Below, in pieces: positions 1-64,000 of a stretch of DNA of 64,000 nucleotides (position 1 is the first letter of the stretch; every line of letters starts with the position of its first letter). Made by a program: the position numbers and the translations under genes. Location of the stretch: positions 160,001 through 224,000 of the forward strand of contig CBDCQT010000013.1 of assembly GCA_965220745.1 (NCBI GenBank), written 5' to 3'. This DNA comes from Alphaproteobacteria bacterium (lineage in GTDB: Bacteria > Pseudomonadota > Alphaproteobacteria > UBA828). The notes under the pieces were generated by a model, which worked only from the letters and a program-made list of their open reading frames with translations, was not told the DNA's origin and searched no databases.

Positions 1-113
1 CCTGTCTCGCATCGGGCGTCGGCGATGCCGGCCACAAAGCGTCGTCGGGAGTTCCCCCGTCGTTGCCGCGTCCCCGCCGCTATGCGCGCTATGGGCGATC
101 GCTCTCCCTCGGA

Positions 114-1226
114 TCAGTTCGCCGCAGGCTCCATGCGCGCGATCGCCCACATGAAGCCGACCAGCTCACGGGCCACGGCGGTGACCGCGACCGTGCTGCG
201 CTTTCCTCGTGCGCACAGCGCGCGGTAGCGCCTGGTCAGGCGCGCCTGTGCTTTCCATGCCACCTCCTGGACGTCCTGCGGCAGATGTCTCGTCGCGAAG
301 TATTTCTTCCTTCCCACCGCCGCAGGATGGCGGTAGGCCCAGGCGCTCTCCGCCAACACGTGGCGCACCCGTGCGTTGCCGGCCCTGGTGATGCCGCCGC
401 GCCGAACGCTCTCGCCCGTCGAGCGCTCACAGGGCACGAGGCCGAGATAAGCCATCAGCCGCCGAGGATGCTCGAAGCGACGGATGTCGCCGACCTCCAC
501 CATGAAAGTGACCGCCGTAATCAGGCCGACCCCGCGCAGCGCCTGAAGGCGGTCCACCGCTTGAGCCAGCGGCCAGTCGAGCAGGGCGTCTTCGATCGCT
601 CCTTCCAGCCGCGCGACGCGCTCGCGCTCCTGTCTCTCGGCCGCGATCATCTCGTGCAGCACGACTTTCTGGGCGGGCCAGTCGAAGCTGAGCTCGTGGA
701 GCCAGGCCATGTGCCTGGGGCCCCACGCCTTCTTGCCAGCGTAGACCCTGCCATGACGCAGCAGGAAGGAGCGGATCTCCTGGCGCTTGCGGGTGCGGTC
801 TCTCACCGCCGCCTCGCGGGCGCGCACGAGATCGCGCATCGCTTCATGGGCCTCGTCCGGTGTCCAGATCTCGGTCAGCTCGCCGGCCCGGAACAGGCGT
901 ACCAGCTTCACGGCGTCGCGGCGGTTCGTCTTCACCCGCTCACCGGGCCGGCGCGGGATCAGGGACGGTGCGATGACGGCGCAGTCGTGTCCGAGCCCCT
1001 CGATCAGACGCTTCAGCCCGTAGCCCGTCGGGCCGGCCTCGTAGCAGAAGTGCAGCCGTGCGCCTGGCCGCTCGAGCTTGCGCACGAAACGACGGACGGC
1101 AGCCGCATCCGAGGCGATCTCGCCGAAATACCTGACCTCACCATCGCGTCCGCCTTCCGCCACCGCGACGGCGTGGCTGTCCTTCGACACGTCCAATCCG
1201 ATGAAAACCTCGCTATAGTCGACCAT
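114..1226 (-). CDS. IS110-family transposase/recombinase (DEDD RuvC-like domain plus C-terminal Tnp20 domain)
   Basis: Motifs IGLDVSKD, CYEAGPTG, RVKTNRRDA, LRGVG, AYLGLVP..STG and GITRAGN. ATG at 1226 is preceded by GGAGG. Confidence 0.93.
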   Translation of the reverse strand: MVDYSEVFIGLDVSKDSHAVAVAEGGRDGEVRYFGEIASDAAAVRRFVRKLERPGARLHFCYEAGPTGYGLKRLIEGLGHDCAVIAPSLIPRRPGERVKTNRRDAVKLVRLFRAGELTEIWTPDEAHEAMRDLVRAREAAVRDRTRKRQEIRSFLLRHGRVYAGKKAWGPRHMAWLHELSFDWPAQKVVLHEMIAAERQERERVARLEGAIEDALLDWPLAQAVDRLQALRGVGLITAVTFMVEVGDIRRFEHPRRLMAYLGLVPCERSTGESVRRGGITRAGNARVRHVLAESAWAYRHPAAVGRKKYFATRHLPQDVQEVAWKAQARLTRRYRALCARGKRSTVAVTAVARELVGFMWAIARMEPAAN

Positions 1227-1298
1227 GGTTCGCCCTCCTGGCTTGAGGCCCTGCTCACTGAGCAACCCTCGTTGAGATCAGCCAGTGTAGGGCGAACC
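1227..1298 (-). ncRNA. Structured 5' non-coding segment of the IS110 element (candidate guide or leader RNA)
   Basis: Perfect 10-bp inverted repeat GGTTCGCCCT (1227-1236) / AGGGCGAACC (1289-1298), with nested stems CTGGCT/AGCCAG, GAGG/CCTC and TGCTC/GAGCA. Confidence 0.45.
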
Positions 1299-1433
1299 GC
1301 CCCGCACCAGCCGGACCAGAAGGACATACGGTCTCGCTTGCCTACGCGCTTACGCGCGCGGCGCAGTCGCGCCGTCCGGGCCTGCGGCCCGGCATGGCGG
1401 AGGGGGGACAGGGGGAGGTGGGGCCCCGAAGGA

Positions 1434-2543
1434 TCAGCCGAGGCGTTCGTCGATCAGCCGGTTCACCTCTGTGGCGGCCTCCATCTGCACCATGTGGCCC
1501 TGGCCCTCCATCACCGTGCAGTCCACGCCGTCCGGCAGGCCGTCGGCGTGGGAGGCTGGGATGATCTGGTCGCCCGCGCCCCAGATGACGAGCGTGGGCA
1601 CACTGCCCGCCACGTCGCGCATCGCCTCGGCCTGGGCGCCGCCGGGCGCGAAGGCGTCCCGCACCGTGCTGAGCGCGGCGGTGACCCCGTCGATCCGCTT
1701 GAAGGCGAGCAGGTCGTTGATGAGCTGGCGGGTCACCAGCGCCGGGTCGCTGAACAGCTTCTCGACGTGGGGCTTGAGGTCCTTCCGGCGCTCGGCCGAG
1801 ATGAAGCCCTCCAGATAGTCCCCGTCGATGTCGCTGCCGAGGCCGGCGCTGCCGATCAGGGTGATCGATGCCACACGCTCCGGTGCCGCGCGGGCCACGG
1901 CAAGCGCGATGGCGCCGCCCATGGAGTGGCCGACGAGATGGGCCTGCTCGATTTCCAAGGCGTCGGCGAAGCCGGTGACGATATCGGCGAAGAAGCCGAT
2001 GGAGCCGTCGCCCACGTCCTTGCTGGAGCTGCCGTGCCCCGGCAGGTCGAGGGCATGGACAACCCGCTTGGCGGCGAGGGCCTCGTGGTTGAACAGCCAG
2101 TTGTTGAGGTCGCCGCCGAAGCCGTGGATCAGGATGACCGGCGTGCCGCCTTCGCCCCGCGTGAGGTAGCGGATCGTCCGCCCGGCGACTTCCACCGACT
2201 CGGTCGCCGGGCCGCCATCCTCATCGTCATCCTCGGGCGGCACGAAGTTCGCCTGAAAGTCGGTGACGAAGGCGTCGATATCGGCGTCGGCGACGCTCTC
2301 GTCGGCGACGATGCCGAGCAGGCCGCCGACCGGCAGCACGTCGCCCTCCTGGGCGACGCAGCGGCGGAGCGTGCCCGCGTCCGCCGCCTCGACCGCGCTG
2401 GAGATCTTCTCGGTCTCGATGTCGATGATCTCATCGCCCGGCGTGATCGAATCGCCCTCATCCACAAGCCATCCGGCCACCTTCCCCTCCTTCATGGAGA
2501 GGCCCCATTTGGGCATGCAAACGGTGCGGATGCCCTCGCTCAT
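1434..2543 (-). CDS. acoC: Acetoin dehydrogenase E2 subunit (lipoyl domain plus alpha/beta-hydrolase domain)
   Basis: MPKWGLSM start, lipoyl motif IETEKIS, HGFGG and GHSMGG hydrolase motifs. Overlaps the acoB stop codon. Confidence 0.88.
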   Translation of the reverse strand: MSEGIRTVCMPKWGLSMKEGKVAGWLVDEGDSITPGDEIIDIETEKISSAVEAADAGTLRRCVAQEGDVLPVGGLLGIVADESVADADIDAFVTDFQANFVPPEDDDEDGGPATESVEVAGRTIRYLTRGEGGTPVILIHGFGGDLNNWLFNHEALAAKRVVHALDLPGHGSSSKDVGDGSIGFFADIVTGFADALEIEQAHLVGHSMGGAIALAVARAAPERVASITLIGSAGLGSDIDGDYLEGFISAERRKDLKPHVEKLFSDPALVTRQLINDLLAFKRIDGVTAALSTVRDAFAPGGAQAEAMRDVAGSVPTLVIWGAGDQIIPASHADGLPDGVDCTVMEGQGHMVQMEAATEVNRLIDERLG

Positions 2544-3553
2544 TTGCTGGACTCCATCACCGCCTTCACGGCCTTCTGCACCGCCGCGGCGTCGGGGATG
2601 TAGAGATCCTCGAGCGTATCCGAGAACGGCACCGGCGTGTGCGGGGCGGTCACCTGCTTGATCGGCCCCTTGAGGGAATCGAAGGCCTTTTCGCAGACCA
2701 TCGCCGCGATGTCGGTGGCCATGTTGCAGCGCGGGTGCGCCTCGTCCAGCACCACCAGGCGGCCGGTGTTTTCCACGGTCTCGATCACGGTGTCCTCGTC
2801 GAGCGGCGAGGTCGTGCGCAGGTCGACGATCTCGCACTCGATGCCGTCGTTGGCGAGCGCGTTCGCCGCCTCAGCCGCGACATGAACCATGCGGCCCAGC
2901 GTCACGATCGAGACGTCGTCGCCCTCGCGCACGATGTTGGCCTCGCCGAAGGGGAGCGCATAGGGCTCCTCCGGCACGTCGCCTTCAAGGGTGTAGAGCC
3001 CCTTGTGCTCGCAGAAGATCACCGGGTCGTTGTCGCGGATCGCCTGGATCAGCAGCCCCTTGGCATCGTAGGGCGTCGCCGGGGTTACGACCTTGAGCCC
3101 GGGGATGTGGGTGAACACCGGATAGAGGCACTGCGAGTGCTGGGCGGCAGCGCGCAGCCCGGCGCCGTACATGGTGCGGATCACCACCGGCGTCTCGGCC
3201 TTGCCGCCGAACATGTAGCGGAACTTCGCCGCCTGGTTGAATATCTGGTCGAAGCAGACGCCCATGAAGTCGATGAACATCAACTCCGCCACCGGGCGGA
3301 GGCCCGCGGTCGCCGCGCCCACGGCGGCGCCGATGAACGCGGATTCGCTGATCGGGGTGTCCATCACCCGATCGCCGTACTTGCCGTAAAGCCCCTTGGT
3401 GATGCCGAGCGGGCCGCCCCAGGCGTCGCGCTCGCCGTCGGTGCCGAGCCCGCCGGCCACGTCCTCGCCCATGACGACGACGGTCTCGTCGCGCTCCATC
3501 TCCTGCGCGAGGGCTTCGTTGATCGCCTGCTGGTAGGTCGCTGTGCGTGCCAT
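2540..3553 (-). CDS. acoB: TPP-dependent acetoin dehydrogenase E1 beta subunit
   Basis: Motifs GEDVAGG, DTPISESAF and AAAQHSQ. Lies between the E1 alpha and E2 genes. Confidence 0.88.
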   Translation of the reverse strand: MARTATYQQAINEALAQEMERDETVVVMGEDVAGGLGTDGERDAWGGPLGITKGLYGKYGDRVMDTPISESAFIGAAVGAATAGLRPVAELMFIDFMGVCFDQIFNQAAKFRYMFGGKAETPVVIRTMYGAGLRAAAQHSQCLYPVFTHIPGLKVVTPATPYDAKGLLIQAIRDNDPVIFCEHKGLYTLEGDVPEEPYALPFGEANIVREGDDVSIVTLGRMVHVAAEAANALANDGIECEIVDLRTTSPLDEDTVIETVENTGRLVVLDEAHPRCNMATDIAAMVCEKAFDSLKGPIKQVTAPHTPVPFSDTLEDLYIPDAAAVQKAVKAVMESSK

Positions 3554-3568
3554 GACTCTCTCCCTCGC

Positions 3569-4537
3569 TCAGTAGGATACGTAGACGTCGGTCAGAAGAT
3601 CGGCGGCGGTCGGCGGCGGTGCCACCTTGGCCTTGGCGACCGCGCCATCGATCTGGGCTTCGGCCTCGCCATCGATCGCATCGAGATCGGCGGCATCGAG
3701 CAGCCCGGCCTCGGTCACCCTCTCGCGGAACATCGCCAGGCAGTCGCGCGACTCGCGCAGCTTCTTGACCTCGTCGGGTCCGCGGTAGGTCTGGGCGTCG
3801 CCCTCGAAGTGCCCGTAGTAGCGGTTGAGCTTGCATTCCAGCAGGCTCGGGCCGCCGCCCTCGCGGGCGCGCTTGATAGCCTCGCCGGCGGCCTCGTAGA
3901 CCGCAAAGAAGTCGTGCCCGTCGATCACGACGCCTGGCATGTTGAAGCCGCTGGCGCGGTCGGCGGCATCGTCGCAGGCGATCGACCACTTGGACGAGGT
4001 CGATTCAGCGTAGCCATTGTTCTCGATCACGAAGATGCAGGGCAGGTTCCAGACCGAGGCCAGGTTGAGGCTCTCGAACGTGGTGCCCTGGTTGGAGCCG
4101 CCGTCGCCCACGAATGCGATGGCGACGCCGCCGGTGTCGAGCTGCTTGGCCGCGAGCCCTGCGCCGCAGATCAAGGGCGGGCCGCCGCCCACGATGCCGT
4201 TCGCGCCCATCATGCCCTTGTCGAGGTCGGCGATGTGCATGGAGCCGCCCTTGCCGGCGCAGAGGCCGTCCTTACGGCCGTAAATCTCCGCCATCATGCC
4301 GTCCACGTCGCATCCCTTGGCGATGCAGTGGCCGTGGCCGCGGTGGGTGCTGGCGATGCGGTCGCGATCGTCGAGGTGCATGCACACGCCGACGCCGCTC
4401 GCCTCCTCGCCGGCATAGAGGTGCACGAAACCCGGAATCTCGCCGGTCGCGAACTCGATGTGAAGGCGTTCCTCGAACTCGCGAATTGTGCGCATGGTTG
4501 TGTAAGCCTTCAACAATTCGTCTCTGCTGAGCTGCAT
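3569..4537 (-). CDS. acoA: TPP-dependent acetoin dehydrogenase E1 alpha subunit
   Basis: GFVHLYAGEEA, STHRGHGH, the TPP motif GDGG..N and YYGHFEGD. Confidence 0.88.
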   Translation of the reverse strand: MQLSRDELLKAYTTMRTIREFEERLHIEFATGEIPGFVHLYAGEEASGVGVCMHLDDRDRIASTHRGHGHCIAKGCDVDGMMAEIYGRKDGLCAGKGGSMHIADLDKGMMGANGIVGGGPPLICGAGLAAKQLDTGGVAIAFVGDGGSNQGTTFESLNLASVWNLPCIFVIENNGYAESTSSKWSIACDDAADRASGFNMPGVVIDGHDFFAVYEAAGEAIKRAREGGGPSLLECKLNRYYGHFEGDAQTYRGPDEVKKLRESRDCLAMFRERVTEAGLLDAADLDAIDGEAEAQIDGAVAKAKVAPPPTAADLLTDVYVSY

Positions 4538-4576
4538 ACCAGTGGCTCCCCTTTGCCTGCGTGGTGGCGTTCGGCC

Positions 4577-5671
<1,095 letters not shown>

Positions 5672-5707
5672 CAGTACCCCCAGACAGGCATTCGATCAGG
5701 CTCCCGC

Positions 5708-6586
5708 CTACTCTCTGACCGCGCCCATGGTCAGGCCGGCGACGAGATAGCGTCGGATCAGAAGGCCCAGGAACATCATCGGGACGGTCGTGACCACGCC
5801 TGCGGCCATGATCATGCCCCACTGAATCTTGACAGGTTGGACGAGCTCGGCCGTGGCCACCGGCAGGGTCTTGGCGCCGCCCGAGCCGATGATCGTGGCG
5901 AACAGGAAGTCGTTCCAACCGAAGAGCACGCAGAGCACAATGAAGGCGCCGAGCCCCGGTGCCACCAGTGGGATGATCAGCCTGAACGCCTGCCAGCGGG
6001 TGCAGCCGTCGCACTGCGCCGCTTCCTCGATCGCGTAGGGAACGTTGTCGAAGAAGCCTTTCAGAATCCAGATAGCGAAGGGCAGGTTGAAGGTGGTGTA
6101 GGCGAGAATCAGGCCGGGCAGGGTGCCGACCAGCCCGGACGAGCGGAAGATCACGTAGAGCGGCACCATGACCGCCACCACCGGCGCCATCCGGGTAGAG
6201 ATGATCCAGAACAGCAGGTCGCGCTTGCCGCGAAACTCGGCGCGGGAGAGCGCGTAGGCCGCCATCGAGCCGAGCGAGACGGAGACCGCCGCCGAGCCCA
6301 GCGACGCGATCAGGCTGTTGCGCAGGTAGGTGCCGAAATGCTTCTCGGTAAAGAGCTCGACGTAGTGCGTGCCGGTCGGCTTGAAGTCGAACATCACGCC
6401 GAGGTTGCCCCAATCGCCCGGCTCCGGCAGCTGGAACGCATCCAGAAGGTCCTTGAAGGACGAGACCACCATGATGAAGAGCGGCAGCACGGTCCAGACG
6501 AAGAAGAAGATCAGGAACAGGATCGAGAGACCCTGCAGAACGCTGCGAAGCGGCGAGCGATAGCGGACGATCTCGCGGGATGCCAT
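5708..6586 (-). CDS. Carbohydrate ABC transporter permease (MalG-like)
   Basis: Hydrophobic helices and EAA loop IEEAAQCDG. Confidence 0.9.
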   Translation of the reverse strand: MASREIVRYRSPLRSVLQGLSILFLIFFFVWTVLPLFIMVVSSFKDLLDAFQLPEPGDWGNLGVMFDFKPTGTHYVELFTEKHFGTYLRNSLIASLGSAAVSVSLGSMAAYALSRAEFRGKRDLLFWIISTRMAPVVAVMVPLYVIFRSSGLVGTLPGLILAYTTFNLPFAIWILKGFFDNVPYAIEEAAQCDGCTRWQAFRLIIPLVAPGLGAFIVLCVLFGWNDFLFATIIGSGGAKTLPVATAELVQPVKIQWGMIMAAGVVTTVPMMFLGLLIRRYLVAGLTMGAVRE

Positions 6587-6589
6587 CGG

Positions 6590-7564
6590 CTAGTGCTCGC
6601 GCTCGGTCCTGATCTTGCGGGTCGGGTCCTCGAACACCTTGGTCAGCACCAGGCCCAGCAGGATCGTCAGCAGCAGCAGAGTGAACGCAATGGCAGCGCC
6701 ACGGCCGAGCTCGAAGAACTTGAACGACACGTCGAACAGGTAGGTCGGCAGAATTTTGGTCGCGTTGGCGGGGCCACCACCGGTCATGATCAGGATCGTG
6801 TCGATGAATCTGAAGTTGTCCATGAAGCGGAGCAGGATTGCGATCAGCAGGAACGGGTAGAGGTTGGGCAGCGCGACGCTGAAGAAATTGCGGAACGGTC
6901 CGGCGCCGTCGACCATGTGCGCTTCAAGCTGATCCTGCGGCACGCGCTTGAGGCCGGCGAGCGTGATGAGCGCGATGAGCGGGGTCCATTGCCAGACGTC
7001 GGTCGCGACGATCGCGAACATCGCCCAGAACTTGTTGCCGAGGATCGAGCCGCCTTCGAGCAGCCCGATGCTCTGCAACAGCCAGAAATACCAGCCGAAG
7101 GTCCCGTTATAGAGAAACATGTAAAGGAAACCGGCGACGACCGGCGCCATCATCATCGGCATCAGGAAGATGGTGACGAGGATTTTCTCGAAGCGGTTGT
7201 TGTTGAGGATGACCGCCACGAGGACGCCGAGGCCGATCTCGACCGAGAGGCAGAGCGCGCTGTACTTGAAGAGCGTGAGCCAGCCTCTGATGAACTTCTT
7301 GTCGGAGGCGAGCCGGGAGAAGTTGTCGATGCCGGCCCATACGTCCGACTTACCCGGCGCGAGTTGCACCTCGTGCAGGGTCATGTAGACCAGCCAGACC
7401 AGGGGATAGAGGGAGATCGCCGCCAGCAGCAGGATCGCCGGCAGCATCAGCCAAAGCAGGTAGTAGCGCGGCGGCCGGTGATTGAATTCCTCCGGCACGT
7501 AATCGATCGTCCGTACACCGCGCACGACGCCGCCCGCGACATCGATGTTCGCGATGTTGGCCAT
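6590..7564 (-). CDS. Carbohydrate ABC transporter permease (MalF-like)
   Basis: DVWQWTP, EAA-like LEAHMVDGA and MTGGGP motifs. Confidence 0.9.
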   Translation of the reverse strand: MANIANIDVAGGVVRGVRTIDYVPEEFNHRPPRYYLLWLMLPAILLLAAISLYPLVWLVYMTLHEVQLAPGKSDVWAGIDNFSRLASDKKFIRGWLTLFKYSALCLSVEIGLGVLVAVILNNNRFEKILVTIFLMPMMMAPVVAGFLYMFLYNGTFGWYFWLLQSIGLLEGGSILGNKFWAMFAIVATDVWQWTPLIALITLAGLKRVPQDQLEAHMVDGAGPFRNFFSVALPNLYPFLLIAILLRFMDNFRFIDTILIMTGGGPANATKILPTYLFDVSFKFFELGRGAAIAFTLLLLTILLGLVLTKVFEDPTRKIRTEREH

Positions 7565-7632
7565 GCGCTGGGTCTCCGCGCCGTTTCGCCGTCCGCGGCC
7601 GGCTACTGTCTGTGTTGGTCAGAAGCCGCAAC

Positions 7633-7672
7633 CCGCCCGAGAGACGCCGGGATGCCGGCGCGCCTCGGGCGG
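7633..7672 (-). terminator. Intergenic stem-loop between the binding-protein and permease genes
   Basis: CCGCCCGAG/CTCGGGCGG outer stem and CGCCGG/CCGGCG inner stem. No U-tract, so it is probably an mRNA-stabilising hairpin. Confidence 0.45.
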
Positions 7673-7683
7673 AGCGGTGTTAC

Positions 7684-9213
7684 CTAGACGTCGTGGATGG
7701 CGTCCAGCTCGTCCCGAATGGAATCGCATGCCTCCTGAGCCGAAAGCTCACCGGAGATGCACTGCTGCGTGCCGACGCGAACGATCTCGTGATACTCGTT
7801 CGACTTCGGCAGCTTCGGCCCGAGCACCATGTTGGGTGTGCGGATGCCCTTGTCGTAGACCGCCTCGAAGGTGAGCGCGTTCGGCATGGTGGTCGGCCGA
7901 TTGCGCGCCTCCTGGACCTCCGGCACGTCGAGGACGGACTTGCGGGTAGGCGTGCCGCCGACGCCGCGCAGCACCATGAGCTGCGTGTCGTGGCTGCAGG
8001 CCCAGCTGGCGAAGATGAACGCCGCACGCTGCAGGTCCATGTCCGCCCCGGCGTTGATGCCGATGCCGCCGATGCCGCAGTTGGTTGCGTTGACGACATT
8101 GTCGCCACCGTCGACGTTCCACTCGACGGCGCCCTTGGGCCCCATGGCGTAGCCCGTCTTGCCGCCCGCGGCGACGGACTGCTCAGGATCCTCCACCGAG
8201 GCCGCGAACTCGTGGTACTGGATCTGCATGGCCACGCCGCCGGCGGCGTAGACCGTGTTCAGCTCCAGGGTGCCGTTGGTCAGGTTGTCGGGATGGCTGA
8301 CGTCGGCGAGGGCCTTGTAGCCTTCCATCGCCTTGACCGACTGCGCATCGCCCCAGTTGGTCGGGCCGGGGTTCTTCGAGCCCAGCGTGTCGTCGACCGC
8401 GAAGTCGAGCCACTGGTTCTGCGCGTACATGTGCCGCTGGATGTCGAGCTGCGTGGTCCAGCCAAACGAGCCGTGATGCTGCGCGTAGCCGTAGGGGATG
8501 GACGAATCGCGCTCGTGCATCTTCCCGAAGAACTCGGTGATATCGACCATGTCCTTGTAGGTCGTCTCGTCGGTGAACTCGAGGCGGTAGCCGTAGTCTG
8601 CCTCGAAGTCCTTGGTCAGCTTCTCGAACAGGTCCTGCCGGTAGAAGGTGCAGGACACCGCGCAGTCATAGGGGAAGGCGCGGATCGGGCCGCGCTCGTA
8701 GTAGACGCCGCAGGCATCCAGATAATTCTCGAACCAGACGTCGCTGCCGTAACCCTGCGGGTCGAGCGGCAGCGTGTCGTCGACCGAGAACTCGTTGAGG
8801 TCGGCGTAGAAGTCCGCGAAGGGCGAGCCGATCGGCTTGTCCTGCACGTAGTTGAGGTGATAGTCGGCCTGGCCGCTACGCAGGTCGATACCGACCTTCT
8901 GCTGCACGGTGGGCAGGCCGTCGGTGAGAATCTCAACTTCGATCCCGGTGAGATCGTAGAACGCCTGGATGTTGTCGCGGATCGCGAAGGACGGCGGCGT
9001 GTTCTCGGACATGAAGACGAGCTTCGAGCCCTCGTACTGGCGCCACTTGGCTTCATCGGACGAATAGGCGTAGACCGGGCGGCGCGTGATCACCGAGTTC
9101 ATGCCAACCGCGATCGAGCCCGCGCCGAGTGCGGTTGCGACACCGCCTCCGAGCTCGAGGAATTTGCGGCGGCTGATCGGCTTGTACAGCGCCTTCTTGG
9201 GCATAGAGAACAT
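7684..9213 (-). CDS. Tat-exported extracellular solute-binding protein (CUT1 family)
   Basis: Twin-arginine signal SRRKFL. First gene of the ABC operon. Confidence 0.85.
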   Translation of the reverse strand: MFSMPKKALYKPISRRKFLELGGGVATALGAGSIAVGMNSVITRRPVYAYSSDEAKWRQYEGSKLVFMSENTPPSFAIRDNIQAFYDLTGIEVEILTDGLPTVQQKVGIDLRSGQADYHLNYVQDKPIGSPFADFYADLNEFSVDDTLPLDPQGYGSDVWFENYLDACGVYYERGPIRAFPYDCAVSCTFYRQDLFEKLTKDFEADYGYRLEFTDETTYKDMVDITEFFGKMHERDSSIPYGYAQHHGSFGWTTQLDIQRHMYAQNQWLDFAVDDTLGSKNPGPTNWGDAQSVKAMEGYKALADVSHPDNLTNGTLELNTVYAAGGVAMQIQYHEFAASVEDPEQSVAAGGKTGYAMGPKGAVEWNVDGGDNVVNATNCGIGGIGINAGADMDLQRAAFIFASWACSHDTQLMVLRGVGGTPTRKSVLDVPEVQEARNRPTTMPNALTFEAVYDKGIRTPNMVLGPKLPKSNEYHEIVRVGTQQCISGELSAQEACDSIRDELDAIHDV

Positions 9214-9519
9214 GCTGTGCTCCTCCTTGGCGAATGTCGGGCTATGGCGTAACAGGGACGGGACGGTGTGAATATCGCGGCTCGCGCGGCAAGCTTCCGC
9301 GCGGTCTCCCTCCGCCGGCTGGCGGCAAACTGAACGTTTGTTTTCCCGGTGTCAATGGTCGCACCGATCAGGAACAAGCTCGTGTGTTGCCCGCAAGTTC
9401 TCTCCCTGTGGTCGACGGAATTCCACCGATTCCATCGATTCAACGACGGCGAAGCTCCTTGACCTTCCCCCGGCAGGCGCTTGTATGGGGAATGCACGGG
9501 GCAGGAGGCCGGAAGCGGA

Positions 9520-10917
9520 ATGACCATGCGTATTTCCCGACGGGCGTTCAACGGTGGACTCGTGGGCCTCGCGGCGGCGGGCAGCACCGCATTCGGAGTG
9601 GAACCAGCTCGCGCGGATGTGCCGACGCTGGAGGCGAATACAGGGTTTGCCCAACTCGCGCCGCCCGAGTTACCGGCAACACCCATCTGGGGCTATGAGG
9701 GGCAAGTGCCGGGTCCAGTCGTCCGCGTTAGGCAGGGAGAGCGTGTCGAGCGGCGATTCGTCAACAGTCTGCCGCAGGCCTCGACCGTGCACTGGCATGG
9801 CATCAGGATCGATAATGCCATGGACGGGGTGCCGGATCTGACGCAGTCGGCGGTACCGCCCGGCGGCAGCTATCTATACGATTTCGTGGTGCCCGACGCC
9901 GGAACCTACTGGTATCACTCCCACAATCGGACCTGGGAGCAGCTGGCCCGCGGACTGTACGGAGCGCTCATCGTCGAGGAAGCCGACGGCGGGCCGGAGG
10001 TCGACCGCGACGAGCTCATGCTCATCGACGACTGGCGTCTCACTCAAGAGGCGCAGATCGATTCGAATTTCGGTGCCATGGGCGATCGCTCGCACGGGGG
10101 GCGTATCGGCAATTGGGTGACGATCAACGGTGCGGGCGAATGGCGCGTCGAGGTCGGGCGGCACGAGCGGCTCCGGCTGCGGCTGGCGAACGCTGCCAAC
10201 GCACGCATCCTGGTACTGGGGCTGCACGGGCTGGAGGGCTGGGTGGTCGCCCTGGACGGGCAGCCCCTGGCCGCGCCCGAGCCCCTCGAGCGGCTCCTGC
10301 TTGCGCCGGCGCAGCGCGCCGATCTAATCGTCGACGCGACCGCCGAAGAGGGATCGGATGCGTTCCTCGTCTCGCTTGAGCGCGACGGCGCCTACAGGAT
10401 CGCGAGCTTCCGTGTGGACGGCACGATGAGGCCCCGACCACACGCCGCACCGGCGCCACTGGAACCCAATCCGGTTGCGTCGCTGCGCGGTCTAGCCGAG
10501 GCACGGTCCGCTCGGCTTCTGATGCAGGGCGGTGCCATGGGCGGCATGCAGAGCGCAGTCATGGGCGGCCGCGAAACAGACATCCGCGACATGGTGGCCC
10601 TGGGAAAGGTCTGGGCCTTCAACGGTGTCGCAGACTTCGCCGCACACCCCTTGCTCGACCTTGCGATCGACGAAGTGGCCCGGATCGCCATCGTCAACCA
10701 AACCGCCTGGCCTCACGCGATGCATCTGCACGGTCACCATTTCCGGCGCGTCGGCGAGGATGGCACCCTCGGGCCGCTGCGCGACACTCTGCTTCTGGAT
10801 CGTCAGGAATCTGCCGAGATCGCGTTCGTGGCCGATAATCCCGGCAACTGGCTCCTTCATTGCCACATGCCGGAGCATTCAGCCGGCGGGATGGAAACCT
10901 GGATTCGCGTCGGCTGA
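9520..10917 (+). CDS. Tat-exported multicopper oxidase
   Basis: SRRAF signal and copper motifs HWHG, WYHSH, HAMHLHGH and HCHMPEHSAGGM. Start could be 9526. Confidence 0.92.
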   Translation: MTMRISRRAFNGGLVGLAAAGSTAFGVEPARADVPTLEANTGFAQLAPPELPATPIWGYEGQVPGPVVRVRQGERVERRFVNSLPQASTVHWHGIRIDNAMDGVPDLTQSAVPPGGSYLYDFVVPDAGTYWYHSHNRTWEQLARGLYGALIVEEADGGPEVDRDELMLIDDWRLTQEAQIDSNFGAMGDRSHGGRIGNWVTINGAGEWRVEVGRHERLRLRLANAANARILVLGLHGLEGWVVALDGQPLAAPEPLERLLLAPAQRADLIVDATAEEGSDAFLVSLERDGAYRIASFRVDGTMRPRPHAAPAPLEPNPVASLRGLAEARSARLLMQGGAMGGMQSAVMGGRETDIRDMVALGKVWAFNGVADFAAHPLLDLAIDEVARIAIVNQTAWPHAMHLHGHHFRRVGEDGTLGPLRDTLLLDRQESAEIAFVADNPGNWLLHCHMPEHSAGGMETWIRVG

Positions 10918-10959
10918 ATGGGCGCGGCCCTCGTCGCTGCCCTCCCCGTTGCGGCGGGG

Positions 10960-12912
10960 CTACGATCGAAGGGCGGGAAGGTCCTCGAAGAGCGCCAGCG
11001 CCTCCGGGTTCGCCAGCGCCTCGCGATTCTTGACCGCGCGGCCGTGAATCACGTCGCGGACCGCAAGCTCGGTGATCTTGCCCGAGCGGGTGCGGGGGAT
11101 GTCGGCGATCTGGATCACCTTGGCCGGCACGTGGCGGGGCGTGCATTCTCGGCGGATGCGTTTCCTGATCCGGTCGGCAAGCGCGTCGTTCAGCCCGATT
11201 CCTTCGCGCAATCGGACGAAGAGCACGATGCGCTGGTCGCCCTCCCAGTCCTGGCCGATGCAGATGGCCTCCAGCACCTCGTCGCACTGCTCGACCTGGC
11301 GATAGATCTCCGCCGTGCCGATGCGGACGCCGCCGGGGTTCAGCACCGCATCGGAACGGCCGTGGATGACCAGCCCGTCGTGTTCGGTGCGCGTCACCCA
11401 GTCGCCGTGGCACCAGACGCTGTCGAAGCGATCGAAGTAGGCGCCGTGGTACTTGGCGCCGTCCGGATCGTTCCAGAACGAGACCGGCATGGAGGGGAAG
11501 GGCCGCGTGCACACCAGCTCCCCCGGCTCGCCGCGCACGGGCTTGCCGACATCGTCGAACACGTCGACCGCCATGCCGAGGCCGAAGGCCTGCAGCTCGC
11601 CCCGCCGGACCGGGCCCATCGGATTGCCCAGCGCGAAGCAGGAGATGATGTCGGTGCCGCCCGAGATCGAGGCGAGGTGGAGGTCGTCCTTGACGGCGCG
11701 GTAGACGTACTCGAAGCCCTCCGGCGCGAGCGGCGAGCCGGTCGAGGTCATGGTGCGCAGCGCGCCGAGGTCGTGGGTGCGCTTCGGTTCAAGTCCCGCC
11801 TTAGCGGCGGCGTCCAAGTATTTGGCGGAAGTGCCGAAAAGGGTCATGGCCTCGGCGTCCACATAATCGAAGAGCACGTTGCCGTCGGGGTGGAAGGGGG
11901 AGCCGTCGTAGAGCAGCAGCGTCGCCTCCGAGGCCAGAGCGCTCACCAGCCAGTTCCACATCATCCAACCGCAGGTGGTGGCGTAGAACACCCGGTCGCC
12001 TCGCCCGATGTCGCTCTGCAAGGCGTGCTCCTTCATGTGCTGGAGCAGGGTGCCGCCGGTGCCGTGCACGATGCACTTGGGCGCGCCGGTGGTGCCGGAG
12101 GAGAACATGATCACCAGCGGGTGGTCGAACGGCACGCGCACGAAGTCGATCGGACCGCCCTCTTGCTCTCCAAGCGCTTCGCCATAGAGAGTGGCGCCCC
12201 TGATGCCGTCCAGGGACGGACTCTCCTCCGCGTAGGGCACCACGATCACGTGCTCCACGGTGGGAAGCTCCGCCAGGATTTCGCGCACCTGCGGCCGGCG
12301 GTCGAAGGTCTTGCCGCCGTAGAAGTAGCCGTCGGCGGCGATCAGCACGGTGGGTTCGACTTGGCCGAAGCGGTCGAGCACGCCGCGCGTGCCGAAATCC
12401 GACGAACACGAGGACCAGACGGCGCCGAGACTCGCCGCCGCCAGCGCCGAGACGATGGTCTCGGGCATGTTCGGCAGGTAGCCCGCGACCCGGTCGCCCT
12501 GGCGGACCCCGCGGGCTGCCAATGCCTGAGCCATGCGCGACACCTGGTCGCGCAGCGCGGAGAAGCTGAGGCGCCGCTTCACGCGGTCCTCGCCCCAGAA
12601 GACCAGCGCGTCCGCCTCATCTCGCCGGCGCAGCAGATTCTCGGCGTAGTTGAGCCTGGCGTCGGGGAACCAGCGGGCGCCCGGCATCTTGTCGCCATCG
12701 ACCACGATGCGCTCGCCCGGACCGTCGCCGATGATGCCGGAAAAATCCCACATCGAGCGCCAGAACTGCGCCGGCTCGGCGATCGACCAGGCGTGCAGCG
12801 CGGCATAGTCCGGGGCATCGATGCCCCATGTGGCGCGCACGTCCGCCATGAAGCGGCCCAGTCGGGCTCGTTCGAGGCGTTCGGCCGATGGCGTCCAGAG
12901 AGGCTCGGTCAT
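10960..12912 (-). CDS. Acetoacetate--CoA ligase
   Basis: AMP-binding motif [14 protein letters not shown] plus GWMMWNW, SISGGTD and [20 protein letters not shown]. Confidence 0.9.
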
Positions 12913-13080
12913 GGCTCCTCCGCTTCTGTCGCGCCCTCATAGCAGGCTCCCGCGCCGAACGGGAGACCCGAAGGGCCGAGGTGTGAGCAAAGAGTTTCGG
13001 CGCAGGCATTTGCCAACTGTTCGAGTAAACTCGTCAGTGCTTCGTGCTCCAAATCGTCCGGCAAGACGAGAGAGGCGCCC

Positions 13081-13389
13081 ATGATTGCCGCCGTCGCCGA
13101 GCGCACCGCCGAGATTCAGCGGCTTTGCGGCCGGCATCGCGTGCAGAGGCTCGCACTGTTCGGCTCGGCAGCAAGCGGCGAGCACCGCGACGGCGCGAGC
13201 GACTACGACTTCGTGGTGGAGTTTCCACCAATGCCAGCCGGCGCTTACGCTGACGCCTATTTCGGTCTGTTGGAGGACCTGGAGCAGCTACTCGACGGCC
13301 CGGTGGAACTGGTCGTTGGTTCGGCCATCAGGAACCCGTTCTTTCGCCAATCAGTCGAGCGAACCAGTGCGCTTCTCTATGAAGCCTGA
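13081..13389 (+). CDS. Minimal nucleotidyltransferase (MNT) antitoxin
   Basis: 102 aa with FGS..SDYDF (GS-x-DxD) motif. Overlaps the HEPN gene. Confidence 0.85.
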   Translation: MIAAVAERTAEIQRLCGRHRVQRLALFGSAASGEHRDGASDYDFVVEFPPMPAGAYADAYFGLLEDLEQLLDGPVELVVGSAIRNPFFRQSVERTSALLYEA

Positions 13390-13735
13390 AGCCCAAAAGT
13401 ATCTGTTCGACATCTGGCGTGCCGTGGAGTTGCTGACCAACTTCACTGCGGGTAAGGCGTTCGCCGATTACGAGCACGACGCCATGTTGCGTTCAGCAGT
13501 CGAGCGCCAGTTTGAGATTGTCGGAGAGGCGACGGCACAGCTAGCCAAACTCGACCGTGGTCTCGCCGCTCGTATCGGCCAATACCGTCGCATCGTGGCC
13601 TTCCGCAATATCCTCATCCACGGCTATGCAGATGTAGACGACCGCCTGGTGTGGGATGTGGTCGAGACCAAGCTCCCGGCCTTGCGCCGCGATGTCGAGA
13701 GGCTGTTGAGGGAGGCGGGGATGGAGCCTTCCTGA
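13379..13735 (+). CDS. HEPN/DUF86 ribonuclease toxin (HepT-like)
   Basis: AVERQFEIVGEA and RNILIHGY (RxxxxH-x-Y). Confidence 0.88.
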   Translation: MKPEAQKYLFDIWRAVELLTNFTAGKAFADYEHDAMLRSAVERQFEIVGEATAQLAKLDRGLAARIGQYRRIVAFRNILIHGYADVDDRLVWDVVETKLPALRRDVERLLREAGMEPS

Positions 13736-13802
13736 TCGCGGGTTCGCGAGCCCGCATGCGGCGCGCCATCCACGCCGATTGACATTCCGGCGATATTCCC
13801 TA

Positions 13803-13831
13803 TTGAAAGCGGACCGAATTCGTCCTATATG
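13803..13831 (+). promoter_or_regulatory. Sigma70-type promoter of the suf operon with a putative Rrf2 operator
   Basis: TTGAAA-N17-TATATG. The spacer holds the dyad GGAC-N7-GTCC (13811-13825). Confidence 0.55.
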
Positions 13832-13886
13832 CCCGTCACGCACGCTCGGCGAGAGCGCGGGCGAGGCGATTGCGAGGGGGTACAGC

Positions 13887-14351
13887 ATGATCCGCGTCAG
13901 CCGCATGGCCGACTATGGTGTCGTGGCCATGACCCACATCGCGCGCGCACCGCGCGCCCGGCACACGGCGGCGAGCATCGCGGCGCAGACCGGCGTGCCC
14001 CAGCCGAGCGCGAGCAAGCTCCTGAAATTGCTGGCGAAGGCCGGCATTCTGACCTCCCATCGGGGGGCCAAGGGCGGCTACGCGCTCGCACATGCGCCCG
14101 AGCAGGTCTCGGTGGCTGACCTGGTTGCCGCCGTGGACGGACCGATCTCGCTCGCCGATTGCCTCGACGGCCCGTCTGGCATCTGCGAGCTGGAGAGCTT
14201 CTGCTCGGTGCGCGGCCCCTGGCAGAAGATCAGCGACGCGATCCGCGTGGCGCTGGAGGAGGTGACGTTGGCCGACATGGCCCAGGCGGCGGAAGGCGCA
14301 GGCGATTGGCGCGCGCCGGCTGAGACCGCAGGCCGGGAGCACGCGTCATGA
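13887..14351 (+). CDS. Rrf2-family SUF Fe-S cluster assembly regulator (IscR-like)
   Basis: wHTH with RGAKGGY and three cysteines in [15 protein letters not shown]. Heads the suf operon. Confidence 0.88.
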
Positions 14352-15811
14352 GCGCCCAGCACGAGGCCGCGCAGGCGGTCGAGTCCTACGCCGGCGAGCG
14401 CTACAAGTACGGCTTCGTCACCGATGTCGAGGCCGACTCCGCGCCGCCCGGCCTGGACCACGACACGATCCGCTTCATCTCCGCCAAGAAGGGCGAGCCC
14501 GAGTGGCTATTAGCATGGCGTCTCAAGGCCTTCGAGCGCTGGCTTGAGATGGAAGACGAGGAACCGGCCTGGGCCAAGCTGCACTATCCGCCCATCGATT
14601 ATCAGGACGCCTGCTACTACTCCGCGCCCAAGTCGGATTCGGACCGGCCCAAGAGCCTGGACGAGGTCGACCCGGAGCTGCTGAAGACCTACGAGAAGCT
14701 CGGCATCCCGCTCCAGGAGCAGGAGATGCTGGCCGGCGTCGCGGTGGACGCGGTGTTCGACAGCGTCTCGGTCGCCACCACGTTCAAGGACAAGCTCGCC
14801 GAGATGGGGGTCATCTTCTGCTCGATCTCGGAGGCGGTGAAGGAGCACCCTGAGCTGGTGCAGCGTTACCTGGGCTCCGTGGTGCCCTATTCGGACAACT
14901 TCTTCGCGACGTTGAATTCGGCGGTCTTCACCGACGGCTCCTTCGTCTACGTGCCGAAGGGCGTGCGCTGCCCGATGGAGCTCTCCACCTACTTCCGTAT
15001 CAACGCGGCCAACACCGGGCAGTTCGAGCGCACGCTGATCGTCGCCGACGAGGGCTCCTACGTGAGCTATCTCGAAGGCTGCACGGCGCCCATGCGGGAC
15101 GAGAACCAGCTTCACGCGGCCGTGGTCGAGCTGATCGCGCTCGACGACGCCGAGATCAAGTATTCCACGGTGCAGAACTGGTATCCCGGCGATGCCGAGG
15201 GCAGGGGCGGAATCTACAACTTCGTCACCAAGCGCGGCGCCTGCCGCGGGGCCAACGCCAAGATCTCGTGGACCCAGGTGGAGACGGGGTCCGCGATCAC
15301 CTGGAAGTACCCGAGCTGCATCCTGCAGGGCGACAATTCGGTGGGCGAGTTCTACTCCATCGCCATCACCAACAACCGCCAGCAGGCCGATACCGGCACC
15401 AAGATGATCCACATGGGCCGCAATACGAAGAGCCGGATCGTCTCCAAGGGCATCGCCGCCGGGCGCTCGGACAGCACCTATCGCGGGCTGGTGCGCATCC
15501 AGCCCAAGGCCGAGGGCGCGCGCAATCACACCCAGTGCGATTCGCTCCTGATCGGCGCGGAATGCGGCGCCCACACGGTGCCCTACATCGAATCCCGCAA
15601 CCCCACGGCGCGGGTTGAGCACGAGGCGACGACCTCGAAGATCAGCGAAGACCAGCTCTTCTACTGCCGCCAGCGCGGCATCGACGAGGAGGACGCGGTG
15701 GCGCTGATCGTGAACGGCTTCTGCCGCGAGGTGTTGCAGGAGTTGCCAATGGAGTTCGCAGTCGAGGCGCAGAAGCTCGTGGCAATCAGCCTCGAAGGCA
15801 GTGTCGGCTAG
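14348..15811 (+). CDS. sufB: Fe-S cluster assembly protein SufB
   Basis: [22 protein letters not shown] and TWKYPSC motifs. Confidence 0.96.
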
Positions 15812-15832
15812 GACGGACAGCACGGGACAGCC

Positions 15833-16603
<771 letters not shown>

Positions 16604-16619
16604 GCGGGGACAACCGGCC

Positions 16620-17939
16620 ATGCCCGCTGCGCGAACCATTCCGTTCGACTATCCGGTGCCGGGCCCGGCGGCGGCGCTTCCGGGCGCCGGCCTGCCGTGG
16701 CTCGATGCGCTGCGCAACGAGGGCCGGCGGCTCAGCGCGAATGGGCTGCCAAGCACCCGCACGGAGGCGTGGAAGTACACCAACCTCGCGCCGCTCGCCG
16801 AACTCGACTTTCCGCCGCCAGCGCTGGGGGCCGAGGCCCAGCCTGCCGATTTTCGGCCCGGCGCTTTCGACGGGTTGGATGGGCCAACTGTGGCCTTCGT
16901 CAACGGCAGCCTGTCGCCGGAACACTCACGGCTCGATGGCCTGCCCGACGGGCTGCGCGTGCGCGGGCTGGCGCAGGGTCTGGCCGACGACCCGGCCGGG
17001 ATCGAAGCGCTGGTCGGCGGCGCCGAGTCCCTCAATGGCGATCTCTTGGCTGCTTTCAACGCGGCCTTCGCAACTGACGGCTGCATCGTCGAGACCGCGC
17101 CGGGCACGAGGGTGGAAGAGCTTGTCCGGCTGCGCTTCGTCGCCGCGCCCGGCAGCGAGCCTCTCGCCTACCATCCGCGCGTCATCGTGCGTTTGGGCGC
17201 GGGCAGCAGCCTCACCCTGATCGAGTGCCATGAAGGGCCGGCGGGTGGGCCAACATGGTCAAACCCGCTCGTGGACATCCGGGTGGGCGAGGGCGCCCGG
17301 CTCAGCCACATCAAACTGCAGGTCGAGGGCGAAGGTGCCTATCACACCGCGCTGGCCAAGGCGGTGCTGGCTGGGGAGGCCCGCTACGAGAGCCATCTGC
17401 TGGCGCTCGGCGCCCGCCTCGCGCGCCACGAAATCCATGTCCAGCTCGCAGGCGAGGGCGCGGATTGCCAGCTGCGCGGCGGCTACATGGCGCGCGGCAG
17501 CCAGCATATCGACAACACCACGGTGATCGACCACGCCGTGCCTCATTGCGAGAGCCGCGAGGTCTACAAGGGCGTGCTCGACGATACGGCGCGCGGGGTC
17601 TTCCAGGGCAAGATCATCGTGCGCCAGGATGCCCAAAAAACCGACGGCCACCAGCTCAACCGCACGCTGCTGCTCTCACGCAAGGCCGAGATCGACACCA
17701 AGCCCGAGCTCGAAATCTACGCCGATGACGTGAAATGCAGCCACGGCGCGACCGCCGGCGAGCCCGAGGCCGACCAGCTCTTCTATCTGCGCTCGCGCGG
17801 CCTCGATCACAGAACCGCGCTTGCGCTGATCGTCGAAGGCTTCATGGGCGAGCTGCTGGAGGAGACTGGCCACGAGCCGGTGCACGCGGCTTTGGCTGCG
17901 CGTGTCGCGGATTGGATCGAGGGAGGTGAGGGATCGTGA
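16620..17939 (+). CDS. sufD: Fe-S cluster assembly protein SufD
   Basis: EAWKYT and KPELEIYADDVKCSHGAT. Confidence 0.94.
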   Translation: MPAARTIPFDYPVPGPAAALPGAGLPWLDALRNEGRRLSANGLPSTRTEAWKYTNLAPLAELDFPPPALGAEAQPADFRPGAFDGLDGPTVAFVNGSLSPEHSRLDGLPDGLRVRGLAQGLADDPAGIEALVGGAESLNGDLLAAFNAAFATDGCIVETAPGTRVEELVRLRFVAAPGSEPLAYHPRVIVRLGAGSSLTLIECHEGPAGGPTWSNPLVDIRVGEGARLSHIKLQVEGEGAYHTALAKAVLAGEARYESHLLALGARLARHEIHVQLAGEGADCQLRGGYMARGSQHIDNTTVIDHAVPHCESREVYKGVLDDTARGVFQGKIIVRQDAQKTDGHQLNRTLLLSRKAEIDTKPELEIYADDVKCSHGATAGEPEADQLFYLRSRGLDHRTALALIVEGFMGELLEETGHEPVHAALAARVADWIEGGEGS

Positions 17940-19204
17940 ACACCGCTTCCGCTCAGCCCGTCGATCGATCCACGGCCACTTTGGCGCCGTTCGACGTGGA
18001 GCGGGTGCGCGCAGATTTCCCGATCCTCTCGCGCACCGTTCACGGCAAGCCGCTGACGTTTCTCGACAGCGGCGCGAGCGCCCAAAAGCCGCGCCAGGTG
18101 ATCGATGCGCTATCGCACTGCTACGAGGCCGAATACGCCAACATCCATCGCGGCGTCTACGAGCTGAGCGCCAAAGCGACGGAGGCCTACGAAGGTGCCC
18201 GCGCCAGGGTGCAGCGTTTCGTCAATGCCCGCTCGGCGAACGAGATCGTCTTCACCAAGGGCACGACCGAGGCGATCAACCTGGTCGCCACGAGCTGGGG
18301 TGGGGCGTTCCTCAGCGAGGGCGACGAGGTCGTGCTCTCGGTGCTAGAGCACCACGCCAACATCGTGCCGTGGCAATTGCTGCGCCAGCACACGGGCATC
18401 GTGCTCAAGGTGGTGCCGACAGACGAGCGTGGCGCCTTTCCGCTCGACGCCTACGAGGCGCTGGTCGGGCCACGCACCAAGCTGGTCGCGATCACCCACG
18501 TCTCAAACGTGCTGGGCACCGTGGTCCCCGTCGCCGAGGTCGTGCGCATCGCCCACGCCAACGGCGCCAAGGTGCTGATCGACGGCGCCCAGGGGATCGT
18601 CCACCAACCCGTGGACGTGCAGGCGCTGGACGTCGATTTCTACTGTTTCTCGGCCCACAAGCTCTACGGGCCGAGCGGCATCGGCGTGCTCTACGGCAAG
18701 GAGGCGCTGCTCGCCGCCATGCCGCCCTATCAGGGCGGCGGCGACATGATCGAGCGCGTCACCTTCGAGCGCACGGCCTTCGCCCCGCCGCCGGCGCGGT
18801 TCGAGGCCGGCACGCCGCCCATCGCAGGCACCGTCGGCCTTCATGCCGCAATCGACTATGTCGCGTCATTCGATCCGGCGGCCGTCGTCGCCCACGAGCA
18901 CGACCTGCTCGCCTACGCGACCGAGCGGCTCGGCGCGCTGAACAGCGTCCGCCTCTACGGCACCGCTCCGGGGAAGGCCGCCATCGTCTCCTTCACCATG
19001 GACGACGTGCATCCCCACGACATCGGCACCATTCTCGACCGCGCGGGCGTCGCGGTGCGGGTCGGCCATCACTGCGCGCAGCCGTTGATGGACCACTTCG
19101 ACATCGCCGGTACCGTGCGGGCCTCCTTCGGCCTCTACAACACGCGGGACGATATCGACCGACTGATTGACGGGCTCGACGAGGTGCGGGAGATTTTTGG
19201 CTGA
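17936..19204 (+). CDS. sufS: Cysteine desulfurase SufS
   Basis: PLP lysine in SAHKLYGP and catalytic RVGHHCAQP. Confidence 0.95.
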   Translation: MNTASAQPVDRSTATLAPFDVERVRADFPILSRTVHGKPLTFLDSGASAQKPRQVIDALSHCYEAEYANIHRGVYELSAKATEAYEGARARVQRFVNARSANEIVFTKGTTEAINLVATSWGGAFLSEGDEVVLSVLEHHANIVPWQLLRQHTGIVLKVVPTDERGAFPLDAYEALVGPRTKLVAITHVSNVLGTVVPVAEVVRIAHANGAKVLIDGAQGIVHQPVDVQALDVDFYCFSAHKLYGPSGIGVLYGKEALLAAMPPYQGGGDMIERVTFERTAFAPPPARFEAGTPPIAGTVGLHAAIDYVASFDPAAVVAHEHDLLAYATERLGALNSVRLYGTAPGKAAIVSFTMDDVHPHDIGTILDRAGVAVRVGHHCAQPLMDHFDIAGTVRASFGLYNTRDDIDRLIDGLDEVREIFG

Positions 19205-19665
19205 TGTCCGAGCTGCGCGAGCTTTATCAGGAGGTGATCCTCGATCACGGCAAGTCGCCGCGCAATTTCGGCAAGCCGCCGGCGGTGACCGGCGAATCCC
19301 ACGGCCACAACCCGCTCTGCGGCGACACGATCACAATCTACGTCGATGTGGCCAACGACGTGGTCACCGACATCGGCTTCGAGGGCAGGGGCTGCGCCAT
19401 CTCCATGGCGTCGGCCTCGATGATGACCGAGATGCTGCGCGGCAAGTCCCTTGACGAGGTGGAGGCAATGTTCGCCGAGTTCCACGCTCTGGTGGCGTCG
19501 ACCGAGCCAGCCTGCGAGGCGGGCTTCGAAACGCCGGATCTGGACAAGCTGATCGTGCTCGCCGGCGTGCGGGAGTTCCCGATGCGGGTCAAGTGTGCGA
19601 CGCTTCCCTGGCACACGATGAAGGCGGCGCTCGACGGCGAGAGCGAGGAGATCACGACGGAATGA
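19204..19665 (+). CDS. sufU: SUF system NifU-family protein SufU
   Basis: LYQEVILDH, NPLCGD, GCAIS and RVKCA. Confidence 0.92.
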   Translation: MSELRELYQEVILDHGKSPRNFGKPPAVTGESHGHNPLCGDTITIYVDVANDVVTDIGFEGRGCAISMASASMMTEMLRGKSLDEVEAMFAEFHALVASTEPACEAGFETPDLDKLIVLAGVREFPMRVKCATLPWHTMKAALDGESEEITTE

Positions 19666-20213
19666 TGAACCTGTTCCGCAAGAAGCGCCCGCCCGAGGCG
19701 GAGCCCGAGCCGGCCGCTCCTCCGGAGGCGGTCGAGACATCCCCAGCGCCGACTCCTTCGCCGGCAGCCGCGCCTCAGAGCTACGAGGCCTGGTCGCCGG
19801 ACGGGCCGCCCGGCGCCGTCGGTGCTGGCGGGCTTGCGCCGCAGCTGGTCGAGGCTGCGCCCGAGGCGGCCGAGACCCTGCCGACACCGCCGGGCTTGAG
19901 CCCCGATCACCCGCTTGCAGGCCAGATCGCGCGGGCCTTGAGCTCCGTCTACGACCCGGAAATCCCGGTGGACATCTACCAGCTCGGCCTTGTCTACGAC
20001 GTGGCCTTGAACGAGGCCAATGACGCCCGCATATCGATGACGTTGACGACGCCCGGCTGCCCTGTGGCCGGCAGCATGCCCAGCATGGTCGAGCACGCGG
20101 TTGCGACCATGGTGGAAGGGATTGGCGACGTGGAGGTCGATCTGGTGTGGGATCCGCCCTGGTCTCCGGACATGATGTCGGAGGCCGCCCAGCTCGAACT
20201 CGGCTTTATGTAA
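19662..20213 (+). CDS. sufT: SufT/DUF59 Fe-S maturation protein with an N-terminal Pro/Ala-rich extension
   Basis: DPEIPVDIYQLGL, TTPGCPVA and WDPPWS. Confidence 0.85.
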   Translation: MMNLFRKKRPPEAEPEPAAPPEAVETSPAPTPSPAAAPQSYEAWSPDGPPGAVGAGGLAPQLVEAAPEAAETLPTPPGLSPDHPLAGQIARALSSVYDPEIPVDIYQLGLVYDVALNEANDARISMTLTTPGCPVAGSMPSMVEHAVATMVEGIGDVEVDLVWDPPWSPDMMSEAAQLELGFM

Positions 20214-20237
20214 CCGCCATCGGACGCGGAATTTGTG

Positions 20238-20582
20238 ATGAAGGACATTCTCTCCATTAGCGAGCGCGCGGCAGAGCGCATCAACCACCTGATGTCGCTT
20301 CGGCCGGACGATGCCGAGCCCGCCGTCGGCATCAAGATCGGAGTCAGGAACGCCGGCTGCTCCGGCATGTCCTACACCATGGACTATGCGGAGGAGGTGC
20401 CGCCCGCCGCCGAGGTGATCACGCAGCGGGGTGTGACGGTGGTGGTGGACCCGGCCGCGGTAATGTTTCTGATCGGCACCGAGCTCGACTTCAGCGAGGA
20501 CAAGCTCAGCGCCACCTTCGTCTTCAACAACCCCAACGTCACCAGCACTTGCGGCTGCGGCGAGAGCTTTGCCGTCAACTGA
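20238..20582 (+). CDS. sufA: A-type Fe-S carrier (SufA/IscA/HesB family)
   Basis: AGCSGMSY and CGCGESF. Confidence 0.88.
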   Translation: MKDILSISERAAERINHLMSLRPDDAEPAVGIKIGVRNAGCSGMSYTMDYAEEVPPAAEVITQRGVTVVVDPAAVMFLIGTELDFSEDKLSATFVFNNPNVTSTCGCGESFAVN

Positions 20583-20633
20583 GGCCGGGCCGGCAGCAAG
20601 AACAAGAAATTACAAAACGAACCCAATTTCGCG

Positions 20634-20646
20634 CAACTTATTGATT
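20634..20646 (-). promoter_or_regulatory. Putative IHF binding site
   Basis: Minus strand reads AATCAATAAGTTG, an exact match to WATCAANNNNTTR, inside an AT-rich patch. Confidence 0.5.
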
Positions 20647-20696
20647 TAGAACCAACTTATCGCGTTCTGCAGGCCCTCACGTCGGGCCAGCGGTGC

Positions 20697-20773
20697 TGGT
20701 CGGGGTGGCCGGATTTGAACCGGCGACCCTCTGCTCCCAAAGCAGATGCGCTACCTGGCTGCGCCACACCCCG
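20697..20773 (-). tRNA. tRNA-Pro(TGG)
   Basis: Cloverleaf CGGGGTG...CACCCCG-ACCA with anticodon arm TCTGC-TTTGGGA-GCAGA and GGTTCAAATCC T-arm. Confidence 0.96.
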
Positions 20774-20843
20774 GACCGGTTGGGATTCCTGCGCGAGTCA
20801 TAAGAGCCTCGCGACCAGGCCGCAAGCGCGCCGTCCGATAACC

Positions 20844-21587
20844 TTACTTCTTCGGTTGATCGGCTGAGGGTGCGGGGCTCTCGGGTTCCGGGTCCTCTTC
20901 GTCTTCTTCCACCTTAGCGCCGGGCCTGGCATCGGGCGGGCTGACGATGCCGCCGGAGATCACGAGCTTGACGCCTTCCTCCACGGTCATGTCCAGCGGG
21001 ATGCAATCCTTTCGCGGCACGAACAGGAGGAAGCCCGAAGTGGGATTGGGCGTGGTCGGCAGGAACACGTTGACCATCTCCTCCTCCGTCACCCGCTGCA
21101 CCTCGCCCCGCGTGGGGCTGGTGATGAAGCCGATGACCCAGATGCCCCGGCGCGGATACTCGATCAGCACGACTTCGCGGAAGGCGTTGGCCGACTGCGC
21201 CAGCACCGCGTCGAAAATCTGCTTGAGCACGCCATAGATCGTGCGCACCACGGGCACGCGGGCGACCAGGCTTTCGCCGAAGCGGACCAGGAAGCGGCCG
21301 GCCACGTTGGCGAACAGGGCACCGACCAGCGTGACCAGGATCAGCACGATCACGATGCCGACGCCGGGGACGTTCCGGCCCAAAACGTCGGACGGGTTGT
21401 AGGCGTCGGGGATCAGCGGAACGACCGCGCGGTCGAAGAGATCGACCACCAGCCAAAGCAGCCACAGGGTGATGCCGATCGGCGCGGTGACGACGACGCC
21501 GGTGAAGAAGTAGGTCCTGAGGCGCGCGAAGAGGCCGCGCCTGCGCGGCGGCTGGATGAGACGAGGGGGCGGCGTGCTCTCGTTCAT
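20844..21587 (-). CDS. DUF502 family membrane protein
   Basis: YFFTGVVVTAP, EYPRRG and FLPTTPNPTSGF. Confidence 0.88.
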   Translation of the reverse strand: MNESTPPPRLIQPPRRRGLFARLRTYFFTGVVVTAPIGITLWLLWLVVDLFDRAVVPLIPDAYNPSDVLGRNVPGVGIVIVLILVTLVGALFANVAGRFLVRFGESLVARVPVVRTIYGVLKQIFDAVLAQSANAFREVVLIEYPRRGIWVIGFITSPTRGEVQRVTEEEMVNVFLPTTPNPTSGFLLFVPRKDCIPLDMTVEEGVKLVISGGIVSPPDARPGAKVEEDEEDPEPESPAPSADQPKK

Positions 21588-21877
21588 CTCGGGAGGTGAC
21601 GCCGGCGCCCCGGCCTATCGGGGTGATCGAGCGTTCTCGTCATGATCCCGCGGCCCCGCTTGTACAGTTCTCTGTGTACCTGCCACTCAGCGTTGTCGCC
21701 AGATTATTCGTTGTGGGGCAATGCCGAGCTTGACGCGCTGTCCGACCGTCTGAGGCTGCTTGGCGGGGTGCGACGCGGCGCCTATCATGACGCCACACGG
21801 CGCACCTTCGCGTGGCCGCCGGCGCGGTTGAGCCCGTAAGCCGGCAAAGACTGCGCGCAGCTAGGGAGGAAGAGCCG

Positions 21878-22825
21878 ATGTCCAGACAACTCACCGTCGC
21901 CGCGGCCCAAATGGGACCCGTTGCGCGCGCCGAGACACGCACGCAAGTGGTCGACAGGCTGATAGCGATGCTGCGCGCCGCGCACCAGGCCGGCGCCACG
22001 CTCGTGGTCTTTCCGGAACTGGCGCTCACCACCTTCTTTCCGCGTTGGGTCATCGACGATCCCGAAGAACTCGACAGCTACTTCGAGACCGAGATGCCGA
22101 ACAACGAAACCCAGCCGCTCTTCGCTGCCGCGCAGGAGCTCGGTGTTGGATTCCACCTCGGCTACGCTGAGATGGTCATCGAGGGCGACGGTTCAAAGCG
22201 CTATTTCAATACCGCCATCATCGTCGACCGCGACGGACAAATCGCCGGGAAGTACCGCAAGGTTCACATTCCCGGACATGCCGAGCCGCAGCCCGGCCAG
22301 GTTCATCAGCATCTCGAGAAGCGCTACTTCGAGCCCGGCGACCTGGGCTTCCCCGTGTTCCGCACCATGGACGGCGTGATGGGGATGTGCATCTGCAACG
22401 ACCGGCGCTGGCCCGAGACCTACCGGGTGATGGGCCTCCAGGGCGTCGAGATGGTCATGCTCGGCTACAACACGCCGAGCACCAATCCCTTCGCCAAGGG
22501 GCAGGAGGCGCCGCATCTCGGCATGTTCCACAACCACCTCTCCATGCAGGCCGGCGCCTATCAAAACGGCACGTGGGTGGTCGCCTCTGCCAAGGCCGGC
22601 ATGGAGGAGGGCATTCACCACATGGGCGGGAGCTGTATCATCGCGCCGACCGGGGAGATCGTGGCTCAGGCCCAGACCGAGGGCGACGAGGTGATCGCCG
22701 CGCCGATCGATTTGGAACGGGGAGTTTATATTCGCGAGACCATCTTCAACTTCGCCGCGCACCGGCGGATCGAGCATTACGGCCTCATCTCCAGCCAGAC
22801 CGGCGTGGAGCCGCCGCCCGCCTGA
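21878..22825 (+). CDS. N-carbamoyl-D-amino acid amidohydrolase (nitrilase superfamily)
   Basis: Triad motifs FPELALTTFFPRW, YRKVHIPGH and CICNDRRWPE, plus HLEKRYF. Confidence 0.85.
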   Translation: MSRQLTVAAAQMGPVARAETRTQVVDRLIAMLRAAHQAGATLVVFPELALTTFFPRWVIDDPEELDSYFETEMPNNETQPLFAAAQELGVGFHLGYAEMVIEGDGSKRYFNTAIIVDRDGQIAGKYRKVHIPGHAEPQPGQVHQHLEKRYFEPGDLGFPVFRTMDGVMGMCICNDRRWPETYRVMGLQGVEMVMLGYNTPSTNPFAKGQEAPHLGMFHNHLSMQAGAYQNGTWVVASAKAGMEEGIHHMGGSCIIAPTGEIVAQAQTEGDEVIAAPIDLERGVYIRETIFNFAAHRRIEHYGLISSQTGVEPPPA

Positions 22826-22849
22826 GCGCCGCCGGCCAGCATGGCCGGC

Positions 22850-23821
22850 TCAGACGGTGAGGACGATCTTGCCGAAGTGTGCGTTGGCGCGCATGTGAGC
22901 CTGCGCTTCTGCCGCCTGCTCCAGCTGAAATGTGCGATCGATCGGCAGGCTGAGCGTGCCGTCCTCCACCGCATCCCAGATGTCGGCACGCATGGCAGCG
23001 TTGATCGCGCGCACTTCCTCCACCGAGCGGGTGCGGAAGGTCACACCGATATAGTCGATGCGCTTCAGCGCGTGCAGGTCGAAGTCGAACTCGGCAGTGA
23101 AGCCGCCGAGGCGGCCCACGTTGACGATGCGTCCCAGCACGGCCGCTGCCTGCATGGTCTGGTTGGCGAGCCCGCCCGAGACCTGATCGATGGTGAGGTC
23201 CACGCCCTTGCCGCCCGTGGCTTCGCGCGCCTGCTCCACCCAGGTGGGGTCGGTGGGGTCCAGGGCGAGGTCCGCGCCGAACTCGGTGAGCCGCGCGCGC
23301 CGGCCGGCGTCGCGGGAGGTGGCGAGCACCGTGCCGGCACCCTTGAGGCGGGCGATCTGGATCGCCATGAGCCCCACACCCGAACTCGCGCCCTGGATCA
23401 GGACGGAGTCACCGGCGGCGAGGCGGCCGTTGGTGACGAGCGCGTCGTGCATGGTCTGGAGCGCGATGGGCAGCGTCGCCGCCTCGGTAGGGCTGGCTGC
23501 GGCCTTGGGCACGGGGCAGACCCGGCCCCAGTCGGTGACGGCGTACTCGGCGTAGCCGCCGGCGCCCGAGCACATGACCCGGTCGCCGGGCTGGAACTCC
23601 GGCACTTCGGCACCGACAGCCGCGACCTCCCCGGCCCATTCGAGGCCCGCGATCGCGCCCGCGCCGCCGAGAGACCCGTGGGGGCGCCCTGCCGCCATGA
23701 TCAGGTCTGCCCGGTTCAGGCCGCTGGCGGCGACCTTGACCAGAATCTCGTTTGGCTTGGGCTCCGGCACCGGTACGTCGCGGACCGCCAGACCGTCTTC
23801 GCCAAGCACCACTGCCTTCAT
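22850..23821 (-). CDS. NADPH:quinone oxidoreductase-like MDR protein
   Basis: LNRADL, GLEWAG, GASSGVG and C-terminal HFGKIVL. No Zn-ligand motifs seen. Confidence 0.85.
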   Translation of the reverse strand: MKAVVLGEDGLAVRDVPVPEPKPNEILVKVAASGLNRADLIMAAGRPHGSLGGAGAIAGLEWAGEVAAVGAEVPEFQPGDRVMCSGAGGYAEYAVTDWGRVCPVPKAAASPTEAATLPIALQTMHDALVTNGRLAAGDSVLIQGASSGVGLMAIQIARLKGAGTVLATSRDAGRRARLTEFGADLALDPTDPTWVEQAREATGGKGVDLTIDQVSGGLANQTMQAAAVLGRIVNVGRLGGFTAEFDFDLHALKRIDYIGVTFRTRSVEEVRAINAAMRADIWDAVEDGTLSLPIDRTFQLEQAAEAQAHMRANAHFGKIVLTV

Positions 23822-23978
23822 TTGTCGTCTCCCGCCCGCGTCATGCGTACTCCTCCTTATACCCTCCGCCGGCATGATTGGCGTGGTGGCGCGATTCTTT
23901 CGTATCCATAAGGCGATTGCCGGGTATGTCCTTGTGACGTACATGACATGCCGTTCGGCATGTAACGAAGAAATCGGA

Positions 23979-26444
23979 ATGCGAAGCCCGCGCCGCCGAT
24001 TGACGCCACTGGCCCGGATTGCGGTCCCGCTGCTGGCCGTCGTGGCGCTGGTCTCGGGCTGCGGCGGCGGGGGTGGCGATCCAAGCCCGCAAACGTCGGC
24101 CCCACCGGCGACCGATTTGCCAGCGGAGTCCGACCGGCCATCCGAGCTCGACCCGCCGCCGATCGAGGATGCCATGCCGGCGTGCATCGAGACTATCATC
24201 GGTTGCTTGGCACCGGCGGCGTACGAAGCGGAGCGCCAAACGATCGCAGATGCGCATAGCGGCGCGGACGGGTTCAAGAACCAGTGGGGCTTGAGGCTGA
24301 TTCGGGCGGACCAGGCCTATGCGCAACTCGAGCTGAAGCATGGCAGCGGTACGGAGCCCGGCAGCGGCCAGACGGTTGGTCTGATTGACACCGGCATCGA
24401 TGCAGGGCATCCGGTGTTCGCCGGCAAGACCGTAAGCGAGCATTTTTTCGGTAGGGCGCAAGACGAGACTGGCCGGGAGTTTTCTCATGGGACGGCAGTC
24501 GCCAGCATCATCGCGGCCCGGCAGAACGCGATGTTCGACTACCCCGGCGCGAGTCCCGCGCAGGGTGCCGCCTGGGGCGCCGATATCGCGATGTTCGCCG
24601 TGCCGACTGGTGCAGATGACGGCGCCTACGAACCGATCCCGTTGACTGCTCAAACCAGCGATGACGACCGATGGGCGACCCAGTTTAGGCACTTGATCAA
24701 TTGGTCCAGCGACGGGCGGACACTCGATTTCGTCAACGTGAGCGTGGGGTACCACGGGATCATCGACCAGTACAGCGAAGAGGATCTGCGCGCCAGCTTC
24801 GGCAGCTATATCGAGACCCTCGCGCAGGCGGACACGACCGATAAGATGGTCTTCATCTGGGCGGCCGGTAATGCCCACGGCGACGACTGCAATGCCGTGG
24901 ACTTCGAGAGCGACCCGGACCTTTGCATAGATGGAAAAATCAACGCCAGGTCGGTCGAGGTTCAGGCCGGCCTTCCGGCCCGGATCGCCGAGTTGCGCGG
25001 GCACCTCATTTCCGTCGTGGCCGTCGCGCCCGACAGTGACATGGATGGCGACTACGAGATCGCCGACTTCTCCAATCGCTGCGGCATAGCCAAGGACTGG
25101 TGCATCGCTGCACCGGGCGAGGACGTCCGGGTGGCCTATTTCGGACCCTACGAGGGGACAGCGGGAGCGCGGCGCAACGGCACTGGCGGCGGAACATCGT
25201 TTGCCGCGCCTATGGTGACGGGTGCGCTCGTGGTGATGAAGGACTATTTCCGCGACGAGCTGTACAACACCGATCTCGTTGCGCGGCTTATGGCGACTGC
25301 CAACAAGAGCGGCATCTATGCCGACGCGGATGTCTACGGCCAGGGCCTCTTGGACCTAGCCGCCGCGACCTCGCCTGCCGGTACGCGCACGCCCAGCATT
25401 GCACTCGATCAGCGGGTCGAGGGCGTCGGCGTCGATCTGGCGGCGACCGGCCTCGGGCTCGGCACAGCCCTCGGCGACGGGCTCACGCGGGCGCTCGCCG
25501 GGCAAGAAGTCGCAGCCTTCGACGCGCTGGGTGCGCCGTTTTGGTATTCGCTCGGCACTCTCACCGAGATTGCGCAAGGCCCCTCGGCAGGTGCACGGCT
25601 TCGAAGATTCATGGTGCAAGCGCGTGAAGGACGCGAGCCCGTCCGCTGGCACCCAACTCTCGGTGCACTCGAGGATGTCGATGGGGGTGGCGTCTCCGCC
25701 CCGCTGCGATTGGGCTTACTCGCTACGCCGACGCTGGGAGCCAGCGGGGGGCATCTCTCTCTCGCCGGGCGGGCAGTGGCTTTGGGCACTGCGGGGAACG
25801 GAGGTGTTGTTTCCGCTGCTGCATTTTCCACCGAAGGCCTGGACGGGGTGGCGCCGGCATCGGGGGCCATGATCGTCTGGCAACCGGAAGGAGGAGCCCC
25901 TCTCGGCTTGCACGGCGGTCTGGTGGCCGAACGTCAGGGCCTTCTCGGCTCCAGCGCGACCGGCGCCTTCGGGCGCATGGCGGCTGCGTCCGCCTTCGCC
26001 GGTGTCCAGGCGAGCGAGCAGGTCGGTGCGTGGCATCTCGGTGCCAACGCCGAGATCGGTACGGTCAACGCGTCGGTGCGCGGCGGGCTGATCGGCGATA
26101 TCTCACCGCTAACTACGAGTGCCTTCACCCTCCACGCAGCGCGGTCCTTTGCCGATGCGGGCACGCTCACTGTCTCGCTCTCGCAGCCGCTCCGCGTCGA
26201 GGCCGGCAAGGCCCGTCTTGCGGTCCCGATCGGTCGCACGAAAGATGGATACGTGCGCCGCAGTTCGGTGACCGCCGATCTCGTGCCCACGGGCCGGCAG
26301 ATCGAACTCGCGGCTCAGTGGTGGCAGGCACTCGCGACGGGCGGCGAGCTGCGCTTCGGCGCGATCTGGACCCGCCATCCGGGGCACGCCGCTGTGGCGG
26401 ACCCCGATCTCACGTTGCTGGCAGGTTGGCGGCAGACCTTCTGA
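23979..26444 (+). CDS. S8 (subtilisin-like) serine protease lipoprotein with a putative C-terminal beta-barrel
   Basis: Lipobox LVSGC, triad IDTG / SHGT / GTSFAAP, oxyanion AAGN, and a C-terminus ending GWRQTF. Confidence 0.85.
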   Translation: MRSPRRRLTPLARIAVPLLAVVALVSGCGGGGGDPSPQTSAPPATDLPAESDRPSELDPPPIEDAMPACIETIIGCLAPAAYEAERQTIADAHSGADGFKNQWGLRLIRADQAYAQLELKHGSGTEPGSGQTVGLIDTGIDAGHPVFAGKTVSEHFFGRAQDETGREFSHGTAVASIIAARQNAMFDYPGASPAQGAAWGADIAMFAVPTGADDGAYEPIPLTAQTSDDDRWATQFRHLINWSSDGRTLDFVNVSVGYHGIIDQYSEEDLRASFGSYIETLAQADTTDKMVFIWAAGNAHGDDCNAVDFESDPDLCIDGKINARSVEVQAGLPARIAELRGHLISVVAVAPDSDMDGDYEIADFSNRCGIAKDWCIAAPGEDVRVAYFGPYEGTAGARRNGTGGGTSFAAPMVTGALVVMKDYFRDELYNTDLVARLMATANKSGIYADADVYGQGLLDLAAATSPAGTRTPSIALDQRVEGVGVDLAATGLGLGTALGDGLTRALAGQEVAAFDALGAPFWYSLGTLTEIAQGPSAGARLRRFMVQAREGREPVRWHPTLGALEDVDGGGVSAPLRLGLLATPTLGASGGHLSLAGRAVALGTAGNGGVVSAAAFSTEGLDGVAPASGAMIVWQPEGGAPLGLHGGLVAERQGLLGSSATGAFGRMAAASAFAGVQASEQVGAWHLGANAEIGTVNASVRGGLIGDISPLTTSAFTLHAARSFADAGTLTVSLSQPLRVEAGKARLAVPIGRTKDGYVRRSSVTADLVPTGRQIELAAQWWQALATGGELRFGAIWTRHPGHAAVADPDLTLLAGWRQTF

Positions 26445-26684
26445 CACATATTTGATTCAATTGAATGGAAGCATCGCCACTCGAGAGGGCATAGCATGTC
26501 GTGCCGTTGCGCTGGTCAGTGGCATGCTGCTGACCAGTTGTGACAGTTCAATGACAGTGCCGCGATGGTGCTATAACGATTCGGTAACCGTTGACGCTTT
26601 TCATGGTCACGCTCAAACTTTTGTCGTCGAGTCGTTATTCGCGATAATCGGTATCGAACCCCAAGAGTGAAATGGGAGCGAGCA

Positions 26685-26960
26685 ATGAACAAGGCTGAGC
26701 TGATCAGGGCTGTCGCAAGCGACGCGGACATTTCCAACGCCGACGCTGCGCGCGCGGTGGACAGTGTGTTCGGCGCCATCACCGACACGCTGCGGAGCGG
26801 CTCCGACGTCAGGCTGGCGGGGTTTGGTTCGTTCAGCGTCGTCGAACGGAAGGCCACGACCGGACGAAACCCCCGCACGGGCGAAACGATTGCGATCGCC
26901 GCCTCCAAGCAGCCGAAGTTCAAGGCTGGCAAGACGCTCAAGGACGCGGTCAACGCCTGA
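26685..26960 (+). CDS. hupB: DNA-binding protein HU
   Basis: MNKAELI, GFGSF, GRNPRTGE and KFKAGK. Confidence 0.93.
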   Translation: MNKAELIRAVASDADISNADAARAVDSVFGAITDTLRSGSDVRLAGFGSFSVVERKATTGRNPRTGETIAIAASKQPKFKAGKTLKDAVNA

Positions 26961-26982
26961 TCGCTGTCCCGCCGGCTGGCGC

Positions 26983-27058
26983 GGGCGGTTAGCTCAGCTG
27001 GGAGAGCGCTTGGTTTACACCCAAGAGGTCGGCGGTTCGATCCCGTCACCGCCCACCA
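26983..27058 (+). tRNA. tRNA-Val(TAC)
   Basis: GGGCGGT...ACCGCCC-ACCA with anticodon arm CTTGG-TTTACAC-CCAAG. Confidence 0.96.
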
Positions 27059-27228
27059 GGCGTCGGTTGTTCCAGGTGCGCGACGACGCGGAAGCCTAGC
27101 CGAGCAGGCCGGGCCCCGCAGCGCGCGGTCCCTTCTGTTCCCACCCTCAGCCAAGCAACTTGACCGCGCCGGACCCCTGCTCTACATGGAGGCGGCCGGC
27201 GCGGCGACGGCACGCCGCCGGACCTGTC

Positions 27229-27307
27229 GGGGGTGTAGCTCAGCCTGGTTTAGAGCGCCGGCCTGTCACGCCGGAGGTCGCGGGTTCGAGTCCCGTCACT
27301 CCCGCCA
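27229..27307 (+). tRNA. tRNA-Asp(GTC)
   Basis: GGGGGTG...CACTCCC-GCCA with anticodon arm CCGGC-CTGTCAC-GCCGG. Confidence 0.95.
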
Positions 27308-27479
27308 CTTCCCCGGGGCGCCGTTCTTGAGCACCGGGACGGGAAGAGCTGCAACGGGGTGCCGTTTTGATGCAGGCTGCGGGATTCGGGGGTGGCCGGG
27401 GATGGCTGCGGCGCGAATGCCGTAGGGCGCCAGTGCGCGAACCGTTGGCCGCACGAGGCCGATCGGTAGGTGATCGCTG

Positions 27480-27854
27480 ATGACTGCATCGACTGATCTT
27501 CTCCTCGAATATCTGCCCATCGTCATCTTTCTCGGTATCGCCGGTGTGATGGCGATTGCCGCCATCGCGGGCTCCTACGTGCTCGCGCCGCAACGGCCCG
27601 ATCGCGACAAGATCGCCGCCTACGAGTGCGGCTTTGACGCCTTTGAGGATGCGCGCGGCCGCTTCGACGTGCGCTTCTACCTCGTGGCCATCCTCTTCAT
27701 CATCTTCGACCTTGAGGTCGCCTACCTGTTTCCGTGGGCGGTCTCGTTCAGCGAGATCGGGCTTTACGGCTTCTGGTCGATGATCGTCTTCCTCGGGCTG
27801 CTGACCATCGGCTTCGTGTACGAGTGGAAGAAAGGCGCGCTCGAATGGGAGTAG
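27480..27854 (+). CDS. nuoA: NADH-quinone oxidoreductase subunit A
   Basis: [13 protein letters not shown] and EWKKGALEW. Confidence 0.96.
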
Positions 27855-28399
27855 AGAGCACGACCGTCGGCCTGCCGGGCAAGCCGTTGCCGGCGGGTGA
27901 GACCCAGGATCAGGCGCTCGCGCTGGTCAGCGGCGAGCTGAACGACAAGGGCTTCGTCGTCGCCCAGCTCGACAGCGTCATCAACTGGGCGCGCACGGGC
28001 TCGCTCTGGCCGATGACCTTCGGGCTCGCCTGCTGCGCGGTCGAGTTCATGCAGACCATCGCGTCCCGCTACGACATCGACCGCATCGGTATGGTGCCGC
28101 GCGCGAGCCCGCGCCAATCGGACGTGATGATCGTCGCCGGCACGCTCTGCAACAAGATGGCGCCCGCGTTCCGGCGGGTCTACGACCAGATGCCGGAGCC
28201 GCGCTACGTCATTTCCATGGGTAGCTGCGCCAATGGTGGCGGCTACTATCACTATTCCTATTCGGTGGTGCGGGGCTGCGACCGTGTTGTCCCGGTGGAT
28301 GTCTACGTCCCCGGCTGTCCGCCCACGGCCGAAGCGCTGCTTTACGGCATCATGCAATTGCAGCGGAAGATCCGGCGCGAAGGGACCATCGCGCGCTAG
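27845..28399 (+). CDS. nuoB: NADH-quinone oxidoreductase subunit B
   Basis: [17 protein letters not shown] and PGCPP. Confidence 0.96.
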
Positions 28400-28423
28400 C
28401 GCGCGAGCAGAGCGGGCGAGGGG

Positions 28424-29047
28424 ATGGACACGGCCGGACTACGCGACCTGGGCGAGCACGTCGCGACCAGTCTCAGCGACTACGTGTTCGCGGCCGAGGT
28501 CACCCGCGACGAACTGACCGTGGACGTGCGCGCGGACCAGGTGGTGCGTGTGCTCAAATTCCTGAAGGACGATCCGCGCTGCCGCTTCGAGCAGCTGACC
28601 GACCTCTGCGGCGTCGATTATCCGGAGCGAGACCCGCGCTTCGATGTCGTCTATCACCTGCTCAGCTTGAGCCACAATTGCCGGCTGCGCCTCAAGGTCG
28701 GCGTCAACGAGGACCAGCCGGTGCCGTCGGCGACCGAGATCTACCCCTCCGCCGGATGGTGGGAGCGCGAGACCTGGGACCTCTACGGCATCTACTTCGC
28801 CGGCAACCCGGACCTGCGCCGGCTGCTCACGGACTACGGCTTCGACGGCCACCCGCTACGCAAGGATTTTCCGCTCACCGGCTACGTGGAGCTGCGTTAC
28901 GATTCGGAGCAGAAGCGGGTGGTGTACGAGCCGGTGAAGCTCACCCAGGAATTCCGCCGCTTCGACTTCCTGAGCCCCTGGGAAGGTGCGGCCTACCCGC
29001 TGCCGGGCGACGAGAAGGCGGATGAAGCGGGCGAGGACGGGCGCTGA
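28424..29047 (+). CDS. nuoC: NADH-quinone oxidoreductase subunit C
   Basis: ERETWDLYG and [10 protein letters not shown]. Confidence 0.96.
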
Positions 29048-29049
29048 TC

Positions 29050-30228
29050 ATGAGCGAGCGCCAGATCCGCAACATGACCGTGAACTTCGGGCCGCAGCAT
29101 CCGGCGGCGCACGGGGTTCTCCGCCTTGTGCTGGAGATGGACGGCGAGGTGGTCGAGCGGGCGGACCCGCACATCGGGCTGCTCCATCGCGGCACCGAGA
29201 AGCTGATCGAGTACAAGACCTACCTGCAGGCAGTGCCCTACTTCGACCGGCTCGACTATGTCGCGCCGATGAACCAGGAGCACGCCTACGCGCTCGCGGT
29301 CGAGGCTCTGCTCGGACTGGAGATTCCCAGACGGGCCCAGTACATCCGGGTGCTCTACAGCGAGATTTCGCGCATCGCCAACCACTTGATGAACATCTGC
29401 ACCATGGCGCTCGACGTCGGCGCGATGACGCCCTTCTTCTGGGGCTTCGAGGAGCGTGAGCTGACCATGGAGTTCTACGAGCGGGCGTCGGGCTCGCGCC
29501 TCCATGCCGCCTACTTCCGCCCCGGCGGTGTCGCCTACGATCTCGCCCCCGACTTGCTCTCGGATATTGGTGCGTGGAACGAGAAATTCCCCAAGGTCAT
29601 CGACGACATCGAGAACGTGCTGACCGAGAACCGCATCTTCAAGCAGCGGACAGTCGACATCGGCATTCTGAGCCCGCAGGAGGCCTTCGATTGGGGGCTC
29701 ACCGGGCCGGTACTGCGCGGCTCCGGCGTCTCTTGGGACCTGCGCCGCAACCAGCCCTACGAGGTCTACAGCGAGCTCGAATTCGGGGTGCCTGTCGGCT
29801 CCAACGGCGACTGCTACGAGCGCTATCTCGTCCGCATGGAAGAGATGAGGCAATGCGTCAAAATAATCGCGCAATGCCTTGAAAAGATGCCGGAAGGGCC
29901 GGTCAAGGTTCAGGACAACAAGATCACGCCACCATCCAGGGCCGTGATGAAGGAGTCGATGGAAGCGCTGATCCATCACTTCAAGCTCTACACCGAGGGC
30001 TACCACGTGCCGGCGGGCGAGACCTACCGCGCGGTGGAGGCGCCGAAGGGCGAGTTCGGGGTCTATCTCGTGGCCGACGGCACCAACCGGCCCTATCGCT
30101 GCAAGATCAGGGCGCCGGGCTTCGCGCACCTGCAGGTGCTCGATCACATGAGCAAGGGCCACATGCTGGCAGACACGGTGGCCAACTTAGCCAGCATGGA
30201 CATCGTGTTCGGGGAGATCGACCGGTGA
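29050..30228 (+). CDS. nuoD: NADH-quinone oxidoreductase subunit D
   Basis: [15 protein letters not shown] and DIVFGEIDR. Confidence 0.97.
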
Positions 30229-30818
30229 CGGGCACGGCGGGCAACGGCGCTGAGGCGTTCGTCTTCACGCCCGAAAACCGGGCCAAGGCGGACGCCGTGA
30301 TCGCCAAGTACCCGGCGGGCTGTCAGGCCAGCGCGGTGCTGCCGCTGCTCGACCTTGCGCAGCGTCAGAACGGCGGCTGGATCTCCCAGGCGGTGATGGA
30401 GCACGTCGCCGAGCTGCTGGATATGGCGTCGATCCGGGTCTACGAGGTCGCGACCTTCTACACGATGCTGAACCTGGAGCCGGTCGGCCGCCATCACGTC
30501 CAGCTTTGCCGGACGACGCCGTGCTGGCTGCGGGGCTCGGACGCGCTGCGAGATGCGTGCCGGGAGGAGCTCGGCATCGGCCTGGGCGGGACCACGGAGG
30601 ACGGCCTCTTCACGCTGACCGAGGTCGAGTGCCTCGGCGCCTGCGTCAACGCGCCGATGGTGCAGATCGACGATCATTTCTACGAGGACCTCGACCCGGC
30701 GCGCATGAAGGAGATCCTGCGTGCCTTCCGGGCCGGGAGCCCGCCCGAGACGGGCCCGCAAACCGGCCGCCAGACCTCGGCGCCCGCCTCGGGCCTGACC
30801 ACACTGACCGAGCTTTGA
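30225..30818 (+). CDS. nuoE: NADH-quinone oxidoreductase subunit E
   Basis: EVATFY, CRTTPC and ECLGAC. Confidence 0.95.
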
Positions 30819-30820
30819 CC

Positions 30821-32131
30821 ATGCTCAGCGATTCCGACCGCATCTTCACCAACCTCTACGGCGCCCAGGACCCGGGCCTGGCCGGCGCCCGTGCGCGGGG
30901 CGACTGGGACGGCACGGCAGCGCTGATGGCCAAGGGCCACGACTGGATCATCGATCAGGTTAAGGAGTCAGGCCTGCGCGGGCGCGGCGGCGCCGGCTTC
31001 CCGACCGGACTGAAGTGGTCCTTCATGCCGAAGGAGGAGGCCCCCGGCCGGCCGCATTACCTCGTGGTCAATGCCGACGAGAGCGAGCCCGGCACCTGCA
31101 AGGACCGGGACATGATGCGGCACGACCCGCACAAGCTGATCGAGGGATGCCTGATCTCGGGCTTCGCCATGCGGGCGCACGCCGCCTACATCTACATTCG
31201 GGGCGAGTTCTACGACGAGGCGGTCGCGCTGCAGGCGGCGATCGACGAGGCCTATGACGCGGGCCTCATCGGCAAGAACCCGTGCGGCACCGACTGGCCT
31301 TTCGATGTCTACCTGCACCGGGGCGCCGGCGCCTACATTTGCGGCGAGGAGACCGGGCTGCTCGAGAGCCTGGAGGGCAAGCCAGGGCGGCCCCGCCTCA
31401 AGCCGCCCTTCCCGGCGGCGGTCGGGCTCTACGGCTGCCCGTCGACGGTGAACAACGTCGAGACTATCGCGGTCGTGCCCACCATCCTGCGCCGTGGCGC
31501 CGAGTGGTTCGCCGGCCTGGGCCGGCCCAAGAACACCGGCACCAAGGTCTTCTGCATCTCCGGCCACGTGAATCAGCCGTGCAACGTGGAAGAGGAGATG
31601 GGCATCCCCATGCGCGAGCTCATCGAAAAGCACGCGGGCGGGGTGCGCGGCGGCTGGGACAACCTGCAGGCGGTGATTCCCGGTGGTGCCTCGGTGCCGC
31701 TGCTGCCGAAGTCGATCTGCGACGACGTGCTGATGGACTTCGATTCTCTGATGGCGGAGAAATCCGGGCTCGGCACGGCGGCGGTGATCGTGATGGACAA
31801 GTCCGCCGACGTGGTCGAGGCCATCGCCCGGCTCTCCCACTTCTACATGCACGAGAGCTGCGGCCAGTGCACGCCCTGCCGCGAGGGCACCGGCTGGGTC
31901 TACCGCGTGATGCTGAGGCTCATCAGGGGCGAGGCGTCGGTCGAAGAGATCGACATGCTGTGGGACGTGGTGGGACAGATCGAGGGCCACACCATCTGCG
32001 CCCTCGGCGATGCCGCCGCGTGGCCGGTGCAGGGGCTGATCCGCCACTTCCGGCCCGAGCTCGAGCGGCGCATCCTCGCCGAGAAGGTCGGCGGCGGTGG
32101 TGCTAACGCCACAGCGGCGGCCGCCGCCTGA
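30821..32131 (+). CDS. nuoF: NADH-quinone oxidoreductase subunit F
   Basis: [25 protein letters not shown] and [11 protein letters not shown]. Confidence 0.97.
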
Positions 32132-32142
32132 GGACGCAAGCG

Positions 32143-34203
32143 ATGACCACGCTCACCATCGACGGCGCCGAGATCACGGTGGAGCCCGGCTCGACCGTGA
32201 TGCAGGCCTGCATCGAGGCCGGCAAGGAGATCCCGCACTTCTGCTTCCACGACCGGCTCTCCATCGCCGGCAACTGCCGCATGTGCCTGGTGGAGATGGA
32301 GCGCTCGCCGAAGCCCATCGCGTCGTGCGCGATGCCGGCGGCGGACGGCATGGTGATCCGCACAGACACGCCGCAGGTCAAGAAGGCGCGGGAAGGGGTG
32401 ATGGAGTTCCTGCTCATCAATCACCCGCTCGACTGCCCGATCTGCGACCAGGGCGGCGAGTGCGACCTGCAGGACCAGGCCATGGCCTATGGCCGGCACT
32501 TCAGCCGCTTCGACGAAGGCAAGCGCGCGGTGCGCGACAAGGACGTCGGGCCGCTGATCGAGACCATCATGACGCGCTGCATCCATTGCACGCGCTGCAT
32601 CCGCTTCGCCGACGAGATTGCGGGGGTCGAGGAGTTCGGCGCGGTCTTCCGCGGCGAGCACATGGAAATCGGCACCTATGTCGAGAAGGCGGTGAGCTCC
32701 GAGCTGAGCGGCAACATGATCGACCTCTGCCCGGTGGGTGCGCTGACCTCGAAGCCCTACGCCTTCGTCGCGCGCTCGTGGGAGCTTCGGACCACAGAGA
32801 CGGTCGACGTGCTCGACGCGGTCGGCTCCAACATCCGGGTCGATGCGCGCGGGACCGAAGTCCTGCGGGTCGTGCCGCGCCTGCACGACGACATCAACGA
32901 GGAGTGGCTCTCGGACAAGAGCCGCTTCGCCTACGACGGGCTGCGCCGGCGCCGCCTCGATCGCTGTTATGTGCGGCGAAATGGCGCGCTCGAAGCCGCA
33001 AGCTGGGCCGAGGCGTTCGACGCCATCGCTGCGGCGGCAGAGGGCCTCGACGGCGAGCAGATCGCGGCGCTCGCCGGCGACACGACGGACTGCGAAGCCA
33101 TGACCGCGTTGGCCGACCTCATGGCGGCACTGGGCTCGCCCAACCTCGATTGCCGGCAGGACGGCGCAGGGCTCGATGCGACGAGCCGGGTCTCCTACCT
33201 CTTCAACACCACAATCGCCGGGATCGAGGAGGCGGACGCGATCCTCCTGATCGGCACCAACCCGCGCTGGGAAGCCTCGCTGGTCAACGCGCGCATCCGC
33301 AAGCGCTGGCGGCGGGGCGGACTGAAAGTGGGCGTGATCGGCCCGAAGGTAGACCTGACCTACCCCTTCCATCATCTGGGCGACGGGCCGCAGAACCTCG
33401 CCGCTCTCGCGAAGGGGGGCGACGCCTTCGCCGACGTTCTGAAGATGGCGGAGAAGCCCATGCTGATCGTCGGCATGGGCGCGCTGACGCGGCCCGACGG
33501 CGCCCAGGTGCTGGCGCACGCCAGGGCGGTCGCAGAGGCGACAGGCATGGTCGCCGACGGCTGGAACGGCTTCAACGTGTTGCACACGGCAGCCGCCCGC
33601 GTCGGCGGGCTCGACCTCGGCTTCGTGCCGGGGGAGGGCGGGCGCGACACGGCCGCCATCTGCGAGGGCGCCGCGAGCGGCGGCATCAAGCTGCTCTACC
33701 TGTTGGGCGCAGACGAGATTGCGCTGGAGCGGCCGGAGAACTGCTTCGTGGTCTATCAGGGCCACCACGGCGATGCCGGCGCACGGCTCGCCGACGTGAT
33801 CCTGCCGGGTGCCGCGTACACAGAGAAGGACGGCACCTACGTCAATCTCGAGGGCCGGCCGCAGCGGGCCTACGCGGCGAGCGCGCCGCTCGGCGAGGCG
33901 CGGGAGGACTGGCGCATCCTGCGTGCGCTCTCCGCCCGTCTCGGCAACCCGCTCGCTTACGACACGCTGGACGAGCTTCGTGCCCGGATGCTGGAGCGGG
34001 CGCCGACTCTCGCCGCCATCGGCGAAATCACTCCGGCGCCCTGGGGCGAATTCGGTGCTGCCGGCGCCTTGGATGACGCGCCCTTCGCGTGCCCCATCGG
34101 GGACTTCTATCTGACCGACCCGATCACACGCGCGTCCCAGACCATGACCGAGTGCAGCGCGGCGTTCGTCGCTGCGGCAGAAGAGGCTCGCACCGATGGC
34201 TGA
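32143..34203 (+). CDS. nuoG: NADH-quinone oxidoreductase subunit G
   Basis: [20 protein letters not shown] and RCIHCTRC. Confidence 0.97.
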
Positions 34204-35212
34204 AGCGGGCGTCTGGAGCACCTACTTCTACCCGTTGTTCCTGACCGTCGGGTACATCCTCGCGATCGTGGTGCCACTGCTGCTGGTGCTCGCCTTCATC
34301 ACGTATTTCGAGCGCAAGGTGTGGGCGGCGATCCAGCTCCGCAAGGGGCCCAACGTGGTGGGTCCTTTCGGCCTGCTCCAGCCGGTGGCGGACGGGATCA
34401 AGTGCCTGTTCAAGGAGACTATCGTCCCCGCCGGCGCCAACCGCATGCTCTTCGTGCTGGCGCCGATGGTGACCTTCAGCCTCGGCCTCATCGGCTGGGC
34501 GGTGATCCCCTTCGACCAGCACCTCGTGCTCGCCGACCTGAATGTCGGGCTGCTCTACCTCTTCGCGGTCTCTTCGCTCGGGGTATACGGCATCATCATC
34601 GCGGGCTGGGCCAGCAATTCGAAGTACGCCTTTCTCGGCGCGCTGCGCTCGGCGGCGCAGATGGTCTCCTACGAGGTCTCCATCGGCTTCGTCCTGGTGA
34701 CGGTGCTGCTCTGCGTCGGCTCACTCAACCTCAACGACATCGTCGAGGCGCAGAAGGGGCTCTGGTTCTTCATCCCGCTGTTCCCGATGTTCGTGATCTA
34801 CGTGGTCTCCGCGCTGGCCGAGACTAACCGCACGCCCTTCGACCTGCCGGAGGCCGAGGGCGAGCTGGTTGCCGGCTACCAGGTGGAATACTCGTCGATG
34901 ACCTGGCTGCTCTTCATGATGGGGGAGTACGCCAACATCGTGCTCCTGAGCGGGCTCAGCGTGATCCTGTTCCTCGGCGGTTGGCTGCCGCCGTTCCACG
35001 TCGAGCCCCTGATGGCGGTCCCCGGCGTGGTCTGGTTCCTGCTGAAGACCGCGGTGGTGGTTTTCTTCTTCACGTGGACCCGCGCGACGCTGCCGCGCTA
35101 CCGCTACGACCAGCTCATGCGGCTCGGCTGGAAGGTGTTCCTGCCTGCCTCGCTCGCCATGGTCGTGATCGTCGCCGGTGCGCTGCACGCGTTCGACTGG
35201 TTGCCGAGGTAA
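34196..35212 (+). CDS. nuoH: NADH-quinone oxidoreductase subunit H
   Basis: [18 protein letters not shown] and PRYRYDQLM. Confidence 0.97.
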
Positions 35213-35276
35213 GTCACTGTGGCGACGGCAGGCGGCCTGTGCTATGGCCGCGCCCGGCGCCGACGAGGAGGTCGCC

Positions 35277-35765
35277 ATGCCAGCGATTGAGCAGACAGTT
35301 CGATCCTTGCTCCTGACCGAGCTGGCGGTCGGGCTCGGCGTGACCTTCAAGTCGATGTTCAAGCGCAAGGCGACGCTCAACTACCCCTACGAGAAGGGCA
35401 TGCTGAGCCCGCGCTTTCGCGGCGAGCACGCGCTGCGCCGCTACCCCAACGGCGAGGAACGCTGCATCGCCTGCAAGCTGTGCGAGGCGATCTGCCCCGC
35501 GCAGGCCATCACCATCGAGGCGGAGCCGAGGGAGGACGGCAGCCGGCGCACCACGCGCTACGACATCGACATGGTGAAGTGCATCTATTGCGGATTCTGT
35601 CAGGAGGCCTGCCCGGTCGACGCCATCGTCGAGGGGCCGAACTTCGAATTTGCCGCCGAGACCCGCGAGGAGCTGCTCTACAACAAGGAGAAGCTGCTCG
35701 ACAACGGCGACCGCTGGGAGCGGGAGATCGCCGCCAACCTGAGCGCGGAGGCACCTTACCGCTGA
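35277..35765 (+). CDS. nuoI: NADH-quinone oxidoreductase subunit I
   Basis: Two CxxCxxCxxxCP motifs. GAGGAGG RBS precedes ATG 35277. Confidence 0.96.
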
Positions 35766-35814
35766 GCCGGGATCGGCAGGGGCGGAACGGTAAGCCAAGC
35801 GGGACCACGGCACG

Positions 35815-36444
35815 ATGATCATCCAGACGATCATGTTCTATGTCCTCGCCGTGGTGACGGTGGGGGCGGGCGTCATGGTGATCGCCTCGCGCAACCCGGT
35901 TCACTCGGTGCTGTTCCTGATCCTGGCGTTCTTTAATTCGGCCGGGCTCTTCGTGATGATGGGGGCCGAGTTCCTGGCGATGATCCTGATCATCGTCTAC
36001 GTGGGCGCCGTCGCCGTGCTCTTCCTCTTCGTCGTGATGATGCTGAACATCAACTTCGCGGAGCTGCGCGCGGGCTTCCTGCAATACCTGCCCATCGGCG
36101 GCGTCATCGGAATCATATTGCTTGCCGAGCTGGTGCTGGTCTTCGCCTCGGGCGCCATCGACATCGAGGTGCCGACGACGGTGGCATCGCCGACGCCGCC
36201 GGCCGAGGAGGTCACCAACACCCAGGCGCTGGGTGACGTGCTCTACACGCACTACGCCTACCTCTTCCAGGGCGCGGGCTTCATCCTCCTGATCGCGATG
36301 GTGGGCGCCATCGTGCTCACCCACCGGCGCCGTGCCGACGTCCGGCGTCAGCGCATCGCCGATCAGGTGGCGCGCGATCCCAAGGCAGCCGTTCAGGTCA
36401 CCGATATCGAGCCGGGCGCGGAGGGGACATGGAAATCGGACTGA
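35815..36444 (+). CDS. nuoJ: NADH-quinone oxidoreductase subunit J
   Basis: NPVHSVLFL and [14 protein letters not shown]. Confidence 0.96.
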
Positions 36445-36737
36445 CCCATTACCTCACCGTGGCCGCGGTCCTGTTCACCCTCGGCGTCGTCGGCATCTTT
36501 CTCAACCGCAAGAACGTCATCATCATTCTGATGGCGATCGAGCTGATGCTGCTCGCCGTCAACATCAACCTGGTCGCTTTCTCGACCTTCCTCAACGACA
36601 TGGTGGGCCAGGTCTTCGCCATGCTCGTGCTCACGGTCGCGGCCGCCGAGGCTGCGATCGGTCTCGCCATCCTGGTCGTCTACTTCCGCAATCGCGGCAG
36701 CATCGCCGTCGAGGACGTCAACGTGATGAAGGGTTAG
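36429..36737 (+). CDS. nuoK: NADH-quinone oxidoreductase subunit K
   Basis: IELMLLAVN and [11 protein letters not shown]. Confidence 0.96.
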
Positions 36738-36743
36738 GCGCCG

Positions 36744-38672
36744 GTGCTCTATTACGCCGCGCCCATTTTCCTGCCGCTCTTCGGGGCGGTAATCGCCGGC
36801 CTGTTCGGCCGGGTGATAGGCGCGCGCGGTGCCCAGCTCGTCACCTGCGGCGCGATGGGCGTCGCCGCGGTGATGGCGATCGTGGTCTTCACCGAGGTCG
36901 TGCTCCAGGGCGAGACCGCGACCATCGTGCTCTTCGACTGGTTCGCCTCCGGCGATCTCGACGTCGACTGGCTGCTCAGGTTCGACGAGTTGACCGGGGT
37001 GATGGTCTTCGTCGTCTGCGTGGTCTCGTTCCTGATCCACGTCTATTCCATCGGCTACATGGCGCACGACCCCCATGTGCCGCGCTTCTTCGCGTATCTC
37101 TCGCTCTTCACCTTCTTCATGCTGGCGCTGGTGAGCGCCGACAACTTCCTTCAGATGTTCTTCGGCTGGGAGGGCGTCGGCCTCGTCTCCTACCTGCTGA
37201 TCGGCTTCTGGTACAAGCGGCCGTCGGCGAACGCGGCGGCGATCAAGGCTTTCATCGTCAACCGGGTGGGCGATTTCGGCTTCGCGCTGGGTATCCTCGC
37301 GATCTTCCTGATGTTCGACACCGTCTCGTTCGACGCGGTGTTCTCCGGCGCGCCGGGCATGGTGGATGCCGAGGTGACCTTCCTCGGCCATTCCTTCGAC
37401 TTCCTGGAGGTCACCTGCATCCTGCTCTTCGTCGGCGCCATGGGGAAGTCAGCGCAGTTCTTGCTGCACACCTGGTTGCCGGACGCGATGGAAGGGCCGA
37501 CGCCGGTCTCCGCGCTGATCCATGCCGCGACCATGGTGACCGCCGGCGTCTTCATGGTGGCGCGGCTCTCGCCGATCTTCGAATACGCGCCGATCGCGCT
37601 CTCGGTGGTGACCTTCTTCGGCGCGACGACGGCGATCTTCGCGGCGACCATCGCGATCACCCAGAACGACATCAAGCGGGTGATCGCCTATTCGACCTGC
37701 AGCCAGCTCGGCTACATGTTCTTCGCCTGCGGTGTGTCGGCCTACGGCGCGGGCATCTTCCACCTGACCACGCATGCCTTTTTCAAGGCGCTGCTCTTCC
37801 TCGGTGCGGGCGCGGTGATCCACGCCATGTCGGACGAGCAGGACATGCGCAAGATGGGCGGCATCTGGCGCATGATCCCGGTGACCTACGTGCTGATGTG
37901 GATCGGCAACCTGGCCTTGGCGGGGATTTTCCCGTTCTCGGGCTTCTTCTCGAAGGACATCATCCTGGAGTCCGCGTTCGCCTCGCACACCGGGCTCGGC
38001 ATGTATGCCTTCGGGCTCGGCATCCTGGCGGCGTTCCTGACCGCTTTCTATTCGTGGCGGCTGCTCTTCTTGACCTTCCACGGCAAGCCGCGCGCCGACG
38101 AGAGGGTGATGGCCCACGTGCACGAGGCGCCGCCCGTGATGTGGGTGCCGCTGGTGGGGCTCGCCATCGGTGCGGTCGTGATCGGCTACCTGATGCTGCC
38201 GATGGTGGCGACGGACATCGACTTCTGGGGCACCTCGATCCTCGTGCTGCCGATCCACAACGCGCTGGAGGAGGCGCACCACGTCGACTTCTGGGTCAAG
38301 GCGCTGCCGATGGCGGTGGGCGTGCTCGGGATCGCCGGTGCCTTCCTCTTCTACGTGCTGAAGCCGGAGCTGCCGGGCCGGCTCGCCACCCGCGCGCGGC
38401 CTGTCTACCTGTTCCTGCTCAACAAGTGGTACTTCGACGAGCTCTACGACATCCTCTTCGTGCGCTCCGCCAAGTATCTCGGGCGCAACCTCTGGAGGCA
38501 GGGGGACGGTGCCGTGATCGACGGCATCGGGCCGGATGGGATCGCCGCCGCGACGCTCTCGGTCGCGCGCCGCGCCGTCCGGCTGCAGTCGGGCTACGTC
38601 TATCACTACGCCTTCGCGATGCTGCTGGGGCTCGCGGCCATCGTCACCTGGTATCTGATCGCGGGCAGGTAG
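36744..38672 (+). CDS. nuoL: NADH-quinone oxidoreductase subunit L
   Basis: GWEGVG, WLPDAMEGPTPVSALIHAATM and HAFFKALLF. Confidence 0.96.
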   Translation: MLYYAAPIFLPLFGAVIAGLFGRVIGARGAQLVTCGAMGVAAVMAIVVFTEVVLQGETATIVLFDWFASGDLDVDWLLRFDELTGVMVFVVCVVSFLIHVYSIGYMAHDPHVPRFFAYLSLFTFFMLALVSADNFLQMFFGWEGVGLVSYLLIGFWYKRPSANAAAIKAFIVNRVGDFGFALGILAIFLMFDTVSFDAVFSGAPGMVDAEVTFLGHSFDFLEVTCILLFVGAMGKSAQFLLHTWLPDAMEGPTPVSALIHAATMVTAGVFMVARLSPIFEYAPIALSVVTFFGATTAIFAATIAITQNDIKRVIAYSTCSQLGYMFFACGVSAYGAGIFHLTTHAFFKALLFLGAGAVIHAMSDEQDMRKMGGIWRMIPVTYVLMWIGNLALAGIFPFSGFFSKDIILESAFASHTGLGMYAFGLGILAAFLTAFYSWRLLFLTFHGKPRADERVMAHVHEAPPVMWVPLVGLAIGAVVIGYLMLPMVATDIDFWGTSILVLPIHNALEEAHHVDFWVKALPMAVGVLGIAGAFLFYVLKPELPGRLATRARPVYLFLLNKWYFDELYDILFVRSAKYLGRNLWRQGDGAVIDGIGPDGIAAATLSVARRAVRLQSGYVYHYAFAMLLGLAAIVTWYLIAGR

Positions 38673-38677
38673 CCGGC

Positions 38678-40216
38678 ATGACCGATTGGCCGATCCTGTC
38701 CACCGTCACCTTCCTGCCGCTGGTGGGTGTGTTCTTCATCCTCCTGATCCGCGGGGACGAGCGGCAGATCGCGGCCAACTCGCGGCACGTGGCGCTCTGG
38801 ACCTCGGTGGTCACGTTCGCGCTCTCGATCGTGCTGATCGCCGATTTCGACACCACGACGGCGGAGTTCCAGTTCGTCGAGTTCGTGCCGTGGCTGCCCG
38901 AGCACAATATCGGCTACCACCTGGGTGTGGACGGGATCTCGATCTTCTTCCTGATTCTGACCACGTTCCTGATCCCGCTCTGCATCCTCGCCTCGTGGGA
39001 GGCGATCGCGACGCGGGTGCGCGAATTCATGATCGCCTTCCTGGTGATGGAGACGCTGATCGTCGGCGTCTTCTGCTCCCTCGACTTCGTGATGTTCTAC
39101 ATCTTCTTCGAGGGGCAGCTGATTCCGATGTTCCTGATCATCGGCATCTGGGGCGGTGCGCGGCGGGTCTATTCCGCGTTCAAGTTCTTCCTCTACACGC
39201 TGGTGGGCTCGGTGCTGTTCCTGCTGGCGATCCTCTTCATGTACCTCGACGCCGGTACCACCGACATCCCGATGCTGCTTGTGCACGAGTTCGCGCCGGC
39301 GATACAGACCTGGCTCTGGCTCGCGCTCTTCGCCTCCTTCGCGGTCAAGCTGCCGATGTGGCCGTTCCACACCTGGCTGCCGGACGCGCACGTGGAGGCG
39401 CCGACGGCGGGCTCGGTGATCCTCGCCGGCATCCTGCTGAAGATGGGGGGCTACGGCTTTCTCCGCTTTTCGCTGCCGATGCTGCCAGACGCGAGCGCCT
39501 TCTTCGTGCCCTTCATCTATTCGCTGAGCGTGGTCGCGATCATTTACACCTCGCTGGTCGCGCTCATGCAGCAGGACATGAAGAAGCTGATCGCCTACTC
39601 CTCGGTCGCCCACATGGGGATCGTCACCATCGGCATCTTCACCTTCACCGGCCAGGGGATCGAAGGCGGCATCATCCAGATGCTGAGCCACGGCATCGTC
39701 TCGGCCGCGCTCTTCCTCTGCGTCGGCGTGGTCTACGACCGCACCCACACCCGCGAGATCGCGGACTACGGCGGGCTGGTGCACCGCATGCCGATCTACG
39801 CCTTCGTGCTGATGGTGTTCACGCTGGCCGCCATCGGCCTACCCGGCACCAGCGGCTTCGTCGGCGAGTTCATGGTGCTGGTGGGCGCCTTCCAGTCCAA
39901 CACCTGGGTCGCCATGCTGGCGCTGACCGGCGTGATCCTGGGCGCCGCCTACATGCTCTGGCTCTACCGGCGCGTGATCTTCGGCGAGCTCACCAAGGAG
40001 AATCTCAAGTCGATCACCGATCTCAACTGGCGCGAGGTCGGCATCTTCGCACCCCTGGTCTCGCTCGCGCTGGTGCTGGGGCTCTATCCCGAGCCCTTCC
40101 TCGACGTGCTGCACGTCTCGGTCGAGAACCTGATCGCGCAGACCAACGGCGCGCCCGATCTTCCCATTGCTGAGACTGAGAGCGTGCCCCTGCCCACGCT
40201 CGCGGCGCTGAACTAG
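38678..40216 (+). CDS. nuoM: NADH-quinone oxidoreductase subunit M
   Basis: [11 protein letters not shown] and [13 protein letters not shown]. True start is MTDWP, inside the longer 36332 ORF. Confidence 0.96.
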
Positions 40217-40226
40217 GGGCCGGGCG

Positions 40227-41687
40227 ATGCAACCCTTCGTCGAGCCGGACTATCTGCCCGCCCTGCCGGAGCTCTTTCTCGCAGGGGCCTCGGTCACGCT
40301 GCTGATGGCGGGCGTCTTTATCGGCGACCGCTCGACCCGGCTGATGACCTGGCTCGCCTGCGTCGCCATGGCGGCGGCCTTCGTCATGGTGCTGGTGCTC
40401 CCCGACGAGCGGACGACCACCTTCTTCGGCCTCTTCGTGACCGACCGCTTCGCCGCCTTCATGAAGTGCCTGGTGCTGGTGGGTGCGGCGGTGACGCTCA
40501 TCGTGGGGCTCGGCTACGTGAAGCGCGAGGGGATGAACCGCTTCGAGTTCCCGGTGCTGATTGTCTTCGCCACTCTCGGCATGCTGCTGATGATCTCGGC
40601 GAACGACCTGATCGCGCTCTACGTGGGGCTCGAGCTGCAGAGCCTCTCGCTCTACATCGTTGCCGCGTTCCGCCGGGATTCGCTGCGCTCGACTGAGGCC
40701 GGCCTCAAGTATTTCGTGCTGGGCGCGATCTCGTCGGGCCTGCTGCTCTACGGCTGCTCCATGGTCTACGGTTTCACCGGCGTGACCGGCTTCGAGGGGA
40801 TCGCGGAGGCGCTGGCCACCACCGTGCCGGGCAACGTGGCGGCAGAGACGGGCGTCCTGATCGGGCTGGTGTTCATCGCCGCGGCGCTGGCCTTCAAGGT
40901 CTCGGCGGTGCCGTTCCATATGTGGACGCCCGATGTCTACGAGGGCGCGCCGACCCCGGTCACCGCCTTCTTCGCCGCGGCGCCCAAGGTCGCGGCCATG
41001 GCATTGCTGCTCCGGGTCTTCCTCGGCCCCTTCCACGAGCTTGCCGGCCAGTGGGACCAGATCATCATCTTCGTCTCGATCGCCTCCATGGGGCTCGGCG
41101 CCTTCGCCGCCATCGGCCAGAAGAACATCAAGCGGCTGATGGCCTACAGCTCCATCGGCCATGTCGGCTACGCGCTGGTCGGGCTCTCGGCGGGCACGCC
41201 CGAAGGCATCCGGGGCGTGCTCGTCTACATGTTGATCTACATGGTGATGACCCTCGGCGGCTTCGCCTGCATTCTCGCCATGCGCCAGCGCGGCCAGATG
41301 GTGGAGGAGATCAGCGATCTCTCCGGCCTCTCCAAGACCAACCCGTCGCTTGCGTTGGCACTCGCGATCTTCATGTTCTCGATGGCGGGTATCCCGCCGC
41401 TCGCCGGCTTCTTCGGCAAGCTCTACGTGTTCCTGGCGGCGGTAGACGAGGGGCTCTACGGACTCGCCATCTTCGGCGTGCTGGCGAGCGTGGTGGGCGC
41501 CTACTACTACATCAGGATCGTCAAGGTGATGTACTTCGACCAGCCGGCGGAGGGCTTCGACCGCCCGGTCGGCGTGGAGCTTTCCGCCGTGCTCGCGGGC
41601 ACGGGCATCATCACGCTGTTCTTCTTCGCCTACCCGGCGCCGATCCTGGCCGGGGCGGAAGCCGCTGCCGCGGCGCTCATGCCCTGA
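40227..41687 (+). CDS. nuoN: NADH-quinone oxidoreductase subunit N
   Basis: [21 protein letters not shown] and KRLMAYSSI. Confidence 0.96.
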
Positions 41688-41710
41688 CCGCGATCGCGGC
41701 CACCACGCCC

Positions 41711-42499
41711 ATGCCGCCGGCGACACTGCCGCCGGGCTACGCTCTGATCGCCCTCGACGAGGCCGGCAGCACCAACGACGAGGCCAAGACGCGTGCGGAG
41801 ACGGGCGCGCCCGATGGCACTGTGATTTGGGCGCGGCAGCAGCGGGCGGGGCGCGGCAGACGGGGCCGCGCCTGGGTCTCGCCGCCGGGCAATCTCTACC
41901 TATCGGCGATCCTCCGCCCTGCCTGCGAGGCGCGGAGCGTCGCTCAGCTCTCCTTCGTCGCCGCGCTTGCGGTGCTCGACCTGGTGGACGGGCCACTGCC
42001 CGGCCGAGGGCGCTGCAAGTGGCCGAACGATGTGCTCGTGGAGGGCGGCAAGGTCGCCGGCATTCTTCTGGAATCGGCGCTTGGGCCGGGCGGACATGTG
42101 GACTGGGTGGTGCTGGGGATTGGCGTGAACCTTGCGAGCCATCCCGGCATTGATGGCCCGGTCCCGTCGACGAGCCTTGTCGACGCCGGTGCCCCGCTGC
42201 TTGCGCCGGAAGATGCGTTGCCCGCGGTGCTGGCGGCCCTCGCCCGGCGCAGGCAAGAATGGGAGGCGCAGGGCTTTGAAGCGGTTAGACGTGCTTGGCT
42301 CGCCCGCGCCCACGGGCTGGGCGGCCCGGTGACGGTGACGAACGGCGAGCGGAGACTCACAGGCGTGTTCGAAGGGCTCGACGAGGAGGGCGCGCTGCTG
42401 CTCTCGCGGCCGGGCGCAGGCCCGCTCTCCATCTCGGCCGGCGATGTAACATTCGGCGATGTCGCCGAAGCGGAGGCGGCGCATGCTGCTCGCGGTTGA
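41711..42499 (+). CDS. birA: Biotin--protein ligase without an HTH domain
   Basis: [20 protein letters not shown] and KVAGIL. Confidence 0.93.
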
Positions 42500-43268
42500 C
42501 GCCGGCAACACCAACACTGTCTTTGCCGTGTTCGACGGCGACGGGGAAGACGCGCCGCGTGGCCAGTGGCGGGCCATGACCGACGCCAGGCGCACGAGCG
42601 ACGAGTACGCGGTCTGGCTCGGCCAACTCCTGGCGCAGAAGGGCCTCAGCCTCGCCGATATCGACGAGGCCATCGTCTCCAGCGTGGTGCCGCAGGGGAT
42701 CGGTGCGTTGAAGTCGCTCTGCGCCGATCATTGCGGCTGCGCGGCGCAAGTGATCGGAGAGCCGGGGGTCGCGCTCGGCATCGCGGTCAACGTGCCCCGG
42801 CCCGAGGAGGTGGGGGCCGACCGGCTGGTCAACACGGTGGGCGCGCATATCCGCCATCCGGGCGCGCTCATCATCCTCGACTTCGGCACCGCGACCACCT
42901 TCGATTCCGTGAGCGCGGAGGGCGCTTACGAGGGCGGCATCATCGCGCCGGGGATCGGTCTTTCGCTGGAGGCGCTGCATCAGGCCGCCGCGCAGCTTCC
43001 ACGCATCGCGGTCAAGCGCCCCGAACGGCTGATTGCCAAGGCGACGGTGCCGGCCATGCAGTCCGGCATCTACTGGGGTTACGTCGGGCTGATCGAGGGT
43101 ATCGTGGCGCGCATGAAGGCCGAAATCGCGGCACCCGTGACGACGGTCGCGACCGGCGGGCTCGCCAGCCTCTTCGGCGATGCGACGGACGCGATAGACA
43201 GGGTCGATCCTGACCTGACCATCCGGGGGCTGCGCGAGGTCCACCGGCGCAACCGGAGGGCGCCATGA
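42483..43268 (+). CDS. coaX: Type III pantothenate kinase
   Basis: DAGNTN, GADR, DFGTATT and ATGG. Confidence 0.94.
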
Positions 43269-44950
43269 GCGCGCCCGAGAGGACCGCCGCGCCCAGCGTC
43301 CAGCGCGATGCGCTGCACTTCCTGCCCCTCGGCGGGGCCGGCGAGATCGGCATGAACCTCAACCTCTACGCCTGCCAGGGCCAGTGGCTGATGGTCGATC
43401 TCGGCATCACCTTCGCGGGCGACACGCTGCCCGGCATCGACGTAATCATGCCGGACCCGGCGTTCATCGAGGAGCGCTGGAAGGACCTGCTGGCCATCGT
43501 GCTGACCCATGCCCACGAGGACCATCTGGGCGCGGTCGCCTATCTCTGGCCGAGGCTGCGCTGCCCCGTGTACGCGACCCCGTTCGCCGCCGCAGTGCTG
43601 CGCGAGAAGCTGGCGGACGCGAAGCTGCTCTCGGAGGTGCCACTGACCGAGGTGGCGCTCTCCAGCCGGCTCGATCTCGGGCCGTTCGCGCTCACCTTCA
43701 TTTCGCTCACCCACTCGATCCCGGAGCCGAACGCGCTGCTCATCGAGACGCCCTACGGGCGCGTCATGCACACGGGCGACTGGAAGATCGATCCCGACCC
43801 CCTGGTGGGCGATCCCCTGGACGAGGCCGCGCTGCGGCAGGCGGGCGAGGCCGGCGTGCTCGCTTTGGTCGGCGATTCCACGAATGCGACGGTCGAAGGC
43901 GAGTCCGGATCGGAAGGCGAGGTGCGCGAAACCCTCGCGCGCCTGATCGCCGAGCGCGAGCAGGGCATCGCGGTCACCCTCTTCGCCTCCAACGTCGCCC
44001 GGCTCGAGTCGGTGGCGCTGGCGGCGCGGGACGCGGGTCGGGAGCCGGTGCTGGTCGGGCGCTCGCTCCATCGCTACGTGCGGGCGGCGCGCGCCTGCGG
44101 CTATCTCGACGGCGTTCGTCTGCTCACGGAGGACGAGGGCGCGCCGCTGCACAGCAGCCAAGTGGTCTATCTCTGTACCGGCTGCCAGGGCGAGCCGCGC
44201 GCCGCCATGTCTCGGATTGGCTCGGATAACCATCCGCGGGTGAGCCTCGGCGATGGCGATACGGTGATCTTCTCGTCGAAGATCATCCCCGGCAACGAGC
44301 GGACGATTGGCGACCTGCATAACAGGCTGCTACGGCGCGGTATCGAGGTCATCACGGAGAACGACGCAAGCGTGCACGTCTCCGGCCATCCCTGCCGGGG
44401 CGAGCTGCGCCAGATGTACCAATGGATTAGGCCGCAGATTGCGGTGCCGGTGCACGGCGAGGCGCGCCACATGCAGGCGCATGGCGCATTGGCCCGCGCG
44501 CTGCAGGTGCCGGAGCCGATCTTCGTCGAGAACGGCGATCTGCTGCGCCTTGCGCCGGGGCCGGCCACGGTGATCGGCCGCGCGCCGGCCGGGCGGCTCG
44601 CGCTGGACGGCGAGCAGATCGTCGCGACCAATCACGTCTCCATCGGCGCGCGCCGCAAGCTGATGCACAATGGGGCGGTCTTCGTCTCTGTCGTGGTCGA
44701 CCGCAGCGGGCGCACGCTTGTTTCGCCCCAGGTCTCGGGCCGGGGAATCCTGGACGGGGAGGACGAGGAGGCGACGCGGGAGGCGATTGCGGCGGACGTC
44801 GCGGACGCAGTGGACTCTCTGCCGCGGGCGCAGGCGCGCGAGGAGACCGCGATCGAACAGGCTGCGCGGCAAGCCATCCGCCGCGCGCTACGCGAGAGCC
44901 ACGGCAAGCGCCCGGTGATCGACGTGCAGATCGCGCGGGTGCCGGGCTGA
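43265..44950 (+). CDS. rnj: Ribonuclease J
   Basis: [26 protein letters not shown] and PVHGE. Confidence 0.94.
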
Positions 44951-44963
44951 GCGGAGCCAGACC

Positions 44964-45368
44964 ATGATTGGACGCCTGAACCATGTCGCCATCGCCGTGC
45001 CCGACCTCCCGGCGGCGAGCGCGCTTTATCGCGGGACGCTCGGCGCCGAGGTCTCCGACCCTCTGGACCTGCCCGAGCACGGAGTGACGACGGTCTTCGT
45101 CACGCTGCCCAACACCAAGCTCGAACTGCTGCACCCGCTGGGCGATGGCTCGCCGATTGCGGGCTTCCTCGCCAAGAGCCCGTCGGGCGGCATCCACCAT
45201 CTCTGCTACGAGGTGGACGATATCTACGCGGCGCGCGACCGCCTGGTGGCGGAAGGCGCGCGAGTGCTGGGCGACGGCGAGCCGCGCACCGGCGCCCACG
45301 GCAAACCAGTGATTTTCCTCCACCCCAAGGACTTCTGCGGCACGCTGGTCGAGCTGGAGCAGGTCTGA
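44964..45368 (+). CDS. mce: Methylmalonyl-CoA epimerase
   Basis: LNHVAIAV, GGIHHLC and FLHPKDFCGTLVELEQ. Confidence 0.92.
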   Translation: MIGRLNHVAIAVPDLPAASALYRGTLGAEVSDPLDLPEHGVTTVFVTLPNTKLELLHPLGDGSPIAGFLAKSPSGGIHHLCYEVDDIYAARDRLVAEGARVLGDGEPRTGAHGKPVIFLHPKDFCGTLVELEQV

Positions 45369-45378
45369 GGCCGCCGCC

Positions 45379-45621
45379 GTGGACGCCTTCGGCATCATCG
45401 TCGTCTTCGTGATCGCCTGGTGGCTCTCCTTCTTCGTTGCGCTGCCGTTCGGGATCAGGCCCATCGAGAATCCGGAGCCCGGCCACGCCCCCGGCGCCCC
45501 TCAACGACCGCGGCTCTGGCGCAAGGCGGCGATCGCCACCGTAGCGGGCAGCGTGATCACCGGCGCCATCGTCGGCATCGTCGAGGCCGGCTGGCTCTCG
45601 CTCGAGACCTTCGCGGAATAA
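45379..45621 (+). CDS. DUF1467-like small membrane protein
   Basis: WWLSFFVALPFG..GAP pattern and its usual position after mce. Confidence 0.75.
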   Translation: MDAFGIIVVFVIAWWLSFFVALPFGIRPIENPEPGHAPGAPQRPRLWRKAAIATVAGSVITGAIVGIVEAGWLSLETFAE

Positions 45622-45642
45622 GCGCGGGGCGGGCGGGGAGCC

Positions 45643-46179
45643 GTGACGAGCTACTGCGATATCGCGCCGGGGCATCCCTTCCACGGGCCCTATCACGACC
45701 GGGTATACGGCTTCCCGGTGCGGGACGACGACCGGCTGTTCGAACGCCTCATCCTGGAGATCAACCAGGCCGGGCTCTCCTGGCTCACGATCCTGAAGAA
45801 GCAGGAGGCCTTCGTGGCCGCCTTCGAGGGCTTCGAGATTGCGCGGGTCGCGGCCTACGGCGATGAGGAGCGGGCCCGGCTGCTGGCCGATGCGGGCATC
45901 ATCCGCAACCGGCTCAAGGTCGATGCCGCCATCGAGAACGCCAGGCGTATCCAGGCGTTACAAGAGTCTCACGGCTCCTTCGCCGCCTGGCTCGACGCGC
46001 ATCATCCGAGGCTGCACGCGGATTGGGTGAAGCTTTTCAAGGCCCACTTCAAGTTTACGGGCGGCGAAATCTGTCGCGAGTTTCTGCTGTCGACCGGCTA
46101 TCTGGAAGGTGCCCACCGACCTGACTGCCCCGTCTATGACGAGATTATGAAACAGGGGCCGCCCTGGTCTCGTGCCTGA
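45643..46179 (+). CDS. tag: DNA-3-methyladenine glycosylase I
   Basis: YHD, QAGLSW, GIIRNRLK and C-terminal HxxxC Zn ligands. Confidence 0.9.
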   Translation: MTSYCDIAPGHPFHGPYHDRVYGFPVRDDDRLFERLILEINQAGLSWLTILKKQEAFVAAFEGFEIARVAAYGDEERARLLADAGIIRNRLKVDAAIENARRIQALQESHGSFAAWLDAHHPRLHADWVKLFKAHFKFTGGEICREFLLSTGYLEGAHRPDCPVYDEIMKQGPPWSRA

Positions 46180-46187
46180 TCCAGAAA

Positions 46188-47363
46188 TTAGACGGCGATT
46201 TCGTCCACTCTCACCCAGCGCCGCTCGGCATCCGAGAGAATGCAAGCGTCGATCACGCGCTGGACCTCCGCGGCAAGTCTGAAATCGGGATAGGCTGGCT
46301 TGCTGGCGGCAACCGCTTCGATGAGGTCCTGAACCTCCATCACCTTGAAGTCGTTGTAACCGGCGCCAATGCCCGGGACCGGGTAAAACGCCCCGTAGCG
46401 CGGGTCGCTCGGCCCCGTCGAGATGTGCTTGAAGCCCGATGTACCGGGATCGCCGTCCTCCTTGTAGACCTGCAGGTCGTTGATGCGGTCGTAGAAGTAG
46501 CGGAGTGCGCCCCCAGTGCCGGTCAGCTCGTAGCCGATATCCATGCGCTTACCGACAGAGACGCGGCTCATCTCCATGTGCCCGTTCAGCCCGCCCGAGG
46601 TCCTGAACATTGCGGTCGCGAGGTCGTCCGTGTCGACCTGCATCATCTGGCCGCTGCTACCGCCGGCATCCATGCTGAAGCCGCCGTGAGCCTCCGGTGC
46701 CGGGCGTTCCGGGATGACGATTTCGAGGTTGCACACCACCTCCACGACCGGTTGATCGATGAGGTGCTGCAGATAAGCGAAGCAATGCGCCCCGATGTCA
46801 CCGATCACGCCGGAGCCGGCCTGCGCCTTGTCGTTACGCCAGGAGAACGGAATCTCCGGCCGGCCCAGGAAGTCGGCGCTGAAGGAGCCGCGGTAATAGC
46901 TCGGCGCCCCGATCTCGCCGTCCGCGACCAGCCGCTTGGCCAGCGTCTGCACCGGATTCTTGATGTAGTTAAAGCCCACCATAGTAATGACGCCGGCCTT
47001 CTCGGCCGCCTCCGCCATTGCGAACGCTTCCTTTGCGTCGTTGGCGAGGGGCTTCTCGCAGTAGACGTGCTTGCCGGCGGCGATCGCGGCCATCGCCATC
47101 TCGAAGTGGAAGTCGTTCGGCGTGTCGATGTCGACGATGTCGATGGTTGGGTCGTCGATAATCTCCCGCCAATCCGCCGTATGGCGGCGGAAACCGAGCT
47201 CTCGGGCCGCGCGGCTCGCGATCTCCTCGTTCACCTCGGCGACGACCTCCAGCACCGGAACCGCCGGCTCGCCGCCGAAGGCGAGCGGCTGGGCGCGATA
47301 GCACATGGCGTGGGTCTTGCCCATCCAGCCGGCACCGATGAGGCCGATCTTCAACTCTCTCAT
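46188..47363 (-). CDS. Gfo/Idh/MocA family oxidoreductase
   Basis: GAGWMG, CEKP and GDIGAH. Confidence 0.88.
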   Translation of the reverse strand: MRELKIGLIGAGWMGKTHAMCYRAQPLAFGGEPAVPVLEVVAEVNEEIASRAARELGFRRHTADWREIIDDPTIDIVDIDTPNDFHFEMAMAAIAAGKHVYCEKPLANDAKEAFAMAEAAEKAGVITMVGFNYIKNPVQTLAKRLVADGEIGAPSYYRGSFSADFLGRPEIPFSWRNDKAQAGSGVIGDIGAHCFAYLQHLIDQPVVEVVCNLEIVIPERPAPEAHGGFSMDAGGSSGQMMQVDTDDLATAMFRTSGGLNGHMEMSRVSVGKRMDIGYELTGTGGALRYFYDRINDLQVYKEDGDPGTSGFKHISTGPSDPRYGAFYPVPGIGAGYNDFKVMEVQDLIEAVAASKPAYPDFRLAAEVQRVIDACILSDAERRWVRVDEIAV

Positions 47364-47643
47364 AATTCATTCCAATCTCAGGGTTATTCGTTGGCGGAGG
47401 GGCCGCGAGGGAAGCAATAGGAGGAGGCCGAAGAACACAGAACCGCCCGGCGGCGGCATCCTATCAAGGGCCTCGAAACCGAGCCAGACTCGGCTGGCGA
47501 ATGGCGCTGGCCTTGGCACCCGCGATCGGTCACCATGCCGCGCAGCGCAGGCCCCGGTGGCGCACCAAGCAGTCGCGCGTGCCGGGCAGGGGAAGCCACG
47601 CGCCGCAGGCTCCAGGCGGCGCCCAGGACCAGGGAGATGACAC

Positions 47644-48405
47644 ATGGATCTCGGATTGAAGGGCAGGAAGTCGCTGGTGACGGGCGGCACCAAGGGTATC
47701 GGCCGCGCAATCGCGAACGAGTTGGCGGCAGAGGGCTCCGACGTTGCGATCTGTGCGCGCACCGAAGCCGATGTGGAGGAGGCGGTCTCCGCGCTCGCCG
47801 CGACCGGCGTTCGCGCGTCGGGCCGCGCGCTCGATGTCGGCGACGGGCCGGCGGTACGTCAGTGGGTCGACGACGTGGCGGCCGAGTTCGGCGGGCTCGA
47901 CATCGTGGTGCCCAATGTCAGCGCGCTTGCGGCCAGCCCGGACCTGGAGTCCTGGCAGAAGGAATTCAATGTCGACATGATGCATACCGTGCATGCGGTG
48001 GAGGCAGCGCTGCCGCACCTGGAAAAGTCCGATGCGGGCTCCATCGTGGTCATTTCGAGCGTCTCGGGTATCGAGATCGACTTCGCCGCCGGTCCCTACG
48101 GCGTCTTCAAGGCGGCGCTGATCCACTATGCCGCCGGCCTTGCTCGCCAGCTCGCACCCAAGGGCATCCGCGCCAACTCGGTCTCGCCCGGCAACACCTA
48201 CTTCGAAGGTGGCTTCTGGCAGGACATCGAGAAAGGCAATCCGGATCTGTTCAATCTGGCCTTGAGCCTCAACAAGACGGGGCGCATGGCGACCGCCGAG
48301 GAGGTGGCCAACGCGACGGTGTTCCTCGCGAGCCCGAGGGCGAGCTTCATCACCGGCACCAACATCAAGGTGGACGGCGCGCTCACCGACGGCGTGCAGT
48401 ACTGA
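47644..48405 (+). CDS. SDR family oxidoreductase
   Basis: TGGTKGIG and YGVFK (YxxxK). Confidence 0.9.
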   Translation: MDLGLKGRKSLVTGGTKGIGRAIANELAAEGSDVAICARTEADVEEAVSALAATGVRASGRALDVGDGPAVRQWVDDVAAEFGGLDIVVPNVSALAASPDLESWQKEFNVDMMHTVHAVEAALPHLEKSDAGSIVVISSVSGIEIDFAAGPYGVFKAALIHYAAGLARQLAPKGIRANSVSPGNTYFEGGFWQDIEKGNPDLFNLALSLNKTGRMATAEEVANATVFLASPRASFITGTNIKVDGALTDGVQY

Positions 48406-48436
48406 GCCGTTTCGGGGGCGATCGGGGGAGGCGGCG

Positions 48437-48907
48437 ATGGCGGAAACGGAGTGGACGGTCTACCTCTCCGGCGAGATCCATACTGACTGGCGCGATCGGG
48501 TCCGCGATGGGGCCAAAGCGGAGGGCCTCGATATCGCCTTCGTCTCCCCGGTTACCGACCACGCGGCGAGCGACGATTGCGGGGTCGCCATCCTTGGTGC
48601 CGAGGAGAGATCATTCTGGAAGGACCACAAGGGCGCGCGGGTCAACGCGATCCGCAATCGTACCCTGATCCGGCGCGCGGATATCGTGGTGGTGCGCTTC
48701 GGCGACAAGTACCGGCAGTGGAACGCGGCCTTCGATGCCGGCTACGCTGCCGCACTCGACAAACCCATCATCACGCTGCACGAGCCGGCTCTGACCCATG
48801 CGCTGAAGGAGGTGGACGGTGCAGCGCTCGCCGTGGCCGAGACGCCCGAGCAAGTGGTCGAGCTGTTGCGCTACGCGATGACTGGCACGCTCCCGTCCGC
48901 TGCTTAG
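48437..48907 (+). CDS. YtoQ family protein (nucleoside deoxyribosyltransferase-like fold)
   Basis: VYLSGEIHTDWR and KYRQWNAAFDAG. Confidence 0.8.
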   Translation: MAETEWTVYLSGEIHTDWRDRVRDGAKAEGLDIAFVSPVTDHAASDDCGVAILGAEERSFWKDHKGARVNAIRNRTLIRRADIVVVRFGDKYRQWNAAFDAGYAAALDKPIITLHEPALTHALKEVDGAALAVAETPEQVVELLRYAMTGTLPSAA

Positions 48908-48920
48908 GGAGGCTCAGCCC

Positions 48921-49382
48921 ATGCCCAAGATCGATATCGACCGGGTGCCGGCGAAGACCGGCTCGCTCTATCCGCCGCCTTACAACGTGATGGCGGACGG
49001 ACGCATCAAGCAGGCGCTGGGCGATGCGGGCGGGTTGACTCAATTCGGGGTCAACCTGACGCGCCTGCCGCCCGGCGCCGCCAGCGCGCAGCGCCACTGG
49101 CACGAAGCCGAGGATGAGCTGGTCTTTGTCGTTTCTGGCGAGCTGGTGCTGATCGAAGAGGGCGGCGAAACCCCGCTCAGGGCAGGGGAGGCGGCCACGT
49201 TCAAGGCCGGCCATGCCGACGGCCACTACCTGTTGAACCGCTCCACGGAGGATGCCGTGGTGCTGGAGATCGGGACCCGCGCCAGCGAGGAGCGCTGCCA
49301 GTATCCCGATATCGATCTCGTCTACGAGAAGCGCGGCGGCAAGGTCCACTTCACCAACAGGGCGGGCGACCCCTACGACTGA
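48921..49382 (+). CDS. Cupin domain protein
   Basis: QFGVNL, RHWHEAEDE and GH motifs. Confidence 0.85.
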   Translation: MPKIDIDRVPAKTGSLYPPPYNVMADGRIKQALGDAGGLTQFGVNLTRLPPGAASAQRHWHEAEDELVFVVSGELVLIEEGGETPLRAGEAATFKAGHADGHYLLNRSTEDAVVLEIGTRASEERCQYPDIDLVYEKRGGKVHFTNRAGDPYD

Positions 49383-49406
49383 TCCGCGCCGGGGAGCGGC
49401 CCCGGC

Positions 49407-51296
49407 CTATTCGCCGATGGCCGGCCGGTAGGTCCCGAAGTTCCAGAGGTGGCCTTCCGGGTCGCGCGCCGAAAAATCGCGGGAGCCGTAGGGCGTGTCC
49501 TCCAACTCGCGAACGATCTCGGCACCGGCCTCGACGGCGCGGGCGTAGTGGGCGTCCGCATCCTCGACCACGATATAGATCGACTGCGTGACGCCGCCGA
49601 GGTCACAAGGCGTCCGCATTTGCAGCTCGTCGTCTCGTATCGAGCCCACCATGACCATGCCGCCATCGAACGCGAGCTGGGCATGGGCGATCGTGTCGTC
49701 GGGACCCGGAACAACTAAGTTCTCGCTGAAGCCGAAGGCCTTCTTGAGCCATTCGATCGCCGCGGGCGCATCTCGGTAGCTAAGGCATGGAATGATGGAG
49801 GGACCTGTCTCGGTCATGGCGGCATCCTTCATGCTCTGTAGGAGGGGGTGCTCGGCGGGGCGTTCGGCCTCGGCCTGCGCTTCTGGGGCTGGCGGCGGAG
49901 GCTGCTCCTCCGTCTCCGGCAATGTGGGCTCCGCCACCGTCTCCGGCCGCTCGGGCTGGACTTCGGCTTCGAGCGCGGCGTGTTCGAAGCAGCGCGCAGT
50001 GTTGCGGCCCGGTGGGCCGAGGGCGAGGAACGCATCGTACGGCAGGCCGAGGGTCTGGCCGACCTCCTCCACCTCTTCGACCGTCCGCAGTTCAAGGAAG
50101 CCCTCATCCGCCTCTGCGACTTCGACGACGAAGGTGGTGGTCACGGCCTGCCGGTTTTCGTCCAGCACCACCGGCCCACCGAACGGTGTGTCGAATTCCA
50201 GCTCGGAAAGGGCTTCGCGCAGGCTCTCGTGACCCTCCCCGAGCTCACCGTCAGTCTCTTCCAGGGCGAGGAACAACGCCTTGGCATTGACGTAATAGGA
50301 AAGCGCGAAAAGGCTCGGCGCCGGGTCTGCGTCCGGGAAGCGCTCGCGGAAGTGTTCTGTGAACGCCTCCCAGTCGTCGTTGTCGTCGCTCTCCGATACC
50401 GGAAGCGCCGAAATCGCACCCTCCAGCAAGGGGCGGATGGCGTCGCCCGCGCGCAAGAGGCTGCCGCTGAGCGTCGTCGAGCTTGCCACGATGGCGGCCT
50501 GACCACCGGCCTTGCCATAGGCTTCGAGGAAGCTCTTCGCCGTGCGGGGGTCCAGCGCCAGGAGCAGCGCGTCCGTTTCGGCACGGGCGACCCTCTCCGC
50601 AAGACGCGCGGTATCGCTCGCGCCGGGGGAGACCCAGTGGTTCCCCAGCACGTGGCCGCCTGCGGCGCAATAATCCAGCATGAAGCCCATGAGCTGGGTG
50701 TAGGGCAGGGAGTAGTCCTCTCCGACCGTGACGATCGTGCGGATATCCTTCTCGTCGTAGGCGTAGCGACCGAGTCCCCCGATCCACTGCATGCTGTCGG
50801 GGTTGAAGCGGAAGAAGTTCTCGGCCGGCGTGCGCAAGGTGGCATCCTGCGCGGCCGACGCCCCGTTGATGAAAGTCACGTCCGGCACACTCTTGGCGAA
50901 TTCGCGGATCGCGATTCCTTCGATGCCGGCGAGGGGGCCGATGACGATGCTGGCGCCGCCATCGATCAGCAGGCGCGCTTTCGCGACCACCGAGTCCGGC
51001 GTCCCGTCCGTGGACTCGATGAGGGTCTCGATGGGCCGCTCGCCGTCGCCCTCCTCGTGCTCCTGCACGGCAATTTCGTAGCCGCGCAGGGCATCCCGGC
51101 CGAGCGGCTCGAACGCCCCTTCGAGGGTCGCGAGCACGCCGATCTTCAGGGTGTCCGTTTCGGCGTTCGCCTGAGCGCCAATCAGGAGAAGTGTGGTGAG
51201 AAGGACGGCCCACGCCATGCGGCGAAGAGCGCACGGCGCGGGACCGCGGACTCGCCCAGGTCGTCCGCTTGCTGAGCGTGGCGGTGCCTTCGTCAC
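49407..51296 (-). CDS. LivJ-type ABC substrate-binding protein fused in frame to a C-terminal VOC/glyoxalase domain
   Basis: Signal peptide ..AQANA, KIGVLA and ENFFRF, then a Pro/Glu linker, then IIPCLSYRDAPAAIEWL..RDPEGHLWNFG. Start codon uncertain. Confidence 0.75.
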   Translation of the reverse strand: MTKAPPRSASGRPGRVRGPAPCALRRMAWAVLLTTLLLIGAQANAETDTLKIGVLATLEGAFEPLGRDALRGYEIAVQEHEEGDGERPIETLIESTDGTPDSVVAKARLLIDGGASIVIGPLAGIEGIAIREFAKSVPDVTFINGASAAQDATLRTPAENFFRFNPDSMQWIGGLGRYAYDEKDIRTIVTVGEDYSLPYTQLMGFMLDYCAAGGHVLGNHWVSPGASDTARLAERVARAETDALLLALDPRTAKSFLEAYGKAGGQAAIVASSTTLSGSLLRAGDAIRPLLEGAISALPVSESDDNDDWEAFTEHFRERFPDADPAPSLFALSYYVNAKALFLALEETDGELGEGHESLREALSELEFDTPFGGPVVLDENRQAVTTTFVVEVAEADEGFLELRTVEEVEEVGQTLGLPYDAFLALGPPGRNTARCFEHAALEAEVQPERPETVAEPTLPETEEQPPPPAPEAQAEAERPAEHPLLQSMKDAAMTETGPSIIPCLSYRDAPAAIEWLKKAFGFSENLVVPGPDDTIAHAQLAFDGGMVMVGSIRDDELQMRTPCDLGGVTQSIYIVVEDADAHYARAVEAGAEIVRELEDTPYGSRDFSARDPEGHLWNFGTYRPAIGE

Positions 51297-51559
51297 GCTA
51301 TGCCGATCATGTCAAATGTATGCCACTCAAAACATTGGAAGTTTGGCGGAGCGTCCCAGCGCTCGCGCGACACCGGGGCAAGCTCTTATAGCCGCCTGCA
51401 CCGGCCAACGCCATGCGCGCGTCGCAAGGTACGACAAGAGCATCCGCTCAATTCCGGCCGTGACCGCTTTGGTCTCAGAGGCTAGGCTATCAGCCAGCGG
51501 GTAGTCGGCGCTTGGCTTCGTGAGTCCGGCCCGGCGCCCTGAAGAGGGAGGAAGCAAAC

Positions 51560-52858
51560 ATGGCTAAGACCAAGGAGCATCGGAGACTGGGACCGAGCCG
51601 GCGCTCGATCCTCAAGGGTGCCGCCGCGGTGGCCGGCGTCGCGGCCGGCACCAAGGCGCTCGGCGGATTTCCGACAATCTGGGCGCAGGACACGAAAGAC
51701 ATCACGATCAACCACTCCGGCATGTCGTACTCGACGATCATCCAAATCGCCGAGCAGGCGACGGTTGATCTGCCATTCACGGTGGAGATGTCCGTCACCG
51801 ATCACGCCGGCATGCTCAACCGGCTGACCACGCAGTCCGATTCCATCGATGTCGCCGACATCGAGCTCTGGATGCGGGTCATCACAGTGCCGCGCGGCAT
51901 CTACCAGGCGGTCGATCCAGCCAAGATCACACATTGGGACAAGGCAACCACGATCTATCGGGACGGCCAGCTGGAGGGCAAGCAGATCTCGCGCCAGGGG
52001 GTTTCGCCCCATGAGGTGATGTACTTCACCGATGCCGACGCGAATGCTCTCGCCGACGGCAACACCGATTACGCGACCATGATCCCGGGCGTGTTCAACG
52101 CCGATACGCTCGGCATTCAGCCGGTCGAGATCGGCCGCCCCATCAACAACTGGCATGAGCTCTTCAACGACGAGTTCAACGGCCGTGCAGCGGGCATGGA
52201 CATCCCGCCGATCATGATCATGGACGCAGCGCTCGCGATCGAATCGACCGGCGAGTACACCTATGCCGACAAGGGCAACATGACCAAGGAAGAGATCACG
52301 ATGACCGTGGACCGGCTCATCGATCTCAAGAAGAAGGGACATTGGCGGGCACTCTGGGGCACCTTCGATCAGTCGGTGCAGCTGATGACCTCGGGCGAGG
52401 TGGTGATCCAGTCCATGTGGTCGCCGGCGGTGACCGCGGTACGCGCCCAGGGTGTGCCCTGCGTCTATCAGCCGCTCGCCGAGGGCTACCGGGGCTGGGG
52501 CAACGGGCTCAGCCTGATGAGCCACCTCGAGGGCAAGAGGCTCGGCGCGGCCTACGACTACCTCAACTGGTACTACAGCGGCTGGATGGGCGCCTTCATC
52601 GCGAAGCAGGGCTACTATCTCGGCGTCTCGGAGACCGCGAAGGCCTTCATGGAGCCCTTCGAGTGGGATTACTGGTACGAGGGCAAGCCGGCTGAGGACA
52701 CGATCCACGATCCCTACGGCACCCCGATGGAGAAAGCGGGGCACGTTCGCGACGGGGGCTCGTTCTCGCAGCGGTTCGGCAACATGGCGTGTTGGAACAC
52801 GCTGATGGACAACCACCAGTTCCTGCTCAAGAAGTGGACCGAGCTGCAGACGGCCTAA
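51560..52858 (+). CDS. Tat-exported PotD/PotF-like ABC substrate-binding protein
   Basis: SRRSILKG signal, QSMWSP and EGYRGW. Lies upstream of two permeases. Confidence 0.85.
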   Translation: MAKTKEHRRLGPSRRSILKGAAAVAGVAAGTKALGGFPTIWAQDTKDITINHSGMSYSTIIQIAEQATVDLPFTVEMSVTDHAGMLNRLTTQSDSIDVADIELWMRVITVPRGIYQAVDPAKITHWDKATTIYRDGQLEGKQISRQGVSPHEVMYFTDADANALADGNTDYATMIPGVFNADTLGIQPVEIGRPINNWHELFNDEFNGRAAGMDIPPIMIMDAALAIESTGEYTYADKGNMTKEEITMTVDRLIDLKKKGHWRALWGTFDQSVQLMTSGEVVIQSMWSPAVTAVRAQGVPCVYQPLAEGYRGWGNGLSLMSHLEGKRLGAAYDYLNWYYSGWMGAFIAKQGYYLGVSETAKAFMEPFEWDYWYEGKPAEDTIHDPYGTPMEKAGHVRDGGSFSQRFGNMACWNTLMDNHQFLLKKWTELQTA

Positions 52859-52873
52859 GTATCGTTATCCGCG

Positions 52874-52909
52874 CGGGCGGGGCTGATGAACCAGCCCCGC
52901 CCCGATCTT
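52874..52909 (+). terminator. Stem-loop after the binding-protein gene (attenuating or stabilising hairpin)
   Basis: Perfect 12-bp stem CGGGCGGGGCTG/CAGCCCCGCCCG followed by ATCTTT. Confidence 0.6.
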
Positions 52910-52916
52910 TCGCTCG

Positions 52917-53810
52917 ATGCGACTCAGACTTTCATTGAGTAACGGCACCGGCGCCAAGCGGAGGCCGGGGGTGAAGGCGGTGCCGCTCGGCTTCGCTCTG
53001 GGGGTCTTCTTCATCCTGCCGCTGGGTGTGCTGCTCGCAGTCAGCTTCTTCGAGAACGACATGATCTTCGGCATGCGGCCCGCGCTTACGCCGGAGAGTT
53101 ATGTCGAGCTGTTCACCACCATGAACACGCTCTGGCTCTATCTGAGCACGTTGAAATTTGCGGCGATCGTCTGGGCCGTTACGCTGCTGATCGGATTCAC
53201 CATTGCCTATTTTCTGGTGTTCCACGTCCGCTCGCTCCTGATCGCGATCGGTCTCTTTCTGCTTTGCACCGTTCCGTTCTGGACCTCCAACATCATCCGG
53301 ATGATTTCGTGGATACCGCTGCTGGGTAAGCAGGGGCTGGTCAACCAGGCGCTGATGGGTCTCGGTATCGTCGACGATCCGGTGGAGTGGCTACTCTTCT
53401 CGGACTTCTCGGTGGTGGTGAGCTACGTCCACCTGTTCACGCTGTTCATGATCGTGCCGATCTTCAATTCGATGGCGCGCATCGACAAAGCGCTGATCGA
53501 GGCGGCGCGGGACGCGGGGGCGAGCTCTCTCCGCATCATGTGGGAGGTCATCGTTCCGCTCTCCCGCAGCGGCATCGCCTTGGGCTCGATCTTCGTCATC
53601 GTGCTCGTGATGGGAGACTTCTTCGTCATCAAGGTGATGAGCGGCGGGCGCAGCGCCTCCGTCGTCTCCTCCATCTTCGAGGACATCAACGTGCTGCTCT
53701 ACCCGTCCGGGGCGGCGAGTGCCGTGGTGCTGCTGATCGTCGTGGTGATGATGGTGATGGGTGTGCTGCGGGTGGTCAACATCCGCAGGGAACTCGCGGG
53801 CAGTTCGTAG
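52917..53810 (+). CDS. PotB-like ABC permease
   Basis: PFWTSNIIR and LIEAARDAGA. Start may be GTG 52971. Confidence 0.88.
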   Translation: MRLRLSLSNGTGAKRRPGVKAVPLGFALGVFFILPLGVLLAVSFFENDMIFGMRPALTPESYVELFTTMNTLWLYLSTLKFAAIVWAVTLLIGFTIAYFLVFHVRSLLIAIGLFLLCTVPFWTSNIIRMISWIPLLGKQGLVNQALMGLGIVDDPVEWLLFSDFSVVVSYVHLFTLFMIVPIFNSMARIDKALIEAARDAGASSLRIMWEVIVPLSRSGIALGSIFVIVLVMGDFFVIKVMSGGRSASVVSSIFEDINVLLYPSGAASAVVLLIVVVMMVMGVLRVVNIRRELAGSS

Positions 53811-53820
53811 GAGCGGAGGC

Positions 53821-54675
53821 ATGGCGCGATCGTCCAAGACCCATAAGCCTCGGCCCTGGACCTTCTATCCGCTGGCGGTGTTCTTTGGGTTGTTCGTGCT
53901 GTTCCTCTACGGCCCGATGTTCTGCATCTACATCCTTTCGTTCCAGGGGCCGAACGCCTCGCTGGTGTTCCCCATGCAGGGCCTCTCGCTGCACTGGTTC
54001 GAGGCTTTGTTCGGCCAGGCGCGGACCGGCGACGTGGGCGGCGCGTTCGCTCGCTCGCTGCCGCTCTCGCTCATCATCCTGGGTATCACCGTGCTCTTCT
54101 CGGTGGCGGCGGGGCTTGCGTTCCGCAGCAGGTTCTTCGGCAACTCGGTGATCTTCTACACGGCGATCGGGAGCCTCGTGGTGCCGGGCCTCGTGCTCGG
54201 CGTCGGCATCACGCTGCTGCTCCAGCTAATGGGCTGGAACGCGCATTGGTACTCCTCTGCGCTCGGCGCGCATCTCACCTGGACGCTGCCCTTCGGGCTG
54301 CTGATCATGTTCGCCGTGTTGAGCCGCTTCGATCCGCGCGTGGAGGAGGCGGCGCGCGACCTCGGCGCGAGCAACCTGCAGTCCCTGCGCTACGTGATGA
54401 TCCCGATCCTGCTGCCGGGCATCATCGCGGTGGCGCTCTTCGGCTTCACGCTCTCCTACGACGAGTTCCCGCGCAGCACGTTCACGGTCGGCGCCCGTAA
54501 CACGCTGCCGCTGGAAATCTGGAGCATGACGACCAACATCACGTCGCCGGCGCTCTACGCGCTCGGCACGGTGACGACGGCGATCTCCTTCTTCATCATT
54601 CTGATCTCGCTGACCGCCATCGGCCTGATCCAATCGCGGCGCCAGCGCTCCCAGCGGCAGGGGCCGGGAGGGTAG
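53821..54675 (+). CDS. PotC-like ABC permease
   Basis: EEAARDLGA, FTLSYDE and TLPLEI. Confidence 0.88.
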   Translation: MARSSKTHKPRPWTFYPLAVFFGLFVLFLYGPMFCIYILSFQGPNASLVFPMQGLSLHWFEALFGQARTGDVGGAFARSLPLSLIILGITVLFSVAAGLAFRSRFFGNSVIFYTAIGSLVVPGLVLGVGITLLLQLMGWNAHWYSSALGAHLTWTLPFGLLIMFAVLSRFDPRVEEAARDLGASNLQSLRYVMIPILLPGIIAVALFGFTLSYDEFPRSTFTVGARNTLPLEIWSMTTNITSPALYALGTVTTAISFFIILISLTAIGLIQSRRQRSQRQGPGG

Positions 54676-54694
54676 GCGGGCGTCGCGGGGCCGA

Positions 54695-55234
54695 TCAGGC
54701 CCGTTGACGCGTCACCATCCGCTTGGTGCCCTCGTAGCGGAGGCTCTTGCAGAGGCGGGCGAAGCCGTCGAGGTTCTCCACGATTCGCGCGAAGATGCAG
54801 CCTTGGTTGGGATGCGGCGTGTCGCCGTACCAGAGCGTGGTGGGGAAGCGCATCCCGGCGTGGCGGCCATAGGCGAAGGTGACCTCCTTGAGCCAGGGGT
54901 CCCAGATGAAGTCGCCGGGGGCCATCCTCGTCTGCCGGTTCTCCAGCTCGTAGCCGAGCGCCGGCACCATGTCGACGCGGTCCAGATAGAACGCCGCGTG
55001 GCCGAAGAAGGCGCAATGGATGATGTAGGCGTCGATCGGCATCATGTCCCAGAAGGCATCGCAGGTCTTGGGGGCGGCGGTCTCCAGCAGCGCGCCGACG
55101 CAGACCTCGCCGTCGATCTCGATTTCGAAGTGGCGGAAACTGTCGGGGATGTCATTGGGGATCTCGAACTGGTCGTACCACCACTCGTCCCACATCTCGC
55201 GCTGAGCAACCGTATCGACCGATTTGTCCGCCAT
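54695..55234 (-). CDS. DUF3830-like (cyclophilin-like fold) protein
   Basis: APKTCDAFW..P, IIH, LEN..APGD and FARIVENLDGF pattern. AAGGAGG RBS present. Confidence 0.6.
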   Translation of the reverse strand: MADKSVDTVAQREMWDEWWYDQFEIPNDIPDSFRHFEIEIDGEVCVGALLETAAPKTCDAFWDMMPIDAYIIHCAFFGHAAFYLDRVDMVPALGYELENRQTRMAPGDFIWDPWLKEVTFAYGRHAGMRFPTTLWYGDTPHPNQGCIFARIVENLDGFARLCKSLRYEGTKRMVTRQRA

Positions 55235-55368
55235 GAATGCCTCCTTCGTTTTGGCGCCGTGCCTCCGGGGAGCGACGGTAATGATACGAAATCGTTGCCG
55301 GTACCAGGCAACCTCTTTGCCGTGCAGTCCGGAAGGAGCAGGAACGCGTCTGCGAACCGGCGTCGGCG

Positions 55369-55402
55369 TGGACAAGGGCGTGCTGATGAGCTACATTGTA
55401 GC
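55369..55402 (+). promoter_or_regulatory. dinJ-yafQ promoter with palindromic operator
   Basis: TGGACA-N17-TACATT. The dyad GCTACA-T-TGTAGC (55390-55402) covers the -10 box. Confidence 0.65.
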
Positions 55403-55430
55403 CCAATAATGCATCCTCGAGGATCGGATC

Positions 55431-55688
55431 ATGAACACCGTCGTCCGCGCCCGCATAGACGAAAAGACCAAGGACGAGGCCGCTGCGGTGCTGGCCGCGA
55501 TCGGCCTTACTGTGTCCGACGCCTTTCGTTTGATGATGGTGCGGATCGCCACCGAGAAGCGACTGCCCTTCGAGCCCCTGGTGCCCAATGACGAGACGAT
55601 CGAGGCCATGAAAGCTGCTCGGCGCGGTGACCTGATCGCCGTCGGAGGCGTGTCTGAACTGATGACCGATCTGAATGCGGACGATTAG
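55431..55688 (+). CDS. dinJ: RelB/DinJ family antitoxin
   Basis: VRARIDE, GLTVSDAFR and LPFEPLVPNDETIEAM. Confidence 0.88.
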   Translation: MNTVVRARIDEKTKDEAAAVLAAIGLTVSDAFRLMMVRIATEKRLPFEPLVPNDETIEAMKAARRGDLIAVGGVSELMTDLNADD

Positions 55689-55956
55689 ACGGACCGCCGC
55701 GTTCAAACGAGACTACAGACGCGAGAAGAAAGGCCGCTTCGCCAAGACCCTCGACCTAGAGGTCGAGAACGTCGTAGCCGATCTGGCATCCGATCGGCCC
55801 CTACCGCAACGTCATCACGATCACGCGTTGACCGGGCCGTGGAAGGACCATCGCGACTGCCACGTTCGGCCCGATCTGGTTTTAATCTATCGCAAGCCGG
55901 ATACCGACTATCTCGACCTCGTACGTTTGGGCTCCCACAGCGAGCTCGGTCTTTGA
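55675..55956 (+). CDS. yafQ: YafQ family mRNA interferase toxin
   Basis: FKRDY, DHALTG, RDCHVRPDLVLIY and RLGSHSEL. Confidence 0.9.
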   Translation: MRTIRRTAAFKRDYRREKKGRFAKTLDLEVENVVADLASDRPLPQRHHDHALTGPWKDHRDCHVRPDLVLIYRKPDTDYLDLVRLGSHSELGL

Positions 55957-56084
55957 CCGGAGCGGTTGTCGGGTGCAACGAGTCCTCTCTCGATGAAGCT
56001 GGTATTGGGGTGTGGGAGCCGACCGCCGATGGTGGAAAGGGCGGGGCCGTTCGGCATCGCGAGAGCCTGATATAATACCACCCC

Positions 56085-57467
56085 ATGAATCTCCATCGGA
56101 TGCTTGAAGAGCGCGCCCGGGCCGGCAAACCCGTGCGCGTCGGACTGATCGGCGCCGGCAAGTTCGGCACCATGTTCCTGGCCCAGGCGCAGCGCACGCC
56201 CGGCCTTCACGTGATGGCCGTGGCGGACCTGGATCCCGCCCGCGCCGATGCCGCGCTCGCCCGCGCCGGCTGGGAGGAAGGCGAGCGCCGCGTGCGCTCC
56301 TTCGCCCAGGCCATGCAAAGCGGCGGCACCCACGTCTGCGACGATGCGTTCGCACTGATCGGGGCGGACGGCCTGGACGTCGTTATCGACGCGACCGGGC
56401 ACCCGGCCGCGGGCATCGCCCATGCCCGTGCCTGCTTCGCCGCCGGGTGCCATGTGGTGATGGTCAACGTCGAGGCTGACTGCCTTGCCGGGCCGCTGCT
56501 CGCCAAAGAAGCGGCAGAGGCCGGTGTGGTCTATTCGCTCGCCTACGGCGACCAGCCGGCGCTGATCACGGAGATGGTGGATTGGGCGCGGGCTTCGGGC
56601 CTCGATGTCGTCGCCGCCGGTAAGGGCACGCGCTACCAGCCGGGCTTCCACCACGTGACGCCGGACGATGTCTGGACCCACTACGGGCTCACGCCGGCGG
56701 AGGCCGAGGCCGGCGGCATGAACCCGCAGATGTTCAACTCCTTCCTGGACGGCACCAAGTCGGCGATCGAGATGACCGCCGTCGCCAATGCCACAGGGCT
56801 CACGCCTGCGCCCGAGGGGTTGCGCTTCCCGCCCTGCGGGGTCGACGACCTGCCGACAGTGCTCCGGCCGCGCGAGGACGGCGGCACGCTGCACCACAAG
56901 GGCCAGGTCGAGGTGATCGCGAGCGAGGCGCGGGATGGCAGCGCGCTCAACGGGCACCTGCGCTGGGGTGTCTATGCGGTGTTCGAGGCCGGCACCGAGT
57001 ATGTCGCGGCCTGCTTCCGCGAGTACGGGCTCTGTACCGATTCCACGGGGCGCTACGCCTCTATGTACAAGCCCTATCACCTGATCGGGCTGGAGCTCGG
57101 TATCTCGGTGGCGTCCGCCGCCCTGCGCGGCGAGGCCACCGGTGCGCCGACCGGGTTCCGCGCCGACGCGGTGGCCTGCACCAAGGCGCATCTGCAGGCT
57201 GGCACGCGGCTCGATGGGGAAGGGGGCTACACCGTCTTTGGCCGGCTGATGCCGGCTGCGGCGAGCCTCGCCGGCGGCCACCTGCCCATCGGCCTCGCCC
57301 ACGGCATCAAGCTCACCCGTGCCGTGGAGCCGGACACGCCGCTCACTTGGGACGACGTGACTGCCGACGAGGACGATACGGCGGCGGAGGCGGTGCGAAC
57401 CCGGCGCGCGATGGAGACGGCGTTCACACCCGAAGAGCCGGCGGCGCAGGCGGCTACGCCTGCTTGA
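56085..57467 (+). CDS. Homoserine-dehydrogenase-like NAD(P) oxidoreductase with a C-terminal SAF domain
   Basis: GAGKFG, NVEAD, GDQP, DGTKSAIE and LDGEGGYTV. Confidence 0.82.
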   Translation: MNLHRMLEERARAGKPVRVGLIGAGKFGTMFLAQAQRTPGLHVMAVADLDPARADAALARAGWEEGERRVRSFAQAMQSGGTHVCDDAFALIGADGLDVVIDATGHPAAGIAHARACFAAGCHVVMVNVEADCLAGPLLAKEAAEAGVVYSLAYGDQPALITEMVDWARASGLDVVAAGKGTRYQPGFHHVTPDDVWTHYGLTPAEAEAGGMNPQMFNSFLDGTKSAIEMTAVANATGLTPAPEGLRFPPCGVDDLPTVLRPREDGGTLHHKGQVEVIASEARDGSALNGHLRWGVYAVFEAGTEYVAACFREYGLCTDSTGRYASMYKPYHLIGLELGISVASAALRGEATGAPTGFRADAVACTKAHLQAGTRLDGEGGYTVFGRLMPAAASLAGGHLPIGLAHGIKLTRAVEPDTPLTWDDVTADEDDTAAEAVRTRRAMETAFTPEEPAAQAATPA

Positions 57468-57478
57468 GGGGGAGAATC

Positions 57479-58303
57479 ATGCCCAAGCACCTTTCCGCCG
57501 AGGCCGTCGCGGCCTACGAGCGGGACGGCTTCCACTTCCCGGTCCTGGCCATTTCTGCCGCGGAGGCCCGCGTGATCCGGGCCGACGTGGAGGCCGCCGA
57601 GCGGCATTTTGCAGAACAAGGCGAGCGGATGCGCCATCGGCCCCACCTGCTGGTGACGGCGCTCGATCGCCTAATCCGCAACGAGACGGTGCTCGACGCG
57701 GTGGAGGACCTGCTCGGCCCCAACCTCCTCTGCTGGACCTCGCTTTTCTTCACCAAGGACGCGCACGATCCGGCTTACGTCTCCTGGCACCAGGACTCGA
57801 CCTATTGGGGCCTGAGCAGCCTCGAGGTGGTGACCGCCTGGATCGCGCTCTCGCCCAGCACGGTGGAATCGGGTGCCATGCGGGTCGCGCCCGGCACCCA
57901 TAAGTTCGATCAGATCTCCCACCGCGACGCTTACGGCGAGCACAACATGCTCACGCGCGGCCAGATCGTGGAGCACGATGTGGACGAGGACGCGGCCGTC
58001 GATGTCGTGCTGCAGCCGGGCGAGGCCTCGCTGCACCACGTGCGCCTGATCCACGGCTCCGGCCCCAACAACTCGGACGACCGGCGCATCGGCTTCGCCA
58101 TCCGCTACATCCCCACGCATGTAAAGAACGTGGTCGGGCGCGACTTTGCGGCGCTGGTGCGCGGCATCGACGAGTACGGTTACTTCGATATCGAACGCCG
58201 GCCCGAGCGGGACCTGGAGCCCGAGGCGTTGGCGGCCTACGAGGCCGCGAACGCGAGCCACAATGCTGTGCTCTACGCGGGCGCGGCACAGATGCGCGGC
58301 TGA
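57479..58303 (+). CDS. Phytanoyl-CoA dioxygenase (PhyH) family Fe(II)/2OG oxygenase
   Basis: WHQD (HxD), distal HGSGPN and RRIG. Confidence 0.87.
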   Translation: MPKHLSAEAVAAYERDGFHFPVLAISAAEARVIRADVEAAERHFAEQGERMRHRPHLLVTALDRLIRNETVLDAVEDLLGPNLLCWTSLFFTKDAHDPAYVSWHQDSTYWGLSSLEVVTAWIALSPSTVESGAMRVAPGTHKFDQISHRDAYGEHNMLTRGQIVEHDVDEDAAVDVVLQPGEASLHHVRLIHGSGPNNSDDRRIGFAIRYIPTHVKNVVGRDFAALVRGIDEYGYFDIERRPERDLEPEALAAYEAANASHNAVLYAGAAQMRG

Positions 58304-58354
58304 TCCGTAACCCATCCCACCTTGTCCCCCTCCCCGGAGGAAAAGCGTAAAGCG

Positions 58355-60391
58355 ATGGCCGGCGACTCGCTGCTCTGGACGCCGTTTCGACTGCGCGGAC
58401 TCGAACTCCGCAACCGCTTCGTCCTGCTGGCCCACTGGAACGGGCTCGACGCGCCAGACGGGACCCCGACGGAGGACCTCGCCGCCTATTACGCGACGCG
58501 GGCACGCGGCGGGGCTGGTCTCATCGTGACTGGCAGCCACGCCATGCATCCGGTCGGCCAGATGAGCCCGAATTACGGCCGGGCGTGGGATCGGGAGGCT
58601 ATTCCGGCCTACCGGCGCCTCGTCGAAGCGGTCCATCCCCACGGCGCGCACGTCTTTGCCCAGCTCAGCCACGCCGGGCATACCAGCCTCAGCCATCCGC
58701 CACGGGAGCTCTGGGCACCCTCGCAGATGCCCGAGCCGTACTCGCGCTACAACACGGTCGAGATGGGGCCGGCGGAGATCAAGGCGGTGGTCGAGGGATT
58801 CGCGGCGTCGGCGGTCAACATGCGCGAGGCGGGCTACGACGGGGTCGAGATCAAGGTCGGTCACGACGGCCTCCTGCGCAGCTTCGTCTCGCCGTTCTTC
58901 AACCGCAGGCAAGACGCCTACGGCGGCTCGTTCGAGAACCGCATGCGCCTTCCACTCGAAGTGCTCGCGGCGATGCGGGACGCGGTTGGCCCCGACTGGC
59001 CCATCTCGGTCCGCCTCTGCCTGCATGAGTACACCCCGTTCGGCTACGGCCTGGACTACGGTCTTGAGGTGGGCCGGGCGCTCGCGGCAAGCGGGCATGT
59101 CGATCTCTTCAGCTCGGACGCGGGATCGTTCAGCAGCTTCTGGATGGAGGTCCCGCCGGCAGCGGTGCCGCAGCTCGCCTTCAATGACCTGAATGCCGCT
59201 CTCAAGCGCGCGACCCCGATCCCGGTGGTCGCCTTCGGCCGGATCAAGAAGCCGGTGGATGCCGAGCGGATCCTGCGTGACGGCGATGCCGACCTCATCG
59301 GCATGGCGCGCCCGCTCATCGCGGACCCGGAGCTGCCCAACAAGGTCCGCGAGGGCCGGCTTCGCGAAGTGCGGCCCTGCATCGCCTGCAACGACGCCTG
59401 CATCCTGCAGATCATGCAGCGAGACCCGATCCGCTGCGTGTCGAACCCCGCGGCCGGGCGCGAACTGCGGCGCAGTGCCGTGATGCCGGCAACGACGCCC
59501 GGTCACGTGGCGGTGATCGGCGGCGGCCCGGCCGGGCTGAGCGCCGCGGTGACCCTTGCGCGGCGCGGCCATCGCGTCACCCTGTTCGAACGCGAGAACG
59601 AGCCGGGTGGCCTCATCCGGCTCGCCGCACGCCAGCCGCTTCACGCCGAAATCGGGGAAGCAGTGCTGCATCTCGCCTCTGAGGCGGAACGTCTCGGGGT
59701 CGATGTTCGGTTGGGCGTGGAGGCGAGTGCGGACGCGATCGAGGCGCTCGGCCCCGACGCGCTGGTCGTCGCCACCGGCTCGCGCCCCTACATGCCGGGG
59801 CGCGCCGCCCCCGACGGGCCGAGCCCCCCTGTCGCGTTGGAGGGCCTCTGGGCCTCGATGGGCGGGCTCGTCCCCGGCGTCGCCGACGACCCGCGAGTGG
59901 TCTCCACCGACGACGTGATGTCGGGACGTGTCGACGCGGGCCACAGCGTCGTGGTACTCGACCGCAACGCGCACTGGGAGGCGTGCGGCACCGCCGAGTT
60001 TCTGCTGGAGGCGGGTCGGCAGGTTGAGTTCGTGACGCCGCTCGGGGCGGCCGGAGCGGACCTCGAACCGAGCAACGCCGCGCTCTTCTATCAGCGCGTC
60101 CGTCCGCGCGGGCTTCGCATCACCTTGCACGCTGACATCCGCGCGATCGAGCCGGAGGGCGTGGTCCTGGTCGACGTCCACACCAACGAAGAACGGGTCC
60201 TCCGCGATGTGGATACGATCGTGCTCGCCATCGGGCGCCGATCGAACGACGCGCTTTTCTGGATGTTGCGAGAGCGGCTGCCCACCTTCCGCATCGGAGA
60301 CTGCCGCGCGCCGCGCTTGCTCCAGCATGCGATCTACGACGGGGACACCATCGGGCGCGAGCTCGAAGCGCAGCTCGCCGCGGCCGAATGA
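58355..60391 (+). CDS. FadH/OYE-like NADH:flavin oxidoreductase (TIM barrel, 4Fe-4S, FAD domain)
   Basis: RARGGAGL, YGGSFENR, CIACNDAC..C and GGGPAG. Confidence 0.87.
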   Translation: MAGDSLLWTPFRLRGLELRNRFVLLAHWNGLDAPDGTPTEDLAAYYATRARGGAGLIVTGSHAMHPVGQMSPNYGRAWDREAIPAYRRLVEAVHPHGAHVFAQLSHAGHTSLSHPPRELWAPSQMPEPYSRYNTVEMGPAEIKAVVEGFAASAVNMREAGYDGVEIKVGHDGLLRSFVSPFFNRRQDAYGGSFENRMRLPLEVLAAMRDAVGPDWPISVRLCLHEYTPFGYGLDYGLEVGRALAASGHVDLFSSDAGSFSSFWMEVPPAAVPQLAFNDLNAALKRATPIPVVAFGRIKKPVDAERILRDGDADLIGMARPLIADPELPNKVREGRLREVRPCIACNDACILQIMQRDPIRCVSNPAAGRELRRSAVMPATTPGHVAVIGGGPAGLSAAVTLARRGHRVTLFERENEPGGLIRLAARQPLHAEIGEAVLHLASEAERLGVDVRLGVEASADAIEALGPDALVVATGSRPYMPGRAAPDGPSPPVALEGLWASMGGLVPGVADDPRVVSTDDVMSGRVDAGHSVVVLDRNAHWEACGTAEFLLEAGRQVEFVTPLGAAGADLEPSNAALFYQRVRPRGLRITLHADIRAIEPEGVVLVDVHTNEERVLRDVDTIVLAIGRRSNDALFWMLRERLPTFRIGDCRAPRLLQHAIYDGDTIGRELEAQLAAAE

Positions 60392-60434
60392 CAACGGTTG
60401 CGGTGCGGGCGGGCGTCCCAGGATGGAGGATTCC

Positions 60435-61847
60435 ATGACGGATTTGTCCCTCGCCTACACACCGGCGACGACGCTCGCCGGATTGATCAGGGAGAGGAAG
60501 GTCTCGCCCGTCGAGGTGGTGCAGAACAGTCTCGCCCGTATCGAGGAGGTGAACGGCGCGCTCAATGCGTTCTGCTTCACCTATCCCGAGGAAGCGCTGG
60601 CTCACGCACGGGAGGCCGAGCGCGCGATCATGGCGGGAGAGCCGCTCGGGCCGCTCCACGGCGTGCCCATCGCCATCAAGGACCTGACGCCGACCAAGGG
60701 AAAGCGAACCACGCTCGGCTCCCTGATCTACGAGAACTGGGTGCCGGACTTCGACGTGCCCATCGTCGAGCGCCTGCGCGCCGCAGGCAGCATCCTGGTG
60801 GGCAAGACCACGACGCCCGAGTTCGCCTACGCCGGCTTCTGCAAGAGCGCGCTCTGGGGCGACACCAATAATCCCTGGAATACGACGCGCTCGCCGGGCG
60901 GCTCGTCCGGTGGGTCGGGCGCTGCGGTCGCGACCGGCTGCGTACCTCTCGCGGAGGGGACCGACGCGGGAGGCTCGGTCCGCATTCCGGCGGCCTATTG
61001 CGGCACTGTCGGCCTGAAACCGACGTTCGGGCGCATCCCGCTCCAGATGCTGCCAACCGCGTTCGACGACCTGCTTCACTTCGGCCCGCTCTCGCGGACG
61101 GTGGCGGACGCTGCGCTGTTTCTGAGCGTCACCCAGGGCCCCGACGATCGCGACTTTCTGTCGCTGCCTGCGGGACCCGACATCCAGGTGCCGCCGCCAG
61201 CGGACATCCGGGGCCTCAAGCTCGCGGTGAACGACGACTTCGGCTTCTACGCCATCGACGACGACGTGCGCGCCCAGACCCGGGAGGCCGTGCGTGCTCT
61301 CGAAGATGCCGGGGCCACGGTCGAGGATGTGGAGATCGCCTGGACCCGCGACGTCATCGATCGCTGGGTCGATCACTGGGGCGTGCTGCAGGCCGTCTGC
61401 TTCGGCCAGCATCTCGACGAGTGGCGGGAGCGGATGGATCCGGTGCTGGTCTCCTACATGGACAGGGGCCTCGCCATGAGCGCGCTCGATTTCAAGAACA
61501 TCGAGATCTTCCGCACGCAGATGTGGGAGGACCTGCGGCCGATCTTCGCCGAGTACGACGCGCTGCTGACGCCCACCTGCGCGCAGCCGCCCCCGCCCAA
61601 CGACACGCTCGATCCGGACTATTACCGCCTGGACGAGCAGGGGCGCTTCTGCGGGCTCTACATGACCTACCCGTTCAACTTTCTGCATCAATGCCCGGCG
61701 CTCGCGGTGCCCTCCGGGGTCACGAGGTCGGGGCTGCCGACCAGCCTGCAGATCGTCGGCCGGCGCCACGACGACAACGGCGTGCTGCGGGTGGGCGCCG
61801 CGCTCGAGGCGGTCCGTCCCTGGGCCGAGCGCAAGCCGCCGCTGTGA
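60435..61847 (+). CDS. Amidase-signature family amidase
   Basis: AIKDL, GGSSGGS and GTDAGGSVRIPA. Confidence 0.9.
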   Translation: MTDLSLAYTPATTLAGLIRERKVSPVEVVQNSLARIEEVNGALNAFCFTYPEEALAHAREAERAIMAGEPLGPLHGVPIAIKDLTPTKGKRTTLGSLIYENWVPDFDVPIVERLRAAGSILVGKTTTPEFAYAGFCKSALWGDTNNPWNTTRSPGGSSGGSGAAVATGCVPLAEGTDAGGSVRIPAAYCGTVGLKPTFGRIPLQMLPTAFDDLLHFGPLSRTVADAALFLSVTQGPDDRDFLSLPAGPDIQVPPPADIRGLKLAVNDDFGFYAIDDDVRAQTREAVRALEDAGATVEDVEIAWTRDVIDRWVDHWGVLQAVCFGQHLDEWRERMDPVLVSYMDRGLAMSALDFKNIEIFRTQMWEDLRPIFAEYDALLTPTCAQPPPPNDTLDPDYYRLDEQGRFCGLYMTYPFNFLHQCPALAVPSGVTRSGLPTSLQIVGRRHDDNGVLRVGAALEAVRPWAERKPPL

Positions 61848-61929
61848 TCCTCCGGCCCTTGCCCGCATTGCGCTTTGACGCAGCCTTGGGCATAAACGCG
61901 GCGCGTTCGTTGGGAGCGAGGCGACGGTC

Positions 61930-63246
61930 ATGCGGCGCTCACGTTACTTCCTGCCGACACTGAGAGAGAACCCGGCCGAGGCGCAAATCGTCTCGCACCG
62001 GCTGATGCTGCGCGCCGGCATGATCCGGCAGTCGAGCGCAGGCATCTACAGCTGGCTGCCCCTCGGCCACCGGGTGCTGCGCAAGATCGAGCAGGTGGTG
62101 CGCGAGGAGATGGACGCCGCCGGCTGCCAAGAAATCCTGATGCCGGCGATCCAGCCGGCCGAGCTCTGGGAGGAGAGCGGTCGCTACCACGACTACGGCA
62201 AGGAGATGCTGCGCATCACCGACCGGCACGAGCGCCCGATGCTGTTCGGCCCGACCCATGAAGAGGTCGTGACCGACATCTTCCGGGGCTCGGTGCGCAG
62301 CTACCGCGACCTGCCGCAGAACCTCTATCAGATTCAGTGGAAGTTCCGGGACGAGCTGCGCCCGCGTTTCGGCATCATGCGGGGCCGCGAGTTCTACATG
62401 AAGGACAACTACTCCTTCGACATCGACCATGCTGGCGCCGTGCGCTCCTACAACAAGATGTTCGTGGCCTATCTGCGCACCTTCGCTCGGCTCGGGCTCA
62501 CCTCGATCCCCATGCAGGCGGAGAGCGGGGCCATCGGCGGCGACTACAGCCACGAGTTCATCGTGCTGGCGGATACGGGCGAGAGCGCCGTCTATTGCGA
62601 CCGCGCCTGGCTCGATACCGACCCGCTCGCGTTGGGGATCGACTACGAGGCGGACCTGCAGCCCATCGTGGACGAGTGGACTCGGCTCTACGCCGCCACC
62701 GACGACAAGCACGACACCGCCGCCTGCCCGGTGCCCGAGGACGCTCTCTACCAGGGGCGGGGCATCGAGGTCGGCCACATCTTCTATTTCGGCACCAAGT
62801 ACTCGAAGGCGATGGGCGCCACGGTGACAGACCCGGACGGCGCCGAGGTCGCGGTCGAGATGGGCTCCTACGGCATCGGCGTCTCGCGCCTCGCGGGCGC
62901 GATCATCGAGGCGGGCCACGACGATGCGGGCATCATCTGGCCCGAGGTCGTGGCCCCGTTCAAAGTGGGCCTGATCAACCTGCGCGCGGGCGATGCGGCG
63001 TGCGACGAGGCCTGCGAAGCGCTCTACGGGCGGCTCGTCGAGGCGGGAGTCGAGGTGCTCTACGACGACCGGGACGAGCGCGCGGGCGTCAAGTTCGCCG
63101 AGATGGAGCTGATCGGGCTGCCCTGGCAGGTCGCGGTCGGCCCGCGCGGTGTCAAGGCGGGCACGGCAGAGCTGAAGGCGCGGGCCGGCGGAGAAGCCGA
63201 TGCGCTCTCGTTCGAGGCGGTGTCGGCGCGCTTGATCGGGGGCTGA
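61930..63246 (+). CDS. proS: Proline--tRNA ligase (short form without the editing insertion)
   Basis: [25 protein letters not shown] and GIEVGHIF. 438 aa. Confidence 0.96.
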
Positions 63247-63258
63247 CGGCCGGCGCGC

Positions 63259-64000
63259 ATGTTCTCGGCGTTCGAGCGCCTCGTCGCGTTTCGTTACCTG
63301 CGCGCCCGCCGGCAGGAAGGTCTCGTCTCGGTCATCGCGGCGTTCTCGCTGATCGGGATTTTCCTGGGCGTCGCCACGCTCATCATCGTCATGTCGGTGA
63401 TGAACGGCTTTCGCGAGGAGCTGCTGACACGGATTCTCGGGCTCAACGGCCACATGACCACCTATGCCTTCGAGGACGGCTTTACCGACTACGATGCGCT
63501 CGTGGGGCGTATCGAAGGGGTGGACGGCGTCGTCACCGTCTCGCCCATCGTCACCGGGCAGGTAATCGCGGCAGCGAACGGCAGGGCCACCTTCGGCCAG
63601 GTGCGTGGCGTGCGCGAGGCACACCTGGAGGCGCGGCCGTTGCTGACGGAGAACGTGCTCGCGGGCACGCTCGACGGTTTTGCCGCCGGTGAAGGCGTCG
63701 TGATCGGCAACCGCATGGCCCGCAGGATCGGTGTCGGCGTCGGCGATTCGATCACGCTTCTCTCGCCGGAGGGCCGTACCACCCTGATGGGGTCGGTGCC
63801 GCGCTCGCGCGCCTATCCGGTGGCGGCGATCTTCGAAATCGGCATGTTCGAGTACGACAACACGTTCGTCTTCATGCCGCTCGACCTGGCCCAGATCTAC
63901 TTCAGGAAGAAGGGCGCGGTCACCGCCATCGAAATGACGGTCGCCGATCCCGAGCGCATACGGGAGGTCGAGGCGGGCGTGAAGGCGGTCGTGGGCGGTC
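63259..64000 (+). CDS. Lipoprotein-releasing ABC permease LolC/E (partial, runs off the window)
   Basis: Manual translation gives MFSAFERLVAFRYLRARR..LIIVMSVMNGF with no stop before the window end. Confidence 0.88.
   Translation, partial: MFSAFERLVAFRYLRARRQEGLVSVIAAFSLIGIFLGVATLIIVMSVMNGFREELLTRILGLNGHMTTYAFEDGFTDYDALVGRIEGVDGVVTVSPIVTGQVIAAANGRATFGQVRGVREAHLEARPLLTENVLAGTLDGFAAGEGVVIGNRMARRIGVGVGDSITLLSPEGRTTLMGSVPRSRAYPVAAIFEIGMFEYDNTFVFMPLDLAQIYFRKKGAVTAIEMTVADPERIREVEAGVKAVVGG

Follow-up and report, generated by a model that had tools for sequence, protein, structure and literature searches.

We asked which of the two non-coding ends of an insertion sequence encodes the RNA that would guide its recombinase. 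The element lies at the left edge of a 64,000-nucleotide stretch of alphaproteobacterial DNA (hereafter the window; negative positions lie to its left), and the window cuts it. A sequence-only reading of the window had noted an intact 370-aa IS110 recombinase with a hairpin upstream and at least 113 nt of non-coding DNA downstream, and had proposed that one or both flanks encode the guide and that structure at both ends could mean an RNA architecture unlike that of IS621. Fetching the sequence to the left, and aligning homologues and empty sites as that reading had advised, fixed the ends (-167 to 1332) and the AG core. The downstream non-coding DNA proved real and window-cut: the 3' end comes to ~283 nt (window 113 to -167), most of it left of the window. 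As judged from the comparisons below, the candidate guide RNA ('bridge' or 'seek' RNA) resides in this 3' non-coding end only.

The recombinase gene was as described. Its product matches the Pfam families DEDD_Tnp_IS110 (PF01548; E 1.5e-14, 54.5 bits, cut-off 29) and Transposase_20 (PF02371; E 2.7e-22, 79.4 bits, cut-off 21.3), and the NCBIfam model NF033542, 'IS110 family RNA-guided transposase', scores 254.7 bits against a cut-off of 140. The translation carries the C-terminal motif GLVPCERSTG, the motif residues of which are invariant in alignment A1. Across 365 aa the protein is 43% identical to a transposase annotated as 'ISSso6 family'; identity falls to 26% with the transposase of ISEc21, an IS110-type element, and to ~28% with an IS4321-family gene, over 64% of the query only. 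The IS621 and ISCro4 chains are distant matches, and with IS621 the similarity does not extend beyond the C-terminal domain (E 7e-7). By sequence comparison, the element falls in a clade whose named member is ISSso6, and ISAzs32, named in a legend of PMC11208160, might be a near relative.

The whole element measures 1500 bp plus a 2-bp AG core and lies on the minus strand (G000:C13:159833-161332). The source genome (G000) holds three copies, which align over positions 1329-2837 of the window locus (L001) at 99.93% and 94.97% identity; the window copy and the L002 copy differ at a single position in 1509. We set the ends from uninterrupted copies of both host repeats in which the copies sit, and the border that the sequence-only reading had placed at 1334 turned out to be exact, being the 5' end (to 1332) followed by the core (Table 1). 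Public sequencing runs supplied an empty allele of the window site: an X6 contig connects L001 1330 directly to 2833, omitting 1502 nt, that is, 1500 plus 2. As three letters at this joint fit either side, the core in the window copy could extend to GAG. A contig from run X2 connects L001 1317 to 2833 with 11 intervening letters. No paralogous uninterrupted copy of the window site was found in G000, even at 3 mismatches in 24 nt. With AG on both sides of the element, a single AG in the empty site and AG/AG in every anchored relative, the insertion is of the IS110 type. As is usual for that family, insertion is site-specific, with a short core on both sides and no terminal inverted repeats at the extreme ends. 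Its near-identical L002 copy and a site that is empty in another run point to recent activity of the element; no circle-junction joint was present among the joints listed from the sequencing runs. Overall this is an ordinary IS110-family insertion sequence, IS1111-type in its layout, which is well preserved and occupies a small genomic repeat.

Table 1. Positions of the element and its features (window numbering unless another sequence is named).
Feature	Position	Strand	Basis or remark
In-window portion of insertion sequence	1..1332	-	Copy alignment, uninterrupted repeats, empty-allele contig
Predicted bridge/seek RNA, in-window 5' part	1..101	-	R1 covariance-model match
Predicted left-target guide, GCG-AG then A	5..10	-	Same sense as left flank + core + first left-end base
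Predicted cap hairpin of target-binding loop, between the guides	15..34	-	Helix 4
Predicted right-target guide, CGACG-CU	38..44	-	Complementary to top strand of core + right flank (AG-CGTCG)
Predicted ~21-bp closing stem, 5' strand	65..89	-	Partner at window -71..-95
Transposase/recombinase gene, 370 aa + stop	114..1226	-	Intact ORF, DEDD N-terminal + PF02371 C-terminal domains
Putative structured 5' UTR of transposase gene	1227..1318	-	Conserved fold, two inner helices
Left subterminal inverted repeat ATGTCCTTC, 9 bp	1319..1327	-	5 nt inside left end
Left AG core copy (CT on + strand)	1333..1334	-	AG at both junctions in 49/49 anchored relatives
REP-like dispersed repeat hosting the element	1335..1400	.	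Further genomic matches
Right subterminal inverted repeat GAAGGACAT	Outside window		3 nt inside right end
Right AG core copy	G000:C13:159831-159832		Outside window

Of 49 genomes searched at the level of the order, only 5, G000 counted, hold close relatives, and the comparative set was therefore drawn from genome contigs, as the best 80 of 559 confirmed stretches. Screening covered 87 loci, of which 86 have a stop codon; in 56 of these both ends were found and the 3' region exceeds 200 nt. Both RNA anchors are present in 49 of these elements and long enough flanks in 44, leaving 42 after removal of identical combinations of guide and flank.

In the layout published for IS1111-type elements, as described in PMC11187229 and PMC11208160, the left end is short, the right end is long and holds the RNA, and the inverted repeats are subterminal. 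Here 106 nt lie upstream of the gene against ~283 nt downstream, the corresponding lengths in relatives being 99-114 and 266-395 nt, and the short left and long right ends recur in all collapsed-repeat contigs.

From the alignment of the long ends we derived a predicted RNA of ~185-230 nt with a long closing stem and two arms. Its covariance model, R1, matches the window element at G000:C13:159875-160101 (window -125 to 101; 187.8 bits, E 6e-58), which puts the donor-binding arm, together with the closing stem's 3' strand, beyond the left edge of the window. Exactly three R1 matches occur in the genome, one for each copy of the element. The pairing is well conserved and supported by compensatory change: across 47 pairs, 96.7% of cells are paired, against 38-48% with slid partners, and 28 of the 47 pairs show changes on both sides, against 7-10. 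None of five measures of the structure was reached by any of 500 shuffles, and in single-sequence folding the whole RNA has a z of -4.1, with 0 of 200 shuffles folding as well. The closing stem (helix 1) carries both-side changes in 20 of its 21 pairs, with 96.4% of cells paired; helix 4 has nine pairs, four of them with both-side changes (97.4% paired). Helix 2 (GGG/CCC) never covaries and has a local hairpin as an alternative, and several helices are invariant. Of 84 related loci, 76 have a sense-strand R1 match of 127.8-231.9 bits after the transposase gene, including 35 that had no part in building the model; on the antisense strand no match exceeds 32 bits. Among the eight loci without a match (L017, L018, L020, L038, L053, L064, L081 and L101), L038 and L081 are truncated by contig ends, and there are degenerate copies. 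Rfam gave nothing beyond chance-level hits, either for window 1-3000 (E up to 10) or for the three copies (E up to 1), and scanning of the linear element returned no sigma-70-like promoter and no intrinsic terminator. The sole sequence from an RNA library that overlaps the region is a 358-nt metatranscriptome contig from run X1, which spans L001 1329-1623 and comes from a relative with 4 differences; being an assembled contig, it shows neither transcription, ends nor strand.

If this RNA is a guide, its loops should follow the sequences into which relatives have inserted. Arm 1 would form the target-binding internal loop, with the guides in its unpaired strands: the right-flank guide on the 5' side (window 44-38) and the left-flank guide on the 3' side (window 10-5). 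In the 42 non-identical elements, the right guide pairs with flank positions +1 to +5 in 41, 39, 27, 22 and 18 cases, against permuted means of 24, 25, 11, 12 and 10. The left guide is identical to flank positions -1, -2 and -3 in 38, 40 and 34 of the 42 (permuted means 16, 19 and 19). The guide-flank sums came to 143 and 180, with permuted means of 76 and 110, respectively, and none of 2000 permutations reached either. In the window copy all 10 positions match, the right guide pairing over 5 + 2 nt. The left guides GUA, UUU, GAC, GGC, CUC, CGA and AUU of relatives adjoin GTA, TTT, GAC, GGC, CTC, CGA and ATT, respectively, and the rare changes in the right guide are tracked as well, for example ...CACU beside AG-TG.... 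Two unpaired segments for opposite target strands that overlap at the core and covary with the target are what is expected of a bridge RNA or seekRNA. A further 10-nt complementarity, between RNA at about window 19-10 and the left flank of L002 and L003, was dropped because 5-6 of its bases belong to the family-invariant GCCCG.

A structure 3' of a gene could instead serve in mRNA stability, as a terminator or as a protein-binding end, with the flank matches arising as by-products of a common target preference. Expression and binding of the RNA are predictions from sequence here, several helices are invariant, and guide-flank agreement is partly inherited, as many relatives have one target type (GTA-AG-CGG/CTGTT...). 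Yet the agreement spans at least 12 different left-guide triplets, each with its own flank, as well as the rare right-guide changes; the guides lie unpaired in an internal loop and follow each other as published IS1111 seekRNAs have them; and the protein family has been shown experimentally to need such an RNA, according to PMC11187229, which also describes that order. We consider such another role improbable, and a guide RNA in the 3' end the better account of the flank matches.

The insertion sites bear on whether the ends were placed correctly. The element lies just downstream of an acetoin-dehydrogenase-like operon, in the same orientation, within a REP-like repeat: window 1333-1400 has at least 36 further genome matches (40 of 166 candidates scored), and uninterrupted copies read ...GGCAAGCGAGCGG.... 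The left target matched by the guide is the GCG of the minus strand at window 1335-1337, and the occupied site, GCG-AG-CGTCG, is exactly what the guides spell. The other two genomic copies match the guide only at GC(G/A)-AG-CG. The copies use two unrelated families of host repeat, which have in common only the short guide-matched site.

Were the ends mis-set, bases taken for flank would really belong to the element and the agreement would be an artefact. PMC11187229 warns of exactly this problem, and BLAST similarity between the copies does extend 3-5 nt past the proposed ends, to L001 1329 and 2837. But uninterrupted copies of the two different host repeats hold GC(G/A)-AG-(C/T)G as one unbroken stretch, the empty-allele contig joins the flanks of the window site and is accounted for by no paralogue in G000, and beyond the common bases the flanks differ among copies yet pair with the guide in the window copy. 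An error of this kind is extremely improbable, and we take the guides to read true flanks.

The second arm appears to address the element itself. Arm 2 repeats the element's own right end and core (...AUCAG-AG), and the C/A position in ...AU[C/A]AG-AG matches the right end in every one of 26 distinct combinations, of which 21 are C/C and 5 A/A. Its invariant AUGCGGU is complementary, with one G:T, to the left end's first 7 nt; as both AUGCGGU and its possible partner CCGC are invariant, pairing with DNA and a plain hairpin (helix 6) look the same in these data. The right-donor guide has no covariation support, and left-end variants of relatives, compared by eye, are not tracked by the RNA. The expectation that the loops would covary with target and donor thus held for both target guides and for the left-donor guide, while the right-donor segment does not vary. 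Perfect subterminal repeats of at least 6 bp are present in 54 of 56 related elements, and with 24 distinct sequences among those 54 their arms covary. Abutting the ends would place TTGAnn and TATGnn in promoter arrangement in 45 of the 56 elements, with a 17-nt spacing in 44 of these.

The 5' end also holds a real structure. The upstream hairpin that had been drawn at 1227-1298 is kept among relatives: its 10-nt arm at 1298-1289 pairs with 1236-1227 immediately before the ATG, overlapping the end of a GGAGG box. Derived from the window element itself and then scored on relatives, the fold comprises 19 pairs and has 88.4% of cells paired, where slid partners give 33-55%; both-side changes occur in 56 cells, against 7-19, and in 5 of the 6 pairs of its helix 1. 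Since the fold ties up the 10 nt that immediately precede the start codon, we read it as a translational 5'-UTR structure. In similarity to its own target the 5' end shows no excess (mean longest shared word 5.42, permuted mean 5.72), whereas the 3' end in the same test scores 7.34 against 6.73, above 200 of 200 permutations. We therefore rejected the 5' end as a guide; it is probably a fold that limits translation. Of the proposal that one or both flanks encode the guide, the 3' half stands on the guide-flank covariation and the 5' half falls; conserved, covarying structure is present in both flanks, and that of the 5' flank comes with no target match.

This result bears directly on the idea that both non-coding ends encode guides, or that the 5' end is a second, new kind of guide with an architecture unlike IS621 and IS1111. 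The 5' end does carry a conserved, covarying fold, and 26 of more than 350 ISfinder entries have two longer non-coding regions, by the count given in PMC11187229. Against this, the 5' end is only 106 nt long with its conserved pairing over the start-codon approach, the word-sharing comparison of its variable part with its own target gave the null result above, and the 3' RNA already holds the donor copy as well as the two target guides. A two-ended guide is highly improbable, and the novel architecture that structure at both ends could have meant is not supported: the layout is the IS1111 type already published (PMC11187229, PMC11208160).

Several further likenesses tie the element to the IS1111-type seekRNA elements ISEc11, ISPa11, ISKpn4 and ISPst6, as Siddiquee et al., 2024 (PMC11187229) describe them. 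Besides the long non-coding region downstream of the transposase gene, these are subterminal repeats set back from the ends (here by 7 nt, core included, on the left and 3 nt on the right), the motif GL-P----(S/T)G, a promoter created at the circle junction (here inferred), and an RNA segment complementary to the top strand that lies 5' of the one for the bottom strand and overlaps it at the insertion point. The same guide order, top-strand before bottom-strand, is given for the type in PMC11208160 also; subterminal inverted repeats of 7-17 bp mark the group, and PMC11187229 gives a C-terminal GL-P----S(t)G for it. There are differences: the transposase has 370 aa here rather than 330-350, its identity to an IS4321-family gene is only ~28%, and the RNA, with its 21-bp stem, has ~185-230 nt rather than the 82-96 nt of purified seekRNAs, being closer, when compared by description, to the 154-nt 'long seekRNA' of the same paper.

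IS621 (Durrant et al., 2024, PMC11208160; 8WT6 and others), going by its published description, shares a DEDD recombinase with PF02371, a single RNA with target- and donor-binding loops (here predicted from sequence), loops that each read both strands with the 2-nt core within the guides, and insertion into REP-type repeats. Unlike in IS621, the RNA would lie here in the right end rather than the left, with the guide order in the loop reversed; the core is AG rather than CT and the target read shorter (~3-5 + 2 + 5 nt); a long stem closes two arms into a three-way junction; and long subterminal repeats are present.

The closest named element, ISSso6, is represented by a Shigella boydii plasmid (NZ_CP026763.1, 'IS110-like element ISSso6 family transposase'). 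Beyond the related transposase, it has the same RNA directly 3' of the gene, where R1 scores 87.7 bits (E 1e-28) and where both the invariant AAUGCGGUAUCCAACCCGCG block and a left guide, GUAAGA, are present; its host is one of the Enterobacteriaceae and its G+C content is lower. No description of its RNA appeared among the papers listed for ISSso6. ISPpu9 and ISPpu10, as characterised in PMC12288879, are IS110-family elements that target REPs and likewise insert into repetitive extragenic palindromes, and ISPpu9 has a small-RNA gene downstream of its transposase gene; the likeness is by description, and here two unrelated repeat families are used.

We are confident in reading the element as an IS1111-type IS110 element of the ISSso6 clade with its guide RNA in the 3' end and a 5'-UTR fold that is not a guide. 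By analogy with ISEc11, ISPa11 and IS621, it would excise as a circle with the abutted ends ...GGACATCAG-AG-ACCGTATGTCC.... The junction would create a promoter, TTGACG - 17 nt - TATGTC, from which the RNA would be transcribed jointly with the transposase gene. In complex with this RNA, the DEDD recombinase would then let arm 2 pair at the circle junction and arm 1 at a target, and strand exchange would follow at the AG core.

A bolder proposal, which we think unlikely, is that the ISSso6/alphaproteobacterial clade has a bridge-RNA design uncharacterised at the bench: a three-way junction locked by the ~21-bp stem, an unusually short target code (~3 + 2 + 5 nt), and a right-donor guide inside an invariant hairpin. 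For pairing with the left end that hairpin would have to open, so that the RNA would change its conformation when the donor binds; translation could in turn be coupled to this state through the 5'-UTR fold, as a second layer.

The analysis leaves the general picture of how IS110-family elements work unchanged. It offers a worked guide code for a large clade of the family, supported by covariation, with an AG core, a left guide of ~3-5 nt and a right guide of ~5-7 nt. With this code, target prediction and annotation of the clade's elements become possible. Rhizobial and other alphaproteobacterial replicons commonly carry the clade (at the DNA level, 482 plasmid records match), and it extends to enterobacterial plasmids through ISSso6. 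For programmable recombination in high-G+C hosts it offers a compact candidate. Occupancy, however, is not predicted by the 10-bp code on its own: the exact 10-mer target has 87 unoccupied sites in the genome, against 57 for a reversed control, a mild enrichment, and three sites are occupied.

Two hairpins that the sequence-only reading had placed in the downstream flank, at 9-28 (GCATCG/CGATGC) and 46-59, can be drawn, and the second appears in the single-sequence fold; they are not pairings conserved in the family. As functional structure we replaced them with the covariation-supported fold, in which 15-34 forms the cap and 5-10 and 38-44 are the unpaired guides. Inspected by eye, the 9-14/23-28 pairing is retained in the nearest relatives only (L024 and L026), and it may be a lineage-specific alternative.

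[quoted passage not shown] L002 differs from the window copy at 1 of 1509 aligned bases; L003 (G000:C10:219808-221137) has about 95% identity, and its disrupted transposase gene matches in two pieces that overlap and contain TGA stops. Similarity between copies ends at positions 1329 and 2837 of L001 (C13:158501-162900, the stretch around the window copy; window position plus 1500), and the outermost of these bases are target, not element. A contig from the public sequencing run X6 joins L001 1330 directly to 2833, skipping 1502 nt, with three letters that fit either side, and one from run X2, in which 11 letters stand between 1317 and 2833, gives the same junction. Because the assembled genome contains no paralogous uninterrupted copy of the window site, even with 3 mismatches allowed in 24 nt, these contigs represent the empty allele of that site. 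The element, cut by the left edge of the window (C13:160001-224000), is 1500 bp long (window -167 to 1332, negative positions lying left of the window), with a left end of 106 nt and a right non-coding end of about 283 nt; in transposase orientation, the occupied site reads GGCAAGCG-AG-CGTCGCGCGG.

Features of the element and its host sites
Feature	Position	Strand	Basis or relation
Inverted repeat, 9 bp, ATGTCCTTC / GAAGGACAT	5 nt inside left end, 3 nt inside right end		
Transposase ORF, 370 aa, intact	window 114-1226	minus	translation
R1 (covariance model of the 3'-end RNA) match, window copy	C13:159875-160101	minus	187.8 bits
Left guide, 3' strand, ..NNN-AG-A	window 10-5		same sense as left flank + core + first left-end base
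Right guide, 5' strand, NNNNN-CU	window 44-38		complementary to core + right flank
Core AG, both sides of element	left copy at window 1333-1334 (CT on + strand)	minus	junction comparison
Second repeat, flanks of L002	L002 1381-1500 and 3010-3129 (G000:C13:12343-14091)		halves: 24 and 19 genome matches
Second repeat, example of uninterrupted copy	G000:C11:646907-647103		

The layout is common to all complete relatives among the best 80 of 559 loci (55-84% protein identity) and four loci from the window's own taxonomic order. Rhizobiales, Rhodobacterales, Sphingomonadales and metagenome bins account for most of the 80, and in several cases a short contig (1503-1544 bp) consists of the collapsed repeat alone. 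A perfect subterminal repeat of at least 6 bp is present in 54 of 56 elements, and its arms covary, since 24 different sequences occur. With the ends abutted, TTGAnn would be followed by TATGnn in 45 of the 56 elements, the spacer being 17 nt in 44; the window element would form the candidate junction promoter TTGACG - 17 nt - TATGTC. From sequence, this arrangement is consistent with what PMC11187229 describes for IS1111 and IS110 elements, a promoter formed at the junction.

Conservation of the 3' non-coding region far exceeds that expected of neutral DNA at 55-60% protein identity. RNAalifold on 43 sequences predicted a closing stem some 21 bp long, a first arm (arm 1) in which a hairpin caps an internal loop, and a second (arm 2) closed by GGACG/CGUCC. 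Pairing holds in 96.7% of the cells of this structure (38-48% with slid partners), and two-sided changes are seen in 28 of its 47 pairs (controls 7-10); none of 500 shuffles reached any of the five pairing measures. The closing stem covaries at 20 of its 21 pairs, while helices 2 and 6, having no variation, are supported neither way. The single-sequence fold has a z of -4.1. Within the genome, R1 hits each of the three element copies once and nothing else; the L003 hit scores 176.6 bits despite the broken gene and carries a changed right guide. Sense-strand matches occur in 76 of the 84 related loci (127.8-231.9 bits; 35 outside the model-building set), and antisense scores there do not exceed 32 bits, which fixes the strand of the predicted RNA. 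The Shigella boydii plasmid NZ_CP026763.1 gives a further match of 87.7 bits (L120 1829-2066), directly after an annotated ISSso6-family transposase gene, so the RNA family spans alpha- and gammaproteobacteria. The bench-tested IS110-type element ISEc21 gave no R1 match, Rfam 15 holds no family for this RNA, and a promoter scan of the linear element found none. In X1, a coral metatranscriptome, a 358-nt contig of depth 38 spans exactly the 3' non-coding end (L001 1329-1623), which is not proof of transcription; it derives from a close relative (4 differences) and continues into unlike sequence on both sides.

Arm 1 contains two unpaired strands that vary between elements within conserved surroundings, and these correspond to the target. 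Across 42 non-identical elements, the left guide equals the left flank at -1, -2 and -3 in 38, 40 and 34 cases (permuted means 16, 19 and 19), and the right guide pairs with the right flank at +1 to +5 in 41, 39, 27, 22 and 18 (permuted means 24, 25, 11, 12 and 10). None of 2000 permutations attained either summed score, in a test that relatedness among elements inflates. Even so, the left-guide triplets are of no fewer than 12 kinds, each found beside its own flank triplet. The majority of relatives occupy GTA-AG-CG(G/C)TGTT; in the window element both guides are changed (GCG, CGACG) and the site is GCG-AG-CGTCG, a match at 10 of 10 positions. The sites of L002 and L003 match the guides at GC(G/A)-AG-CG only, and this short motif, as GC(G/A)-AG-(C/T)G, is the sole common part of two unrelated host repeats: the REP-like repeat of the window copy, whose uninterrupted copies read ...GGCAAGCGAGCGG..., and a second, roughly 200-bp repeat hosting L002 and L003, whose uninterrupted copies read ...CATCGGGC(A/G)AG(C/T)GG.... 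The exact 10-bp site occurs unoccupied 87 times in the genome (57 for a reversed control) beside three element copies, reflecting either low activity or the reading of more than 10 bp. Some sites have tandem AG-AG cores, as at the right junction of the related locus L085 (...CAGAG-AG-AGTTCG) and in the uninterrupted repeat L110 (GCAAGAGCGG); there the right-guide register would shift by 2 nt.

The 3' strand of arm 2 is a copy of the right end and core (...AUCAG-AG). A single position of this strand varies (C or A), and in all 26 distinct combinations it is the same as in the right end (21 C/C, 5 A/A); the base after the core equals the first right-flank base in 17 of the 26, as would be expected if the copy extended briefly into the recombinant junction. 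On the 5' side, an invariant AUGCGGU could base-pair with ACCGTAT, the seven nucleotides that open the left end, with one G:T; in the window element this pairing reaches 13 nt including the core. A role as right-donor guide is no more than plausible, because the same segment can form an invariant GCGG/CCGC hairpin and left-end variants of relatives lack a matching change in arm 2.

The 370-aa product contains both IS110-family transposase Pfam domains and scores 254.7 bits against NF033542 (NCBIfam, 'IS110 family RNA-guided transposase'; cut-off 140). It is 43% identical to the annotated ISSso6-family protein of the S. boydii plasmid, about 28% to an IS4321-family gene and 26% to the ISEc21 protein; IS621 and ISCro4 chains match it only distantly. 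Subterminal repeats, a long downstream non-coding region, the GL-P----TG motif and guide order, the full set of defining structural traits, make the element IS1111-type by structure rather than by phylogenetic placement. Its transposase exceeds the length given for that group. The guide order is that of IS1111 seekRNAs, in which the top-strand-complementary guide lies 5' of the other (PMC11187229), and the reverse of that in IS621. By homology with published systems, the excised element would form a circle, the promoter at its abutted ends would become active, and the RNA would pair with donor and target before strand exchange at the core. The result is a covariation-backed guide code for a large, little-studied clade, matched at the DNA level by 482 plasmid records and at the protein level by at least 8000 proteins at E <=1e-30.

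The sequence-only reading had noted structure on the 5' side also and considered that flank a possible guide. The upstream hairpin does exist and is conserved: the 10 nt immediately preceding the ATG (window 1236-1227), which overlap the end of the GGAGG box, pair with 1298-1289, and two further helices lie within this pairing. Changes on both sides occur in 5 of 6 pairs of this long-range helix, in a structure set from the window element itself, which favours it over slid controls. A guide role did not hold up, the 5' end having no excess similarity to its own target; we infer instead a 5'-UTR fold that limits translation. Such a fold could matter at this location: immediately upstream of the element, and in the same orientation, is an operon (window 1434-4537, minus strand, ending 33 nt before the REP-like repeat) from which read-through into the element is possible. 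The operon looks like acetoin dehydrogenase, encoding E1-alpha (PF00676), E1-beta (transketolase domains) and a lipoyl-domain/alpha-beta-hydrolase protein.

The REP-like repeat (window 1335-1432, L001 1150-1328) has at least 36 further genome matches. Inverted G-rich blocks (GGAGGGGACAG.GGGAGGTGGG-like) border it on both sides, so a larger palindromic unit or MITE may include it. Relative to the uninterrupted copies seen, the window copy of the repeat is longer by about 31 nt, which form an additional GC hairpin.
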